A stretch of DNA of 64,000 nt, taken from positions 320 through 64,319 of the forward strand of contig JABFSE010000016.1 of the NCBI GenBank assembly GCA_013140765.1. Reading direction: 5' to 3'. Positions 1 through 64,000 of this stretch are shown piece after piece. Below the pieces are notes generated by a model that was not told the origin of the DNA, made no database searches, and worked only from the letters and a program-made list of their open reading frames with translations. The position numbers and the translations under genes were made by a program. Position 1 is the first letter of the stretch. The number at the start of each line of letters is the position of its first letter. The stretch comes from Sulfuriferula sp. Lineage in GTDB: Bacteria; Pseudomonadota; Gammaproteobacteria; Burkholderiales; Sulfuriferulaceae.

Positions 1-211
1 CGTTGTCCAGTAATCCACGACGTAACGCCCGCGCATCCACTTGAAAATCTGCTCGCCCAAGATTGCGCTTGATGGCGATCTCCCAAAGGCTGGCGGCACT
101 GAATAACAGCTCATTCAACGGGTCTTCAATCAACGCGCGCGCCGCCAGTGTCAACCGATCTGGCGATCCAGCTACCCATAGCAACAAATGCGTATCCAGC
201 AACAATTTCAT
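1..211 (-). CDS. vapC: PIN-domain (VapC-type) toxin, 3' end outside window
   Basis: Manual translation from ATG at 211: MKLLLDTHLLLWVAGSPDRLT...SAASLWEIAIK, the PIN N-terminal LLDTH motif. Start overlaps the antitoxin stop (ATGA). Not in the ORF track. Confidence 0.9.
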   Translation of the reverse strand, partial: MKLLLDTHLLLWVAGSPDRLTLAARALIEDPLNELLFSAASLWEIAIKRNLGRADFQVDARALRRGLLDN

Positions 212-453
212 ACTGCATCACCAAACATCTGTTCGATTTCTGCGCTACCCATGGTGTCGAAATCATCTGGCACGCTAATTTGCCCTGCCATAAATCCCAA
301 TCGATGAATTTGAGCGTTAGTTGGGGCATCCAATCTAACAACTCTGACTAAAGGCTTGCCCGCCTTGGCAATGACAAACTCATCCCCATCAACCGCCTGT
401 GCGATTAGCTTCGACAAGTGGGTTTTGGCTTCGTGTATATTCACCGTTAACAT
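208..453 (-). CDS. Phd/YefM-family antitoxin
   Basis: MLTVNIHEAKTHLSKLI...GDEFVIAKAGKPLVRVV is the Phd/YefM signature. GAGG RBS before ATG at 453 (track start 480). Confidence 0.9.
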   Translation of the reverse strand: MLTVNIHEAKTHLSKLIAQAVDGDEFVIAKAGKPLVRVVRLDAPTNAQIHRLGFMAGQISVPDDFDTMGSAEIEQMFGDAV

Positions 454-553
454 GTTTATCCTCTGGTATTTATCTGGCACTCATTAAGTTGACTAGATCT
501 TGTTAGTTTAACATAGTTGTTGACAATGCCGTAAGTTAGTCAGGGTCAGTGAC

Positions 554-574
554 GATGGGGTCAGTTCTAACATT
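554..574. repeat. Solo copy of GATGGGGTCAGTTCTAACATT element end
   Basis: 20/21 identical to 11577-11597. A partial tandem copy GGGTCAGT lies at 543-550. Confidence 0.7.
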
Positions 575-617
575 ACAACATCATAACAACCCAAAACGCA
601 CTTGTAGCTGAGGCAGA

Positions 618-1976
618 CTAAAATTCCAGATGCGCACGTAAAGCAACGACATCGACGGGGCCGCGATCGGCGTTGTAGGCTGGGTTGCGGATGTGTTGCC
701 AATCTGCGGTCAGGTTTAATTGCTTGGTGGTTTGCCAACGATAAAAGCCTTCGAGTATCAATTCTGGCTGGTAATTTAGCTTACCATCGCCGATAAAGAA
801 CCCTATGCCGCCTGCGGCGAGGTAGCCACGGTGGGCGGCTGATAACGCATTCCGCGCAAACGCTAAACCTATGCTGTCTTGCGCGCTTCCCCATGCGCTA
901 CCTTGTATTAACGCACCTGCTGAAATGGACTGGTCGATTTCGGTGAACGCATACGTTTCGGTTTGCCCATCCGCCCAACCAACACGGGCAAATAGCCCTA
1001 TATCGTCGCTAATCGCTTGCTCTATATTTAGGCCTATGCCAAATTTAATTTGCTCGCCTGTACGCACTGCATTCAAATCAGGTGTGGTATTAGTGGCGGC
1101 GGATAGATTCAAAGCATCGCGATAACGCGACATGATGGCGCGGTTGCGAAAAGCTAATACGCGTATTTTACCAGGCTGACTCGCCCAGGTATGGCTGTGT
1201 TCAACTTCAATTTGGTCGCCAAAATGGGTAAATATATCGGTATCCAAGCTGGTTTGATTGGGTTGAATAGGCTGGATAAATCGCCCCGCTCGTACTGCCC
1301 AATTATCATGATACCACTCCACCGCTGTTCCCCACGAGTAGCCACGGGCATCGGCGGCGTAATCGAATGCGCCTTGGTTCATGATGGACCAATTCATAAA
1401 TTGCGTGCGTGGGTCATGGCTGTAAGCATTGTCGTCAAAAATGTCACTGACGGCTAAATTGCCTATCGTCCATACGAGGCGACGTTTATCTACGTTGCCT
1501 GCCAGCTGATTCATGTCTGATGCTAAGTGCTCGCGCTCACCGCCCATACCCCAAGTTTGGCGTAAAAATAACCGTGCGCGATATAAAGCCATCCGTGAGC
1601 CTGATGTACGCGCCATTTCACCGTTGGTAAAACCACCTAAACCAACTAAATTAGACAATGGCACGCCTTGCGATAACTCAGGATTAAAGTAAATCTCGCC
1701 ACCCGTCCAAGGGCGAAAGCCAAACGCCGCCGTTGCGGTAAATGAATAGCTTTTTTCATGCGCGGTACTTAAACTATTTGCGCCTGTATAAGCCGCTGGA
1801 AAAGCATCTTTGAATTGCCAGACGTAAGTCGATTGAAATTTAGCGTTATATGCCTCGGTGTCATCGGCATAGCTACTCATTGATGTAATACCACCTAGCA
1901 ATATCAGCGCACGGACAGGAAAACGGAGAAATTGCATACAATTCATACACCAAGACAAATGTATGAATTGTAACAA
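618..1976 (-). CDS. OprB-family carbohydrate-selective / high-affinity Mn2+-type outer-membrane porin
   Basis: Signal peptide, beta-strand-rich body, DPRTQFMNWSIM..GAFDYAADARGYSWG motif, C-terminal NPAYNADRGPV...LRAHLEF ending in Phe. True start probably 1946 or 1937. Confidence 0.8.
   Translation of the reverse strand: MLQFIHLSWCMNCMQFLRFPVRALILLGGITSMSSYADDTEAYNAKFQSTYVWQFKDAFPAAYTGANSLSTAHEKSYSFTATAAFGFRPWTGGEIYFNPELSQGVPLSNLVGLGGFTNGEMARTSGSRMALYRARLFLRQTWGMGGEREHLASDMNQLAGNVDKRRLVWTIGNLAVSDIFDDNAYSHDPRTQFMNWSIMNQGAFDYAADARGYSWGTAVEWYHDNWAVRAGRFIQPIQPNQTSLDTDIFTHFGDQIEVEHSHTWASQPGKIRVLAFRNRAIMSRYRDALNLSAATNTTPDLNAVRTGEQIKFGIGLNIEQAISDDIGLFARVGWADGQTETYAFTEIDQSISAGALIQGSAWGSAQDSIGLAFARNALSAAHRGYLAAGGIGFFIGDGKLNYQPELILEGFYRWQTTKQLNLTADWQHIRNPAYNADRGPVDVVALRAHLEF
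1937..1972. promoter_or_regulatory. Perfect 13-bp inverted repeat at the porin start
   Basis: TACAATTCATACA-N10-TGTATGAATTGTA read directly. Confidence 0.55.
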
Positions 1977-2030
1977 AAGATAGAATTAGCTTTATGAAGA
2001 TTTAATGAAAAGAGGGTGTTGTGTTATTGA

Positions 2031-2360
2031 TTAAGCGAAGCCACAAAAAACATCGCGCATCAGGCTAATTAGGCGCAATGTACGCGTATCGCCAACGCGG
2101 TAATAGACTTTATTGGCATCTTTACGTGTGCGTAACACGCCTTTGTCACGCAAAATTGCCAAATGTTGGGAAATGTTGCTTTGCGATGTGCCCACTAGAT
2201 CAACAATATCCTGCACGCTGACCTCCTTATCACCCAGCACGCATAAAATCTTCAATCGCAAAGGATGCGACATCGCCTTCATCGCACGCGATGCTTGCTC
2301 TATGTGCTCATCTTTGTCGATTAAATCTATCTGTTCGAGGTTAAGTGCGGTATCTTGCAT
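2031..2360 (-). CDS. ArsR/SmtB-family regulator, BigR/SqrR-like two-Cys type
   Basis: AMSHPLRLKILC...SQSNISQHLAILR winged HTH. Cys40 and Cys106. Confidence 0.9.
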   Translation of the reverse strand: MQDTALNLEQIDLIDKDEHIEQASRAMKAMSHPLRLKILCVLGDKEVSVQDIVDLVGTSQSNISQHLAILRDKGVLRTRKDANKVYYRVGDTRTLRLISLMRDVFCGFA

Positions 2361-2483
2361 AGCGTCACATTATGAATATGAATTTATTATTATAATGCAA
2401 CGCCAATTAAAATATAATAAAATTGTCATGTTAAAATAAATATACTCTTAGCAATTACACCACGCACGCAGAAAGACCACACC

Positions 2484-4019
2484 GTGACCCCAGCCTTACT
2501 GATTATTCTCGATGGATTCGGTTGTCGTAAATGCAACACCGACAACGCTATTGCGCAAGCTCATAAACCTAATTGGGATAAGTATTGGCAAAACTATCCG
2601 CACACGCTCATACAAGCGTCTGAATCTGCCGTTGGTTTGCCATCTGGGCAGATGGGCAATTCGGAAGTTGGGCATCTGAATATAGGTGCAGGTCGTGTGG
2701 TTTATCAAGAATTCACTCGCATTGATTTAGCCATTAAAGGCACGTCATTTTTTACCAACGTCGCGCTCAAACGTGCTGTTGACTTGGCCGTCAGTAACGG
2801 TCGCGCCCTGCACATATTGGGCTTGCTGTCCGATGGCGGCGTACACAGCCACGAACGCCACATCCACGCCATGCTTGCTATGGCGGCACAAGCTGGGTTG
2901 AAAAAAGTTTATGTGCACGCATTTTTAGATGGTCGCGACACCGCACCTAAGAGTGCCGAGCTATACCTCAACAACCTGCAAGCCAAAATCGACGAGCTGC
3001 AAACAGGGCAAATCGCCTCCATCATTGGTCGCTACTATGCCATGGATAGAGACAACCGCTGGGCGCGTGTGCAAACCGCATACGATTTAATCACGCAAGG
3101 CAAGGCTGATTTTAGTGCGCCCGATGCGCTATCAGGCTTAACCCTCGCTTACGCACGCGGCGAAACGGATGAGTTTGTCAAAGCTACCAGCATTGTTCCC
3201 GCAGGCACACAAGCGGTACGCGTAGAAGACGGCGATAGCATCATATTCATGAATTTCCGCTCTGACCGCGCACGGCAGATTTCACGTCCGTTTATCGAGC
3301 CTGATTTTGCTGAGTTTCCGCGCGACTACTTCCCTAAAATTGCTGATTTTTGCACTTTAACAGGCTACAGCGATGATTTTAATGTCTCGGTTGCTTTCCC
3401 GCCCGAAAAAATCCGTAATGGTTTTGGCGAACACGTTGCCCAATTAGGCTTAACCCAATTACGCATCGCTGAAACGGAAAAATATCCACACGTTACTTTC
3501 TTCTTTAACGGCGGCGAAGAAACTGTTTACGAAGGTGAAGAACGCATCATGGTTCCCTCGCCTGACGTTGCCACCTACGACATGAAGCCTGAAATGAGCG
3601 CGTTTGAAGTCACCGATAAACTCATAGCCGCCATCGAACGCAAGCACTTCAATGTCATTATTTGTAATTATGCTAATGCTGATATGGTTGGGCATACGGG
3701 TGATTTGCAAGCGGCTATCAAAGCGATCGAAGCCTTAGATGTATGCCTAGGTCGCGTGATTCCTGCCATGCTTGCCAGTGGCGGCGAGGTGTTGATTACG
3801 GCTGATCATGGCAACGCTGAGTTGATGCTCGATGAGGTAACGCGTCAGGCTTACACCGCGCACACCACCAACCTCGTGCCGCTACTGTATATCGGTCACC
3901 GCGCGGCGCAATTAACCGACGCAGGCGCGTTAGAAGACGTCAGTCCAACCTTGCTGAATATCATGGGTGTCAAACAGCCTGAAGAAATGACGGGCAAATC
4001 ACTCATACAGTACGAGTGA
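2484..4019 (+). CDS. gpmI: 2,3-bisphosphoglycerate-independent phosphoglycerate mutase
   Basis: LIILDGFG, GQMGNSEVGHLNIGAGR, AETEKYPHVTFF, ADMVGHTG, TADHGNAE motifs. Confidence 0.98.
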   Translation: MTPALLIILDGFGCRKCNTDNAIAQAHKPNWDKYWQNYPHTLIQASESAVGLPSGQMGNSEVGHLNIGAGRVVYQEFTRIDLAIKGTSFFTNVALKRAVDLAVSNGRALHILGLLSDGGVHSHERHIHAMLAMAAQAGLKKVYVHAFLDGRDTAPKSAELYLNNLQAKIDELQTGQIASIIGRYYAMDRDNRWARVQTAYDLITQGKADFSAPDALSGLTLAYARGETDEFVKATSIVPAGTQAVRVEDGDSIIFMNFRSDRARQISRPFIEPDFAEFPRDYFPKIADFCTLTGYSDDFNVSVAFPPEKIRNGFGEHVAQLGLTQLRIAETEKYPHVTFFFNGGEETVYEGEERIMVPSPDVATYDMKPEMSAFEVTDKLIAAIERKHFNVIICNYANADMVGHTGDLQAAIKAIEALDVCLGRVIPAMLASGGEVLITADHGNAELMLDEVTRQAYTAHTTNLVPLLYIGHRAAQLTDAGALEDVSPTLLNIMGVKQPEEMTGKSLIQYE

Positions 4020-5266
4020 GCTTTAACGCGTTAATTTGCATTATTGCGTGCGCTTTCAGTTTGAATGCGCACGCTGTTGACGCGCCTGATTTAGCAGGCA
4101 TACACGCCAAAATAGAACAGCTACGTCAACAGAATCAAGCCGCCGAAATCAGCCGCAATCAAGCCAGCGATGCCTTGCAACAATCAGAGCGCACGATTAG
4201 CGATGCCAATCGTAGCCTGTATGACCTCGACCAACAGCGCGGTGATTTAGAGCAACGACTCGCTCAATTACGCAACCAAGGCGGCAATACTCGCACCGCG
4301 ATTGCTCGTCAACAGGCAGCACTTGCAGAACTCATGCGCCAGCAATACTTTTCAGGTGCTAACGATGCGAGTAAGTTGCTGCTCAATGACACTAACCCCA
4401 ATCAAACCACACGCAATTTAACTTATTTGCACTACATCAGTCTAGCGCGTAATCAGCTTATTAACGACTTACAGCGCAATCTCACACAGCTAGACCAACT
4501 CACTGCCGAACAACAAATACAACAAGCACAATTAGAAAAATTACGACTACAACGCGCCCAACAACGCCAACTATTAGAAACCGAGCGCAATAAAAAACAA
4601 CAAATTGTCAAACAACTAGGCTCGCAAATCCAGCAACAACGCCAACAAATCGCCACGCTAGAGCAAGATGAAAAGCGCATGACCAAGCTCATGCAGGAAC
4701 TCGCCGCCGCACGTAAAAAAGCAGAAGCAGAAGCCGCCGCGCGTGCCGCTAAAGCCGCTAAAGAAGCGACAGCACTCGCCGCCCGCAACGAAAAATCAGC
4801 GCAAAAATCCGCCCAAAAACCACGCGCCAGCCAGCCCGAACGTAGCATACGCCAGCCTTACACCCCAGACATCGGACTAGGTCAGCTCAAAGGTCGCCTC
4901 ATCATGCCCGCACACGGGGAACTAATCCACCGTTTTGGCACTCAACGTGAGCAAGGTGCTGTCTGGAAGGGCTTGTTTATCAAAGCCGCATCAGGTCAGC
5001 CAGTACATGCGGTTGCCGCTGGTCAAGTTGTTTTTTCTGACTGGATGCGTGGCTTTGGTAACCTCATCATCATCGACCACGGCGGCGGTTATATGAGCCT
5101 ATACAGCAATAATGAAACCCTGTATAAACAGACTGGTGCAAGTGTTAAAGCAGGCGATACCGTCGCCAGCGTTGGTAACACAGGCGGCAATAGTGAAACA
5201 GGTTTATATTTTGAATTACGCTATCAAAGTCAGGCATTTGACCCTTACCCTTGGTTGGCGAAATAA
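4016..5266 (+). CDS. envC: Murein hydrolase activator EnvC (coiled coil plus degenerate M23)
   Basis: Signal peptide, long coiled coil, C-terminal WKGLFI...IIDHGGGYMSLY...LYFELR. Lies between gpmI and ctpA. Confidence 0.9.
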   Translation: MSFNALICIIACAFSLNAHAVDAPDLAGIHAKIEQLRQQNQAAEISRNQASDALQQSERTISDANRSLYDLDQQRGDLEQRLAQLRNQGGNTRTAIARQQAALAELMRQQYFSGANDASKLLLNDTNPNQTTRNLTYLHYISLARNQLINDLQRNLTQLDQLTAEQQIQQAQLEKLRLQRAQQRQLLETERNKKQQIVKQLGSQIQQQRQQIATLEQDEKRMTKLMQELAAARKKAEAEAAARAAKAAKEATALAARNEKSAQKSAQKPRASQPERSIRQPYTPDIGLGQLKGRLIMPAHGELIHRFGTQREQGAVWKGLFIKAASGQPVHAVAAGQVVFSDWMRGFGNLIIIDHGGGYMSLYSNNETLYKQTGASVKAGDTVASVGNTGGNSETGLYFELRYQSQAFDPYPWLAK

Positions 5267-5283
5267 TAAAGGAAAAATCCGCA

Positions 5284-6732
5284 ATGCAAGTACGCAATAA
5301 ACTACAAAAAATCGGCTTAGTCACCACAGGTATCGCCATTGGTGTGGCAATTTCCCTGAATCTCCCTGCTATCGCCGACCGCGAAGCCACGCAACCGTTA
5401 CCGCTAGATGAATTACGCGCATTCACCGAAGTGTTTGGCAAAATAAAAAGCGACTACGTCGAGCCTGTCGAAGATAAAAAGCTCATTAACCAAGCCATTA
5501 ACGGCATGTTGTCAGGGCTAGATCCGCATTCAGCGTATATGGATGCTGATGCGTTCAAAGACTTGCAAGTCGGTACACAAGGCGAGTTTGGCGGCTTAGG
5601 GATAGAAGTCGGCATGGAAGACGGCTTTGTCAAAGTCGTCTCGCCCATAGAAGATACGCCAGCACAAAAAGCAGGCTTAAAAAGCGGCGATTTAATCATC
5701 AAACTCGACGATGTGCCCGTCAAAGGCATGACTATCAACGATGCCGTCAAACGTATGCGTGGCAAACCTGGTGCACCGATTACGCTGACAGTGGTGCGTA
5801 AAGGTATGGGCAAGCCATTTAATGTCACTTTGATACGCGCTATTATCAAAGTAAAAAGCGTGAAACTAAAACTGTTAGAGTCTAATTTCGGTTATGTGCG
5901 CATCACCCAATTCCAAGAGCACACAGGTGAAAACTTGGTTGAGGCAATCAACACGCTGCTAAAAGAAAACAAAGCGCCGCTCAAAGGCTTGGTGCTGGAT
6001 TTACGTAACGATCCAGGTGGTTTATTAAATAGCGCAGTGGGCGTATCCGCCGCTTTCCTCAAGCCCAACAGCTTGGTGGTTTACACCGACGGACGTGCTG
6101 AAGATTCCAAAATGCACCTCACCGCCACCCCTGATTTCTACTTGCGCGGCAATCAGGCAGACTACATTAAAGACCTGCCCGACTGGATTAAAACCATCCC
6201 TATCGTGGTATTAGTCAACAGCGGCTCGGCTTCTGCCTCTGAAATCGTTGCGGGCGCATTGCAAGACCAAAAACGCGCCATCATCATGGGCACGCAAACT
6301 TTTGGTAAAGGCTCGGTACAAACCATATTGCCGCTAGGTAATGGGACTGGCATCAAGCTCACTACGGCGCGTTACTTTACCCCTAGTGGTCGCTCCATCC
6401 AAGCCAAAGGCATCACGCCTGATATCGTGGTTGAAGAAGCTAAAGTGGTCGGCAATAGTGAAGAAGACGGCTTTGGCGTGCGTGAGGCTGATTTAGAAAA
6501 TCACTTAGCTAATCCGAATAGCCCCAATACGGCCAGCACACCTACGCCGCCCAAAATTGTCGCGCCTGAAAAACCAGCAGATAAAACTGGCAAAACACGC
6601 AAATTAGAACCAGGTGAAATCGTCTCCAAAGATGATTTCCAGCTCAATCAGGCATTAGGTTTGCTCAAAGGGATTAACATCCTTAACCCGAACAGTGCAT
6701 CCGCGCCTGTAGTAGCAACACCCGTGAAATAA
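5284..6732 (+). CDS. ctpA: S41 carboxy-terminal processing protease
   Basis: GLDPHSAY, PDZ domain, DLRNDPGGLL, SASASEIVAGALQD, TFGKGSVQ. Start ATG 5284 chosen (track 5251). Confidence 0.93.
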   Translation: MQVRNKLQKIGLVTTGIAIGVAISLNLPAIADREATQPLPLDELRAFTEVFGKIKSDYVEPVEDKKLINQAINGMLSGLDPHSAYMDADAFKDLQVGTQGEFGGLGIEVGMEDGFVKVVSPIEDTPAQKAGLKSGDLIIKLDDVPVKGMTINDAVKRMRGKPGAPITLTVVRKGMGKPFNVTLIRAIIKVKSVKLKLLESNFGYVRITQFQEHTGENLVEAINTLLKENKAPLKGLVLDLRNDPGGLLNSAVGVSAAFLKPNSLVVYTDGRAEDSKMHLTATPDFYLRGNQADYIKDLPDWIKTIPIVVLVNSGSASASEIVAGALQDQKRAIIMGTQTFGKGSVQTILPLGNGTGIKLTTARYFTPSGRSIQAKGITPDIVVEEAKVVGNSEEDGFGVREADLENHLANPNSPNTASTPTPPKIVAPEKPADKTGKTRKLEPGEIVSKDDFQLNQALGLLKGINILNPNSASAPVVATPVK

Positions 6733-6733
6733 T

Positions 6734-7492
6734 ATGCAAGATGCTGACCTGCTCCGCTATAGCCGCCATATCCTGCTACACGATATAGGCATAGCAGGTC
6801 AGCAAGCGATACTGGATGCGCGTGTATTGATAGTGGGCGCAGGTGGGCTGGGATCGCCTATCGCCCTCTACCTCGCCGCCAGCGGGGTCGGTTACATCAG
6901 CATTGCCGATAACGATACGGTCGATGTCAGCAATTTACAACGCCAAATCATACACCCAGATGAATCTGTGGGGCTAAACAAAGCGCAATCCGCCGCCGCT
7001 ACATTGCAACACCTTAACCCGCATGTACAAATCAATGCCATTAGCGCACGTTTATCGGGTGATGCGTTGGCACTGCAAGTTGCCAGTCATGACATTGTCA
7101 TAGACGCAACTGACAATTTCGCCACTCGTCATGCCATCAATCGTGCCTGCGTTATACATCGCAAGCCACTGGTTTCAGGCGCGGCGGTACGTTTTGACGG
7201 CCAAGTAACGGTATTTGATTTACGCACCGAGCACAGCCCTTGCTACCACTGCCTGTACCCAGATAACGGTGCGGAAGATGAAATCCGATGTACTGAAAAT
7301 GGCGTTTTTTCACCGCTAGTCGGCATCATCGGCGCAACCCAAGCCGCCGAGGCTCTCAAACTTATTAGCAACATAGGTACTAGCCTGAACGGGCGGCTAC
7401 TATTATTAGACGCGTTCGATATGCAATGGCGTAGCATCAAGCTCAAACGTGACCCGCAGTGCGCCGTGTGCGGAACCACGACCATCATTTAG
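6734..7492 (+). CDS. moeB: MoeB/ThiF-family adenylyltransferase
   Basis: RYSRHILL, GAGGLGS, DVSNLQRQ and two CxxC motifs (CYHC, CAVC). Confidence 0.88.
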   Translation: MQDADLLRYSRHILLHDIGIAGQQAILDARVLIVGAGGLGSPIALYLAASGVGYISIADNDTVDVSNLQRQIIHPDESVGLNKAQSAAATLQHLNPHVQINAISARLSGDALALQVASHDIVIDATDNFATRHAINRACVIHRKPLVSGAAVRFDGQVTVFDLRTEHSPCYHCLYPDNGAEDEIRCTENGVFSPLVGIIGATQAAEALKLISNIGTSLNGRLLLLDAFDMQWRSIKLKRDPQCAVCGTTTII

Positions 7493-7493
7493 A

Positions 7494-8676
7494 TCAACCA
7501 TAACGCTGCAAACCCAAATCATCCGCATTGATAGCAGGGGCGTTCCCTGCAATTAAATCTGCCAATACGTGCGCCGATCCACAAGACATCGTCCAGCCTA
7601 GCGTGCCATGCCCCGTATTTAACCAAAGATTAGTAAATTGTGTGCGTCCAATAATAGGCGTGCCATCGGGGGTCATCGGGCGTAAGCCTGTCCAGAAACT
7701 GGCGGCAGGTATATCGCCACCATGTGGAAACAAATCCCCCAACACCATCTCCAAAGTCGCACGGCGGCGTGGGTTGAGGCGTAAATCAAAGCCCGCTAAC
7801 TCCGCCATACCGCCGACACGAATACGTTGGTCAAAACGGGTAATAGCGACTTTATAAGTTTCATCCATCACCGTGGAGACAGGAGCCGCCGCCGCATCCG
7901 TAATCGGCACGGTAAGCGAGTAGCCTTTAACGGGGTAAACAGGGATATTGACCCCCAATGCACCTAACATAGCACGCGAATAGCTCGCCATTGCCACCAC
8001 AAAATGATCGCCCATAATCGGCTGATTATCAGTCACAACACCTGTTATTTTATCGCCCTGCATCAAGCAATGTTGCACCGTCGTATCATAACAAAACACC
8101 ACGCCTAGCTTTTTAGCGGCGACGGCAAGTTGTTCGGTAAATAACTGGCAATCGCCTGTTTCATCATTAGGCAAGCGTAATCCGCCGACTAGCTTGTCCT
8201 TCACTCGCGCCAACGCAGGCTCGGCATGGATACAGCCAGCTTGATCCAGCAAATTAAATGACTCGCCGCACTCAGCTAATACAGCCATATCTTTTGCCGC
8301 CGCATCTAATTGCTGTTGAGTGCGAAACAGCTGTAACGTGCCTTGTGTGCGCTGTTCGTACACGATGCCTGTTTCTGCGCGTAATTCTCGCAGCATGTCA
8401 CGGCTATAGCTGGCTAAACGCACCATGCGCGATTTATTAGTGGCATAACGCGATGAACTACAGTTGCGCAACATCATCCCCACCCATTGCCACTGCCACA
8501 GCGAGCCATCCCAGCGTATCGATAACGGCGCATGACGCTGAAACAACCACTTTACCGCTTTGAGCGGAACCCCAGGTGCTGCCCAAGGTGAGGCATAGCC
8601 TGGGGAAACCTGCCCGTGCTAAATAATAGGCACTGGTGATACCTATCACCCCACCGCCCAACACGACAACCCGCAT
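7494..8676 (-). pseudogene. dadA: D-amino acid dehydrogenase, frameshifted by an internal deletion
   Basis: ATG 8676 gives [23 protein letters not shown]. The sequence continues in another frame as [31 protein letters not shown], so about 22 residues are missing. The C-terminal ORF 7494-8546 has GLRPMTPDG and [11 protein letters not shown]. Confidence 0.88.
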
Positions 8677-8725
8677 GAGACCTCCCCTCAACACTACTAC
8701 GGCGACATTTCCTGAACTGCGCTCG

Positions 8726-9340
8726 CTACATCGGACAAATATCTCGATACAAAGCATAACCACGTTGCGCCTTGCTGATAGAATCGGGCGTGAGCTTGAT
8801 ATTGCTCGCCAACACCTGCGCGAGTGCATGGAGTTGTTGCGCATCACCTTGTTTTAGCTCTAACTCCAGCTCGCAAATAGGCGCATCCCGTCCTAAACTC
8901 TGCACCAGCCCTACATCTAACGCCAACTCAATTTGCGCCCCTTGAAAACTCAGTAACCACGTATCGCGCCAAAAATCAGTTTGAAAAATAGGCGTGAGTT
9001 GTTGCGTTACCGCAGGACTGAGTAATTGCGTCACCACAGGCTCGGTATATAAGCTAGGATTCGGGTGTTGACTAGGTAAATCAACTTCCCACTCAGGCCG
9101 TATGTGTAAACCATGCACCGCCTGCCCACCGATTTTAACGGTTTGTATCCAGCGCGTTCCTGCTAAACGCACCCGCAAAGCCGCACGTTGGTTCATCAAC
9201 GTCAGCGCAGGGGTGTCATAATAAATACTGATTAAACGCCCACCTTGCGCTACACTCGCAGTAGCTAACAAAGGATGCGCCAAAAACAGTGCAATATCCG
9301 CCGCCGCTATGTTTAATTTAAGCTCTATCTCATTTGTCAT
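8726..9340 (-). CDS. CYTH-domain protein (triphosphate tunnel metalloenzyme)
   Basis: N-terminal EIELKL (ExExK), YYDTP, LRVR, QTVK, ELELELK, SKAQRGY. Start MTNEIELKL at 9340. Confidence 0.88.
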   Translation of the reverse strand: MTNEIELKLNIAAADIALFLAHPLLATASVAQGGRLISIYYDTPALTLMNQRAALRVRLAGTRWIQTVKIGGQAVHGLHIRPEWEVDLPSQHPNPSLYTEPVVTQLLSPAVTQQLTPIFQTDFWRDTWLLSFQGAQIELALDVGLVQSLGRDAPICELELELKQGDAQQLHALAQVLASNIKLTPDSISKAQRGYALYRDICPM

Positions 9341-9397
9341 TTTATTGTCACAATTTTGCCATATCATCAATCTTATTTACCCTCAAGTGTATAACAG

Positions 9398-11458
9398 ATG
9401 AACGCCCTGCCTACTGATCATTTTCTCAATCGCGAATTAAGTTTGCTGGCATTTAACGAACGTGTACTGGCGCAAGCCCAAAACACCAGCGTGCCCTTGT
9501 TAGAGCGACTCAAATTCATTTGTATTGTCAGTAGCAACATGGATGAATTTTTTGAAGTCCGTGTCGCAGGCTTAAAAGAACGTGCCGCCATTGAGCCGCA
9601 CCACACCACACCCGACGGTATGACCGCCAAGCAAACCATGCACGCCGCCGAACCACGTATTCGCACGCTGATAGACAAACAGTATGAAATCCTCAATAGC
9701 GATATTCTGCCTAAATTAGCCTTGGAAGGCGTGCGTTTTTTACGTCGCAATCACTGGAATGAAGCCCAAGCGGCATGGGTACGGGCTTATTTTTTCCGTG
9801 AACTCATGCCAGTATTAACCCCTATAGGCTTAGATCCATCGCACCCATTCCCACGGGTACTCAACAAAAGTCTGAATTTTGCCGTTGAGCTGGCAGGACG
9901 CGATGCGTTTGGACGCAGCTCAGGTGCCGCCATCGTTCAGGCTCCGCGCTCATTGCCACGCGTCATCCAAATGCCCGAGGAAATCGCAGGCTGTGAATAC
10001 GGCTTCGTGTTCCTATCATCCATATTGCACGCCCACGTCAACGAACTATTTTCGGGCATGCAAGTTGAAGGTTGCTACCAATTCCGCGTCACGCGCAATT
10101 CCGAACTATTTGTGGACGAAGAAGAAATCAAAAACCTGCGTGATGCACTCAAAGGCGAGCTATCACAACGCAATTTCGGCGACGCAGTTCGTTTAGAAGT
10201 TGCCGACAGTTGCTCTACCGAGATGATAGACTTTTTGCTAGGTCAATTTGGACTCAAACACGCAGATTTATATCAAGTAAATGGCTTGGTCAACCTAGTG
10301 CGCTTAATGCAGATTCCCGACCAAGTTGATAAACCCGAGCTGAAGTTTTTACCCTATTTACCCAGCACACCTGCGGCACTGAGCAAATTCGACGATATTT
10401 TTAGCGTCATCCGCAAAGGTGATGTACTCCTGCACCACCCGTTCCAAAGTTTTCAACCCGTCATCGACTTCATTACCCAAGCCGCCGCCGACCCCAATGT
10501 ACTCGCAATACGCCAAACCGTTTATCGCACAGGCACAGACTCGCAACTCATGGAAGCCCTGATGCGTGCCGCACAATCAGGTAAAGAAGTCACCGTGGTC
10601 GTAGAACTCATGGCGCGTTTTGACGAAGAAGCCAACATCAACTGGGCAGGCAAATTAGAACAAGCAGGTGCGCACGTCGTCTATGGTGTTGTGGGCTATA
10701 AAACACACGCAAAAATGGCATTAGTAGTACGCCGCGAACACAACGAATTACGTCGCTACGTCCACCTAGGCACAGGCAATTACCACGCCCGCACCGCCAG
10801 ACTTTATACTGATTTCGGCCTAATGACATGCCATGACGGCATTTGCAACGATGTCAACGAAGTATTTACCCAGCTCACAGGACTAGGTAGTGCCACCCAC
10901 TTACAACACTTGCTACAATCCCCGTTCAGTATGCACACAGGCATGATAGCCATGATACAGCGCGAAGCAGAACACGCCCGCGCAGGCAAACCCGCACGTA
11001 TCTTCGCAAAAATGAACGCCCTGCTAGAGCCAAAAATCATACTCGCGCTATACGAAGCCTCACAAGCAGGCGTAGAAATAGACCTCGTCATCCGTGGTGC
11101 CTGCGCACTCAAACCTGGGCATCCTGGGCTATCCAGCAACATCCGCCTACGTTCAGTCATAGGTCGATTTTTAGAGCACACCCGCGTCTTCTACTTCCTC
11201 AACGAAGGCGCAGAAAACCTCTACCTATCCAGTGCCGACTGGATGGATCGCAACTTCTTCCGCCGCATAGAAGTCGCCTTCCCCATACTAGACCCGCGCC
11301 TAAAGAAGCGCGTCATCGCTGAAGGCATCAAACCCTACTTAAAAGACAACACCCAAGCATGGGAAATGGACGACACAGGCACATACACCCTACGCCGCCC
11401 CCGCCGCGCCCTACCCATCTCCGCGCAAGCAAGCCTACTAACCAGCCTAACCAAATAA
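9398..11458 (+). CDS. ppk1: Polyphosphate kinase 1
   Basis: NRELSLLAFNERVL, SSNMDEFFEVRV, HPFP, LLHHPF, YVHLGTGNY, SSADWMDRNFFRRIE. Confidence 0.98.
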   Translation: MNALPTDHFLNRELSLLAFNERVLAQAQNTSVPLLERLKFICIVSSNMDEFFEVRVAGLKERAAIEPHHTTPDGMTAKQTMHAAEPRIRTLIDKQYEILNSDILPKLALEGVRFLRRNHWNEAQAAWVRAYFFRELMPVLTPIGLDPSHPFPRVLNKSLNFAVELAGRDAFGRSSGAAIVQAPRSLPRVIQMPEEIAGCEYGFVFLSSILHAHVNELFSGMQVEGCYQFRVTRNSELFVDEEEIKNLRDALKGELSQRNFGDAVRLEVADSCSTEMIDFLLGQFGLKHADLYQVNGLVNLVRLMQIPDQVDKPELKFLPYLPSTPAALSKFDDIFSVIRKGDVLLHHPFQSFQPVIDFITQAAADPNVLAIRQTVYRTGTDSQLMEALMRAAQSGKEVTVVVELMARFDEEANINWAGKLEQAGAHVVYGVVGYKTHAKMALVVRREHNELRRYVHLGTGNYHARTARLYTDFGLMTCHDGICNDVNEVFTQLTGLGSATHLQHLLQSPFSMHTGMIAMIQREAEHARAGKPARIFAKMNALLEPKIILALYEASQAGVEIDLVIRGACALKPGHPGLSSNIRLRSVIGRFLEHTRVFYFLNEGAENLYLSSADWMDRNFFRRIEVAFPILDPRLKKRVIAEGIKPYLKDNTQAWEMDDTGTYTLRRPRRALPISAQASLLTSLTK

Positions 11459-11530
11459 ACTGCACCCCACCCATGTAGCTCGGAATAAAACCCGATTTAC
11501 ATGGTGACTAGCATTACTCATTTACACAAA

Positions 11531-11604
11531 ATACAGCAATGTTAGAACTGACCCCAAAAAACACCCAACCTCTTTAGATGGGTTCAGTTCTAACATTGCT
11601 GTAT
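11531..11604. repeat. 26-bp inverted repeat (1 mismatch) with 22-nt spacer, MITE/REP-like
   Basis: ATACAGCAATGTTAGAACTGACCCCA (11531-11556) and TGGGTTCAGTTCTAACATTGCTGTAT (11579-11604), between convergent ppk1 and folD. Confidence 0.8.
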
Positions 11605-11691
11605 ATTTATTGTTAAAATGTTTGGAAATTCGACCCCACCAAACCGATTTCCACTTGCCGCCATGTTGGTTGAGTCGCCATCAACACAACA

Positions 11692-12552
11692 TCACACGCT
11701 TGCATCTGCCATTACTGCCGCCTGCATGGTGTTTTCTAATAGCATCGCCACCGTCATCGGCCCCACGCCACCTGGCACGGGTGTAATCCAAGCGGCGCGT
11801 TTAGTGGCTGGGCTGAATTCTACATCGCCGCATAAACGACCGTCATTAAGGCGGTTTATGCCCACATCTACGACGGTCGCGCCTAATTTTACCCAGCTAC
11901 CTTTTACTAATTCAGCTTTACCGACGGCCACAACTAATATATCGGCTTGGGAGACAATTTCTGCTAAATTTTTGGTGAAACGGTGGCAAGTGGTGACGGT
12001 GCATCCTGCGAGTAGTAATTCCAAGCCCATTGGTCGTCCAACATGATTAGATGAGCCAACCACGACGGCGTTCAAGCCTTTCAAATCAGGGTGCGCCAGA
12101 TGTAACAAGCGTATCACGCCAAACGGCGTGCATGAGCGCAGTGTGGGCATACGCACGGCCAAACGACCAATGTTATAGGGGTGAAAACCATCCACATCTT
12201 TGTTGGGATGTATGCGCTCTATCACTAACTCCGATGCTATCTGTGGCGGCAAGGGCATTTGCACTAAAATGCCGTGCACGCTAGCGTCTTCATTTAGCTC
12301 ATCTATCAACGCCAACAATTCTGCCTCGCTGGTTGTCTCTGGCAAATTATATGACAATGAACGCACGCCTGCTTTTTCGCAGGCATTGCGTTTATTACGC
12401 ACATAAATGCTCGAAGCTGGATCTGCACCGACTAAAATAACAGCCAGCGTGGGCGTGGACAAGCCAGCAACCACACGCGCATCGACACGTGTGCGGATAT
12501 CAACCAGAATACTTTCGGCGAGTTGTTTCCCATCGAGCAATTGAGCAGACAT
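11692..12552 (-). CDS. folD: Methylenetetrahydrofolate dehydrogenase/cyclohydrolase
   Basis: [33 protein letters not shown]. Start MSAQ at 12552 (track 12564). Confidence 0.97.
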
Positions 12553-12656
12553 AGTTTTCAGCATTTCAAATCAAAGAGGTAATTCGTCTATTTTACTCCG
12601 CCTCTATTCCTGCTGTAAAACACTAAGCTAGATACTTAGTAGAATCGTAAAAATAG

Positions 12657-12685
12657 TTGACAACTCACTAGATGCCCCGTATAGT
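12657..12685 (+). promoter_or_regulatory. sigma70 promoter of the tRNA cluster
   Basis: TTGACA-17 nt-TATAGT followed by GC-rich discriminator GGCGG, 10 nt before tRNA-Pro. Confidence 0.85.
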
Positions 12686-12694
12686 GGCGGTCTT

Positions 12695-12771
12695 CGGGGC
12701 GTAGCGTAGTCTGGTAGCGCGCCTGGTTTGGGACCAGGATGTCGGGAGTTCGAATCTCTCCGCCCCGACCA
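12695..12771 (+). tRNA. tRNA-Pro(UGG)
   Basis: Cloverleaf CGGGGCG...CGCCCCG-ACCA, anticodon loop TTTGGGA, T-loop TTCGAAT. Confidence 0.97.
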
Positions 12772-12846
12772 AGTTTTAAGGTCAATGCTTCAGGTCATCC
12801 GTGACTTCTCAATTTGTCAGGCGGTCATTATCATCGGGTTCATGAG

Positions 12847-12923
12847 CTGCCCGTAGCTCAACCGGATAGAGCACCAGCCTTCTAAGCTGGGGGTTACAGG
12901 TTCGATTCCTGTCGGGCAGACCA
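12847..12923 (+). tRNA. tRNA-Arg(UCU)
   Basis: CTGCCCG...CGGGCAG-ACCA, anticodon arm CCAGC-CTTCTAA-GCTGG. Confidence 0.97.
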
Positions 12924-12931
12924 GTTTCAAC

Positions 12932-13008
12932 GGTGGATGTAGCTCAGTTGGTAGAGTCCCGGATTGTGATTCCGGTTGTCGTGGGTTCGAGCCCCATCAT
13001 TCACCCCA
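12932..13008 (+). tRNA. tRNA-His(GUG)
   Basis: Encoded G-1, C73, anticodon arm CCGGA-TTGTGAT-TCCGG, terminal CCA. Confidence 0.97.
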
Positions 13009-13014
13009 TAAATT

Positions 13015-13048
13015 AAGCACTTAGCGAATTATTGCCTAGGTGCTTTTT
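13015..13048 (+). terminator. Intrinsic terminator after the tRNA cluster, overlapping the zapE stop
   Basis: AAGCACTTAG...CTAGGTGCTT stem followed by a T run. Confidence 0.7.
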
Positions 13049-14117
13049 CATGCGTACAACCATCAACCTGCACCGTTTGCATTTCTGCTAACCGACTCAA
13101 GGTGCGGTCGAACTCCCCTGCTAACAGATGCGCAGGGGCGAGTTGGTTTAAGGTGACAGGGGCGGATATGAGCAACTTCACTTGCGCGTCGTATAGCGCA
13201 TCCACTAGCCATAAAAAACGCCGTGCTTGTGCGCTTAAGTGCGTGTTAAATTGTGGCACATCTGAAATCAGCACCGTGTGAAAAAGCACTGCGAGTGCTA
13301 AGTAATCGGCTTTGCTACGATAATTTCCGCAAATTTCATCAAACGCTAACCAAATAACACCGCCCTGTATATAACGTGTTTGTATGCGTCGATGATGGAT
13401 GGTAATGACGGCGTTTTGCTGGCGTGCTTGCGTTTCAGCTTGCGATAACGTTACAAAAACTGTCATGAGCGTATTTAGACAGGCGGGTTGATTCAGCACG
13501 CGACGGTAATCTCTAGCCCCATCTAGACGACTCACGGTTAAGTTTTGTTGCATTAGCGCGATACATGGCAAAAACTGCTGACGCTGTAGGCCGTGTTGAT
13601 ATAGTTTTTCGGGCTCGCTATTGCTAGTCATGACCAATACAACGCCATGCGCTATTAACCCGCGCAATAAGCCTTGCATTAACATGGCATCGGCAATATC
13701 GGTAATATAAAATTCATCTAAACACAACAACCTAAACTGTTGAGATAGTTGTTTGGATAAACTATCTAAGGGGTTTTTTTGCCCCTGCATTTTTGCCAAT
13801 GTTGCGTGAATTTCTTGCATAAAATGATGAAAATGTACGCGCCGCTTTGCGCTCACAGGCACGCAATTAAAAAGCGCATCCATGATTAAACTCTTGCCTC
13901 GCCCCACCTCACCCCAAATATACAGCCCGCGCACGTGCTTAGTTGGCATCAGCGTTCGCCACCATTGCCAGCCCGTGTAGTGGGTGGCGGTTAATTCATC
14001 ATATAGCCGCTGGCAGTCTGCCAATACGGTAAGTTGAGCCTCATCTAACACCCAGCCACGCGCATCCGCTTGCTGTTGTAGATAATGTTTAATGTCAGAC
14101 GATACGGGTGCTTGCAT
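13029..14117 (-). CDS. zapE: AFG1-like ATPase / cell division protein ZapE
   Basis: GLYIWGEVGRGKS (Walker A), RVHFHHFMQEIH, LLCLDEF, TSN, ARRFLWLVDALYD, RTLSRLAEMQ. Likely start MQAP at 14117. Confidence 0.9.
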   Translation of the reverse strand: MQAPVSSDIKHYLQQQADARGWVLDEAQLTVLADCQRLYDELTATHYTGWQWWRTLMPTKHVRGLYIWGEVGRGKSLIMDALFNCVPVSAKRRVHFHHFMQEIHATLAKMQGQKNPLDSLSKQLSQQFRLLCLDEFYITDIADAMLMQGLLRGLIAHGVVLVMTSNSEPEKLYQHGLQRQQFLPCIALMQQNLTVSRLDGARDYRRVLNQPACLNTLMTVFVTLSQAETQARQQNAVITIHHRRIQTRYIQGGVIWLAFDEICGNYRSKADYLALAVLFHTVLISDVPQFNTHLSAQARRFLWLVDALYDAQVKLLISAPVTLNQLAPAHLLAGEFDRTLSRLAEMQTVQVDGCTHEKAPRQ

Positions 14118-14373
14118 GGGATATATCCGCGCCCTCGCCACACGTTTGCAACCAACGCATAACGGGCGTAACGCGTTGCTGTGGCTCGCGCACTAATTGC
14201 CACAAATCCTGATCAGGCAAATCCAGTAAACGGGCAAATTCGTCTAATTGTGGCGGACTTAAATGCGCTAGATGATGGTGCAAAAAACACGCCAAGACGA
14301 CATCCAGCTCCAACATGCCACGTCGGCAACGCCAGCGTAAACGCGCTATATTATCCGCCTCGCTCGACATCAC
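14095..14373 (-). CDS. sdhE: Succinate dehydrogenase assembly factor 2
   Basis: RLRWRCRRGMLELD and LLDLPDQDLW motifs. Confidence 0.93.
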   Translation of the reverse strand: MMSSEADNIARLRWRCRRGMLELDVVLACFLHHHLAHLSPPQLDEFARLLDLPDQDLWQLVREPQQRVTPVMRWLQTCGEGADISHASTRIV

Positions 14374-15065
14374 ACCGTCCGCTTCACGAGCAAGGTTTTA
14401 ATTTTGCCAATAGCCTGCGTAGGGTTGAGCTCTTTAGGACACACATCGACGCAATTCATAATGCTGTGGCAACGGAATAAACGATAGGGGTCTTCCAGAT
14501 TATCCAATCGCTCATTGACTGCTTGGTCGCGGCTGTCGGCGATGAAGCGATAGGCTTGCAATAAGCCCGCAGGCCCGACGAATTTATTCGGATTCCACCA
14601 GAACGATGGGCACGCGGTGGTGCAACAACCGCATAATATGCACTCATACAAGCCGTCCAGCTTGGCTCTATCCGCAGGCGATTGTAAACGTTCGATTTCT
14701 GGCTCGGGGTCATGGTTAATTAAATAAGGTTGCACTGAACGATAATGTTCGAAAAACTGGCTCATATCCACAATCAAATCCCGTATTACCGGCAAACCCG
14801 TCAACGGACGCAATGTGATGGGTTGCTTTAAGTTGCTCAGTGGCGTGACGCACGCTAGACCATTGCGGCCGTTGATATTCATCCCATCTGAACCACACAC
14901 CCCCTCACGACAAGAGCGGCGCACGCTTAATGTTTCATCTTGCTCTTTAATGAGCAAAATCGCGTCCAACAACATCATGCTGGCGGGATCAATATCCAGC
15001 TCATAGTCCTGCATATAAGGCTTGCTGTCACACTCGGGGTTATAGCGATAAATAGAAAAACGCAT
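14370..15065 (-). CDS. sdhB: Succinate dehydrogenase Fe-S subunit
   Basis: RSCREGVCGSD, CILCGCCTTACP, CHSIMNCVDVCP. Confidence 0.98.
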   Translation of the reverse strand: MRFSIYRYNPECDSKPYMQDYELDIDPASMMLLDAILLIKEQDETLSVRRSCREGVCGSDGMNINGRNGLACVTPLSNLKQPITLRPLTGLPVIRDLIVDMSQFFEHYRSVQPYLINHDPEPEIERLQSPADRAKLDGLYECILCGCCTTACPSFWWNPNKFVGPAGLLQAYRFIADSRDQAVNERLDNLEDPYRLFRCHSIMNCVDVCPKELNPTQAIGKIKTLLVKRTV

Positions 15066-15074
15066 GAGAGTATC

Positions 15075-16838
15075 CTAATAAACGCGTGGTAGCGGCTGAA
15101 AAGCACTGACGGTCAATGGCTTTTGGCGTACAGGCTTGTAATCCAACCTGTGCCCGTCGGCGTGATAAAGCGTATGTTTCATCCATACATCGTCGTTACG
15201 GGCTGGGTAATCATCACGGGCGTGTGCGCCTCGGCTCTCTTGGCGGGCGGCGGCGGACACCATGGTCGCCAAAGCCACTGCCATCAGATTCTCTAATTCC
15301 AACGCCTCGATACGCGCGGTATTAAACACGCGGCTATGATCACGCAATATCACACTGGAGAGTTTGGCGGCAACGGTCTGCATTTGCGCTACACCCGCTT
15401 GTAACACAGCTTCATTGCGAAACACACCGCAATGGCGTTGCATCACCTGACTCATTTCTTCACGTAATTCGGCAACGGTTAAGCCGTCACCTTTCTTATC
15501 CCAACGCGTTAATCGCGCCATGATTTTATCTATCGCCGCCTCAGAAACAGGGCGTGCAATCGGATTATCACGGCAATACGCAATCACATCATTACCCGCC
15601 GCCCGCCCAAATACAATTAAATCCAGCAAGGAGTTACTACCCAAACGATTAGCCCCATGCACCGAGACACAAGCACATTCGCCTATGGCGTAAAGCCCAG
15701 GAACAACTTCTTCAGGTCCAGTACCGAACGGCATGACGACCTGCCCATGCAAATTAGTGGGTATGCCGCCCATCATATAATGCACGGTAGGCACAACAGG
15801 GATAGGCATGGTGGCAAGATCGACATGAGCGAATTTTTTCGCCAAATCGCTAATGCCAGGCAAACGTTGCTGTATCACTTCTGCGCCTAAATGGTCTAAC
15901 TTAAGCAATAAATGATCGCCATGTTCACCGCAACCGCGCCCCTCAAAAATCTCCACCGCCATCGCCCGCGACACCACATCACGACTGGCTAAATCTTTGG
16001 CGTTGGGCGCATAACGCTCCATAAAACGCTCGCCATGCTTATTCACCAAATAACCACCTTCGCCACGCACGCCTTCTGTCACCAGCACCCCTGCGCCATG
16101 TATGCCTGTGGGGTGAAATTGCCAAAACTCCATATCTTCCAACGGTATGCCTGCCCGCAACGCCATCCCCAAGCCATCACCCGTATTGATTAACGCATTT
16201 GTAGTCGCCGCGAAAATCTGCCCCGCACCGCCTGTCGCTAAGATAGTTGCGCGCGCTTCGATAAAAATAGGCTCACCTGATTCTATCCCCAACGCCACCA
16301 CACCTTGCGCGTAGCCATGCGCATCCATCACCAAATCAAGCGCGAAATATTCTTCAAAAAAATGCGTGCGCGCCGCTATGTTGCGCTGATACAAGGTATG
16401 CAACATAGCATGACCCGTGCGGTCAGCCACCGCACAAGTCCGCACCGCAGGCACGCCACCGTAATCTTGCGTCATACCGCCAAAAGCGCGTTGATAAATT
16501 TTACCGTTATCTAGCCTATCGAATGGCATCCCGTAATGCTCTAACTCTATCACCGCCTCATTGGCATGACGGCACATAAATTCTATCGCATCCTGATCGC
16601 CCAGATAATCTGAGCCTTTGACCGTATCGTACATATGCCAATGCCAATTATCCGCGCTGACATTGCCCAAACTCGCCGCAATACCGCCCTGTGCGGATAC
16701 GGTATGCGAACGTGTGGGAAACACCTTAGACACCACAGCCACCTTGAGATTAGCCTCAGCCAATTGCAAAGCCGCCCGCAACCCCGCACCGCCACCGCCG
16801 ATAATCACCGCATCAAAAGTCCGTTTCGCGATACTCAT
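15075..16838 (-). CDS. sdhA: Succinate dehydrogenase flavoprotein subunit
   Basis: [17 protein letters not shown] (covalent-FAD His), [32 protein letters not shown] 16838 overlaps the sdhD stop. Confidence 0.98.
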
Positions 16839-17185
16839 ACCACACCCCACAAAATCTGCACCGCCCAAGCCGCATAAGTCACTAACAGCATTATCACCAA
16901 AACATGCAAAGCCAGACGAAGGCCGGTGGGATGGACATAATCCATAAAAATATCACGCATCCCCACCCAAGCATGGAGCAACAAACTTAACACAAACAGC
17001 AAACCCAACAAGCGCACAGGAAAATACTGAAACCAAGCCCGCCATGCGGCATAATCTAACCTAGGTTGCCATAGCCAATAACCCAGCATACACAAGGTAA
17101 ACACAGCCATAATCAGCGCAGTGACTCGTTGCATCAACCAATCACGCGTACCATAATGCGCCCCACTCACCACTCGCTTTACCAT
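16835..17185 (-). CDS. sdhD: Succinate dehydrogenase hydrophobic anchor
   Basis: [25 protein letters not shown]. Confidence 0.96.
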
Positions 17186-17556
17186 AGCCGCAACCCTATC
17201 AACAAAGTCAGTGTCAGGCTAATTACCAACACCAGCTTGGCACTCCAACGTGCTTGCACCAGCTTCACGCCCCTATCAAAATCCAACGCCAAATAACGCA
17301 ATCCCATGCAAAAATGATGTAAATAAGCCCAAATAAGCGTCAATAACCCCAGCTTACTCAAGGGCGACTGCAAGCCAGCCTGCCACTGCGCAAAGCCTTG
17401 CGCTGATGATAGCGACACTTGCAAACCGTATAACAACACAGGCAATAACAAAAACAACAGCGCACCACTGACACGATGCAAAATCGACACCAAGGCAGGC
17501 AATGGCAGTTTCACTTTAAGCAGATTCAAATCCACGGGACGCGGGCAATTTAGCAT
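17179..17556 (-). CDS. sdhC: Succinate dehydrogenase cytochrome b556 subunit
   Basis: RPVDLNL, SILHRVSG, HHFCMGLRYL. Confidence 0.96.
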   Translation of the reverse strand: MLNCPRPVDLNLLKVKLPLPALVSILHRVSGALLFLLLPVLLYGLQVSLSSAQGFAQWQAGLQSPLSKLGLLTLIWAYLHHFCMGLRYLALDFDRGVKLVQARWSAKLVLVISLTLTLLIGLRLW

Positions 17557-17681
17557 GATGGTTCCAGAGTTCAGCCTATCAATATAACAATACTCGTTAT
17601 ATTACAGAACTCATGCGCTACGCGCTCGACAAACAAGCGGGTAGCTTTAATTCTAGACGGTACAACAATGATGCCCACAAT

Positions 17682-17712
17682 AAAAAACGGGAGCCTAAGC
17701 TCCCGTTTTTTT
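17682..17712. terminator. Intrinsic terminator with A/T runs on both sides
   Basis: AAAAAACGGGAGC-CTAA-GCTCCCGTTTTTTT. Confidence 0.9.
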
Positions 17713-17736
17713 GCTTACTAATTAACTCGTGGTCAA

Positions 17737-17961
17737 TTATTTAGCGGCTGGTGCTGCAGCAGCTGGTGTAGCTGCTTTTTCTTCCATTTTTTTCTCAACT
17801 TTTTTCTTAGCGTGGTGTTTTTTAGCGTGGTGCTTAACAGCTGGTTTAGCAGCTTCAGCAGCAGGTGCTGCAGCGGCAGCGGGCGCGGCATCAGCAGCAA
17901 CAGCAGAGAAAGAAACAGCAGCGAAAGCAGCAACGATCAAAGCGGATAATAATTTGCTCAT
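17737..17961 (-). CDS. Small secreted Ala/Pro/Lys/His-rich protein (Asr-like composition), 74 aa
   Basis: MSKLLSALIVAAFAAVSFSAVA signal peptide, then AAPAAAA and KHHAKKHHAKKK. AAGGA RBS; terminator downstream. Confidence 0.75.
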   Translation of the reverse strand: MSKLLSALIVAAFAAVSFSAVAADAAPAAAAAPAAEAAKPAVKHHAKKHHAKKKVEKKMEEKAATPAAAAPAAK

Positions 17962-18027
17962 TTTGACATCCTTAAAAAGTGGTTTAGTGTGAGTAACATG
18001 ACGCGAAAGCATCGCTGTCAGAGCAAA

Positions 18028-18056
18028 TAACGTCAACCCACTTCATCGCGTTGACA
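18028..18056 (-). promoter_or_regulatory. Candidate ECF-sigma-type promoter
   Basis: Minus strand TGTCAAC-17 nt-CGTTA about 65 nt upstream of the small secreted protein. Resembles the generic ECF -35 AAC / -10 CGT pattern. Confidence 0.35.
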
Positions 18057-18062
18057 CGATAT

Positions 18063-18623
18063 TCAAAAATTTTTCAACTCTTGTACCGATAATGCACGAA
18101 ACTGCCCAGGCATCAATTTATCCAGCGTCCACGCCCCGATTTGCGCACGAATCAAACGTAAAGTAGGAAAGCCCACCTTCGCCGTCATTCGCCGCACCTG
18201 CCGATTTTTCCCTTCGGTAATCGTCAACGCTATCCAACTGGTAGGAATGGCTTGCCGAAAACGCACAGGCGGCGTGCGATCCCATAAATTATCAGGCTCA
18301 CTTATACGCCGTGCCTGCGCTGGCGCACTGACGAAATCACCCAAATCCACACCGTGCATCAACGCAGACAAAGCCGCATCAGTGACCTCGCCCTCAACTT
18401 GCACCCAATAAGTTTTAGGTAATTTATGCTTAGGATGCGCAAGTTGATGTTGCAAGCGTCCATCATCAGTTAAAATAAGCAAACCCTCGCTATCGGTATC
18501 CAGCCGACCAGCGGCGTAAATACCTGCAATAGGGATATAATCTTTTAATGTAGGATGTTTACCATCGGCACTAAACTGGCACACAACGCCAAAAGGCTTA
18601 TTAAATATAATAACTTGTCGCAT
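18063..18623 (-). CDS. rluE: 23S rRNA pseudouridine(2457) synthase
   Basis: FNKPFGVVCQF, AGRLDTDSEGL, ITEGKNRQVRRMTA. Divergent from icd as usual. Confidence 0.92.
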   Translation of the reverse strand: MRQVIIFNKPFGVVCQFSADGKHPTLKDYIPIAGIYAAGRLDTDSEGLLILTDDGRLQHQLAHPKHKLPKTYWVQVEGEVTDAALSALMHGVDLGDFVSAPAQARRISEPDNLWDRTPPVRFRQAIPTSWIALTITEGKNRQVRRMTAKVGFPTLRLIRAQIGAWTLDKLMPGQFRALSVQELKNF

Positions 18624-18658
18624 GGCGGGATTAACTTTACTTTAGATTAGGGAAAACC

Positions 18659-19900
18659 ATGAGCTACCAACATATACACCTGCCGACTACTGGCGAAAAA
18701 ATCACTGTTAATGCGGATGGCACACTCAACGTGCCTGACCAGCCCATTATCCCATTTGTTGAAGGCGATGGCACAGGTGCTGATATTACACCCGTCATGT
18801 GCAAAGTAGTTGATGCCGCTATCAACAAAGCCTATCAAGGCAAACGCAAAATCGCCTGGATGGAAATTTATGCAGGCGAAAAAGCGACTAAAGTCTATGG
18901 CAACGACAGCTGGCTACCTGAGGAAACCTTAACCGCCATGCGTGACTATGTGGTGTCTATTAAAGGACCACTCACCACCCCCACATCAGGCGGCATACGC
19001 TCACTCAACGTTGCCATGCGTCAAAATCTGGACTTGTATATTTGCTTGCGCCCAGTACGTTATTTTGCAGGCGTGCCTAGCCCAGTCAAAACGCCAGAAA
19101 AAGTGGATATGGTGATATTCCGTGAAAACACTGAAGACATCTACGCGGGCATAGAATGGCCAGCTGGCTCACCTGAAGCCCAAAAAGTGATTAAATTTTT
19201 GCAAGAAGAAATGGGCGTTACCAAAATCCGTTTCCCTGACACCTCCGCGATTGGTATCAAACCCGTTTCCATCGAAGGTAGCGAACGCTTAATCCGCAAA
19301 GCCATACAATACGCGATAGACCACAACCGTCGCTCAGTTACACTAGTGCACAAAGGCAATATCATGAAATTCACCGAAGGTGGTTTCAAAAAATGGGGCT
19401 ATGAATTAGCGCAACGCGAATTCGGCGCAGTAGAAATAGACGGCGGCCCTTGGTGTAAGCTTCCTAACGGCATCGTCATCAAAGACGTGATTGCAGATGC
19501 TTTTTTACAACAAATTCTATTAAAGCCTGCTGATTACGATGTCGTCGCTACGCTGAACTTGAATGGCGATTACATTTCTGACGCGCTCGCGGCAGAAGTC
19601 GGCGGCATTGGTATTGCACCAGGTGCTAATTTATCCGACAGCGTTGCTATTTTTGAAGCCACGCATGGCACAGGTCCCGATATTGCAGGCAAAGACCTTG
19701 CCAACCCATTAGCGGCTATTTTATCGGCCGACATGATGTTACGTCACATAGGCTGGGACGAAGCGGCAGATTTAATCGTGGCAGCCATGCAAACAGCCAT
19801 TACCAATAAAACCGTGACCGCTGATTTCGTGCGCTTGATGGAAGGTGCGACCGCATTGTCCTGCTCGGCATTTGGCGACAAAATGATAGAGAATATGTAA
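18659..19900 (+). CDS. icd: Dimeric (E. coli-type) isocitrate dehydrogenase, predicted NAD+-preferring
   Basis: [44 protein letters not shown]. Cofactor loop reads HGTGPDIAG. Confidence 0.97.
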
Positions 19901-19905
19901 TTTTG

Positions 19906-19941
19906 TGTTGCCCTAGCTAATATCAGATTACTAGGGCGACA
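19906..19941. terminator. Hairpin between convergent icd and the CarH-like gene
   Basis: TGTTGCCCTAG...CTAGGGCGACA stem. Confidence 0.6.
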
Positions 19942-19946
19942 TCACC

Positions 19947-20825
19947 TCATTTATCTCTCCACGCTTCAAGCGTAATAGCCAACTCAGTAAACGCACGAAT
20001 AGCTTTAATGCCTACGGGTAACTTAGTACGCGGCACACCCTGCCCTCCTACCCAAATATGAACAGACTCTGGCAATAGGTTGCGTAACTCAGTTAAGCTC
20101 TGTAAGAGCTGATTTTTAGGATAAGCCGCACTACACGATAAACATAAAATATCTGCCTGATGCGCCCTTACCGCAGCGTTGATTTCAACAACAGGGGTTT
20201 GTGCGCCTAAATTCACACAGCTCACCTGATTCAGTGCCAACAATGCCTCGCACATCAACCCGCCTAATGTATGCTCTTCACCAGGCAACGTCGTCAACAA
20301 CACGCTAGGTGCAACTACTTCAAAACCCATCTGACTAATCGCCGATCTTAGCAACGATATAACTTGCTCAGAATAAGCATGCTCCTCAAAAATAGCCAAA
20401 CGACCACGCATCCAAGCATCACCTATCTGCGTATTCATATTAGCAAGACTTTCTGTCACGAAACGCGCCAAACCCTGTTCGATAAGTAAGTTATTAAGGT
20501 AACGATGCAGATCAGCAGTGTGATGCTTTTTCAAAATAGCGATAATTTCAGCATCATTTTCAATACTGACATCTTGGACATTTAGCATCAATGATAAAGC
20601 ACTCATATCCAACGCCATCAACTTACCAGGTCTATGTCCTTGATTCATTAGCCGCTGTACCAGACGTAGCTTCTCCAACTCCATTTGTGAATATAAACGC
20701 TCGCCATGCACATCACGTATGGGTGTTGGAAAGCCGTAGCGACGCTCCCACACGCGCAAAGTGTCCTTACCAACACCCGTATCACGCTCAACGGCGGCTA
20801 TATTAAAGTATGTGTTTTTTTCCAT
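19947..20825 (-). CDS. MerR-HTH plus cobalamin-binding regulator (CarH/LitR-type photoreceptor)
   Basis: LRVWERRYG HTH, W-x9-EH (WMRGRLAIFEEH), E-x-H-x2-G (EEHTLG), LSCS and VGG of the B12 Rossmann domain. Confidence 0.9.
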   Translation of the reverse strand: MEKNTYFNIAAVERDTGVGKDTLRVWERRYGFPTPIRDVHGERLYSQMELEKLRLVQRLMNQGHRPGKLMALDMSALSLMLNVQDVSIENDAEIIAILKKHHTADLHRYLNNLLIEQGLARFVTESLANMNTQIGDAWMRGRLAIFEEHAYSEQVISLLRSAISQMGFEVVAPSVLLTTLPGEEHTLGGLMCEALLALNQVSCVNLGAQTPVVEINAAVRAHQADILCLSCSAAYPKNQLLQSLTELRNLLPESVHIWVGGQGVPRTKLPVGIKAIRAFTELAITLEAWRDK

Positions 20826-20844
20826 TTTATAAAAATACTTTTAT

Positions 20845-20860
20845 TTTTGTCCTAGACAAA
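20845..20860. promoter_or_regulatory. Palindromic operator candidate, site 1
   Basis: TTTTGTCCTAGACAAA, identical to 28627-28642. Confidence 0.75.
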
Positions 20861-20862
20861 TG

Positions 20863-20891
20863 TTGACACCCGTTAATAATTAACCTATTTT
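20863..20891 (+). promoter_or_regulatory. Candidate sigma70 promoter for the gpx-led operon
   Basis: TTGACA (20863-68)-17 nt-TATTTT (20886-91). The -10 is weak. Confidence 0.5.
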
Positions 20892-20908
20892 TAACACATA
20901 CACATCAC

Positions 20909-20923
20909 TTTGACCAAGACAAA
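20909..20923. promoter_or_regulatory. Operator variant, site 2
   Basis: TTTGACCAAGACAAA, 13/15 match to the palindrome core, 2 nt before the gpx ATG. Confidence 0.55.
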
Positions 20924-20925
20924 TC

Positions 20926-21480
20926 ATGAATAGAACCCTAATTGTCGCAACACTCATCAGCGCACTCTACGCACTCCCCAGCATTGCCGCGCCCACTTGC
21001 CCAAAAATTCTCGATTACCGAGTGAATACATTGCAAGAACAAGCTATTGATTTATGTAGCTACGCTGGCAAAGTAGTCGTCGTGGTCAACACAGCCAGCT
21101 ATTGCGGCAATACCCACCAATATGCAGGCTTAGAAGCCTTATATCGCAAAGAAAAAGCGAACGGACTTGTTATTTTAGGATTTCCATCTAACGATTTTGG
21201 TGGGCAAGAGCCGGGCAGTAACAAAGAAATAGCCAAATTTTGCCGCCTGACTTATAGCGTAGCGTTTCCTATGTTTGAAAAATCAGGCGTAACCGCAAAT
21301 AACGCCAATCCGCTATTTAAGCAACTCATTACTATTACGGGACACGCGCCACGATGGAATTTCCACAAATACTTGATTAACCGCAATGGTAATACCGTAA
21401 TTTCATTTGAAAATACGGTTGAACCTAGCGATCCAGAATTTATTAAACAAATCCAAACGATGCTCGCGCAAAAACCATGA
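20926..21480 (+). CDS. Glutathione peroxidase-family protein with signal peptide
   Basis: VVNTASYCG, LGFPSNDFGGQEPG, WNFHKYLI. Confidence 0.93.
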   Translation: MNRTLIVATLISALYALPSIAAPTCPKILDYRVNTLQEQAIDLCSYAGKVVVVVNTASYCGNTHQYAGLEALYRKEKANGLVILGFPSNDFGGQEPGSNKEIAKFCRLTYSVAFPMFEKSGVTANNANPLFKQLITITGHAPRWNFHKYLINRNGNTVISFENTVEPSDPEFIKQIQTMLAQKP

Positions 21481-22739
21481 GATCGATTGCGGTCATAGGC
21501 TCAGGAATTTCAGGGTTATCTGCCGCTTGGCTATTAACGCAGAAATATCATGTGACACTGTATGAAGCAGAAAATCGCCTAGGCGGCCATAGCCATAGCG
21601 TTGATGTATGTTTAGAGGGCAAAACAGCCGCTGTCGATACAGGATTTCTAGTTTGCAACGATCGCACTTATCCTAACTTACTCAACCTATTTGCATTATT
21701 AGGCGTTCCGCTCACCGCCAGTGACATGTCGTTTAGTGTGCAAGTAAGAGACGATAGATTAGCATGGGCTGGCACATCAATCGCCACCTTGTTTGCTGAC
21801 AAACGAAATTTATTACGTCCTGCTTTTTGGCGCATGATTAACGACATTTTGCGTTTCAACCGTCATGCAAGAGCCATCTTAAACCACCCGAATAACGCCG
21901 ACAGCCTAGCCGATTTCCTACACAAAAATCATTATAGCTCAGCGTTTAGCAACTGGTATTTGCTACCCATGGCAGCGGCTATTTGGTCGTGCCCAACACA
22001 ACAAATGCTTAGTTTTCCTGCACTTTCGTTCATTCATTTTTTAGAACAACATGGCTTACTACAAATAACTAATCGTCCACAATGGCTAACTGTCACAGGT
22101 GGCTCACGTCACTATGTACAACGCATTGCCGACACTATTACACATATTTATTTGTCTGAACCTGTACAGCAAATTGAGCGCACGGATAAGGGTGTCAAAA
22201 TCACTAGCCCAATGGGGGTTCGTAATTATGACGAAGTCGTCTTAGCAACACATAGCAACCAAAGTATGGCGATGCTCTGCGACATCAGCGCAGCAGAGTC
22301 ACGCATCCTAAGCGCGATTAAATATCAGCCTAATCATGCAGTCTTGCACACCGACAGCACTATCCTCCCTGCGCAAAAAATGTGGTCAGCATGGAATTTC
22401 CATACTGCTAACGCGTCTCCTGGTGCAACCCCAGTGAGCGTCACCTACTTAATTAACCAACTACAACCACTACCTTTTGACACCCCTGTGATGGTAACGC
22501 TCAACCCTGACACACCGATTGCCGCTGACAAAATCATCCGTAGTTTTGATTATAGCCATCCTATATTTGACCAACATGCTATCGCCGCACAACATCAACT
22601 TGCGCAAATCCAAGGACAACGACACACTTGGTTTTGTGGCGCATGGACAGGTTACGGCTTTCATGAAGACGGCTTAAAATCAGGTATGGCGGTTGCGCAA
22701 GGCTTAGGTGTGTCTATTCCTTGGTTAACGCAACTATGA
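21477..22739 (+). CDS. FAD-dependent amine-oxidase-like oxidoreductase (UfaD-like fatty acid desaturase family)
   Basis: IGSGISGL, EAENRLGGHS, VDTGFLVCNDRTYPNL, WFCGAWTGYGFHEDGLKSG. Confidence 0.85.
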   Translation: MRSIAVIGSGISGLSAAWLLTQKYHVTLYEAENRLGGHSHSVDVCLEGKTAAVDTGFLVCNDRTYPNLLNLFALLGVPLTASDMSFSVQVRDDRLAWAGTSIATLFADKRNLLRPAFWRMINDILRFNRHARAILNHPNNADSLADFLHKNHYSSAFSNWYLLPMAAAIWSCPTQQMLSFPALSFIHFLEQHGLLQITNRPQWLTVTGGSRHYVQRIADTITHIYLSEPVQQIERTDKGVKITSPMGVRNYDEVVLATHSNQSMAMLCDISAAESRILSAIKYQPNHAVLHTDSTILPAQKMWSAWNFHTANASPGATPVSVTYLINQLQPLPFDTPVMVTLNPDTPIAADKIIRSFDYSHPIFDQHAIAAQHQLAQIQGQRHTWFCGAWTGYGFHEDGLKSGMAVAQGLGVSIPWLTQL

Positions 22740-23494
22740 AACCAGAAATCTGCATCGGTCATATCATGCACCGCAGGCATTTACCTGTGGTGCATCAATT
22801 CACTTATCCAACTTATTTTTTGCGCTTCGCTATTGATGATATTAGCCAACTAAAAAACCGCTGGCTATCAATAGATAGTTGGAATTTATTCAGCTTTTAT
22901 CACCGCGATCATGGTGCACGTGATGGTAGCAACCTTGCTATTTGGATACGTCAATTACTCAATGAAAATCACATCCAAAAAGCGAACGGCAAGATTATTC
23001 TACATACCTACCCTCGCATTTTAGGCTATGTATTCAATCCCGTTAGCTTTTGGTTTTGTCATGATACCGAGGGTAATGTGCGTGCAATTTTATGCGAAGT
23101 GAACAACACTTTTAACGAACATCATAGCTACTTGTTAGCGCATGAAGATGAACGTCCGATTGCTGAAAGCGACTGGTTGGCGTGCCGCAAACAATTTCAC
23201 GTATCACCCTTTTTTGCAGTTGATGGTAGCTATCAGTTTCGCTTTCGCTGGACAGGCAATCATTGTCAATTCCAAATCGATCATCACCAACACAGCAATA
23301 AACTCTTAAGCACCACGCTCTCAGGCAACAAGCAGGTATTGACAGCAAAAATACTGATGAAATTATTTTTTACACACGCCTGGATGACATTTGCCGTCAT
23401 TGCCCGCATACATTTACAAGCCTGGCAGATATGGCGCAAAGGGGTGAAATTTCATACCAAACCCACCCCACCAGATAAGGAAATAAGCCGATGA
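22736..23494 (+). CDS. DUF1365 family protein (UfaO-like)
   Basis: GHIMHRR...HQFTY, PRILGYVFNPVSFWFC, EVNNTF, KQFHVSPF, IHLQAWQIWRKG. ATG overlaps the upstream stop. Confidence 0.88.
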   Translation: MKPEICIGHIMHRRHLPVVHQFTYPTYFLRFAIDDISQLKNRWLSIDSWNLFSFYHRDHGARDGSNLAIWIRQLLNENHIQKANGKIILHTYPRILGYVFNPVSFWFCHDTEGNVRAILCEVNNTFNEHHSYLLAHEDERPIAESDWLACRKQFHVSPFFAVDGSYQFRFRWTGNHCQFQIDHHQHSNKLLSTTLSGNKQVLTAKILMKLFFTHAWMTFAVIARIHLQAWQIWRKGVKFHTKPTPPDKEISR

Positions 23495-24714
23495 GCTGCC
23501 CCACAGTGAGCAACACACCTGTAGCATTAAACACACTACCTCGACCTGCACGCATCTTCATAAAACTCTTAGCAGGTATTAAAACAGGGCATCTGACGTT
23601 ACATATGCCAGATGGCAAGCATATTGCATTTGGTGATACTCAAGATCCGCTGCACGCCAATCTGCATCTCAATGACTGGGGCGTGTGCCAAGACATACTT
23701 ACCAGTAGCGATATTGGCTTGGGCGAAAGCTACATTGCTGGACGCTGGTTTAGCAACGACATCCCCGCACTCATTAGCATTGCCATTTACAATAGGAATA
23801 GCTTGGCGCGCGTCATGCGCGGGAATTTATTGAGCCTATTGATTTACCAAATCAAACACAAACTACGCGCCAACACCAAAACGGGAAGTCGTAAAAACAT
23901 ACTCGCGCACTACGATGTAGGTAATGATTTTTATCGACTGTGGCTGGATCGCAGCATGACCTATTCATCCGCCTTATTTGCAGGCGACCGCAAACTTAGC
24001 TTAATTGACGCACAACAAGCAAAATATCAACGAATACTGACACAACTCGATTGCAAACCGTTTCAGTCAGTTCTGGAAATTGGTTGTGGCTGGGGTGGTT
24101 TTGCCGAAATAGCCGCAAATAACCATATTGTTGTGCATGGTGTCACGCTCTCACCCAGTCAACTAGCCTACGCCCAAAGCCGCACGGCACATTACCACGA
24201 GGCGGTTCGTCCCAAACTTAGTTTAACGGATTACCGTGATATACACGGGCAGTTTGATCATATTGTCTCCATAGAAATGTTTGAAGCCGTGGGGGAGCGT
24301 TATTGGTCAGATTACTTTAAGGCCATCAAACGCTTACTCCGACCTCAAGGTAGCGCAGTCGTGCAAACGATTACCATAGCAGATACGCTTTTTAGTCGCT
24401 ATCGACGTAGCACCGACTTTATTCAACAATATGTTTTCCCTGGCGGAATGCTTCCCTCCCTGTCTGTTTTCAAAACCAAGGCCGCTCAGGCTGGACTAAA
24501 AGTCATTGACGCCTATTCATTTGGACTCGACTACGCCGAAACGCTTAAACGCTGGCGAATCGAGTTCCATCAAACCTGGGAACAAGCGCAACGCCAAGGA
24601 TTTGATCAACGTTTTTATCGGCTATGGGATTTTTATCTAGCCTACTGCGAAGCGGGTTTTACGGCGGGTGCAACTAGCGTTTACCAAATAAAACTTATTC
24701 ATGCCGAAAAATAA
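23491..24714 (+). CDS. cfa: Cyclopropane-fatty-acyl-phospholipid synthase family SAM methyltransferase (UfaM-like)
   Basis: NILAHYDVGNDFY, MTYSSA, LEIGCGWGG, SIEMFEAVG, FIQQYVFPGG, WDFYLAYCEAGF. Confidence 0.88.
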   Translation: MSCPTVSNTPVALNTLPRPARIFIKLLAGIKTGHLTLHMPDGKHIAFGDTQDPLHANLHLNDWGVCQDILTSSDIGLGESYIAGRWFSNDIPALISIAIYNRNSLARVMRGNLLSLLIYQIKHKLRANTKTGSRKNILAHYDVGNDFYRLWLDRSMTYSSALFAGDRKLSLIDAQQAKYQRILTQLDCKPFQSVLEIGCGWGGFAEIAANNHIVVHGVTLSPSQLAYAQSRTAHYHEAVRPKLSLTDYRDIHGQFDHIVSIEMFEAVGERYWSDYFKAIKRLLRPQGSAVVQTITIADTLFSRYRRSTDFIQQYVFPGGMLPSLSVFKTKAAQAGLKVIDAYSFGLDYAETLKRWRIEFHQTWEQAQRQGFDQRFYRLWDFYLAYCEAGFTAGATSVYQIKLIHAEK

Positions 24715-24716
24715 TC

Positions 24717-25265
24717 ATGCCGAAAATCCTCCATTACGCCAACAACCTATTGATGATTGGTATTATTATGTTGCTACCTAGCTGCTCTAACACACCAGTC
24801 TCCGCATATCAAAATGAAACGCCCACCTTAGACTTGGCGCAATACTTTAATGGCAAAGTAGATGCTTGGGGCATGTTTCAAGACCGTTCCGGCAAAGTAA
24901 TCAAGCGTTTCCATGTTGTCATTGATGCGCACTGGCAAGGTAATGTGGGCACATTGGACGAACACTTCACCTGGTCAGACAACACCACCAGCCAACGTAT
25001 TTGGACTATCACTAAACTAGATAAACACCACTACCAAGGCACAGCCGCCGATGTAGTCGGAAACGCGCAAGGCGAGGCTTACGGTAACGCACTCCAATGG
25101 CGATATGTGCTACAGCTGCCTGTCGATGATAAAATTTACAACGTAAGCATTGACGACTGGATGTATCAGCTAGATGATTTATCGCTCATGAATCGCTCCA
25201 AAATGAGCAAATTTGGCTTTCATCTGGGCGACATCACGCTCTACTTCAAGAAACGTCCATCATGA
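24717..25265 (+). CDS. DUF3833 family lipoprotein
   Basis: Lipobox-like LLPSC, LDLAQYFNGKVDAWGMFQDRSG, AYGNALQW, DDWMY, KFGF. Confidence 0.82.
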   Translation: MPKILHYANNLLMIGIIMLLPSCSNTPVSAYQNETPTLDLAQYFNGKVDAWGMFQDRSGKVIKRFHVVIDAHWQGNVGTLDEHFTWSDNTTSQRIWTITKLDKHHYQGTAADVVGNAQGEAYGNALQWRYVLQLPVDDKIYNVSIDDWMYQLDDLSLMNRSKMSKFGFHLGDITLYFKKRPS

Positions 25266-26014
25266 GTTTGAACGCAAAAATAACCGACTGGCATGGTAAA
25301 GTCATCTGGATAACGGGCGCATCCACAGGTATAGGTGCGGCATTGGCGCGACAATTATTAAACATAGGTGCTATCGTAATTACCAGCTCACGCACAGCAA
25401 TAACGTTAACTCACGCGAATACTTACCACGTCACCTGCGACACAACTGAACTTGCCAGCCTCGCTCTCGCCACGCAAAAAATAAAATCTCAATTTGGTAC
25501 ACTTGATTTAATTATCGCCAATGCAGGCAATCATGCACCTATGCGTGCAGACGCCATTGATGCTAAATTAGCAGCCCAACTCGTTGACACTAATCTAACA
25601 GGAACAATCAACACCGTAGCCTGCGGATTAACACTATTAAAACCGACAGGCGGTATTGCTATCGTCGCCAGCGTCGCGGGCTATCGCGGACTACCGACAG
25701 GCTTAATTTACGGCGCAACCAAAGCCGCCTTAATTAACTTCACTGAAACGCTGTATTTAGATTTAGCCCCTAAAGGGCATCAAGTCTATTTAATTAACCC
25801 TGGCTTTGTCAAAACGCCGCTCACCGACAAAAATCCCTTTACCATGCCCGCACTGATTAGCCCAGACGAAGCAGCAAAAGCGATTATATTGGGAATGACG
25901 AAAGGTCAGTTTGAAATTCATTTTCCAAAACGCTTTACATGGTTTATGCAAGCACTACGCCATCTACCCTATAGTTGGTATTTCTGGTTAATTCACAAAG
26001 GAACAGGATTATGA
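25262..26014 (+). CDS. Short-chain dehydrogenase/reductase
   Basis: TGASTGIG, NAG, YGATK (YxxxK), PGFVKT. Confidence 0.9.
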   Translation: MSLNAKITDWHGKVIWITGASTGIGAALARQLLNIGAIVITSSRTAITLTHANTYHVTCDTTELASLALATQKIKSQFGTLDLIIANAGNHAPMRADAIDAKLAAQLVDTNLTGTINTVACGLTLLKPTGGIAIVASVAGYRGLPTGLIYGATKAALINFTETLYLDLAPKGHQVYLINPGFVKTPLTDKNPFTMPALISPDEAAKAIILGMTKGQFEIHFPKRFTWFMQALRHLPYSWYFWLIHKGTGL

Positions 26015-26439
26015 ATACCGAAACAATAAACAACTTGATTCATTACTATGAAAACCTTACCCCAGCCGAGGTAGAGAACATGGGCACTTATTACAGCGAC
26101 CTAAGCTATTTCCGCGACCCGTTTAATGAAGTGCACACACTCGCCGCCATACAAGCCATTTTTCGCAAAATGTATCAACAAGTTGACCAGCCCACATTCC
26201 ACATTCAGGATAAATACATGAGCGAACAGGCACTGATATTAACGTGGGACTTTTCTTTTAACTTAAAAATCCCAAGTCGCCCGAATAAACATATACACGG
26301 CTTGAGTCTATTGCGATTTGACGAATCAGGCAAAATAAACTATCACCGTGATTACTGGGATGCAGCCCAAGAACTCTATGAGCAACTACCTGGTATAGGC
26401 GGCATTTTCAGTCTAATGCGTAAAATCATCGCGCATTAA
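26011..26439 (+). CDS. NTF2/SnoaL-like protein
   Basis: YSDLSYFRDPFNEV...HRDYWD. ATG 26011 overlaps the SDR stop; AGGA RBS. Confidence 0.82.
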   Translation: MNTETINNLIHYYENLTPAEVENMGTYYSDLSYFRDPFNEVHTLAAIQAIFRKMYQQVDQPTFHIQDKYMSEQALILTWDFSFNLKIPSRPNKHIHGLSLLRFDESGKINYHRDYWDAAQELYEQLPGIGGIFSLMRKIIAH

Positions 26440-26454
26440 ACTGAGAACCGATAT

Positions 26455-26922
26455 TTAAGTTGCCTTAAACCAACTCAACAATGATTTTTGTGGCTTGTCA
26501 ACTGTAGCGGCATGTTGGATAACTTGCGCAATCTCTTGCACAAAAGCCTCAGCTTGGCTGGGTGTATAGTCATACGGCTGAAATAAACCCATTTCACTGT
26601 ACTTCGACACCAGTTCATTATTTACACCGCTAAACTTCACCTGCTCCATCGACCACGCGGGAAAAGCCCGTGCTGTTATTTCATTATAAGATGCCATCAT
26701 GCAACGACTATGGCGCTTATCCGCGAGTATCCGTAGGTAAGTTTTATTAACGGCTTTGCGTTCGCCTTCTAGGCATTGGAAAAAATGTCGATCCGAATAA
26801 ATCAACACCCCCGTTACATGTTGCGCATGATTATTAACTTTTGACGTTGCCAAAATTTGGAAAATATCGTCGTCACTTAAATCTAAATTGCTGTAACTCA
26901 CATAACTTAATCTCACTAACAT
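26455..26922 (-). CDS. Stand-alone BLUF blue-light photoreceptor
   Basis: RLSYVS (Tyr), NN, VTGVLIY, FFQCLEG (Gln), DKRH, FPAWSM (Trp/Met). ATG 26922 after AAGGA. Confidence 0.92.
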   Translation of the reverse strand: MLVRLSYVSYSNLDLSDDDIFQILATSKVNNHAQHVTGVLIYSDRHFFQCLEGERKAVNKTYLRILADKRHSRCMMASYNEITARAFPAWSMEQVKFSGVNNELVSKYSEMGLFQPYDYTPSQAEAFVQEIAQVIQHAATVDKPQKSLLSWFKAT

Positions 26923-26941
26923 TTCATTTCCTTTACAAACA

Positions 26942-28471
26942 TTACAAAAAACCAATCTTTTCACGCAGCGTTTGCGCACCATCGGTAATACGTTGTTTTT
27001 CTACCTCCGTCATTTTTTTAATGTGTTGGTAAACCATGCCTACTCGTGGGTTATGCGCAAGTAGCGTGCTATGTCTGATATGGAAATCCCAATATAACGC
27101 ATTGTATGGGCACGCCTTATCACCATGCCGTTGTGCTTTATCATAATGACAGCGACCGCAATAATCACTCATACGATGGATATACGCCGCACTCGATATA
27201 TAGGGTTTAGTCGCCAATAAGCCACCATCGGCGAACTGACTCATACCCAATGTATTTGGCAACTCTACCCATTCAAACGCATCTACATACACACCCAAAT
27301 ACCATTGATGTACTGCGACGGGTGATAAGCCACTCAATAGCGCAAAATTACCAATGACCATGAGCCGCTGTATATGGTGTGCATGGGCGTTCTGCAAACT
27401 GTCAGTCAAGGCATGATGCAGGCAAGCCATCTTCGTTTTGCCATCCCAAAACCAAGCAGGCAAATCAGCATGATGCTGAAAAAAATTGTGTTCGACATAC
27501 TGTGGCATTTTTGCCCAGTAAACACCACGCACATACTCACGCCATCCCAAAATTTGTCGAATATAGCCTTCCGCACTCGCAATACTCACCACACCTGCGC
27601 TATAGGCTAGGGCTACGCGCTCAACAACTTCTTGGGGCGTAATCATTTTTACATTAAGCGCAAAAGACAGTAACGAATGAAACAAACGTGCATGATTTTG
27701 GCTCATCGCATCCTGAAAATCTCCAAAATACGGCAAGCTATATTTAGTAAAATTATCTAACTGCACCAAGGCTTCTGCACGATTAACAGGCCAACGAAAA
27801 GCCGTCGCCTGCGGCTCACCAAACGAGCGCACCCCCGCGACAGTAATGGTGTGCCATAAAGCATCGTGATTGTGTATTGGTCGTCTGTCTAATGGCTCAA
27901 CTGGCGAGCCTGACCAGGCTTTTCGATTCGCCTTGTCATGGCTCCACATACCACCTATAGGCTTGTTTTCCTCGTCAAGCAACACACCATGAATACGCCG
28001 CATATGTTGATAAAAATCCGCCATCAACCATTTTTTGCGTTGCTTAAAAAACTGACCAACTTCATCACGCTGCGTATAAAAATGTGCGCTATCAACTTGC
28101 ACTACCTCACAACCAATTTGCTCACCTGCCCGCGCCATTTGTTCATCTAGCCGCCACTCGTCAGGTGATTGGTAGAGCAACAATTGCGCATCATGCGCTT
28201 GCACTAACATAGCTAAATTGCTGATTAGATTTTGCTGATTACGCACATCGTCAATTGCTAAATAATCAACCTCATGACCAGCCATGCGCAACTGATGAGC
28301 AAAATCACGCATCGCTGCAAAAATAGCAATAATTTTTTGCGCATGATGCAAAACATAATCCGTCTCTTGGCGCATCTCCATCATGACATATCTAATTGAC
28401 GGCGATTTCTCGTTAAACCAAGGATGTAGCGGATACAGCTGATCTCCCAGAATTAAGCGCAGTGTCGTCAT
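26942..28471 (-). CDS. Fe-S bacterial cryptochrome / (6-4) photolyase family (PhrB/CryB type)
   Basis: [32 protein letters not shown] and four Cys (MAC, YCGRC, ACP) fitting a 4Fe-4S cluster. Confidence 0.9.
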
Positions 28472-28614
28472 ATTGTTTGGCGAGGCTTAGCATGGCGGCA
28501 GCGTGTTGAACAGTACTTCACCTCGTCCCACGCGCGCGCCCACTTTTTACGCCAGGTAAAAGGCAATCCGCAACTAAGGCAGGTTTTTGTTGGTAGCGGT
28601 CGTGATTTTGTCAT
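28468..28614 (-). CDS. DUF2256 family small Cys-rich protein, 48 aa (absent from ORF track)
   Basis: Manual translation [48 protein letters not shown]. Its stop overlaps the photolyase ATG. Confidence 0.9.
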
Positions 28615-28626
28615 TTAACCATGCAA

Positions 28627-28643
28627 TTTTGTCCTAGACAAAA
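28627..28643. promoter_or_regulatory. Palindromic operator candidate, site 3
   Basis: TTTTGTC-CTA-GACAAAA, with 16 bp identical to site 1. Confidence 0.78.
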
Positions 28644-28663
28644 AACTATATCACTTACATAAT
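28635..28663 (+). promoter_or_regulatory. sigma70 promoter for SDR-DUF3429
   Basis: TAGACA (inside the operator)-17 nt-CATAAT. Confidence 0.6.
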
Positions 28664-28673
28664 CAGTTCTCAA
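28645..28673 (-). promoter_or_regulatory. sigma70 promoter for DUF2256-photolyase-BLUF
   Basis: Minus strand TTGAGA-17 nt-TATAGT. The predicted start site falls inside the operator. Confidence 0.65.
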
Positions 28674-28695
28674 TCTTTATTTATGGACATCAAAC

Positions 28696-29436
28696 ATGCC
28701 AAAAATTGCGTTAGTTACAGGGGCAACAGGCGGATTAGGTCAAGCTATCGCACACCAACTAAATGACGAAGATTGGTTGCTAGTGGTCACAAGCCGAGAT
28801 CAAGAAAAATTAACACAAACGTATGGCACCCAACACCTGCAAATTGTCGCAGACTGCTCAACCTATCAAGGTGCGCGCGATATTTTTGAAGCCACACGAG
28901 CCGCAGGACTCACACCCACCGCATTAGCACATTGCGTCGGCAACGTCAGACTGGGCGCGTTACATAGAATGTCAGAAAAGGACTTTAATGAATGCCTCAG
29001 CGCAAATCTAATCAGCGCGTTTCACACACTGGCGGCGTTTATCGGGCAATTACGCGAAGCCGATACACCAGGTTCGGCGGTATTAGTTTCATCCGCCGCT
29101 GCCCGCATCGGCACACCCAATCATGAAGCAGTTTCAGCCGCAAAAGCAGGCTTAGAAGGGCTGGTGCGTGGCAGTGCGGCAACGGCTGCGACCGCTGGCA
29201 TCCGTGTCAATGCAGTCGCACCTGGCATCATGGATAGCCCCGCCGCAAACAAGGTGCTGGCAAGTGCCAATGCGCGAATTGCCGCAGCCAACCAATATCC
29301 ACTCCCAGGCATAGGCAATACTAAAGAAGTGGCCGATTTGATGTGCTGGCTATTATCAGAAAACGCTGCCCGCGTCACAGGACAAACGTGGGCGATTGAT
29401 GCAGGTTTTTCAGTTATCAGACCACTTGTGAGGTAA
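28696..29436 (+). CDS. Atypical SDR-family oxidoreductase
   Basis: TGATGGLG, VSSAAA, PNHEAVSAAK (no catalytic Tyr), RVNAVAPG, VTGQ. Confidence 0.85.
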   Translation: MPKIALVTGATGGLGQAIAHQLNDEDWLLVVTSRDQEKLTQTYGTQHLQIVADCSTYQGARDIFEATRAAGLTPTALAHCVGNVRLGALHRMSEKDFNECLSANLISAFHTLAAFIGQLREADTPGSAVLVSSAAARIGTPNHEAVSAAKAGLEGLVRGSAATAATAGIRVNAVAPGIMDSPAANKVLASANARIAAANQYPLPGIGNTKEVADLMCWLLSENAARVTGQTWAIDAGFSVIRPLVR

Positions 29437-29441
29437 ACGCA

Positions 29442-29888
29442 ATGAGCGCACAAAATACAGCACCCACAGCCGTCAAATGGCTCAGTTATGGCGGGCTTAT
29501 TCCATTCATCGTACTAGCAACTGCGATAACGCTAAGTCATTATCATCATGCTATATTGGGTTATGCTTTAATGACTTATAGCGTCAGCATTTTGAGTTTT
29601 GTCGGTGCGTTACATTGGGGGTTTGCGATGAATACGCACACGCTTACGCCACTACAACGGAATTTATTATATACATGGAGCACAATACCTGCACTAATTG
29701 CCTGGCTTGCCACATTGTTACCGTTACACCTAGGGTTGATTTTATTACTGAGCACATTTCCAGTGCAATTCTGGCAAGACAAACTACTGAATGCGCATAT
29801 AGCACTCCCTGACTGGTACTTACACTTACGCCTGAGACTAACACTGATTGCCAGTTTGGCTCTATTTATTGCTACGCTAAAACTGTAA
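29442..29888 (+). CDS. DUF3429 family membrane protein
   Basis: LSYGGLIPF, YSVSILSFVGALHWG, PDWYLHLRLRLT. Confidence 0.8.
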   Translation: MSAQNTAPTAVKWLSYGGLIPFIVLATAITLSHYHHAILGYALMTYSVSILSFVGALHWGFAMNTHTLTPLQRNLLYTWSTIPALIAWLATLLPLHLGLILLLSTFPVQFWQDKLLNAHIALPDWYLHLRLRLTLIASLALFIATLKL

Positions 29889-29896
29889 ATATCAAT

Positions 29897-29928
29897 AAAA
29901 AAGGGTGCGAATAAATCGCACCCTTTTT
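29897..29928. terminator. Bidirectional intrinsic terminator
   Basis: AAAAAAGGGTGCGA-ATAAA-TCGCACCCTTTTT between convergent genes. Confidence 0.9.
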
Positions 29929-29944
29929 CAATTCAAGCGACTAA

Positions 29945-30148
29945 TTAAGAAGCTTGGATGTTTGAAGCTTGTTTGCCTTTAGGACCTTGCGATACTTCAA
30001 AGCTAACTTTTTGACCTTCTTTAAGTGTTTTGAAACCACCCATGTTGATTGCAGAGAAGTGTGCAAACAAATCTTCGCTACCATCATCAGGAGTAATAAA
30101 GCCAAAACCTTTAGAATCGTTGAACCATTTAACTGTGCCAGTTGCCAT
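29945..30148 (-). CDS. Cold-shock domain protein (CspA/CspD family)
   Basis: [18 protein letters not shown]...LFAHFSAI (RNP1/RNP2). Divergent from clpS. Confidence 0.96.
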
Positions 30149-30393
30149 TGCTACATTCCTTGATAAAAAATACGCCAAAAACGGCTAATGGATTATTTGA
30201 GAACCAAGATTGCACAACGGCAATACCAGACTTGCTTAAACCTTGATACCAAACTCCAGCACACTTTTTACGCTAGATAATCTTACTTGGCAAGCATTTT
30301 ATATTTTTTTTACTATTTTTTAATCTATGCTTGAATAATTCACACAAAAGCTCAAAATAAAGCCTTAGTAAATTTATCGTGTAATCGCACCAG

Positions 30394-30702
30394 ATGGCAA
30401 TAAAACACAGAGAACATACCGTATTAGCACCTAGCAAGGCGAAATTAAAATCGCCACCCATGTATAAAGTGCTGTTGCTAAATGACGATTACACACCTAT
30501 GGATTTCGTAGTGCATGTATTGCAACATTTTTTTCACAAATCATCTGAACAGGCGACACAAATTATGCTCAAAGTACATACAGAGGGGCGTGGGGTTTGT
30601 GGTTTATATACCGCTGACATGGCTGCGACTAAAGTTGCGCAAGTGTTGGCATTTGCCCGTCAGCATCAACATCCGCTGTTATGCGTGATGGAGGAAAATT
30701 AA
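30394..30702 (+). CDS. clpS: ATP-dependent Clp protease adaptor
   Basis: [34 protein letters not shown]. Confidence 0.97.
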
Positions 30703-32955
30703 ATGATAGCCCAAGAACTCGAAGTCAGCCTGCATTTGGCTTTTATGGATGCGCGACAAAAACGCCACGAATTCATTACCATAGAGCATTTACTCTACGC
30801 CATGCTGGATAATCCATCCGCATCCGAAGTGCTACGTGCTTGCGCTGTCAATATAGAAACACTACGCCAACAACTGAGCGATTTTATTACCGAACACACG
30901 CCCACAGTGGCAGGCACTGAAGACATAGATACCCAGCCCACACTAGGTTTTCAGCGCGTTATTCAACGTGCTATATTGCATGTACAGTCATCGGGCAAAA
31001 AAGAAGTAACAGGCGCGAATGTGCTGGTGGCATTATTCGGTGAAAAAGACGCACATGCCGTATTTTTCTTAACCCAACAAGGTTTAACGCGACTGGATAT
31101 TGTCAATTACCTATCGCATGGCACGAGCAAAACTGAGCAAAGTGAGCCGCCCGCGCCTGAAACCAGCACCAACGAAGAAACCAGCACCCCTTCGGCATTA
31201 GATAGCTATACCAGTAATTTGAATACGCAAGCACTGGCAGGCAAAATAGACCCGCTCATCGGTCGCGCCGAAGAGCTAGAACGGGTGATACAAACTTTAT
31301 GCCGTCGCCGCAAAAACAATCCGCTATTAGTCGGTGAGGCAGGTGTAGGTAAAACTGCCATTGCCGAAGGTTTGGCACGCCGCATTGTTGAGGGCGATAT
31401 TCCCGACATATTAGCGACCAGTATCGTTTACTCTCTCGATATGGGCGCATTGTTAGCGGGCACTAAATATCGCGGTGATTTCGAACAACGCCTCAAAGCG
31501 GTGCTCAAACAGCTACAAGAAAACCCACACGCCATTTTATTTATTGACGAAATCCACACCCTCATAGGGGCAGGCGCGGCATCTGGCGGCACGCTAGATG
31601 CGTCTAACCTGCTCAAGCCCGCATTATCGTCGGGGCAATTAAAGTGCATAGGTGCAACGACTTACACTGAATACCGTGGCATTTTTGAAAAAGATCACGC
31701 ACTCTCGCGTCGCTTCCAAAAAGTCGATGTCAACGAGCCTAGCGTAGAACAAACCATCGCTATTTTGCGCGGCTTAAAATCACGCTTTGAATTGCATCAC
31801 AGCGTTAAATACACCGCATCGGCACTCACCACAGCCGCTGAATTATCCGCCCGCTATATTAACGACAGGCATTTGCCCGATAAAGCCATAGACGTTATCG
31901 ACGAAGCGGGTGCGGCGCAACGTATTTTGCCGAAATCCAAGCAAAAGAAAATTATTACCAAAAAAGAAATCGAAGAAATTATCGCCAAAATCGCGCGCAT
32001 TCCGTCGAAACACGTCAATAGTGACGACAGAGATGCACTCAAGCATTTGGCACGGGATTTGAAAACAGTGGTGTTTGGTCAAGACCCAGCCATAGCAGCA
32101 CTGGCTTCCGCCATCAAAATGGCACGTAGTGGCTTGGGTAACCCACAAAAACCCATAGGCTCGTTCTTGTTCTCAGGCCCTACAGGTGTAGGTAAAACTG
32201 AAGTTGCCAAGCAACTCGCCTACACGATGGGTATCAATTTAATCCGTTTTGACATGTCCGAATACATGGAACGCCATGCCGTGTCGCGCTTAATCGGTGC
32301 GCCACCTGGTTATGTTGGCTTTGACCAAGGCGGCTTATTGACCGAAGCGATTACTAAAACGCCTTACGCAATATTATTGCTAGATGAAATCGAAAAAGCG
32401 CATCCTGATGTGTTTAACGTATTACTACAAGTCATGGATCATGGCACACTCACTGATAATAACGGGCGTAAAGCAGATTTCCGCAATGTCGTTATTATCA
32501 TGACTACCAACGCAGGCGCAGAATCTCTGAGCAAATCGTCAATAGGCTTTACGCTAGGCAAACAAGTCGGCGATGAAATGGCGGAAATCAAACGCACATT
32601 TACGCCCGAATTCCGTAATCGTCTGGATGCCACCATCTCATTTGCGCCACTCTCGCAAGACATCATCTTGCGCGTAGTCGATAAATTCCTCATGCAGTTA
32701 GAAGACCAGCTCCACGAGAAAAAAGTCGATGCGCACTTCACCGACGCACTCAAGGCTTATTTGGGTAAAAAAGGCTTTGACCCACTCATGGGTGCGCGAC
32801 CTATGGCACGGTTGATACAGGACACCATACGGCGAGCACTCGCGGATGAATTGCTATTTGGTCGATTAGCCAACGGTGGCGAAGTAACGGTGGATATAGA
32901 TGAGCAAGAAGAGCTGAAATTAACGTTTACGGAAGAAGAAACACTAACTGTCTAA
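30703..32955 (+). CDS. clpA: ATP-dependent Clp protease ATP-binding subunit
   Basis: Two AAA+ modules: GEAGVGKT / FIDEIH and GPTGVGKT / LLDEIEK. Confidence 0.98.
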
Positions 32956-32961
32956 AACAGC

Positions 32962-33002
32962 AAAAAAGCACGCTGACAGCGCATACTGTCAGCGTGCTTT
33001 TT
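32962..33002. terminator. Bidirectional intrinsic terminator
   Basis: AAAAAAGCACGCTGACAG-CGCATA-CTGTCAGCGTGCTTTTT. Confidence 0.9.
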
Positions 33003-33012
33003 GTATAGCGCA

Positions 33013-35253
33013 TTAACCTACATGGCAATATCCACGCGCCAGCATAATCGCGTACTCATCGGCAGGCACTGGTCGGCTATAGTAATAGCCTTGTAACACA
33101 TCACAACCGTATTTCAATAAGAAATCACGTTGCTGATAGTTTTCTACGCCTTCGGCTACCACCGACAAATTCATCGCATGGGCTAATCGTATTGTTGCCG
33201 TCACTATCGCGGCGGCATCGTCACCGTCATGCTCTAAATCTTGGGTAAAAGAACGATCTATTTTTACCGCATCAATCGGAAAACGCTTCAAATAACTCAA
33301 GCTCGAATAACCCGTACCGAAGTCATCAATAGAAATATAGATTCCCCGTTGCTTCAGCGCAGTCAATGTATCCACCGTTAATTGGGCGTTACTCATGGCG
33401 ACACTTTCCGTTATTTCCAGCTCTAGCAAATTCGCAGGAATTTTCGTGTCATCCAATACCTTATCTATCATCAATAACAAATCTGGCTGTAAAAATTGAC
33501 GCATGGATAAATTCACCGCCACTCTTTGCACAAATAAACCCTGCTCACGCCAACGCTGCATTTGTTCACAGGCTACCCGCAATGTCCACGCACCCACCGG
33601 CAATATCAAACCTATGGATTCCAACACACCGATGAATTTATCAGGCTCGACCAAGCCTTTAGTTGGATGTCGCCAACGTATCAATGCCTCACAACCCACA
33701 ATACGCTCGCTGTTCGTGCTCACCTTAGGCTGATAATATAATTCAAACTGCCCCAACGACAACGCCAAGCGCAATGCATTTTCCAACCGTAGTTGCAGTT
33801 TAGCGTTAATATCCATACTACTATTAAAGAACATAAAACCAGCATTATTCCGCTTTGCCCTATACATCGCCGTATCTGCCTGACGCATCAATTCTTGCGC
33901 CACATTCGTGCGGCTAGATTTACTCAGCTGTTGCGTCACCGTTGCGTTTAATACTGCAATCCCGATACTGCCAGAGACCACATATTCATGCCCATGCAAA
34001 TTAACAGGCGCACGCATCGTATCCAGAATTTTTTGGGCAATAGCCGCAGCCGCATCCCGCGCTTGCAAGCCTGAAATCAATACGGTAAATTCATCCCCAC
34101 CTAAACGCGCAACAAAATCCTCACTACGCACGCTTTTTTTAATGCGCTGGGCAAACTCCTGCAATACCAAATCACCCATATCGTGACCCAAGGTATCGTT
34201 AATGTTCTTGAATCTATCTAAATCCATAAACAACAAAGCAATATCATGCCCATTGCGCTGCGTTACCTCAGCCATTTTTTCTAATTGCGTCAATAACGAA
34301 TTACGGTTAAGCAGACCTGTTAAGCCATCGTGATAAGCTATATCCAAATAACGCTGTTCAGCATGACCATGTTCGGCTAATGCTGCCGCGATTAAAAAAC
34401 CAGGCACGCTGATAATGACCAACACCGTTTGCAAATGCGCAACCTCAGTGTAAGGTATCGCCATTCCCAGCCACCTCGCCTCGCCCAATGTCAAGGCAAC
34501 AGCAATAGAGGCCGACGTTAATACCGTCATTGCCACGCCAAAACCACCTAAACGCAACGCCGCCCACACCACGAATGGAAATAATAAATGAAACTGCGGA
34601 TCAAAATTACGTAGCCCATACCACTGCAAATGCGGCAACACCACGACCAATATCATCAACAACAATAACAACATTGTTTCCGTAATTTGTTCACGCGTAG
34701 GCCTAGCCGCATAACAGGCATAAAACAGCATAATGGCGGGCGCAACCACTAAATTACCCACCATATCACCCAACCACCACACACCTAACGCGCTATATCC
34801 ACTTGAACTCGGCATATCGCCACTCACAATTAGCGCGACCACGCCTATGCCAGCAGCTAACAAGGCAGCCGCAGGTGCCGCCAGCATAGTCAGCTTAACC
34901 ACATCACTGATAGTATCTAATTGCGGACGAAACGTTTTATAGCTATTCAATAACAACCAAGCCAGCAAAGCAGCTAGGCTATCACCCACACCAAAAATAC
35001 TCGCCACGGGCAACGATAATGTAGCCACATTAGCCAGTAATTCACCGACAAAAATACCAGGCCAATAACGCCGCCCAAACAACACCAGCACCGCAATACT
35101 CGCACCACTGGCAGGCCAAATAGCACTGACATTGCCATGCACAAAAGGCGCTATCCACAAACCAAATTTTGCCAAACCTAGGTTAATTAGCGCAAACGCA
35201 ACCACCCCCCACCAATAGCGAGGCTGATGCAAATAGGCTGGTAAGCGCATCAT
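33013..35253 (-). CDS. MASE1-GGDEF-EAL c-di-GMP enzyme
   Basis: MASE1-like SAIWPASG...WPG membrane region, GGDEF with RxxD I-site (RSED), EAL and DDFGTGYSS intact. Start 35253 or 35250 (track 35265). Confidence 0.92.
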   Translation of the reverse strand: MMRLPAYLHQPRYWWGVVAFALINLGLAKFGLWIAPFVHGNVSAIWPASGASIAVLVLFGRRYWPGIFVGELLANVATLSLPVASIFGVGDSLAALLAWLLLNSYKTFRPQLDTISDVVKLTMLAAPAAALLAAGIGVVALIVSGDMPSSSGYSALGVWWLGDMVGNLVVAPAIMLFYACYAARPTREQITETMLLLLLMILVVVLPHLQWYGLRNFDPQFHLLFPFVVWAALRLGGFGVAMTVLTSASIAVALTLGEARWLGMAIPYTEVAHLQTVLVIISVPGFLIAAALAEHGHAEQRYLDIAYHDGLTGLLNRNSLLTQLEKMAEVTQRNGHDIALLFMDLDRFKNINDTLGHDMGDLVLQEFAQRIKKSVRSEDFVARLGGDEFTVLISGLQARDAAAAIAQKILDTMRAPVNLHGHEYVVSGSIGIAVLNATVTQQLSKSSRTNVAQELMRQADTAMYRAKRNNAGFMFFNSSMDINAKLQLRLENALRLALSLGQFELYYQPKVSTNSERIVGCEALIRWRHPTKGLVEPDKFIGVLESIGLILPVGAWTLRVACEQMQRWREQGLFVQRVAVNLSMRQFLQPDLLLMIDKVLDDTKIPANLLELEITESVAMSNAQLTVDTLTALKQRGIYISIDDFGTGYSSLSYLKRFPIDAVKIDRSFTQDLEHDGDDAAAIVTATIRLAHAMNLSVVAEGVENYQQRDFLLKYGCDVLQGYYYSRPVPADEYAIMLARGYCHVG

Positions 35254-35265
35254 TGCCAATATCAA

Positions 35266-35520
35266 CTAAGCAACATCGGCCTGTGCAATATGCGCCTGCA
35301 CTGCACTTAACGCATCTTGCAAAGTATCTTCACTCAATTCATTCAGCGACTCAGCCAATACTTCAGCCGCATTCAGGCTGGTTTCTGGCAATTTCGCACT
35401 GTCCATTTCAGCGACGAATACTGCCGCCGCACCGCTCACGCGTAGCAAACTATCGCGCTCGCGCATTAACATTTCAACCTCGTTACGCAGCATTGCAACT
35501 TCTTGTTGTGTTTGTGGCAT
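35266..35520 (-). CDS. Hypothetical acidic helical protein, 84 aa
   Basis: AAGGA RBS and tight spacing to both neighbours. No family recognised. Confidence 0.75.
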   Translation of the reverse strand: MPQTQQEVAMLRNEVEMLMRERDSLLRVSGAAAVFVAEMDSAKLPETSLNAAEVLAESLNELSEDTLQDALSAVQAHIAQADVA

Positions 35521-35538
35521 GTTGTTATCCTTATAAAA

Positions 35539-36654
35539 TCAGGTAAATAAAGTTAATACGCCCGTATAACCATACAAGCGATTATGTGAAATCTCGCCAT
35601 TGGCAAAGAACCCGACCAAGGGCACATCGCCCAAGACTTGTTGTATCAAGGCTAATTCGGCAGACTTAGCACCGAATAAACTTTCGCCCCGACCCAAGCA
35701 TGAATAATACACCGCACCACGTGGTCGTGCTGTTAAACGTGACTGCACGTCTGCCAGCATCGCTAACATATCCGCCTCTGCCGCAACCGCATCTCGTCGG
35801 CAAAACAACACCTCGGCCGCAGGTGGTATCACCTCACTAATCGCCACCAATCTATCCGTGGTATCCGCGCCGATTAAATTACGCACCAAATAATCACGAC
35901 TATCACAACCGGGGATGCTCAACGCCGCAAAAATATAACCCGCCGCACGACTCAAATCACGCGACAAAATCTCACCTATATCTTCGTACAACACATCTAA
36001 TGCAGGACGACCATCTAGCGTAATCAATATATTTTCCTGACTAGCCGTGACAACATGACGCGGGCCTATCGGCGTAACCCCTTGCGTCAAGCGAGTCACC
36101 ACGGCGACCGCCTCAGTAAACATCACCCCAGACAAGCCACCATGCACCACCTCATCCGCCACCTGCAACGACTGAAACCGCGAGCTACTTATACCACCCG
36201 TAATAAACCCAGTTACCATGCCCGCCGCTGTCGCTGTAATCAACTCAGGAATCTCGGCATTACGCGCATCGCCATGCACCAACGCGTAATAGGCAGGCTG
36301 TCCATGCACGGTAAATCCATCCAAATCTACAGCGACGCGATCCTCCTCCGTGACGGGCACAAATACCCGAAACGCATGTTCAGGAAATTCGCCCAACATC
36401 ACCACGACCGCCGATTCATCGAGATACTCATGCCCCGTCACGCACACGCCTATCCCTACCGAACCGACCCAATGCGCGACACCAGTCTGCTCACGCAACT
36501 GTGCCAGCATATCGCTCAAGCGATTCGCGTATAAATCAGTCACATAAATAAAGCCCAGATTTGCCGCCGCCGACACAGGTTGCAATTGCCGCACGCAATC
36601 CTGCACCGCCTCCATCCATTGCCCGATATTTGAGTGCGCATAGCCGAATGCCAT
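35539..36654 (-). CDS. FIST-N/FIST-C domain sensory protein
   Basis: GSVGIGVC, GGISS, TQGVTPIG, DYLVRNLIG, YYSCLGRG, GFFANGEI. Start MAFG at 36654. Confidence 0.88.
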   Translation of the reverse strand: MAFGYAHSNIGQWMEAVQDCVRQLQPVSAAANLGFIYVTDLYANRLSDMLAQLREQTGVAHWVGSVGIGVCVTGHEYLDESAVVVMLGEFPEHAFRVFVPVTEEDRVAVDLDGFTVHGQPAYYALVHGDARNAEIPELITATAAGMVTGFITGGISSSRFQSLQVADEVVHGGLSGVMFTEAVAVVTRLTQGVTPIGPRHVVTASQENILITLDGRPALDVLYEDIGEILSRDLSRAAGYIFAALSIPGCDSRDYLVRNLIGADTTDRLVAISEVIPPAAEVLFCRRDAVAAEADMLAMLADVQSRLTARPRGAVYYSCLGRGESLFGAKSAELALIQQVLGDVPLVGFFANGEISHNRLYGYTGVLTLFT

Positions 36655-36656
36655 AT

Positions 36657-37331
36657 TTATGCCGTCCTTGTCCAATTCGCATCTAACACCTTACGCATAC
36701 GCGCCGCCGCTTGCGGGCTGACACCAGGCACTTGCGCCAAGGTCTCAACATCTGCCGCAAACACGGCCGCCGCACCACCCAAATGATTCAACAATGCCTT
36801 TGCCATCGCCTCATTCACACCAGGCAAACCTTCGACCAAATAACGCTGACCATTCATAGGGTCAAACGGCTTACCATTACGCATCACCACAGGATGCCCC
36901 ATGCCGTGCTGTGCCTGATGCGCCATGGTATAAACAATTTCAGCGGTAAAGCCTGCACTAGGGCTAGGCACCAAAGGCACGCCTTGCATCACCGTCAACC
37001 ACGCGATTGCCTCGCGTATTGCCATCGGGTCAGTATGAAAACGCCCACCATAAATATCGCCTTCGACAATATAAATCACTTGGTCATAACTGGATTTGAG
37101 CTTGCCGACCTCGCTCATTAAACGCTTATCCATAATCGCCAAACTAAAATCTGTCGCCGACTTACGCTCCACCACCACGCCAGTCCCTAAATCGTAATCA
37201 CCACTATCCAACTCCGCCAACTGCAATGACAAACCCTTACAACTAGCAGGATAATCATGCCAATGTTGCAACACTGCCGATTTTTGTTCACGCGGATGAT
37301 AAGTAATCGTTGTTATTGCATCAGCCATCAT
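36657..37331 (-). CDS. ERCC4/XPF-type nuclease with tandem helix-hairpin-helix domain
   Basis: GDY-x8-ERKSATD catalytic motif, YIVEG, and C-terminal LPGV...VPGV (HhH)2. Confidence 0.85.
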   Translation of the reverse strand: MMADAITTITYHPREQKSAVLQHWHDYPASCKGLSLQLAELDSGDYDLGTGVVVERKSATDFSLAIMDKRLMSEVGKLKSSYDQVIYIVEGDIYGGRFHTDPMAIREAIAWLTVMQGVPLVPSPSAGFTAEIVYTMAHQAQHGMGHPVVMRNGKPFDPMNGQRYLVEGLPGVNEAMAKALLNHLGGAAAVFAADVETLAQVPGVSPQAAARMRKVLDANWTRTA

Positions 37332-37380
37332 CTATATACTCATTATTAAGTTAAAATTTCATTTTACGGAGTTACCCGCC

Positions 37381-37752
37381 ATGCGCCTATCGCTATTTAT
37401 ATTTACCCTGTTATCCATTAACGCACTCGCCGACACCGACCTCACAGGTACGCCTGTAGAATGGCGAGGTCAAATCACCCAACAATACCGCGCAGGCGAC
37501 GACACCTGCTTTGAATTAACGCGTAACACCCAACCACGCAACTTCACCACCTGCGTCTATGGCTATTATGATGCCACGCAATACGGCGCAGGCAAATGGT
37601 TAAACGTTGCGGGCTTATTAGCCGCCAACAGCACCCGCATTAGCGCGGCGCAAATCACCCTCACCGACGCACCATTACCCGCATACAGAGCCCCCATGGG
37701 CTATGGTTACCCACGTTATTACCAATACGACCCATTCTATCGCTATTACTAA
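37381..37752 (+). CDS. Slp-like exported protein
   Basis: Signal peptide, VEWRGQI...TCFE, GYYDATQYGAGKWLNVAG, aromatic Y/P-rich tail. No lipobox Cys. Confidence 0.5.
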   Translation: MRLSLFIFTLLSINALADTDLTGTPVEWRGQITQQYRAGDDTCFELTRNTQPRNFTTCVYGYYDATQYGAGKWLNVAGLLAANSTRISAAQITLTDAPLPAYRAPMGYGYPRYYQYDPFYRYY

Positions 37753-37804
37753 TCCAGCACATTTGCGGTATCCTTAGCCGTTTGTTAATACACGTTTGCA
37801 CATC

Positions 37805-38872
37805 ATGGGATTATTCGATTTTTTAGGCTTTAACAAATTACCTGCTGGCGTTACCAATGCCACCTTAGTCGTTACCGATGCCGCCACTTTGGCACGCGCC
37901 GAACAATTTATCAACGCCTTGCAAAATAAGTTTCGCAACGTCGCCATCGCACTGACAGACGCAACCGCCACGCCGCCTGCGCTACCGCACTTACAACTGC
38001 CAGACGACCTCACCGCCGCCGCACAGCGCATCACCAAATCGCAACCGCAACGGCTCATCATATTAGGCTTGGGTGAACAACATCTGCCCCTAGCACAGGC
38101 CGCAACGTGCCCACGCTACTGGCTCAACGCACGTGATGCCAATATCGCCCTAGCGGGCTGTGCGCTCATCAGCACCAGCAATGCTGATACACACATTACA
38201 GGCGCATTAGCCTTAGGCGATGCGTTGGTCGATTTAACCAGCTTGCCACACATCGCCAGCGATACCGAGATTTGCCTGCGCTTCAAAGAACAACACGAAA
38301 GCGAGCGTTGGCTAGGCTATTTTGCCGCCACAGGCGAAGACGAAGAAGATACCGCCTACGCCCTCTTCAGCCGCGCCATACGCCACAAAATGGGCATGAT
38401 GCTACTCGCCCCACGCGATCCAGCACGTTGCGAACCCGTCTATCGCGAATCCATACGCTACCGCTTGCAAACCATACGCCATGCCCGCTTTTCCACCTCA
38501 TTCGTCCCCTTAAAAACCCGCGTTTACTACATAGAACACGCCGAGCCTATTGCCAGCTTATACGGCTGTGTTGATTTCGTCGTCGTCGGCGCAACACTCA
38601 ACCAAAACGCCAAAAACACGCCCGACATCATCACCCCCATCCTCCATAACCGCCCCGTCATCGTCGGCACAGCACACCGTGAAAACCCACTACTCGCCGC
38701 CGCCATTACCGCAGGTATCGTTTGGGCGGGTGAAGATAACGAACAAATTTTCACCCACATCAAAACCATCATCGACACCCCAGAGCTAGGACAACAACGT
38801 GCCGAAAAAGCGCGTGCATGGCTAAATTTACAAGTCGGTGCAATGACGCGCGTGCTGGAAAAAATCACCTGA
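37805..38872 (+). CDS. Divergent WaaA/KdtA (Kdo transferase)-like glycosyltransferase
   Basis: Aligns by eye to WaaA: WLNAR, ATGEDEE, LLAPRDPAR, LYGCVDFVVVGATL, PVIVG, C-terminal GAMTRVL. Confidence 0.6.
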   Translation: MGLFDFLGFNKLPAGVTNATLVVTDAATLARAEQFINALQNKFRNVAIALTDATATPPALPHLQLPDDLTAAAQRITKSQPQRLIILGLGEQHLPLAQAATCPRYWLNARDANIALAGCALISTSNADTHITGALALGDALVDLTSLPHIASDTEICLRFKEQHESERWLGYFAATGEDEEDTAYALFSRAIRHKMGMMLLAPRDPARCEPVYRESIRYRLQTIRHARFSTSFVPLKTRVYYIEHAEPIASLYGCVDFVVVGATLNQNAKNTPDIITPILHNRPVIVGTAHRENPLLAAAITAGIVWAGEDNEQIFTHIKTIIDTPELGQQRAEKARAWLNLQVGAMTRVLEKIT

Positions 38873-38873
38873 C

Positions 38874-39212
38874 ATGCACCTCACCGCACTCAATGAATTT
38901 GATTTTCATCCCAGTTTAAGCCATAGCGCGGGGGTGAGCTTAGTGCTATTTACTGCGCCGCATTGCGGCAGTTGTAAAGCATGGTTACGGCTATTACAAA
39001 CGCTAGACACGCCGCTAATACAACATACCTACAGCGTTGATGTACAAATTGCCACCGCGCTGGCGCGAGAGTACGATGTATTTCATTTGCCCAGTTTGTT
39101 CTTGTTTGTGCATGGCCAATTCCATGCCCCATTACAAGCCGAAGCCAATCTCAACGCACTGATACAGGCAATCACCCATGCCCTTAACGCGCAGCCACAC
39201 GAAGAGCCATGA
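38874..39212 (+). CDS. Thioredoxin-family protein
   Basis: FTAPHCGSCK (CxxC), YDVFHLPSLFLF. Confidence 0.85.
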   Translation: MHLTALNEFDFHPSLSHSAGVSLVLFTAPHCGSCKAWLRLLQTLDTPLIQHTYSVDVQIATALAREYDVFHLPSLFLFVHGQFHAPLQAEANLNALIQAITHALNAQPHEEP

Positions 39213-39736
39213 ATATAGATGAACTAGGCATCGCCAGCCTAACCCGCTTTATCGCCTCCCCCAACTGCGATTTTCGTGCGCAAACAGCAGACATACGCCT
39301 TATCGTTATCCACAATATCTCATTACCGCCCAGCCAATTTGGCGGCATGGGCATTATTGAATTATTCACCAACCAACTCCATCCTGAGCAACACCTTTAC
39401 TACGCTGACATCGCACATTTACGCGTCTCCTCCCATTTCCTAATACGGCGCGATGGCGAGTTAATCCAATTCGTCCCCTGTAGCAAACGCGCTTGGCACG
39501 CGGGCTTATCTAACTGGCAAGGCTGGGATAGGTGTAATGATTTTTCTGTGGGAATAGAACTAGAAGGCGATGACTATAGTGCATTTACCGACGCGCAATA
39601 TCAACAACTCAACGCGCTGATTATCGCTTTGCAAAGCCGCTACCCCAACACCGCACTAACAGGACATAGCGACATTGCCCCAGGGCGTAAAACAGACCCA
39701 GGTCCTTATTTTGATTGGTCTAGGCTGAAAATATAA
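39209..39736 (+). CDS. ampD: 1,6-anhydro-N-acetylmuramyl-L-alanine amidase
   Basis: IVIHNISLPP, VSSHFLIRRDG, AWHAG, SVGIELEG, GHSDIAPGRKTDPG. Confidence 0.96.
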   Translation: MNIDELGIASLTRFIASPNCDFRAQTADIRLIVIHNISLPPSQFGGMGIIELFTNQLHPEQHLYYADIAHLRVSSHFLIRRDGELIQFVPCSKRAWHAGLSNWQGWDRCNDFSVGIELEGDDYSAFTDAQYQQLNALIIALQSRYPNTALTGHSDIAPGRKTDPGPYFDWSRLKI

Positions 39737-39815
39737 GATTGTGGCAACGCAAAGGCATGAATTCAATCACACCAAACTTGCGAATACAGAAGTTCAACAA
39801 GTGGCGTAAAGCAAT

Positions 39816-39850
39816 AAAAAAGGCTAATAACTGATTAAGTTATTAGCCTT
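39816..39850 (-). terminator. Terminator downstream of tRNA-Asp
   Basis: AAGGCTAATAAC-TGATTAA-GTTATTAGCCTT with an A run on the left (U tract on the minus strand). Confidence 0.8.
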
Positions 39851-39857
39851 AGTATGT

Positions 39858-39934
39858 TGGCGGAGCGGACGGGACTCGAACCCGCGACCCCCGGCGTGAC
39901 AGGCCGGTATTCTAACCAACTGAACTACCACTCC
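39858..39934 (-). tRNA. tRNA-Asp(GUC)
   Basis: Reverse complement GGAGTGG...CCGGC-CTGTCAC-GCCGG...CCGCTCC-GCCA. Confidence 0.97.
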
Positions 39935-39991
39935 TTAACTAGCCCTAAGGCTAGAAATTAAACGGGTTGCATCACTGCAACCCGCTAAGAT

Positions 39992-40067
39992 TGGCGTCCC
40001 CAACGAGATTCGAACTCGTGTTATCGCCGTGAAAGGGCGGTGTCCTAGGCCTCTAGACGATGGGGAC
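39992..40067 (-). tRNA. tRNA-Glu(UUC)
   Basis: Reverse complement GTCCCCA...CCGCC-CTTTCAC-GGCGA...TGGGGAC-GCCA. Confidence 0.96.
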
Positions 40068-40083
40068 CGTATTTACTACAGCC

Positions 40084-40281
40084 TTACATTGTATCAGATT
40101 CTTCAGACTTTGAAAACTGGGTCATGGTGACACCAGTTAATAAAGCCGCAAAACCTGCTGGTATCATGGCAATCCAAATACTGGCTTCGCCATACTTTAC
40201 CAAATCCATAAAACCAAAAATCAAGCCGATTACGGTTAAAAACAAGCCTAACCAAACCAGTATTACGCCAATTTTATGCAT
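40084..40281 (-). CDS. Small two-TM membrane protein, 65 aa
   Basis: Two hydrophobic helices. Lies between a consensus promoter and tRNA-Glu. Confidence 0.7.
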   Translation of the reverse strand: MHKIGVILVWLGLFLTVIGLIFGFMDLVKYGEASIWIAMIPAGFAALLTGVTMTQFSKSEESDTM

Positions 40282-40349
40282 TTGCTAATCCAATGTTTTA
40301 GCTATCTTGTGCGTAACCAAACTGACTGCTACACAACTCGAGAAGCAAG

Positions 40350-40377
40350 ATTATACCGTCTTAAATATCGCTGTCAA
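40350..40377 (-). promoter_or_regulatory. Consensus sigma70 promoter
   Basis: Minus strand TTGACA-16 nt-TATAAT. Confidence 0.85.
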
Positions 40378-40380
40378 GGC

Positions 40381-40761
40381 TTATCGTTGATGCCAACGTA
40401 AACGAACACGCAAATGACGATAATTAACCGTGCTTAGGCTATCAGGCAAGAGCGTCAGCGCATATCGTTGCCCCAACGCATCTTGCCACACTGCTACGGT
40501 TAAAGGTGCGGTGATGAACGCGCTCACTAACGCCACTTGCATCCATATAGTGCCGCACAATAGCCGATAGCCCTGCTCGTCAATCGCAATCGCGCTGATA
40601 CGCAATACGCGCAACTTTTGCAGGTAATAATAAGCACTGCCTAATAACACCAAAATGCCCCAGCGTGCACCCTGCACATCGACCAACCAGATCGCAAACA
40701 CGGCTAACAAATGCGCGACCATCACTATCCACCATAAATAACGGGAAGTTTGTAGCGGCAC
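40381..40761 (-). CDS. YgfX-family inner-membrane protein
   Basis: Two N-terminal TM helices and C-terminal LLPDS...YRHLRVRLRW. Confidence 0.65.
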   Translation of the reverse strand: MPLQTSRYLWWIVMVAHLLAVFAIWLVDVQGARWGILVLLGSAYYYLQKLRVLRISAIAIDEQGYRLLCGTIWMQVALVSAFITAPLTVAVWQDALGQRYALTLLPDSLSTVNYRHLRVRLRWHQR

Positions 40762-40782
40762 ATTCAGAACAGTCGCGTTAAT

Positions 40783-41178
40783 TTACTCACCCCAGCGATA
40801 TTGATGGCAGAATTGCGGCAGTCTGGCAGGCATTTCATCATGCTCAAAAAACCGATCTGCGCGATTTAATCTCGCTTGATCGCGCTCATCTTCACAACCA
40901 CCAAAGCAGAATATCGCTACATTCAGCATTAGCTCCATACGGATTTTGCGTATCGCGTCCTGCGGGTCAAAATCGTCGGTTAAAGATTCCAAATCTAGAA
41001 ACACAAAACGATATAGCAGCACTTGTTCAAAACCACCCAAGCTATCTAAATCCAACGTAGCTACCATTTCCCAGCCTTCAGGCACGACAGCTTGAACGCT
41101 GGCTTGCAATGCGCTGTCATGGGTCATCAAAATAAATTTCTTTTGTAATCTTGCCGCAATAGTCGGTGTAGTCATCAT
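40783..41178 (-). CDS. Hypothetical protein, atypical receiver-like fold
   Basis: Pattern FILM...FVFLDL...IFCFGG...ADRFF. Start MMTT at 41178 (track 41223). Confidence 0.6.
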   Translation of the reverse strand: MMTTPTIAARLQKKFILMTHDSALQASVQAVVPEGWEMVATLDLDSLGGFEQVLLYRFVFLDLESLTDDFDPQDAIRKIRMELMLNVAIFCFGGCEDERDQARLNRADRFFEHDEMPARLPQFCHQYRWGE

Positions 41179-41180
41179 TA

Positions 41181-42179
41181 TTATTCGGGGAAATAAGCGG
41201 TCAATAAAATACGTTGCGCCCATAACTGCGCTACGTCTGAGGATAAATAAGCCGCTAACTGAGCACTAATTGCCTGCTCGGTATTCGCAATGCCCATTAA
41301 AACGGCTTCAGGCAGATGGGGTGCGGTGGAGATAGCCAAGCGCGTGATTTCCCGATGATGCGTCAAGACGCGCACACTATCTCCGCCGAAATCCTGTTCA
41401 GTCAAAAAGCTACGCGCATGGATTTTAATGCCATGCGCCACTAATCGCTTAGCACGCCCTGCTTCCGCCAGCAGTTCGGGGCGGTACTCGTCGCGCGCAA
41501 CCCGCTCATCCAGCGTCAGCATAGCCTGCTCCCAACGCCAATCAAACCAAGTCGCACCCGCACGTCTAAACATCAATGACAACCAAGCCACGCTGGGCGG
41601 TTCGGCATAATCCGACCAGCTCGTCATGGCTGTTGCCAAAGCGGTACGCAACCAGTCGCGGTAACCTGCCGATGGCGCGGCAATGAGCTGGACAAATTCA
41701 TCGACGGGAAAATGCAACAAAAAGCTCGCGCCTATCAGCCCCGCGTTACCTATCGTTGCCGCACCGCTCCCTGCCAATTTTTTGCCATGCAGCCACACAT
41801 CTTGCTCAACCAAGCACGCGTCCCAGCCCATGCCTGCATACACTGCCAACATCGGTGCCAAGGCATACTCATACCAGTCGGCGGGGCGCGACGGCAAGCG
41901 ACCACGCGGCGCAATGAGCACCCAGCATATTTGTTGCCTATCCAGCCACACGCCACCGCCACCTAAGGGGCGACGTATCACAGGCACGGGCAAATCGCTT
42001 ACTAATTCAGCGGCAAGCGACTGATGTTGCCCCAAACAAAAATGTGCTGCGGGCTGCCCCCAGACCACGACAGGGTCATCGTCCGCCTGCATCGCTTCTG
42101 CCACCCCCGCGTAGGTGGCGTGAAAATCGTCTGCGTTGCACTCGCCTAAATCTATCCAGCGGGCTTTTAGTTGCTGGAT
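41181..42179 (-). CDS. Lipoate-protein ligase family protein (sulfur-oxidiser sLpl-like); start codon anomalous
   Basis: CLGQHQ, RRPLGGGGVWLD, DVWLHGKKLAGSGA. An in-frame N-terminus WIDLG...FHATYAG extends 25 codons above the track GTG (42104) with no ATG/GTG/TTG. Confidence 0.75.
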   Translation of the reverse strand: MQQLKARWIDLGECNADDFHATYAGVAEAMQADDDPVVVWGQPAAHFCLGQHQSLAAELVSDLPVPVIRRPLGGGGVWLDRQQICWVLIAPRGRLPSRPADWYEYALAPMLAVYAGMGWDACLVEQDVWLHGKKLAGSGAATIGNAGLIGASFLLHFPVDEFVQLIAAPSAGYRDWLRTALATAMTSWSDYAEPPSVAWLSLMFRRAGATWFDWRWEQAMLTLDERVARDEYRPELLAEAGRAKRLVAHGIKIHARSFLTEQDFGGDSVRVLTHHREITRLAISTAPHLPEAVLMGIANTEQAISAQLAAYLSSDVAQLWAQRILLTAYFPE

Positions 42180-42583
42180 GGTGCATCTCCCGTAGCGGGT
42201 GCATCCGCACCGTCTTTGAAGAATTTAACAAAATAAAAGTCACGGCGATTCAATGTTTCGTACTCTTGCGCCCGTGCCGACATACCCGCACGCATGATTT
42301 CAGATAGATACTGACCTTGCTCTGCATCCAAAATATGGATTTCGTTGATTAAATCTTCATCCACATCAACAAAGTGTGCGGCAAAACCTTCAGGCGGCTG
42401 CACATAGAGCAACCAAGATTGACACGTGTCATCTTCTGCATCCAGCGGGCTCATGACGATTTTACCTAGCCAAGCCAAACGCGCCGCTTGATTAAAATAG
42501 CGTATATCGAGCTTTTTGCCTTTTTTATACTTATTCAACTCATTCTTAATTGAACCTACATCGGTCACTTTAATTGATTTCAT
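42167..42583 (-). CDS. Hypothetical protein, 138 aa
   Basis: GAGA RBS-like site, operon spacing, normal composition. No family recognised. Confidence 0.75.
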   Translation of the reverse strand: MKSIKVTDVGSIKNELNKYKKGKKLDIRYFNQAARLAWLGKIVMSPLDAEDDTCQSWLLYVQPPEGFAAHFVDVDEDLINEIHILDAEQGQYLSEIMRAGMSARAQEYETLNRRDFYFVKFFKDGADAPATGDAPSSN

Positions 42584-42598
42584 TTTTCATCTCTCATT

Positions 42599-43405
42599 TT
42601 AACGGTGCAACAATACTTCCAATACAAAACGACTACCCACGTATGCCAATAGCAACATCACAAAGCCCAGCCAAGTCCAGCGTACCGCCAGCTTGCCACG
42701 CCAACCACGCAAGCGTCGCCCACCTAGCAATATCGCATAAATCACCCAAGACAGAACAGCAAATATGGTTTTATGATTGAATTCGGCCGGCTTATGAAAA
42801 ATCTCCTCTGAGAACATCACACCCGTTAATAGCGTTAAGGTCAAGAGCGTAAAACCCAACCCCAGCAAGCGAAATAACAAGCTCTCCAAAGTCAGCAACG
42901 GTGGTAAATTGCTGGCTAATTTACTATCATGAACATGGTGTAACCGTCGCTCAACGACCGACATCAAGGTCGCGTGCAAAGCGGCAATGGTTAATAAACT
43001 ATAAGCCAAAATAGCAATTAACAAGTGCATACGAAAAGCGAGTAGCTCGGTATTCGCCAGCAAATGCGTCGCAGGCACGACCAAGGGCATCCACACGGCC
43101 ACAGCGGCTATCGCTGCTAAAGGCGCATTTAACGCCTCCATGCGCGAATGAAAACTGCTCAGCCAGTAAATCAGCACCGCCAAGCCTGCTATCATGGAAA
43201 TCACATTGCCCACGCCTAATTGCACGCCGTCTGGCACTATCGTAGTTGCGCTCAACAAGACAATATGCACAACCAGCGGGAACAACAACACATAGCCCTC
43301 CCAACGGGCAATAGGCATAACCCCACGCCAACGCGTGCGCCAAAAACGCCAGCTAACGACGGCATACAGTAAACTTACGAGAGGATAAAGCCAGTTGATA
43401 CTCAT
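42599..43405 (-). CDS. CcsA/YpjD-type cytochrome c assembly-family membrane protein
   Basis: Eight TM helices, HKTIFAVLSW, GWRGK, LAYVGSRFVLE. Divergent from ffh as usual. Confidence 0.88.
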   Translation of the reverse strand: MSINWLYPLVSLLYAVVSWRFWRTRWRGVMPIARWEGYVLLFPLVVHIVLLSATTIVPDGVQLGVGNVISMIAGLAVLIYWLSSFHSRMEALNAPLAAIAAVAVWMPLVVPATHLLANTELLAFRMHLLIAILAYSLLTIAALHATLMSVVERRLHHVHDSKLASNLPPLLTLESLLFRLLGLGFTLLTLTLLTGVMFSEEIFHKPAEFNHKTIFAVLSWVIYAILLGGRRLRGWRGKLAVRWTWLGFVMLLLAYVGSRFVLEVLLHR

Positions 43406-43485
43406 CTGAGGTAAAATAGACGAATTGCGAAAAGCAAAGTTTACATCATATCCTCAACCTTTTGGCGAACTATGGAACATTACGT

Positions 43486-44829
43486 ATGTTAGAAAATCTC
43501 ACCACACGCCTCGCCTCGGTCATCAAGAACATACGCGGTCAAGCGCGTTTAAGCGAAGACAACATCCAAGATGCTCTGCGTGAAGTACGCATGGCACTGC
43601 TGGAAGCCGACGTGGCGCTACCCGTAGTCAAAGACTTCATCGCTGATGTCAAACAAAAAGCACTCGGCGTAGAAGTGCTACAAAGCCTCACCCCTGGACA
43701 AGCCCTCATCGGCGTGGTGCACAATGAGCTAACCCGCTTAATGGGCGGCGAACACGTCGGCATCAACCTTGCAACCACACCCCCTGCGATTATTTTGATG
43801 GCGGGTTTACAAGGCTCAGGCAAAACCACCAGTAGCGGCAAACTCGCCAAACTACTCACTGAGCAAATGAAGAAAAAAGTGTTGCTAGTCAGTTGCGACG
43901 TTTACCGTCCTGCTGCTATCGAGCAATTAAAAACGCTGGCCGCCCAACTAGGCGTGGACTTTTTCCCCTCAACAGAAACACAAAAACCGCTAGACATAGC
44001 CCTCGCCGCACAAGACTTTGCCAAAAAGCATTATCACGATGTACTCATTGTCGATACCGCAGGTCGTCTGGGCATTGATGAAGCCATGATGAACGAGATT
44101 AGCGAATTACATCGTTCACTCAGTCCGATAGAAACGCTCTTCGTCGTCGATGCCATGCAGGGGCAAGATGCCATTAACACCGCCCGCGCATTCAACGACA
44201 CGCTACCGCTCACTGGCGTTATCCTCACCAAGCTAGACGGTGATTCACGCGGCGGCGCGGCATTATCCGTACGCCACGTCACAGGCATCCCGATTAAATT
44301 CATTGGTGTGGGTGAAAAACTCACGGGGCTAGAAGCCTTCCACCCAGAACGTATGGCTTCACGCGTGCTGGGCATGGGCGACGTATTATCTTTAATCGAA
44401 GACGCACAACGCAACGTTGACCATGCTGAAGCCGCCCGTTTTGCCGAGAAAATCAAAAAAGGCAAAGGCTTTGATTTAGAAGACTTCAAAGCGCAAATCC
44501 AACAAATGCGTAAAATGGGCGGCATTTCCGCACTCATGGACAAGCTCCCAGGGGCAGCGGGTGCTGCGATACCCGCAGGCGCAGATGAAAAAGCCGTCAA
44601 CCGCATCGAAGGCATTATCAACGCCATGACAGCACTCGAACGCGCTAAACCCGAAATCCTCAAAGCCTCACGCAAACGCCGTATTGCAACAGGCGCAGGC
44701 GTATCCGTACAAGAAGTGAATCGCCTGCTCAAACAATTTGAACAAGCACAAAAAATGATGAAAATGATGTCCAAAGGCGGCATGGCAAAAATGATGCGCG
44801 GCATGAAAGGCATGATGCCAGGCATGTGA
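43486..44829 (+). CDS. ffh: Signal recognition particle protein
   Basis: GLQGSGKTT, DTAGR, TKLDGD and Met-rich M domain. Confidence 0.98.
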   Translation: MLENLTTRLASVIKNIRGQARLSEDNIQDALREVRMALLEADVALPVVKDFIADVKQKALGVEVLQSLTPGQALIGVVHNELTRLMGGEHVGINLATTPPAIILMAGLQGSGKTTSSGKLAKLLTEQMKKKVLLVSCDVYRPAAIEQLKTLAAQLGVDFFPSTETQKPLDIALAAQDFAKKHYHDVLIVDTAGRLGIDEAMMNEISELHRSLSPIETLFVVDAMQGQDAINTARAFNDTLPLTGVILTKLDGDSRGGAALSVRHVTGIPIKFIGVGEKLTGLEAFHPERMASRVLGMGDVLSLIEDAQRNVDHAEAARFAEKIKKGKGFDLEDFKAQIQQMRKMGGISALMDKLPGAAGAAIPAGADEKAVNRIEGIINAMTALERAKPEILKASRKRRIATGAGVSVQEVNRLLKQFEQAQKMMKMMSKGGMAKMMRGMKGMMPGM

Positions 44830-44865
44830 TAGCCATAGTGCTTATTGAGACTACGCAAAAAACCC

Positions 44866-44951
44866 TTGTCCACGAAAGATACTAAAAACACGAACAAAAG
44901 CAACAGCAATACAGCAAACCTTTTCGTGTCTTTCGTGCTTTTCGTGGATAA
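44866..44951. repeat. Imperfect inverted element built from CACGAAA-like units
   Basis: Left arm TTGTCCACGAAAGATACTAAAAACACGAACAAAAG; right arm CTTTTCGTGTCTTTCGTGCTTTTCGTGGATAA. Confidence 0.75.
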
Positions 44952-44970
44952 AGAATTTATGGTGCTTTAT

Positions 44971-45249
44971 ATGCTCAACTACTACATCTACTATCGCGTA
45001 TTAACCGACGACACTGAAACTGAGCGGCAAGTTCGTGGGATGCAAGCCAAATTGCGCTGTCGCACTGGTGTATCAGGCGCACTGCTTAAACGCCAAGATG
45101 ACGCATTAACGTGGATGGAAATTTATACCAACGTTGTCGATGCCAGCACGTTTAATACCGCACTCCAACGCACATTGAACGAATTTGACATTGCCATGTT
45201 TATCAATGGCAATCGTATCACTGAATGCTTTATCAATGAGGCCATTTGA
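44971..45249 (+). CDS. DUF4936-like small protein
   Basis: YYIYYRV...LLKRQDDALTWMEIY...RITECF. The track extension to 44845 only reads through the repeat. Confidence 0.7.
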   Translation: MLNYYIYYRVLTDDTETERQVRGMQAKLRCRTGVSGALLKRQDDALTWMEIYTNVVDASTFNTALQRTLNEFDIAMFINGNRITECFINEAI

Positions 45250-45261
45250 AAGACTACAAGA

Positions 45262-46125
45262 ATGCCTAGACAAAACAGAGCAAAATCAAGATCAAAGCAA
45301 CTTATCGCGACCGCTTGGAAAACTCCCGCCTTCATCGCCTTTATACTATTATTCATCATTCACTACGGTTTTCCACTTTGGACAACCGACAATCCAATCC
45401 GCCACGCCATCACTGTAGCAATTAGACCTTTTGGTTTATTTGCTGCCGCTCTTTTTGCAACCGTTGCGCTCATAAATTTTATTCGGGCAGAAATTAGAAG
45501 CAAATGTTCGTCTAGACGTATAATTGATGATGACCTTGGCAAACTCAAACCAACGCATTCAAAACCTGATACATGGTCGCTAGCGTTATTAAAACAAATC
45601 GAATGGAAGCGGTTTGAGGAGTTATGCGCCGCTTATTTTCGCGAATTGGGTCTTCGTGCAGAAACCATAAAATGTGGTGCTGATGGTGGCGTGGACGTAA
45701 AACTGTTTCGAGGTGACGCGTCTGAGCCTCATTCCATCCTGCAGTGCAAAGCTTGGAATTCACGGTATGTCGGCGTTAAGCCAGTACGAGAGCTGTTTGG
45801 CGTGATGGCTCATCAAAAAATCCGCAGTGGTATTTTTTTAACCACCAGCACTTACACTGAAGACGCACTCACGTTTGCAAAAGAGCATCCAATTTTTCTA
45901 ATTGATGGGGAAAAGTTTTTTAACATGATTGGTAAGCTAAGTCACGAAGCCCAACAGAAATTACTTGCCGTTGCAACTGAAGGCGATTACCTAGTACCAT
46001 CTTGCCCATCATGCGGCATTAAAATGATCGAACGAAAAGGACCTAAAAGCCGTTTTTGGGGATGCTCAAATTATCCAAAATGCAAACTAACATTTGCAAT
46101 GCGCGATACGTCTCTCGGAACGTGA
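45262..46125 (+). CDS. Membrane-anchored Mrr-like restriction endonuclease with C4 zinc ribbon
   Basis: Two N-terminal TM segments, WKRFEEL, GADGGVD...QCK, CPSCG...FWGCSNYPKC. Confidence 0.85.
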   Translation: MPRQNRAKSRSKQLIATAWKTPAFIAFILLFIIHYGFPLWTTDNPIRHAITVAIRPFGLFAAALFATVALINFIRAEIRSKCSSRRIIDDDLGKLKPTHSKPDTWSLALLKQIEWKRFEELCAAYFRELGLRAETIKCGADGGVDVKLFRGDASEPHSILQCKAWNSRYVGVKPVRELFGVMAHQKIRSGIFLTTSTYTEDALTFAKEHPIFLIDGEKFFNMIGKLSHEAQQKLLAVATEGDYLVPSCPSCGIKMIERKGPKSRFWGCSNYPKCKLTFAMRDTSLGT

Positions 46126-46154
46126 AAACGTAAATCAGTTCATCACGCATATAC

Positions 46155-46565
46155 ATGACTTTTTATAAGGTACTGAACATGAGAAAATTACTGAAAATTA
46201 TGCTACTAATTATTACCACATGGGTATTTATAAGCATATTTATAACTGAAATAAACAGCAAAAATTCAATACCATTGGTAAATAAGCCTATGCAATTACT
46301 ATCAAATGGCATTGCTCACGTAGCAGCTAACACCACTAATAATGTATATGAAAAAATGACTGCTAATCAGGCACTGCGTATCCAAGAGAATAATGATTTA
46401 ATACAACGCAAAAAACGTTTAGCATCATTATCGGGATGCTCTACAAACGCAAAACGGACAAACTGCAAATGCTTTGATAAATTTGGCAGTATAGAATCCA
46501 TTTTGAATAAGGAGCAATGCCTTGCTGTAGTTGATAGAGGCTTAGCAGCACTAAATGATTTCTAA
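46155..46565 (+). CDS. AT-rich hypothetical protein with N-terminal membrane anchor
   Basis: Hydrophobic N-terminus and four C-terminal Cys. Visibly AT-rich. Start could be 46179. Confidence 0.6.
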   Translation: MTFYKVLNMRKLLKIMLLIITTWVFISIFITEINSKNSIPLVNKPMQLLSNGIAHVAANTTNNVYEKMTANQALRIQENNDLIQRKKRLASLSGCSTNAKRTNCKCFDKFGSIESILNKEQCLAVVDRGLAALNDF

Positions 46566-46573
46566 GCCACCGC

Positions 46574-47407
46574 TCACTGCCGCGCATGGCGCAAATTTGG
46601 CGGCAAACCGCCCACACTAAAATTCGTCCGCCAAGGGTTAATATCCAAGCCACCACGGCGCGTGTAGCGGGCGTAAACTGATAATTTCATCGGTTGACAG
46701 TGGCGCATAATATCGACAAAAATGCGCTCCACGCACTGCTCATGGAATTCATTGTGATTACGGAAACCTATCAAATAGCGCAATAAACCTTCGGCATTGA
46801 TAGCCGCCCCCACATAATGTATCTGCACCGTTGCCCAGTCAGGCTGACCCGTAACTAGGCAATTTGACTTGAGCAAATGCGATAAATAGGTTTGGGTGAC
46901 GGTTTCGGTGCCATCTACCCGCAATAAATCGGGGTTGGGTGTATAGCTATCCACGTCTATATCCAAACGGTCTAGCAACTCACCTGCCATCTCGCCCATA
47001 GACAACGCCCCAAAATCATCAGGCAAGGTTAATTGTACTTGGACATGCCCGCCAACAGCCGCGCTCACATCCGCGCGTAATTGCGCCACTAATTGCTCAT
47101 GACTGGCTAGACGGGTTTGATTATACGAATTCAAATACAGTTTGAACGACTTCGATTCTATGATGTTAGGCGTATCCGCAGACACAATAAACATCGCAAT
47201 CGCTACCTGCGGCTTACCTCGCGCATTAAGCCAAGACAGCTCGTAAGCATTCCAAATATCCGCACCCATGAAAGGCAAATCAGCCGTCAAACCGATTTCA
47301 TCGCGTTTAGTCTGGCGCGGAATAGGAAATAGCAAGCTGGGGTCATATTCTGTTTTATAGCAAACGGGCTGACCCAGCACACTTGCTGTCAGGGGTAGTG
47401 TTGTCAT
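46574..47407 (-). CDS. queF: NADPH-dependent 7-cyano-7-deazaguanine reductase
   Basis: [53 protein letters not shown]. Confidence 0.96.
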
Positions 47408-48333
47408 AGCGCGTAAGGTAAATTTTGCAAACTTAGCACCGCGCCATCCAAAGATTTAAGATGCAACGACTCAGCCGCCACACTGCTAATCTGCATCACC
47501 GCCAACGCGTCCCAGCCACCAGCTGGCGCGGCTTCAGCATTGACTATCATGCCCATCGCCTGCCCTTCCATATCGGCACTGTAAATCTCATCACCCGCCG
47601 CCATCGCTTCATCGCTATGCACTAAATACATACGTCGTTTTAATTTACCCAGATATTGCGTGCGGGCAACAATTTCTTGCCCTGTATAGCAACCTTTTTG
47701 AAAATTAACGCTATTGGTCAAATCGAAATTAACCATCTGCGGCACGAATTGCTCTTGTGTTGCGGCGGTGATAGTAGGAACGCCTGCTTGAATTGCCAGC
47801 CAATGCCAGTGACTCGTCGTCGTAGCCTCTGCATAAACAGCGAGTTTTGCTAATATCGTCGCCTTATCGGCCATCGGTACACTGAGTTGATAACGTGATT
47901 GCGATAAACGTATCACGCTCACGCCTGCCACATGCTGCACTTGCATATCCGTATCTAACACGCAAGCAAACGCTTGATTGATAACCTCAGCCGCATTTTG
48001 TCCAGCGCACCCTAATTGCGCATATTCCGCACGCGCATCCCGCGCTTTAACTTTAGAACGCAAAATATACATAGATAAGCGTTTCTGCAAACTAGCTTGC
48101 AGTTCGGCAGGCAATTGCATTAAATAACAACCATCTTGTTGCCACAACATAAAGCTACCGAGCAAACGCCCTTTTGGCGAGCACAGTCCGCTGTATTGCG
48201 CCTGTCCTGCATCTAGCTTACGCGCATCATTTGTTAGCTGACCTTGTAAAAAGTTTACCGTATCGTCGCCCGCAAAGGCAATCAGACCCACATCAGTCAA
48301 ATCCACAACGCACGCCGTATTCATTGTTGTCAT
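47404..48333 (-). CDS. ygfZ: Folate-binding Fe-S cluster repair / tRNA-modifying protein
   Basis: [21 protein letters not shown] signature. Confidence 0.93.
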
Positions 48334-48406
48334 ATATCGTTAAGTCATTGTAATAAAGTGAACACTATTCTACCTAAAAAAACACCAGATAAAAAACGTA
48401 AGCAAC

Positions 48407-48436
48407 AAAAAAGCCGACCATCAGGTCGGCTTTTTT
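48407..48436. terminator. Intrinsic terminator
   Basis: AAAAAAGCCGACC-ATCA-GGTCGGCTTTTTT. Confidence 0.9.
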
Positions 48437-48454
48437 GCAAACAAGAATAAATTC

Positions 48455-48691
48455 TTATTTAGCAGCTGGAGCAGCAGCGTCAGCTGGCGCAGCAGCAGGT
48501 GCAGCAGCGTCGGCTGGAGCAGCAGCAGGTGCAGCTTCAGCAGGAGCAGCTGGAGCAGCAGCAGGCGCTTCAGCAGCAGGTGCAGCAGCAGCTGGTGCAG
48601 CAGCGTCAGCAGGAGCAGCAGCTTCTTCTTTTTTACCACAAGCAGTTAAAGTTAAAGCCATCAAAGCAGCGATCAGTAAAGAACGGGTCAT
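48455..48691 (-). CDS. Ala/Pro-rich small lipoprotein, 78 aa
   Basis: Lipobox LTAC, then repeats of PADAAA/PAAEA. GGAG RBS. Confidence 0.85.
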   Translation of the reverse strand: MTRSLLIAALMALTLTACGKKEEAAAPADAAAPAAAAPAAEAPAAAPAAPAEAAPAAAPADAAAPAAAPADAAAPAAK

Positions 48692-48942
48692 TATGTGAAT
48701 CTCCAAAAAAATTAAAATACACTAAAAAATCCAAATGCACACACCCTGTATGAAGTGTGAACGTGGACAAACGAAGAATCTATTCGTTCGTGTGAAAATT
48801 ATACGCATTATTTTTTATTTGTGTACATCAGTTATTAAATTTTTTCGCATATTAGCAACACTACACCATGATAAAATACGCAGAACAGTCGAGATTTACA
48901 TTTTTTAACCATTTCAAACCCAACCCACTGAGGATGCTTACC

Positions 48943-50190
48943 ATGTTTAGTCACCACAATACGATAGCCGTCACCGACCCAGACTTATGGAAAACCATGG
49001 AAGACGAACGCATTCGTCAAGAAGATCACATCGAACTCATCGCTTCTGAAAACTACACCAGCACCGCCGTCATGGAAGCGCAAGGCTCAGTGCTCACTAA
49101 TAAATACGCCGAAGGCTACCCTGGCAAACGCTATTACGGCGGCTGTGAATATGTCGATGTAGCAGAGCAATTAGCTATCGATCGTGTTAAGCAGTTATTT
49201 GGTGCTGAATACGCTAACGTCCAACCGCACTCAGGCTCGCAAGCCAATGCCGCTGTTTACTTGGCTGTGCTCAAGCCTGGCGATACCATATTAGGCATGT
49301 CATTAGCCCATGGTGGTCACTTGACGCACGGGGCATCGGTGAATTTTTCAGGTAAATTATTTAACGCGATTGCTTACGGTTTGCACCCAGAAACCGAAGA
49401 AATTGACTATGACGAAGTTGCTCGCTTGGCATTAGAACACAAACCTAAAATGATAGTTGCAGGTGCGTCAGCCTATTCATTAGTCATAGATTGGCAGCGT
49501 TTCCGTGAAATTGCGGATAGCGTAGGCGCATATCTCTTCGTTGATATGGCACATTACGCAGGCTTAGTCGCCGCTGGTGTTTACCCTAGCCCTGTAGGCA
49601 TTGCCGATTTCGTCACCTCCACCACGCACAAAACCTTGCGCGGTCCACGCGGCGGCTTGATACTATCGCGGGCTGAATTTGAAAAAGCGTTGAACTCCAG
49701 CATTTTCCCTAGCACCCAAGGCGGTCCGTTGATGCACGTCATTGCCGCCAAGGCAATTGCATTCAAAGAAGCCATGAGCGACGATTTCAAAACCTATCAA
49801 ACACAAGTGATAGCCAACGCACGCATTATGGCCGACACCCTAATCAAACGCGGCTTACGCATCGTTTCTGGGCGCACCGACTCGCACCTGTTCTTAGTCG
49901 ATTTGCAAGCCAAAAACATCACTGGCAAGGACGCTGAAGCGGCATTAGGTTTGGCACACATTACCGTCAATAAAAACGCGATACCGAACGACCCACAAAA
50001 ACCATTTGTGACCTCAGGTATTCGTATCGGCACTGCGGCAATGACCACACGCGGCTTTGGCGCGACAGAAGCAGAACAACTAGCGCATTTAATCGCCGAT
50101 GTGTTAGACGCGCCTACCGATGCGGCAGTGCTTGCACGCGTTGCAACTGACGCGCAAGCCATGTGCAACCGTTATCCTGTTTATGGTTAA
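48943..50190 (+). CDS. glyA: Serine hydroxymethyltransferase
   Basis: [47 protein letters not shown] before 48943. Confidence 0.98.
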
Positions 50191-50199
50191 TCTAACCCA

Positions 50200-50658
50200 A
50201 TGAAATGTCCTTTTTGCAATTCGTTTGATACCCATGTATTAGACTCCCGCGTTACCGAAACAGGTGACGCGGTACGCAGGCGGCGGCGTTGTGCCGCTTG
50301 TGATAAACGTTTTACCACCTATGAGACAGTAGAGCTACGTTTGCCGCAAGTCGTCAAAACCAATGCAAGTCGCGAAGAGTTTTCACCCGAAAAACTACGC
50401 GAAGGCTTTCGTCGCGCCTTGCATAAACGCCCTGTACCAACGGAATATGTCGATCAAGAAATCCACCAAATAGTGCAACACGTACTCGCATTAGGTGAGC
50501 GTGAAATACCTGCACGACAAGTCGGCGAAATGGTCATGCACGCGCTTAAACGCTTGGACAAAATAGCTTACATACGCTTTGCGTCAGTTTACAAAAGTTT
50601 TCAGGATGTCGATGATTTCCGCGACATGCTCAGAGATTTAGACAAGCTCGACAAATGA
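50200..50658 (+). CDS. nrdR: Transcriptional repressor NrdR
   Basis: MKCPFC...[18 protein letters not shown] cone, AYIRFASVY. Confidence 0.97.
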
Positions 50659-51752
50659 ACGCTTGGTCAGATGCTGATTACCGCTACATGGCACACGCGC
50701 TACAACTCGCGGAGCGTGGTTTATACACCACCGCGCCCAATCCCCGCGTCGGTTGTGTCATCGTTAACAACGATCAAATCGTAGGTCAAGGCTGGCATCA
50801 ACGCGCAGGCGAAGCGCACGCCGAGGTATTCGCATTACAAGCCGCAGGCGAGCAAGCACGTGGCGCGACGGTGTATGTCACACTAGAGCCTTGCAGTCAC
50901 TTCGGGCGCACCCCACCTTGTGCTGACACGCTTATCCGTGCAGGCATAGCACGTGTGGTGGTTGCCATGCAAGACCCTAATCCGCAAGTCGCGGGGAATG
51001 GTTTGGCACGTTTACTAGCGGCGGGCATAGCTACCAGCAGTGGGCTATTAGCAACACAAGCATCCGAACTCAATCGCGGCTTTATTCAGCGCATGACGTA
51101 CAATCGCCCTTGGGTGACGATTAAAACCGCATCTAGTCTAGACGGTAAAACAGCTTTATCATCAGGCGAGAGTAAATGGATTACGGGCGCACCCGCGCGT
51201 TTGGACGTGCACAAGCTCCGCGCCCGCTCATGCGCTATACTCACAGGCATAGGCACGGTATTGGCAGACGATCCCAAGCTCAATGTGCGCGACATCGCCA
51301 CTACCCGCCAGCCGTTAAAAATCATCGTTGACACGCATTTGCGCACGCCCATACACGCAACAATTTTGCAACAATCAGGCACTATCATTGCGCATAATTG
51401 CACCGATTTAGCAAAGCAATCCGCTTTAATCGTGGCAGGGGCTGAGTTATTGCACATTAGTCACACCCCGCAACAAGTGCATTTACCCAGCCTCATGACT
51501 TTGCTGGCGCAACGCGGTATCAATGAAATCATGACTGAAGCGGGGGCTACACTCAATGCGGCGTTAATTGAAGCTGATTTAGTCGATACTTGGGTGATGT
51601 ATATGGCATCGACCTTGCTTGGTCAAGACGCACGAGGCTTGTTTAATTTGCCGCAACCTACTAGCATGGCGGCACGACGGCAATTAAACATTACAGACAC
51701 GCGCCTGATAGGGCGTGATTTACGCATTACTTCGCACTTTACGAAAGACTAG
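50655..51752 (+). CDS. ribD: Riboflavin biosynthesis deaminase/reductase
   Basis: PNPRVGC, HAE, TLEPCSH..TPPC, SLDGK. Confidence 0.97.
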
Positions 51753-51755
51753 ACC

Positions 51756-52763
51756 ATGCTTTGGGTAGAACTACTAGGATATTTAATCCTCATTTTGATT
51801 GCGGCAGAAGTATTCGTCAACGCGTTGGAGCACTTGGGCGAAAAGCTCAATATCTCCGAGGGTGTGACAGGCTCGCTATTTGCCGCTGTCGGCACAGCAT
51901 TGCCAGAAACCTTAGTACCTGTGCTCGCTATTTTCGCAGGCACGTCTAACGCCGCAGTCAATCAAGAAATAGGCGTAGGCGCAATTTTAGGCGCACCGCT
52001 GATGTTAGCGACGCTCTCGCTCTCTTTACTCAGCTTTGCCGTGTTACGTAAACGCGGCGTAACAGGCACTTATACGCCTGAACGGACAGGATTAACACGC
52101 GACCTTAATTTTTTCTTAGTCGCATTTAGCCTCGCTTGCCTAGCCATGTTCGTACCCCACGACAACAGCACCATACGCGCCGCCTTATCATTTGGCATGG
52201 TCTTTATTTACTTTATTTACATCATGGTGACTTTACGCGCATCAGCGGCGTTAGTTGAGGACGGCCACGGTACAGAAGCAGCCAGCATTATGTTTTTAAG
52301 CCGCATCGGCATACCGACCAACATGCCCACCATTATCATTCAGCTAGTTCTGGGCTTAGCTTTGCTGGTATTGGGTGCTGAGGGCTTTATACACGGTATT
52401 GAACTCGCCGCACCCATCATCGGCATTTCTGCACTCATGCTGTCGTTAATGATAGTGCCGATTGCGACTGAACTACCTGAAAAGGTCAACAGTATTTTGT
52501 GGATACGCCGCGACAAAGACACCTTGGCATTTGGCAATATCACAGGGGCGATGGTGTTTCAAGGCACATTATTACCTGCTATTGGTATTAGCTTAACACC
52601 GTGGACAGCGCAACCTGCGGTGTTCTTAGGTATCGTTATCACCCTCATTGCCGCCGTTTGGCTACGTATCATGCTGGCGATAGGCGGCTTGAAGGTATGG
52701 CATTTATGGCTTAACGGTTCGCTCTATGTGTTGTATTTAGGGTTGATGCTATTCTATATTTAA
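51756..52763 (+). CDS. Sodium:calcium antiporter family protein
   Basis: Two alpha repeats GTALPE and ATELPE, about 10 TM helices. Confidence 0.85.
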   Translation: MLWVELLGYLILILIAAEVFVNALEHLGEKLNISEGVTGSLFAAVGTALPETLVPVLAIFAGTSNAAVNQEIGVGAILGAPLMLATLSLSLLSFAVLRKRGVTGTYTPERTGLTRDLNFFLVAFSLACLAMFVPHDNSTIRAALSFGMVFIYFIYIMVTLRASAALVEDGHGTEAASIMFLSRIGIPTNMPTIIIQLVLGLALLVLGAEGFIHGIELAAPIIGISALMLSLMIVPIATELPEKVNSILWIRRDKDTLAFGNITGAMVFQGTLLPAIGISLTPWTAQPAVFLGIVITLIAAVWLRIMLAIGGLKVWHLWLNGSLYVLYLGLMLFYI

Positions 52764-54074
52764 CCGCTCTAAGCGATACCGTAGTGCGCGAAAAGTAATA
52801 CCCAATAATTTCGCCGCTGCGGTTTTGTTATAACGCGTTTGCGTCAACGCTTCCTCAATCGCTACCCGCTCCAAGCCATCCAAATAATCCTGCAACGGCC
52901 ATTTAGCGCCTGCTACGCGTGGCAATGCTGGCTCGTCTTCTATCGGCACTAAATGTAAATCTGCCACGTCCAGCACTGCGCTAGATGCCAATGCTAATGC
53001 CCGCTCTAATATATTTTCCAGCTCGCGCACGTTACCAGGAAAATCATACAATGCCAGTGCTTTGACCGCCGCTGGCGTTAATCGCGGCGGCGCAACACCT
53101 GCTTCGTTTGCTAAACGCAATAACAACGTCTGCGCCATTTCTGCCACATCTTCACGCATTTCACGCAATGCTGGCATTTTCAAGCTAATCACATTCAAGC
53201 GATAAAACAAATCCTGCCGAAAACGCCCCAGCTCCACACATTGCAATAAATTTTGATGGGTCGCGCTAATAATACGTACATCTACTGGCTCTTCCACGCT
53301 GTTGCCTAATTTGCGCACTTTCTTTTCTTGTATGACGCGCAACAGTTTTACTTGCATTAACAATGGCAAATCGGCCACTTCATCCAAAAATATTGTGCCG
53401 CCTTGAGCCGCTTGAAAAAAGCCATCACGCTCGCTATCCGCGCCTGTAAACGCACCTTTTTTATAACCAAAAAATTCCGATTCCATCAAATTTTCAGGTA
53501 TCGCACCGCAGTTGACGGCAACGAATGGCATCGCCGCACGATTGCTTTGCTGGTGTATCAATCGCGCCGCCAACTCTTTACCACTACCCGATTCACCCGT
53601 AATGTAAACAGGTGCTTGCGTGCGTGCTAATTTTGCAATCAACTCCCGCGCTTGTTGCATCGCAGGTGAAGTACCGACCAAACCGTGCATACTCAGTTTA
53701 TCCAACGCAGGCGTTTGCAAAGCCGATTTCACCAATGCCCGCAATTGCTCCAGCGTCACAGGCTTATTGATATAGTCAAACGCGCCCGCCTTGAGCGCGA
53801 CAACCGCATTATCGGTATTGCCATGCGCGGTGAACACCGCCACTGGCAAAGTTGGCTGTACTTGTTGAATATGACGAATAATCTCCAACCCATCGCCATC
53901 AGGTAGGCGCATATCGGTCAAACACAGCGCAAAATGCTGTTCGGCTATCAACGCCTTGGCACTACCAACATTATCAGCTTTAGTGACATCCAAACCCATG
54001 CGTAATAAGCTGATTTCCAACAGCTCTAAAATATCGGCTTCATCGTCTATGATAAGCACATTATGCGTCAACAT
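52749..54074 (-). CDS. pilR: sigma54-dependent response regulator PilR
   Basis: Receiver domain, GESGSGKE, ESEFFGYKKGAFTGA, FRQDLFYRLNV, Fis-type HTH. Confidence 0.92.
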   Translation of the reverse strand: MLTHNVLIIDDEADILELLEISLLRMGLDVTKADNVGSAKALIAEQHFALCLTDMRLPDGDGLEIIRHIQQVQPTLPVAVFTAHGNTDNAVVALKAGAFDYINKPVTLEQLRALVKSALQTPALDKLSMHGLVGTSPAMQQARELIAKLARTQAPVYITGESGSGKELAARLIHQQSNRAAMPFVAVNCGAIPENLMESEFFGYKKGAFTGADSERDGFFQAAQGGTIFLDEVADLPLLMQVKLLRVIQEKKVRKLGNSVEEPVDVRIISATHQNLLQCVELGRFRQDLFYRLNVISLKMPALREMREDVAEMAQTLLLRLANEAGVAPPRLTPAAVKALALYDFPGNVRELENILERALALASSAVLDVADLHLVPIEDEPALPRVAGAKWPLQDYLDGLERVAIEEALTQTRYNKTAAAKLLGITFRALRYRLERLNIE

Positions 54075-55660
54075 CTTGCCTCCAAACAGCTGATTCTAAA
54101 ATGACCACCCATACCTGGCACGTACTCCAAACTGGCTTGATTCGCCAGACACAATTCTTTAGAAATATACAAACCCAAGCCCGTTCCCGTACTCACAGTG
54201 GTAAAAAATGGCTCAAATAATTGCGTTAAATTTTCAGGTTTAACGCCCGCACCATCATCTTGCACATCAATAGTCACCACGTTTCTTGTTTGCGCTACCG
54301 TAATAAAAACGCTACCTGGTTGTTGCTGAGAATGACGTACCGCGTTCAATAATAAATTACTCATCACCTGCCACAAATGCGCTGAATCAAAGCTAATCGC
54401 CAAAGCTGGCAGACAAGTCCATTGTATCCAAGTTACGTCCAATTGATGCGCTTGCCTAAATTCATCGACTAACTTGGTTAAAAAAACAAACAGCACAACA
54501 CGCTCAACTTGCGCACGGTCACGCCGATTCAACGCCATCACATCAGTCACTAAATGGTTAATACGCTGGGTATTATTGAGCACGATTTCCAACAAACGCT
54601 GTTGCGTTTTATTCGCTTGCGCATCTTCTTGCAGTATTTCAGTCGCATGGCTAATTGCCGCCAGCGGATTACGAATTTCGTGGGCGATATTGGCGGTCAA
54701 ACGCCCCAACGCCGCGAGTTTGATTTGTTGCGCCTGCGCGTTAATGTGCGTCATGTCTTCAAGCACCAACACTGCACCCATGACGCGCTTATCCGTCACC
54801 GCGATAAAACGAGGCAAATACTGCCCATCCATATTGCCTAGCGTGACAGGCGGAAAGCTCAACAAGGGGTTTTTGCGCCATTGCGACAAATAATCCAGTA
54901 ATACAGGCACGCTGGATAAATCCACATTAGCCGCCCCCAGCAACACCAACGCCCGCTGATTCGCTTGACGTATGCCGCTCTCACCGTCAAGCACCACCAC
55001 CCCATCCTGCATATCATCAATCACCAACTGATTGATTTGCGCCATATTTTCCAAATCCACCGCGCGTGCACTGGCCAACGCCTCACTCACACGCAGACGT
55101 TGTGCCAACACTTGCGCGATACCTGCTGTCACAAAAAAGACGATACCCAACAAACCAGCTTGCGCATAATCGCCAGCGGCTTGTTGCCCATTAAGCGTGC
55201 TCAAAGTTTGCACCAACAACACGCCAAATACGGCAATAGCCGCGTGGAACAAAGCAATTCGTCCCTGCGCCACTAAACCACTTGAAGCTACCGTCACTAC
55301 CAACAGCAAGCCTAAGCCACTGCGCACGCCACCCACCGACATCATCATCAACACCACCATTACGATGTCAGTCAGCACCTGCATGTTAAGCTGCACATTA
55401 AAAGAAGGTCGGCGCAGGCTAATCGTCATGATAAATAACGCCGCCAACCCTAAGTATATCGTGCTATAAACCGCAAACATCACCGTACTGGCGTGTTCAA
55501 AACGCAGGTTATTACTATCCAAATAGGTCGATAGCAAAAACACACCCGAGATAATTAAGCGATATAGATTAAGATAATGTAACGACTTCCAGCCACGCAC
55601 GACGTGGTCACTGGCGTCAGCCGCAGGATAGGCAAAAAAAGGATGTTGGAATAGACTCAC
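54068..55660 (-). CDS. pilS: Sensor histidine kinase PilS
   Basis: Six TM helices, AHEIRNPL, NLLLNA, DDGAG, FEPFFTT, GTGLGL. Confidence 0.9.
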   Translation of the reverse strand: MSLFQHPFFAYPAADASDHVVRGWKSLHYLNLYRLIISGVFLLSTYLDSNNLRFEHASTVMFAVYSTIYLGLAALFIMTISLRRPSFNVQLNMQVLTDIVMVVLMMMSVGGVRSGLGLLLVVTVASSGLVAQGRIALFHAAIAVFGVLLVQTLSTLNGQQAAGDYAQAGLLGIVFFVTAGIAQVLAQRLRVSEALASARAVDLENMAQINQLVIDDMQDGVVVLDGESGIRQANQRALVLLGAANVDLSSVPVLLDYLSQWRKNPLLSFPPVTLGNMDGQYLPRFIAVTDKRVMGAVLVLEDMTHINAQAQQIKLAALGRLTANIAHEIRNPLAAISHATEILQEDAQANKTQQRLLEIVLNNTQRINHLVTDVMALNRRDRAQVERVVLFVFLTKLVDEFRQAHQLDVTWIQWTCLPALAISFDSAHLWQVMSNLLLNAVRHSQQQPGSVFITVAQTRNVVTIDVQDDGAGVKPENLTQLFEPFFTTVSTGTGLGLYISKELCLANQASLEYVPGMGGHFRISCLEARC

Positions 55661-55875
55661 TGGCGAGCAGAGAACTCGTCATGGTGCAGGGCACTACAAA
55701 ACCACACGCCCGTACCAGACACCGCCTCACTTTGCGGCAAATGCACACCACAATGCGCACAACGCACCATATTTTCAGTCGGCTTAACGCGTGGCTTAGT
55801 TTGGCGCGGCGCGGGCTTACGCCACCACCAATACAATGCGCCGCCCACCAATAACAACAATAACAATTTAGCCAT
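55657..55875 (-). CDS. PP0621-family small protein
   Basis: N-terminal TM, MVRCAHCGVHLP..EA...FCS..H. Confidence 0.85.
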   Translation of the reverse strand: MAKLLLLLLVGGALYWWWRKPAPRQTKPRVKPTENMVRCAHCGVHLPQSEAVSGTGVWFCSALHHDEFSARQ

Positions 55876-56843
55876 TAACTACTCCGACTAACAGAAAACT
55901 CAGCCAAACGTATCAACATTTGCTTATGCTCACTCTCAGGCAAACCAGCAATCGCCGCCACTGCCAAGCTAACCTCAGCTTGCGCCTGTGCCCGCGTATA
56001 ATCCAATGCCCCACTAGACAGCACCGCCGCCAGCACTTCATCAAACACCTCAACACCGCCATTCTCTATCGCATGACGCACTAACTTAGCTTGCGCTGGC
56101 GTGCCGTGTTGCAACAAATATAACAACGGCAAGGTCGGCTTGCCCTCGACTAAATCATCACCGACATTTTTACCGATTTCCTCATGGCTGCCCGCGTAAT
56201 CGAGCACATCATCAATCAACTGAAATGCCGTACCTAAGTGCATACCATAATTAGCCAACGCTTGCTCAGTCACACTATCCGTCCCTGCCAATATGCCGCC
56301 TAAGCGCATTGCCGCCTCAAATAATTTAGCTGTTTTATAGCGTATCACCTGTAAATAATCCGCTTCGCTAATGTCCGCATCGTTACAATTCATCAACTGC
56401 AACACCTCACCTTCAGCGATAACATTAGTCGCATCAGACAACACTTCCATCACTCGCATTTGCCCCACGCCAACCATCATTTGGAACGCACGCGAATACA
56501 AAAAATCACCGACCAATACACTCGCCGCATTGCCAAATAACGCATTCGCGGTATCGCGCCCGCGCCGCATATCAGATTCGTCCACCACATCATCATGCAG
56601 CAAAGTCGCCGTATGGATAAATTCCACCACCGCCGCCAGTTCCAAATGATGCTCACCCTGATACGCTACCGCACCCGCCGACAGCAATACCAAAGCAGGG
56701 CGCAAACGCTTGCCGCCACTACTAATAATATACTCAGCCACTTGGCTTACTAACACCACTTCGGTATGCAACCGCGCACGAATTACCGCATCGACACGAC
56801 GCATATCTGCGTCTAAAAAAGCCTGAATTGACTGCATCATCAC
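55875..56843 (-). CDS. ispB: Octaprenyl diphosphate synthase
   Basis: GGKRLRP, HDDVVDESDMRRG, FQLIDDVLD, GKPTLP. Confidence 0.95.
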   Translation of the reverse strand: MMMQSIQAFLDADMRRVDAVIRARLHTEVVLVSQVAEYIISSGGKRLRPALVLLSAGAVAYQGEHHLELAAVVEFIHTATLLHDDVVDESDMRRGRDTANALFGNAASVLVGDFLYSRAFQMMVGVGQMRVMEVLSDATNVIAEGEVLQLMNCNDADISEADYLQVIRYKTAKLFEAAMRLGGILAGTDSVTEQALANYGMHLGTAFQLIDDVLDYAGSHEEIGKNVGDDLVEGKPTLPLLYLLQHGTPAQAKLVRHAIENGGVEVFDEVLAAVLSSGALDYTRAQAQAEVSLAVAAIAGLPESEHKQMLIRLAEFSVSRSS

Positions 56844-56926
56844 TAACCGTTATAAAATATAATTACATGGTAGGCAGGCATAACCGCTTAGTCAAGCACA
56901 CCCCATTTCATGGTGATAACTTAGAT

Positions 56927-56955
56927 TTGACGTTTCCTATTGATTTCTATATAAT
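56927..56955 (+). promoter_or_regulatory. sigma70 promoter for rplU-rpmA
   Basis: TTGACG-17 nt-TATAAT. Confidence 0.8.
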
Positions 56956-56996
56956 TATACGTCTCATTTTGAGCAATTAGAAATTTGGAGTTTACT

Positions 56997-57308
56997 ATGT
57001 ATGCGGTCATAAAAACTGGTGGCAAGCAGTATCGCGTTGTCACTGGCGAAAAAATTAAAGTAGAACAGATCACCGCGGACGTAGGCAGCGAAATTGTGTT
57101 AGATCAAGTGTTTATGGTTGCCAATGGCGACGATATCAAGATCGGCGCACCGCTAGTCAACGGCGCAAAGGTAACAGCTACGGTGGTATCACACGGTCGT
57201 CACGACAAGGTCAAGATTTTCAAAATGCGCCGTCGTAAGCACTACCAAAAACACCAAGGTCATCGTCAAAATTACACCGAAATCCAGATCAGCGGCATTT
57301 CAGCTTAA
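56997..57308 (+). CDS. rplU: 50S ribosomal protein L21
   Basis: [12 protein letters not shown]...GHRQ. Confidence 0.99.
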
Positions 57309-57319
57309 GGAGCTAAAAC

Positions 57320-57583
57320 ATGGCACACAAGAAAGCAGGCGGTAGTTCACGTAACGGCCGCGACTCGCACTCGAAACGCTTAGGCGTTAAACGCTACGGT
57401 GGTCAATTAGTGGCTGCTGGTAACATCATTATTCGTCAACGTGGCACAGAATTCCACGCAGGCGAAAACGTAGGCATGGGCAAGGATCACACCTTGTTCG
57501 CTACCGTTGAAGGCACTGTGCAATTTGCCATCAAAGGCGCGTTCAAACGCAGAACAGTTAGCATTATTCCTGTTGCCGCGTAA
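57320..57583 (+). CDS. rpmA: 50S ribosomal protein L27
   Basis: [16 protein letters not shown]. Confidence 0.99.
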
Positions 57584-57602
57584 AGCAATTAGTAGCACAC
57601 TC

Positions 57603-57630
57603 AAGCCCTATCTCAGGATAGGGCTTTTTT
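57603..57630 (+). terminator. Intrinsic terminator after rpmA
   Basis: AAGCCCTATC-TCAG-GATAGGGCTT followed by a T run. Confidence 0.85.
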
Positions 57631-57655
57631 ATATTTATCGCCACACACACCGTAA

Positions 57656-58744
<1,089 letters not shown>

Positions 58745-58746
58745 GC

Positions 58747-59865
58747 ATGAATTCGGCATTACAATCCGCGCAACGCATCGTCATCAAAGTTGGCAGCGCT
58801 ATCGTCACTAACGATGGGCGCGGCTTGGATCATACCGCGCTGGCTAATTGGTCACAGCAAATCGCACAACTCATGGCGATGGGCAAAGAAGTCGTCTTAG
58901 TATCCAGCGGTGCGGTCGCCGAGGGGATGCAGCGACTAGGCTGGGAAACACGCCCGAGCACCATACATGAGCTACAAGCCGCCGCCGCTGTTGGGCAAAT
59001 GGGCTTAGTACACGCCTACGAAACCAGCTTTCGCGCCCACCAAATCGGCACGGCACAGGTGCTGCTCACCCACGAAGATTTAGCCGATCGTACTCGTTAT
59101 CTCAACGCATTATCAACACTGCGCACCTTGTTATCATTAAAAATAGTACCCATCATCAATGAAAACGATACCGTCGTCACTGATGAAATCCGCTTTGGTG
59201 ATAACGATACGCTAGGCGCACTGGTCACCAATTTAATTGAAGCCGATGTATTAGTGATTTTAACCGATCAAGCAGGCTTATACACCGCCGACCCGCGCAC
59301 GGATAAAAACGCCACATTGGTCAGCGAAGCACAGGCAGGCGATATTAGTTTAGAAAAAATGGCAGGTGGCGCAGGCACTGGCATTAGTCGAGGCGGCATG
59401 TTGACTAAAATCCTCGCCGCCAAACGCGCCGCTCGCAGTGGGGCGCACACCATTATCGCATCGGGGCGCGAAGCTAACGTATTGCTCAGATTAGCGCAGG
59501 GCGAACGCATAGGCACACAGCTCATCGCAACCAGCACCCCGCTATCAGCGCGTAAAACATGGCTCGCCGACCATTTACAAGTACGCGGCAAGCTCATCAT
59601 CGACGCAGGCGCAACGCTCGCCATACAGATGGGCGGCAAGAGCCTATTACCCATAGGCGTGACTGCGGTAGAAGGCGAGTTTTTGCGCGGCGAAGTCGTT
59701 GCCTGCGTCACTACCGACGGCACTATTATTGCACGCGGTTTAGTCAACTACGCCGCCAACGAAGTACGTAAAATCATAGGATTAGCCACACACCAAATTG
59801 AAGCCAGCCTAGGTTACATAGACGATGCAGAGCTGATACACAGAGACAACCTAGTTACATTATAA
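58747..59865 (+). CDS. proB: Glutamate 5-kinase
   Basis: [33 protein letters not shown] domain. Confidence 0.98.
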
Positions 59866-59913
59866 GCTAGGACACTGTGCGCTACTTTTGTGAGTGCTGC
59901 TCGTGGGCAATAA

Positions 59914-60525
59914 TCACTTGCTCGCAATTTCCGCATTTGGCATATAAGTCCAATGTTTTTTCCAAGCCGCCAGCACCATATTAGGATACTCAGGTTTTCC
60001 CAAACTGCCGTTATATCGCCCTAAAGCACGATATAAATCGCCATGTTCGATATTCACATACAGCCGTAATATATTACAGCCATAACGCAAATTGGTGCGC
60101 AAATGGAATAAATCGTCGTCGGATGTGCCTATGGTTTTAGTCCAAAACGGCATCACCTGCATGTAGCCACGCGCCGCCACGCTAGATACAGCATATTTCT
60201 TAAACCCTGATTCCACTTCTATCAAACCTAGCACTAATTCTGGGTCTAATCCTGCTCGCGTGGCTTCATAGTAAGCCGTTTTCAAAAAATCCATGCGCTG
60301 ACCATCATCAGGAAAACGCTTTACCAACCGCTTAGACATTTCCGCCAACCAAGCACGTCCTGCACTATCCGTCAAAACAACCGAATTAGACACAGGCGTA
60401 TCAGACACCGCCTTGCTTAATGCCGCACGCACACTCGCCGACATCTCCTCATAAAGCTGACCGCCTGCCTGCGCAGGCAGTGACAACGCCATAAGCAAAG
60501 CGAATGTAGGGGCAAACATTTTCAT
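59914..60525 (-). CDS. Lytic transglycosylase (SLT domain)
   Basis: [27 protein letters not shown]. Confidence 0.92.
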
Positions 60526-62225
60526 TTTGCGAATAAATCCTTAACAAAATCATAGCTAGTAGCCAATGATACCGCAGTTGCCGCCGCATCACGACGACCT
60601 TGATATTCCAGCATACCCTCTTTTAAGCCACGCTCACCAATCACTATGCGGTGCGGAATACCTATTAACTCCATATCGGCAAACATCACCCCTGGGCGTT
60701 CATTCCTATCATCGAGCAACACATCCACCCCCGCAGCACTTAATTCGGCATAGAGCTTGTCAGCCACCTCACGCACCTGCTCGCTCTTCTGGTAACCCAC
60801 AGGCACGATAGCCAGACTAAATGGAGCAAGTGCTAATGGCAAAGTCATACCTCGCGCATCAAAATTCTGCTCGATTGCCGCCGCCACAATACGCGACACA
60901 CCTATACCATAACAGCCCATTTCTACCGTTTGCGACTTACCCTGCTCATCCAAATACTGACACGCCATCGCCGCTGAATAATTAGTACGCAATTGGAAAA
61001 TATGCCCGACTTCGATACCGCGACACATTGCCAGCACACCCTTACCGTCAGGACTGACATCACCTGCGACGGCATTACGAATATCCGCCAACTCAGGCAA
61101 AGGCAAATCACGCAAGAAATTCACACCCGTCAAATGATAACCTGCAACATTCGCCCCGCATACAAAATCTGCTATCACCGCGACGCTACGATCAGCGACG
61201 ATGCGCACATTCAACCCTACAGGACCGATAGAGCCAGACGCACAGCCTGCTACTTCACGCACACGCGCGTCACTGGCAAAACGTATCTCGTCCACGCCCA
61301 GCAGTTTCGCCGCCTTGATTTCATTAAGCTGATGGTCGCCACGCACTAAAAATGCCACCACATCATCACCCTGCTCGACCAGCAAAGTTTTGACTAAGCG
61401 CGTTGCAGGCACACCTAAAAACGCCGCGACTTCTTCTATGCTGTGCTGATTAGGTGTCGCTATTTTTTCCATGTCCGCACTGGGCGCTGGCAACACGCCA
61501 TTGGGCGCAACCGCTTCGGCCAGCTCAACGTTAGCCGCATAGTCTGAGTCTGGGCAATAAGCAATCGCATCCTCACCCGAATCTGCCAACACATGAAACT
61601 CATGCGAACCTGAGCCGCCAATCGCACCCGTATCCGCCGCCACAGCGCGGAACTCCAGCCCTAAGCGGGTAAAAATATGACTATAAGCGGCGTACATGGT
61701 TTGGTAAGTTTGTTGCAAACTAGCAAAATCAGCATGGAAAGAATACGCATCTTTCATCATAAACTCACGCGCCCGCATCACCCCGAAACGCGGGCGGATT
61801 TCATCGCGGAACTTAGTTTGCACCTGATAAAAGTTCAGCGGCAACTGGCGATAACTCTTGATTTCGCGCCGCGCAATATCGGTAATCACCTCTTCGTGCG
61901 TAGGACCGAAACAAAATTCACGCTCATGCCTGTCTTTAATTTTAAGCATCTGCGGGCCGAATTTATCCCAACGTCCTGTTTCTTGCCACAACTCCGCAGG
62001 CTGTACTGCAGGCATCAATAACTCCAACGCACCTGCGCGGTTCATTTCCTCACGCACCACCGCCTCAACCTTGCGTAACACGCGCAAACCCAGCGGCATC
62101 CAAGTATATAAACCCGATCCTAAACGCTTAATAAATCCCGCCCGCAACATCAAACGGTGGCTAACTAATTCAGCTTCTTGAGGTGCTTCTTTTAACGTCG
62201 ATAAGAAAAATTGTGAAACGCGCAT
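60522..62225 (-). CDS. proS: Proline--tRNA ligase
   Basis: [23 protein letters not shown], editing insertion, [18 protein letters not shown]. Confidence 0.99.
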
Positions 62226-62298
62226 GGTTAAACTGTCCAGTTATTCGTAAAATAGCTAATTTTAACCCAGAAACTGATATTTCCTCACGAAAGCTAAC

Positions 62299-63078
62299 AT
62301 GCGATTTTTTAACCGCCGTATTCACAAAGCCGTTTCTGATTTAGATACCGTGGAAATCAGCGAACAAAATGGTGTGCGTTACCTGCATTTAGGCAATGAC
62401 ACGGTGCAATCCGCCATGCGTATCAATCAGCCGCACCATTTGGAATTAGCTTATACGCAGGCCATGATGGGGTTTTTACTATTCACTGACGCGCCGCCCG
62501 CAAGCACATTACTCATCGGCTTAGGCGGTGGTTCGCTGGCAAAATTTATCCGCCATCATTTCCCGCTTACTTATATCACCGCAGTCGAAATCAACGCCAA
62601 AGTCATACAGGCTGCCCACCAATTTTTTTACCTGCCAGTAGCCGATGCGCGACTCAATATCGTACTCGCTGATGCCGCAGAATTCATCACCACCGCCCCA
62701 CAATACGATAGCATCATGCTCGATGGCTTTGATGCAGGCTTCCAAGTCACCAGCCTTGCCAGCGAAAGTTTTTACAGCGAATGCCGACGCGCACTCACGT
62801 CCACAGGCGTGCTATGTGTCAACTTATGGGCGAGCGATCCACAATTTGATGCTTATTTACAACGCCTGTCCGACGTATTTGACCAACAAGTTATCTGCCT
62901 GCCCATAGAGCAACGCGGCAACGTCATCATATTCGCTTTCGCAGATAAATTACGCTATCAACCGCTACGAAAACTACAGCAACGCGCCCTTGCACTCAAT
63001 GCCAGCCTCAACTTGCCCTACTCAGACCTTCTGGCACATATCCGTAACCAAAGCGAAAACGAGAAAATCATTCCCTAG
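62299..63078 (+). CDS. Spermidine synthase-like SAM-dependent protein
   Basis: VRYLHLG..TVQSAM, IGLGGGS, VEIN, DSIMLDGF. Confidence 0.8.
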   Translation: MRFFNRRIHKAVSDLDTVEISEQNGVRYLHLGNDTVQSAMRINQPHHLELAYTQAMMGFLLFTDAPPASTLLIGLGGGSLAKFIRHHFPLTYITAVEINAKVIQAAHQFFYLPVADARLNIVLADAAEFITTAPQYDSIMLDGFDAGFQVTSLASESFYSECRRALTSTGVLCVNLWASDPQFDAYLQRLSDVFDQQVICLPIEQRGNVIIFAFADKLRYQPLRKLQQRALALNASLNLPYSDLLAHIRNQSENEKIIP

Positions 63079-63160
63079 CTCAAATCACAAATCAGTATTC
63101 CCCCCAAAGTAGCCAGTTTCTGCTATATTCTCAGGATAATAATTTTTAATGAGGAACACT

Positions 63161-63556
63161 ATGGAAAACTTGTTTTCAGAAGATTGGGGTGCACGCTTCA
63201 GCAAAAAATGGAACAGTAGCGATGAGATAGTCACGCAATTGGCTGCGGCTGATTTTGATGCCGTTGTTGCATTTGGTTACCTTGATGCACCAAATCCTAG
63301 CGTTTTTATTCATATCCAGCAAGGTCGCATTACCGCCACAACACCTTACGCACATGCGCCTGCTACCACAGCCGACTGGGACTTGCGTGCGAAACCTGAA
63401 CAATGGCTAAAATGGCGCGGCAATGGTCCTGGCATTACTGGGCTAGGTGTCGCTGTCGCCAGCCGCCAATTGCAATTCGTCACTGGCGACTACCGCCGCA
63501 TGATACGCCAGCCATTATTAGCGGGCCCTTTCCTCAAGTTTTTTGCATTTTTATAA
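63161..63556 (+). CDS. SCP2-like lipid-binding fold protein
   Basis: LFSEDWGARF...WDLRAKPEQW...LQFVTGDY...AGPF. GAGGA RBS. Family recognised from memory only. Confidence 0.55.
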   Translation: MENLFSEDWGARFSKKWNSSDEIVTQLAAADFDAVVAFGYLDAPNPSVFIHIQQGRITATTPYAHAPATTADWDLRAKPEQWLKWRGNGPGITGLGVAVASRQLQFVTGDYRRMIRQPLLAGPFLKFFAFL

Positions 63557-63572
63557 TACGGCATCGACTCAA

Positions 63573-63627
63573 ATACGCGGAGCACAAAAAAGCCAGCATC
63601 AAGCTGGCTTTTTTGTGCTCCGCGTAT
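63573..63627. terminator. Bidirectional terminator, 25-bp perfect stem
   Basis: ATACGCGGAGCACAAAAAAGCCAGC-ATCAA-GCTGGCTTTTTTGTGCTCCGCGTAT. Confidence 0.9.
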
Positions 63628-63633
63628 AGCGAA

Positions 63634-64000
63634 TTACGATTTTTTCTTCGCGTCTATCATTTTTTCTATCATAGGGCCTAAAATCAACTCCATCGCGTAG
63701 CCCATTTTAGGACCAGGCACAACTAAGGTATTAGAGCGCGACATGAATGAATTAGGTATCATATTCAACAGATTAGGGAAATCCACACCCTTACGTTCCT
63801 TGAAGCGAATAATAATCAAGCTCTCATCAGGCGTAGGAATATCACGCGTAATAAAAGGATTAGACGTATCCACAGTAGGTACACGCTGGAAATTCACATC
63901 GGTACGTGAAAACTGTGGCGTGATGTAGTTCACATAATCAGGCATACGACGCATGATGGTGTCCACAATCACATCTGCCGCATAGCCGCGCTCTGCACCG
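63634..64000 (-). CDS. prk: Phosphoribulokinase, C-terminal part (5' end outside window)
   Basis: ERGY...RRMPDYVNYITPQFSRTDVNFQRVPTVDTSNPFI...GPKMGYAMELI. Confidence 0.95.
   Translation of the reverse strand, partial: GAERGYAADVIVDTIMRRMPDYVNYITPQFSRTDVNFQRVPTVDTSNPFITRDIPTPDESLIIIRFKERKGVDFPNLLNMIPNSFMSRSNTLVVPGPKMGYAMELILGPMIEKMIDAKKKS

Follow-up and report, generated by a model that had tools for sequence, protein, structure and literature searches.

A short XPF-family protein with a histidine at the first catalytic aspartate position is a core gene of Sulfuriferula

The genome of the sulfur-oxidising bacterium Sulfuriferula sp. (assembly GCA_013140765.1) encodes a short protein that belongs to the ERCC4/XPF nuclease family by every measure of sequence and fold except one, the first catalytic aspartate, whose place is taken by a histidine (His12). 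The gene lies on the reverse strand at positions 36,657–37,331 of the window, by which we mean the whole 64,000-nucleotide stretch of contig JABFSE010000016.1 that was analysed. It is under strong purifying selection (dN/dS about 0.05) and is a vertically inherited, genus-core member of a bacterial branch of the family that is real, though patchy in its distribution. Reasoning from its homologues and from the residues kept around His12, we consider it fairly likely that the product is catalytically active, cutting DNA as a homodimeric structure-specific endonuclease in the manner of short XPF, with a remodelled, His-containing metal site.

XPF-family nucleases are central to nucleotide excision repair, interstrand-crosslink repair and fork processing in eukaryotes, and process forks and flaps in archaea. 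To our knowledge, bacteria are the textbook non-users of XPF, relying on UvrABC, RuvC and RecG. The family, the fold, the likely chemistry and the automatic annotation of the protein described here were already known; what is new is a bacterial short XPF in which the first catalytic aspartate has invariably become a histidine.

Results

Domain architecture and predicted fold

The reading frame specifies 224 aa and opens with two neighbouring ATGs (MMAD...). As orthologues begin MTD, translation may in fact start at the second ATG, for a product of 223 aa. Two Pfam domains account for most of the protein. An ERCC4 nuclease domain (PF02732) has its envelope at residues 13–136 (36,924–37,295, reverse strand) and scores 69.3 bits against a cut-off of 24 (E = 4e-19, profile positions 3–140 of 140), and an HHH_5 match marks the (HhH)2 domain at residues 167–214 (36,690–36,833, reverse strand; 37.9 bits against a cut-off of 27, E = 2.6e-9). 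Both assignments lie far beyond chance. The GDXn-(V/I)ERKX3D signature is complete, with G44-D45-Y46 (37,194–37,202, reverse strand), directly followed by a clade-specific D47, and V54-E55-R56-K57-S-A-T-D61, of which the ERKx3D motif from E55 to D61 spans 37,149–37,169 on the same strand. The original prediction, a 224-aa ORF with GDY...ERKxxxD and (HhH)2, thus read all four of its motifs correctly from the DNA.

A phmmer search of PDB sequences returned as its best matches the XPF of Aeropyrum pernix (2bhn/2bgw, 5e-19 to about 1e-18), along with the Hef nuclease of Pyrococcus furiosus (1j22, 6e-19) and the Hef HhH module (1x2i, 3.8e-8). Neither of the two relevant NCBIfam equivalogs was reached: the archaeal Xpf model NF040956 scored 76 bits, under its 300-bit cut-off, and the Hef model NF010337 scored 140 bits, under its cut-off of 610 bits, with only Hef positions 572–780 of 781 aligning. 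The best NCBIfam alignment of the 224-aa protein is to the C-terminal module of Hef, and by these models it is a strict orthologue neither of crenarchaeal XPF nor of Hef.

An AlphaFold2 (AF2) model of the single chain, built from an alignment of 25 sequences, has a mean pLDDT of 90.8 and is soft only in the linker between the domains, where the block of residues 151–160 falls to a pLDDT of 60. This linker carries the clade-specific stretch R-N-G-K-P-F-D-P (residues 151–158; 36,858–36,881, reverse strand). The model displays the ERCC4 fold, which derives from PD-(D/E)XK, and places five helices between residues 158 and 216. All of the top 50 Foldseek matches in the PDB are XPF, Hef, ERCC1, FANCM/FAAP24 or MUS81/EME structures. 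The top full-length matches are A. pernix XPF 2bgw/2bhn (E = 1.5e-16), which bears out the proposed likeness to crenarchaeal XPF, and the nuclease domain of P. furiosus Hef (1j22) superposes on the model with a TM score of 0.93, an rmsd of 1.3 Å and 37% identity. The original prediction had hung on an ERCC4 profile match and on the predicted fold, and both were found (69.3 bits; pLDDT 90.8, TM 0.93).

Hairpins and the C-terminal end

Within the (HhH)2 domain, hairpin 1 reads LPGVN (36,813–36,821, reverse strand) and hairpin 2 reads PGVS (36,717–36,725, reverse strand), so that neither ends in glycine. Among 148 family representatives the terminal glycine of hairpin 1 is present in 89 and is otherwise replaced by Ser (n = 35), Asn (n = 9) or Asp (n = 8); that of hairpin 2 is present in 133. 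In this sample GVN in hairpin 1 is common in the family and GVS in hairpin 2 rarer. Of the three deviations to which the original prediction drew attention, the HPRE motif is truly unusual; the hairpins are less so, the glycine being lost from hairpin 1 in about 40% of representatives and from hairpin 2 in about 10%. Both terminal glycines are already missing from sister proteins that still carry the catalytic aspartate (L058 and P0031–P0034), hence the two losses predate the change from Asp to His.

Beyond a conserved RKVLDAxW the protein ends in a tail of 1–6 residues that is variable across 46 orthologues. No conserved C-terminal peptide of the clamp/PCNA type was found across the 46 orthologue tails, and no beta-clamp-like motif was seen in the residues after RKVLDAxW. 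Crenarchaeal XPF is a homodimer that requires PCNA, bound via its last six residues, and the same work supplies the homodimer model and the 3'-flap specificity of short XPF (PMC2836553). The equivalog scores below cut-off and the missing clamp/PCNA-type peptide together indicate an XPF-family protein that is not a strict orthologue of crenarchaeal XPF, and the Sulfuriferula protein may be independent of a sliding clamp.

A histidine at the first catalytic position

The first catalytic aspartate of the family stands in the motif V/I-D-x-R-E. At the corresponding place the DNA reads tat cat ccg cgt gaa, or Y-H-P-R-E, exactly as predicted (HPRE for D-x-RE); the acidic ligand is missing, and R14 and E15 are present. 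The His12 codon (CAT, 37,296–37,298, reverse strand) differs from that of aspartate by one G-to-C transversion (GAT to CAT), and the residue aligns with Asp687 of human XPF. Among the residues named in a review that cites Enzlin & Scharer 2002, Asp687, Asp715, Lys727 and Asp731 are essential in human XPF and Asp687, Glu690, Asp715 and Glu725 are metal-binding, with Asp687 and Asp715 proposed as the metal coordinators (PMC3488251). As His12 replaces the counterpart of the essential Asp687, activity could have been lost or much reduced.

To set this change against the family, motifs were tabulated in the best 150 of 2,003 family representatives. At the His12 column, 132 of these have Asp, three His, three Ser and one Asn, with a gap in 11. 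The remaining catalytic positions are conserved in 136–144 of the 150 (D45 in 143), the ERKx3D residues being kept in at least 136. The His cases comprise two members of the Sulfuriferula clade and P0127. The next relatives of the clade (L058 and P0030–P0035, 39–55% identical) retain the aspartate. The 25-sequence alignment shows no variation at E15, G44, D45, E55, R56, K57, D61, E90 and G91; Y46 varies only in L032 and P0035, which have Phe. Furthermore, all 46 clade sequences bearing His12 retain R14, E15, D45, E55, R56, K57 and D61, and these sequences diverge to about 55% identity. The clade has thus fixed a metal-capable histidine in place of an essential metal ligand with the other residues of the site held under tight constraint, and this combination argues for a working, remodelled catalytic centre and not for a dead one.

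P0127 was considered as an independent, active parallel. It reads VHTRQ and VIKK, with E15 changed to Q and E55-R56 to I-K, and was rejected as a degenerate copy because E15, E55 and R56 are lost along with the aspartate. In Thiohalorhabdus, D-Y-K stands in place of E-R-K. Judged by their motifs, these two cases indicate that non-catalytic versions do evolve in the bacterial group, and only the Sulfuriferula clade pairs His12 with a catalytic set that is complete in all other respects.

Such erosion raises the alternative that the Sulfuriferula protein is itself a pseudo-nuclease, that is, a dead or strongly attenuated ERCC4-(HhH)2 protein serving as a junction binder or scaffold in the manner of ERCC1, FAAP24 or the C-terminal module of FANCM. 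These proteins recognise branched DNA and recruit factors rather than cut. An essential first aspartate that is absent, catalytic motifs that are clearly eroded in sister bacterial lineages, two hairpins off consensus and an AF2 model that structurally matches FANCM–FAAP24 and ERCC1 well would all fit such a role. It is hard, however, to explain without catalysis why all 46 sequences keep each of the seven other catalytic residues and why dN/dS is about 0.05. The true cases, Thiohalorhabdus and P0127, drop several residues together, and the invariance of His12 points to selection on a functional group and not to drift. We therefore regard a pseudo-nuclease as rather unlikely, though it is the main rival reading. 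Besides the lost aspartate, catalytic erosion in the sisters, hairpins that both lack the terminal glycine and a short, variable tail count against reading the protein as an active nuclease.

Several other positions switch together with His12. The clade-specific D47 is found in 93% of the His clade and in 0% of sequences outside it; on the same strand as D45 and two residues away, it plausibly faces the same way. Some basal members of the His clade have another residue there (R in L033, A in L056), so D47 was no prerequisite for tolerating His12. The clade also has E74, where Gln is common elsewhere in the family, and W24, E107, W111 and E131 likewise change with His12. In the linker, F156, D157 and P158 are present in 100% of the His clade and in at most 14% of sequences outside it.

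Distribution, inheritance and selection

The source genome (2.18 Mb, 100% complete) has a single ERCC4 gene. Of 27 Sulfuriferula genomes, 25 carry the gene; the completeness of the other two is just 71% and 77%. Elsewhere it is sparse, an ERCC4 domain being found in two of 34 other families sampled in the order and in 23 of 400 genomes sampled across the class (~6%). The same ERCC4 HMM detected the domain in four of four archaeal and none of ten bacterial control genomes. A 2012 census of PD-(D/E)XK nucleases likewise assigned ERCC4/XPF/Mus81 to 'Archaea & Eukaryota' with no horizontal transfer observed (PMC3424549), and the expectation of a mainly archaeal and eukaryotic family therefore holds. 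Our search of the searchable literature found no experimental studies of any bacterial ERCC4 member. In NCBI, public homologues in Sulfuriferula and in Burkholderiales MAGs are auto-labelled “ERCC4 domain-containing protein”, and the closest relatives are from Sulfuriferula, including the named genome records of S. multivorans TTN and Sulfuriferula sp. GW1.

In a maximum-likelihood tree of 55 sequences, a branch with an SH-aLRT support of 96 sets 41 bacterial sequences, which form one clade, apart from the archaeal ones; a few bacterial outliers cluster among the latter. The bacterial clade, which holds the gene studied here, comprises sequences from Sulfuriferula, Acidiferrobacteraceae, Thiohalorhabdus, Variovorax, Piscinibacter, Pseudomonas nitroreducens, Aromatoleum and Chloroflexota. 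The loci in the tree were retrieved with a 7-sequence alignment and the patterns ERKSATDF or [YF]LVEGLPG[VI], and the tree is accordingly a biased sample of the family. A HMMER search that used no such patterns, run against 1.84 billion representatives, assigned 2,003 clusters to the wider family. Short forms take all of the 33 nearest ranks, and a protein of Hef length first appears at rank 35. The phylogeny that the original prediction had called for hence places the gene in a bacterial ERCC4-HhH2 clade. The notion of an archaeal-style gene in a bacterium stands as to the host but not as to the gene being a lone one, since the clade of bacterial sequences around it is sizeable and the gene is part of the core of its genus.

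Against its nearest orthologues the gene has a dN/dS of 0.045–0.051; synonymous sites are saturated against others. Composition and GC content at the gene are unremarkable. A recent import from archaea was considered and rejected on the grounds of this GC content, the genus-core distribution and the supported branch that splits off the bacterial clade. At other tips of the family, the copies in Aromatoleum evansii and in an Opitutaceae MAG are nearly identical, indicating recent transfer.

Genomic context

The ERCC4 gene is the first of four co-oriented genes on the reverse strand. Downstream lies a FIST_N/FIST_C sensor gene identified by Pfam (35,539–36,675), whose probable ATG at 36,654 is 2 nt past the ERCC4 stop. 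It is followed by orf84 (35,266–35,520), encoding an acidic (pI 4.2), coiled-coil-like protein of 84 aa, and by a MASE1-GGDEF-EAL gene, again from Pfam, that is the last of the block (33,013–35,265). A strong hairpin resembling an intrinsic terminator, with an 18-bp stem and a T run (32,963–33,002, reverse strand), closes the block. On the other side, 49 nt from the ERCC4 start, a divergent gene for a secreted Slp-like protein of 123 aa occupies 37,381–37,752 on the forward strand, a position conserved across the genus. A promoter scan of the block found sites no more numerous than in shuffled controls.

The four genes lie close together, a 2-nt gap or an overlap following ERCC4 and one strong terminator ending the block, and the order ERCC4, FIST, orf84, GGDEF-EAL is kept in most Sulfuriferula genomes. 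This arrangement could point to a signalling unit in which the nuclease is tied to the FIST and MASE1-GGDEF-EAL proteins, for example to pass DNA damage or nucleic-acid state on to c-di-GMP turnover. We find this improbable, however, since at the basal loci of the His clade (L032, L033, L056 and L057) orf84 comes straight after ERCC4, without FIST or GGDEF-EAL, and relatives outside the genus have unrelated neighbours. The linkage is thus a later insertion into an ERCC4–orf84 pair; it arose only in the genus crown and is not ancestral to the nuclease.

The adjacency of orf84 is older. Wherever a His-clade locus reaches far enough downstream, orf84 is next to ERCC4, and it is missing beside the Asp-type copies. 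This pattern led us to consider it as a dedicated partner of the His-type nuclease. A search of 5.8 billion proteins found orf84 homologues at 54–65% identity in Nitrosomonas and other Betaproteobacteria, and their neighbours are patatin/TerC, Trx-TPR/DUF3025/ThiF or hydrogenase maturation genes, with no ERCC4. As homologues occur without a nearby ERCC4, the dedicated partner was rejected, and the adjacency is best read, on gene order, as an inherited neighbourhood.

The contexts of the Asp-type sisters are of a housekeeping kind (xseB-ispA-dxs, a tsaB/dinG-like pair, a moeB-like gene). Contexts outside the clade are heterogeneous, however, and other loci there (L034, L064, L068, L075, L078 and L082) resemble islands that hold XRE regulators and transposase genes next to numerous hypothetical genes. 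These island-like contexts of some Asp-type relatives, together with the near-identical Aromatoleum and Opitutaceae copies, lend some colour to a horizontally acquired nuclease of a mobile element or of anti-phage defence. For Sulfuriferula we think this very improbable: the gene is single-copy and genus-core, with stable synteny beside housekeeping neighbours and unremarkable GC, PADLOC returned no match, and PHROG gave only a single marginal and irrelevant one.

Discussion

Proposed mode of action

The Sulfuriferula protein can be described as a minimal form of XPF/Mus81/Hef, in which an ERCC4 domain of PD-(D/E)XK type is joined by a flexible linker to a C-terminal, DNA-binding (HhH)2 domain. 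Its family, fold, motif state, constraint and inheritance follow directly from the data above; dimerisation, substrate, activity and metal preference are proposed on the model of its archaeal and eukaryotic relatives. Like archaeal short XPF and the C-terminal module of Hef, the protein would act as a homodimer, and as the genome has a single ERCC4 gene, any dimer must be of this kind. At a branch point the paired (HhH)2 domains would grip the duplex, and the strand with the 3' single-stranded arm would be nicked near the junction by the nuclease domain, which would act on 3' flaps, splayed arms and stalled or nicked forks. Canonical RuvC and UvrC are present in the source genome. The enzyme would thus be an addition to the repair set, supplementing UvrABC and RuvC on replication and recombination intermediates.

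Under the active-nuclease reading, catalysis would be retained with a metal requirement altered by His12, probably shifted from Mg2+. A His ligand favours Mn2+, Fe2+ or Co2+ over Mg2+. The carboxylate lost from position 12 may have been relocated, with D47 as its candidate provider. A fuller version of the active-nuclease reading combines these elements into a clamp-independent bacterial homodimer with its Asp ligand turned into His and its carboxylate possibly moved to D47, dependent on Mn, Fe or Co and adapted to metal-rich, sulfur-oxidising habitats. We put this forward tentatively, as a possibility that we would not call probable.

The wider interest is twofold. The vertically kept, strongly constrained XPF of Sulfuriferula shows that a minority of bacteria (~6% of the sampled genomes of the class) hold such an enzyme beside the canonical repair set. 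In addition, the invariant replacement of aspartate by histidine, at a position where mutation is lethal to human XPF activity, is a natural experiment on the plasticity of a metal site. Should the re-wired His-XPF reading hold, the ERCC4 family would gain its first functional XPF from a bacterium and a natural case of active-site migration.

Comparison with known systems

The closest analogue in architecture is the crenarchaeal short XPF (A. pernix 2bgw/2bhn; Sulfolobus), which has the same nuclease-linker-(HhH)2 layout in about 215–230 aa and shares the GDXn-ERKX3D core; the homodimeric 3'-flap/fork mechanism is presumed to be alike. The Sulfuriferula protein differs from it in being only about 24% identical and in falling into a separate bacterial clade. 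Its host is a bacterium without PCNA, and the protein itself has no conserved PIP-like C-terminal peptide. It also has His for the first catalytic Asp, and both of its hairpins are without the terminal Gly.

In sequence and structure, the closest nuclease domain is that of euryarchaeal Hef (P. furiosus 1j22–1j25, 1x2i). Hef, however, carries an N-terminal SF2 helicase of roughly 550 aa that is missing from the 224-aa protein, and keeps the canonical Asp. The eukaryotic XPF–ERCC1, MUS81–EME1 and FANCM–FAAP24 have the ERCC4 plus (HhH)2 fold and the catalytic signature in common with it, and the mutational map of human XPF, as far as it covers Asp687, Asp715, Lys727 and Asp731, can be transferred by alignment. 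These complexes differ in being obligate heterodimers with a non-catalytic paralogue, far larger, and equipped with eukaryote-specific recruiting partners. Compared with other bacterial ERCC4 proteins (COG1948-type), the Sulfuriferula clade adds D47, E74 and the KPFDP linker motif.

Active-site variants and architectures of related ERCC4 proteins

Catalytic motifs were eroded in proteins from the bacterial sister clade of ERCC4-(HhH)2 proteins, namely those of Thiohalorhabdus and related Gammaproteobacteria (loci L065, L066 and L074) and two family representatives from the protein search (P0127 and P0114). The Thiohalorhabdus proteins carry D-N-A-Q where D-x-R-E is expected and L-D-Y-K where V-E-R-K is expected, P0127 reads VHTRQ and VIKK, and in P0114 the residue equivalent to E55 is replaced by Ala. 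These proteins are probably natural bacterial pseudo-nucleases of the XPF family. A Chloroflexota subclade (Anaerolineae/Anaerolineales; L067, L070, L072 and L073) has Ser or Asn at the position of the first Asp, A-D-Y in place of G-D-Y, and an E55 to Lys substitution giving K-R-K versus E-R-K. This pattern is kept throughout the group and constitutes a second and distinct active-site variant.

Nuclease-only ERCC4 proteins of 138–143 aa, with an intact catalytic motif and without the (HhH)2 domain, were detected in several Proteobacteria including Acidiferrobacteraceae (L035, at 6983–7414 of that locus, L037, L085, L086 and L089). Among Asp-type copies, the ERCC4-(HhH)2 genes of Aromatoleum evansii KB740 (L075) and an Opitutaceae MAG (L078) were near-identical (tree path ~0.09). 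Their hosts belong to two different phyla and the surrounding hypothetical genes are common to both, which suggests that a mobile island carrying the gene has recently been exchanged horizontally. L093 is a long, 839-aa Hef-like ORF in which an N-terminal extension precedes the nuclease-(HhH)2 portion. Its source is labelled “Proteobacteria bacterium” Centralia_MAG_189, yet it is nested among archaeal sequences in the tree; this is either a mis-binned contig or a full-length Hef transferred from an archaeon to a bacterium.

Linker motif and gene neighbourhood in Sulfuriferula

The start codons of the ERCC4 gene and the divergent Slp-like gene are separated by just 49 nt (window 37332–37380), so both promoters must overlap coding or leader regions; a consensus promoter scan of this gap found no convincing site. 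Beyond the Slp-like gene, a 358-aa ORF (37796–38872, plus strand) matched Kdo transferase (WaaA/KdtA) models in its C-terminal half only, scoring far under the cut-offs (51 vs 438 bits), and returned no match in a Pfam search. Its position is syntenic among close relatives and it may encode a divergent or truncated glycosyltransferase. Downstream of the ERCC4 gene, orf84 (35266–35520, minus strand) encodes an acidic (pI 4.2), coiled-coil-like protein of 84 aa with no family assignment in Pfam, NCBIfam, PHROG or PADLOC, conserved in varied gene contexts across Sulfuriferula, Nitrosomonas and other Betaproteobacteria (L094–L100).

Within the ERCC4 protein itself, a K-P-F-D-P motif (within residues 151–158; window 36858–36881, minus strand) is invariant in, and specific to, the His12-bearing Sulfuriferula clade. 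The motif is located in the inter-domain linker, a low-confidence part of the structure model, and resembles a short linear interaction motif.
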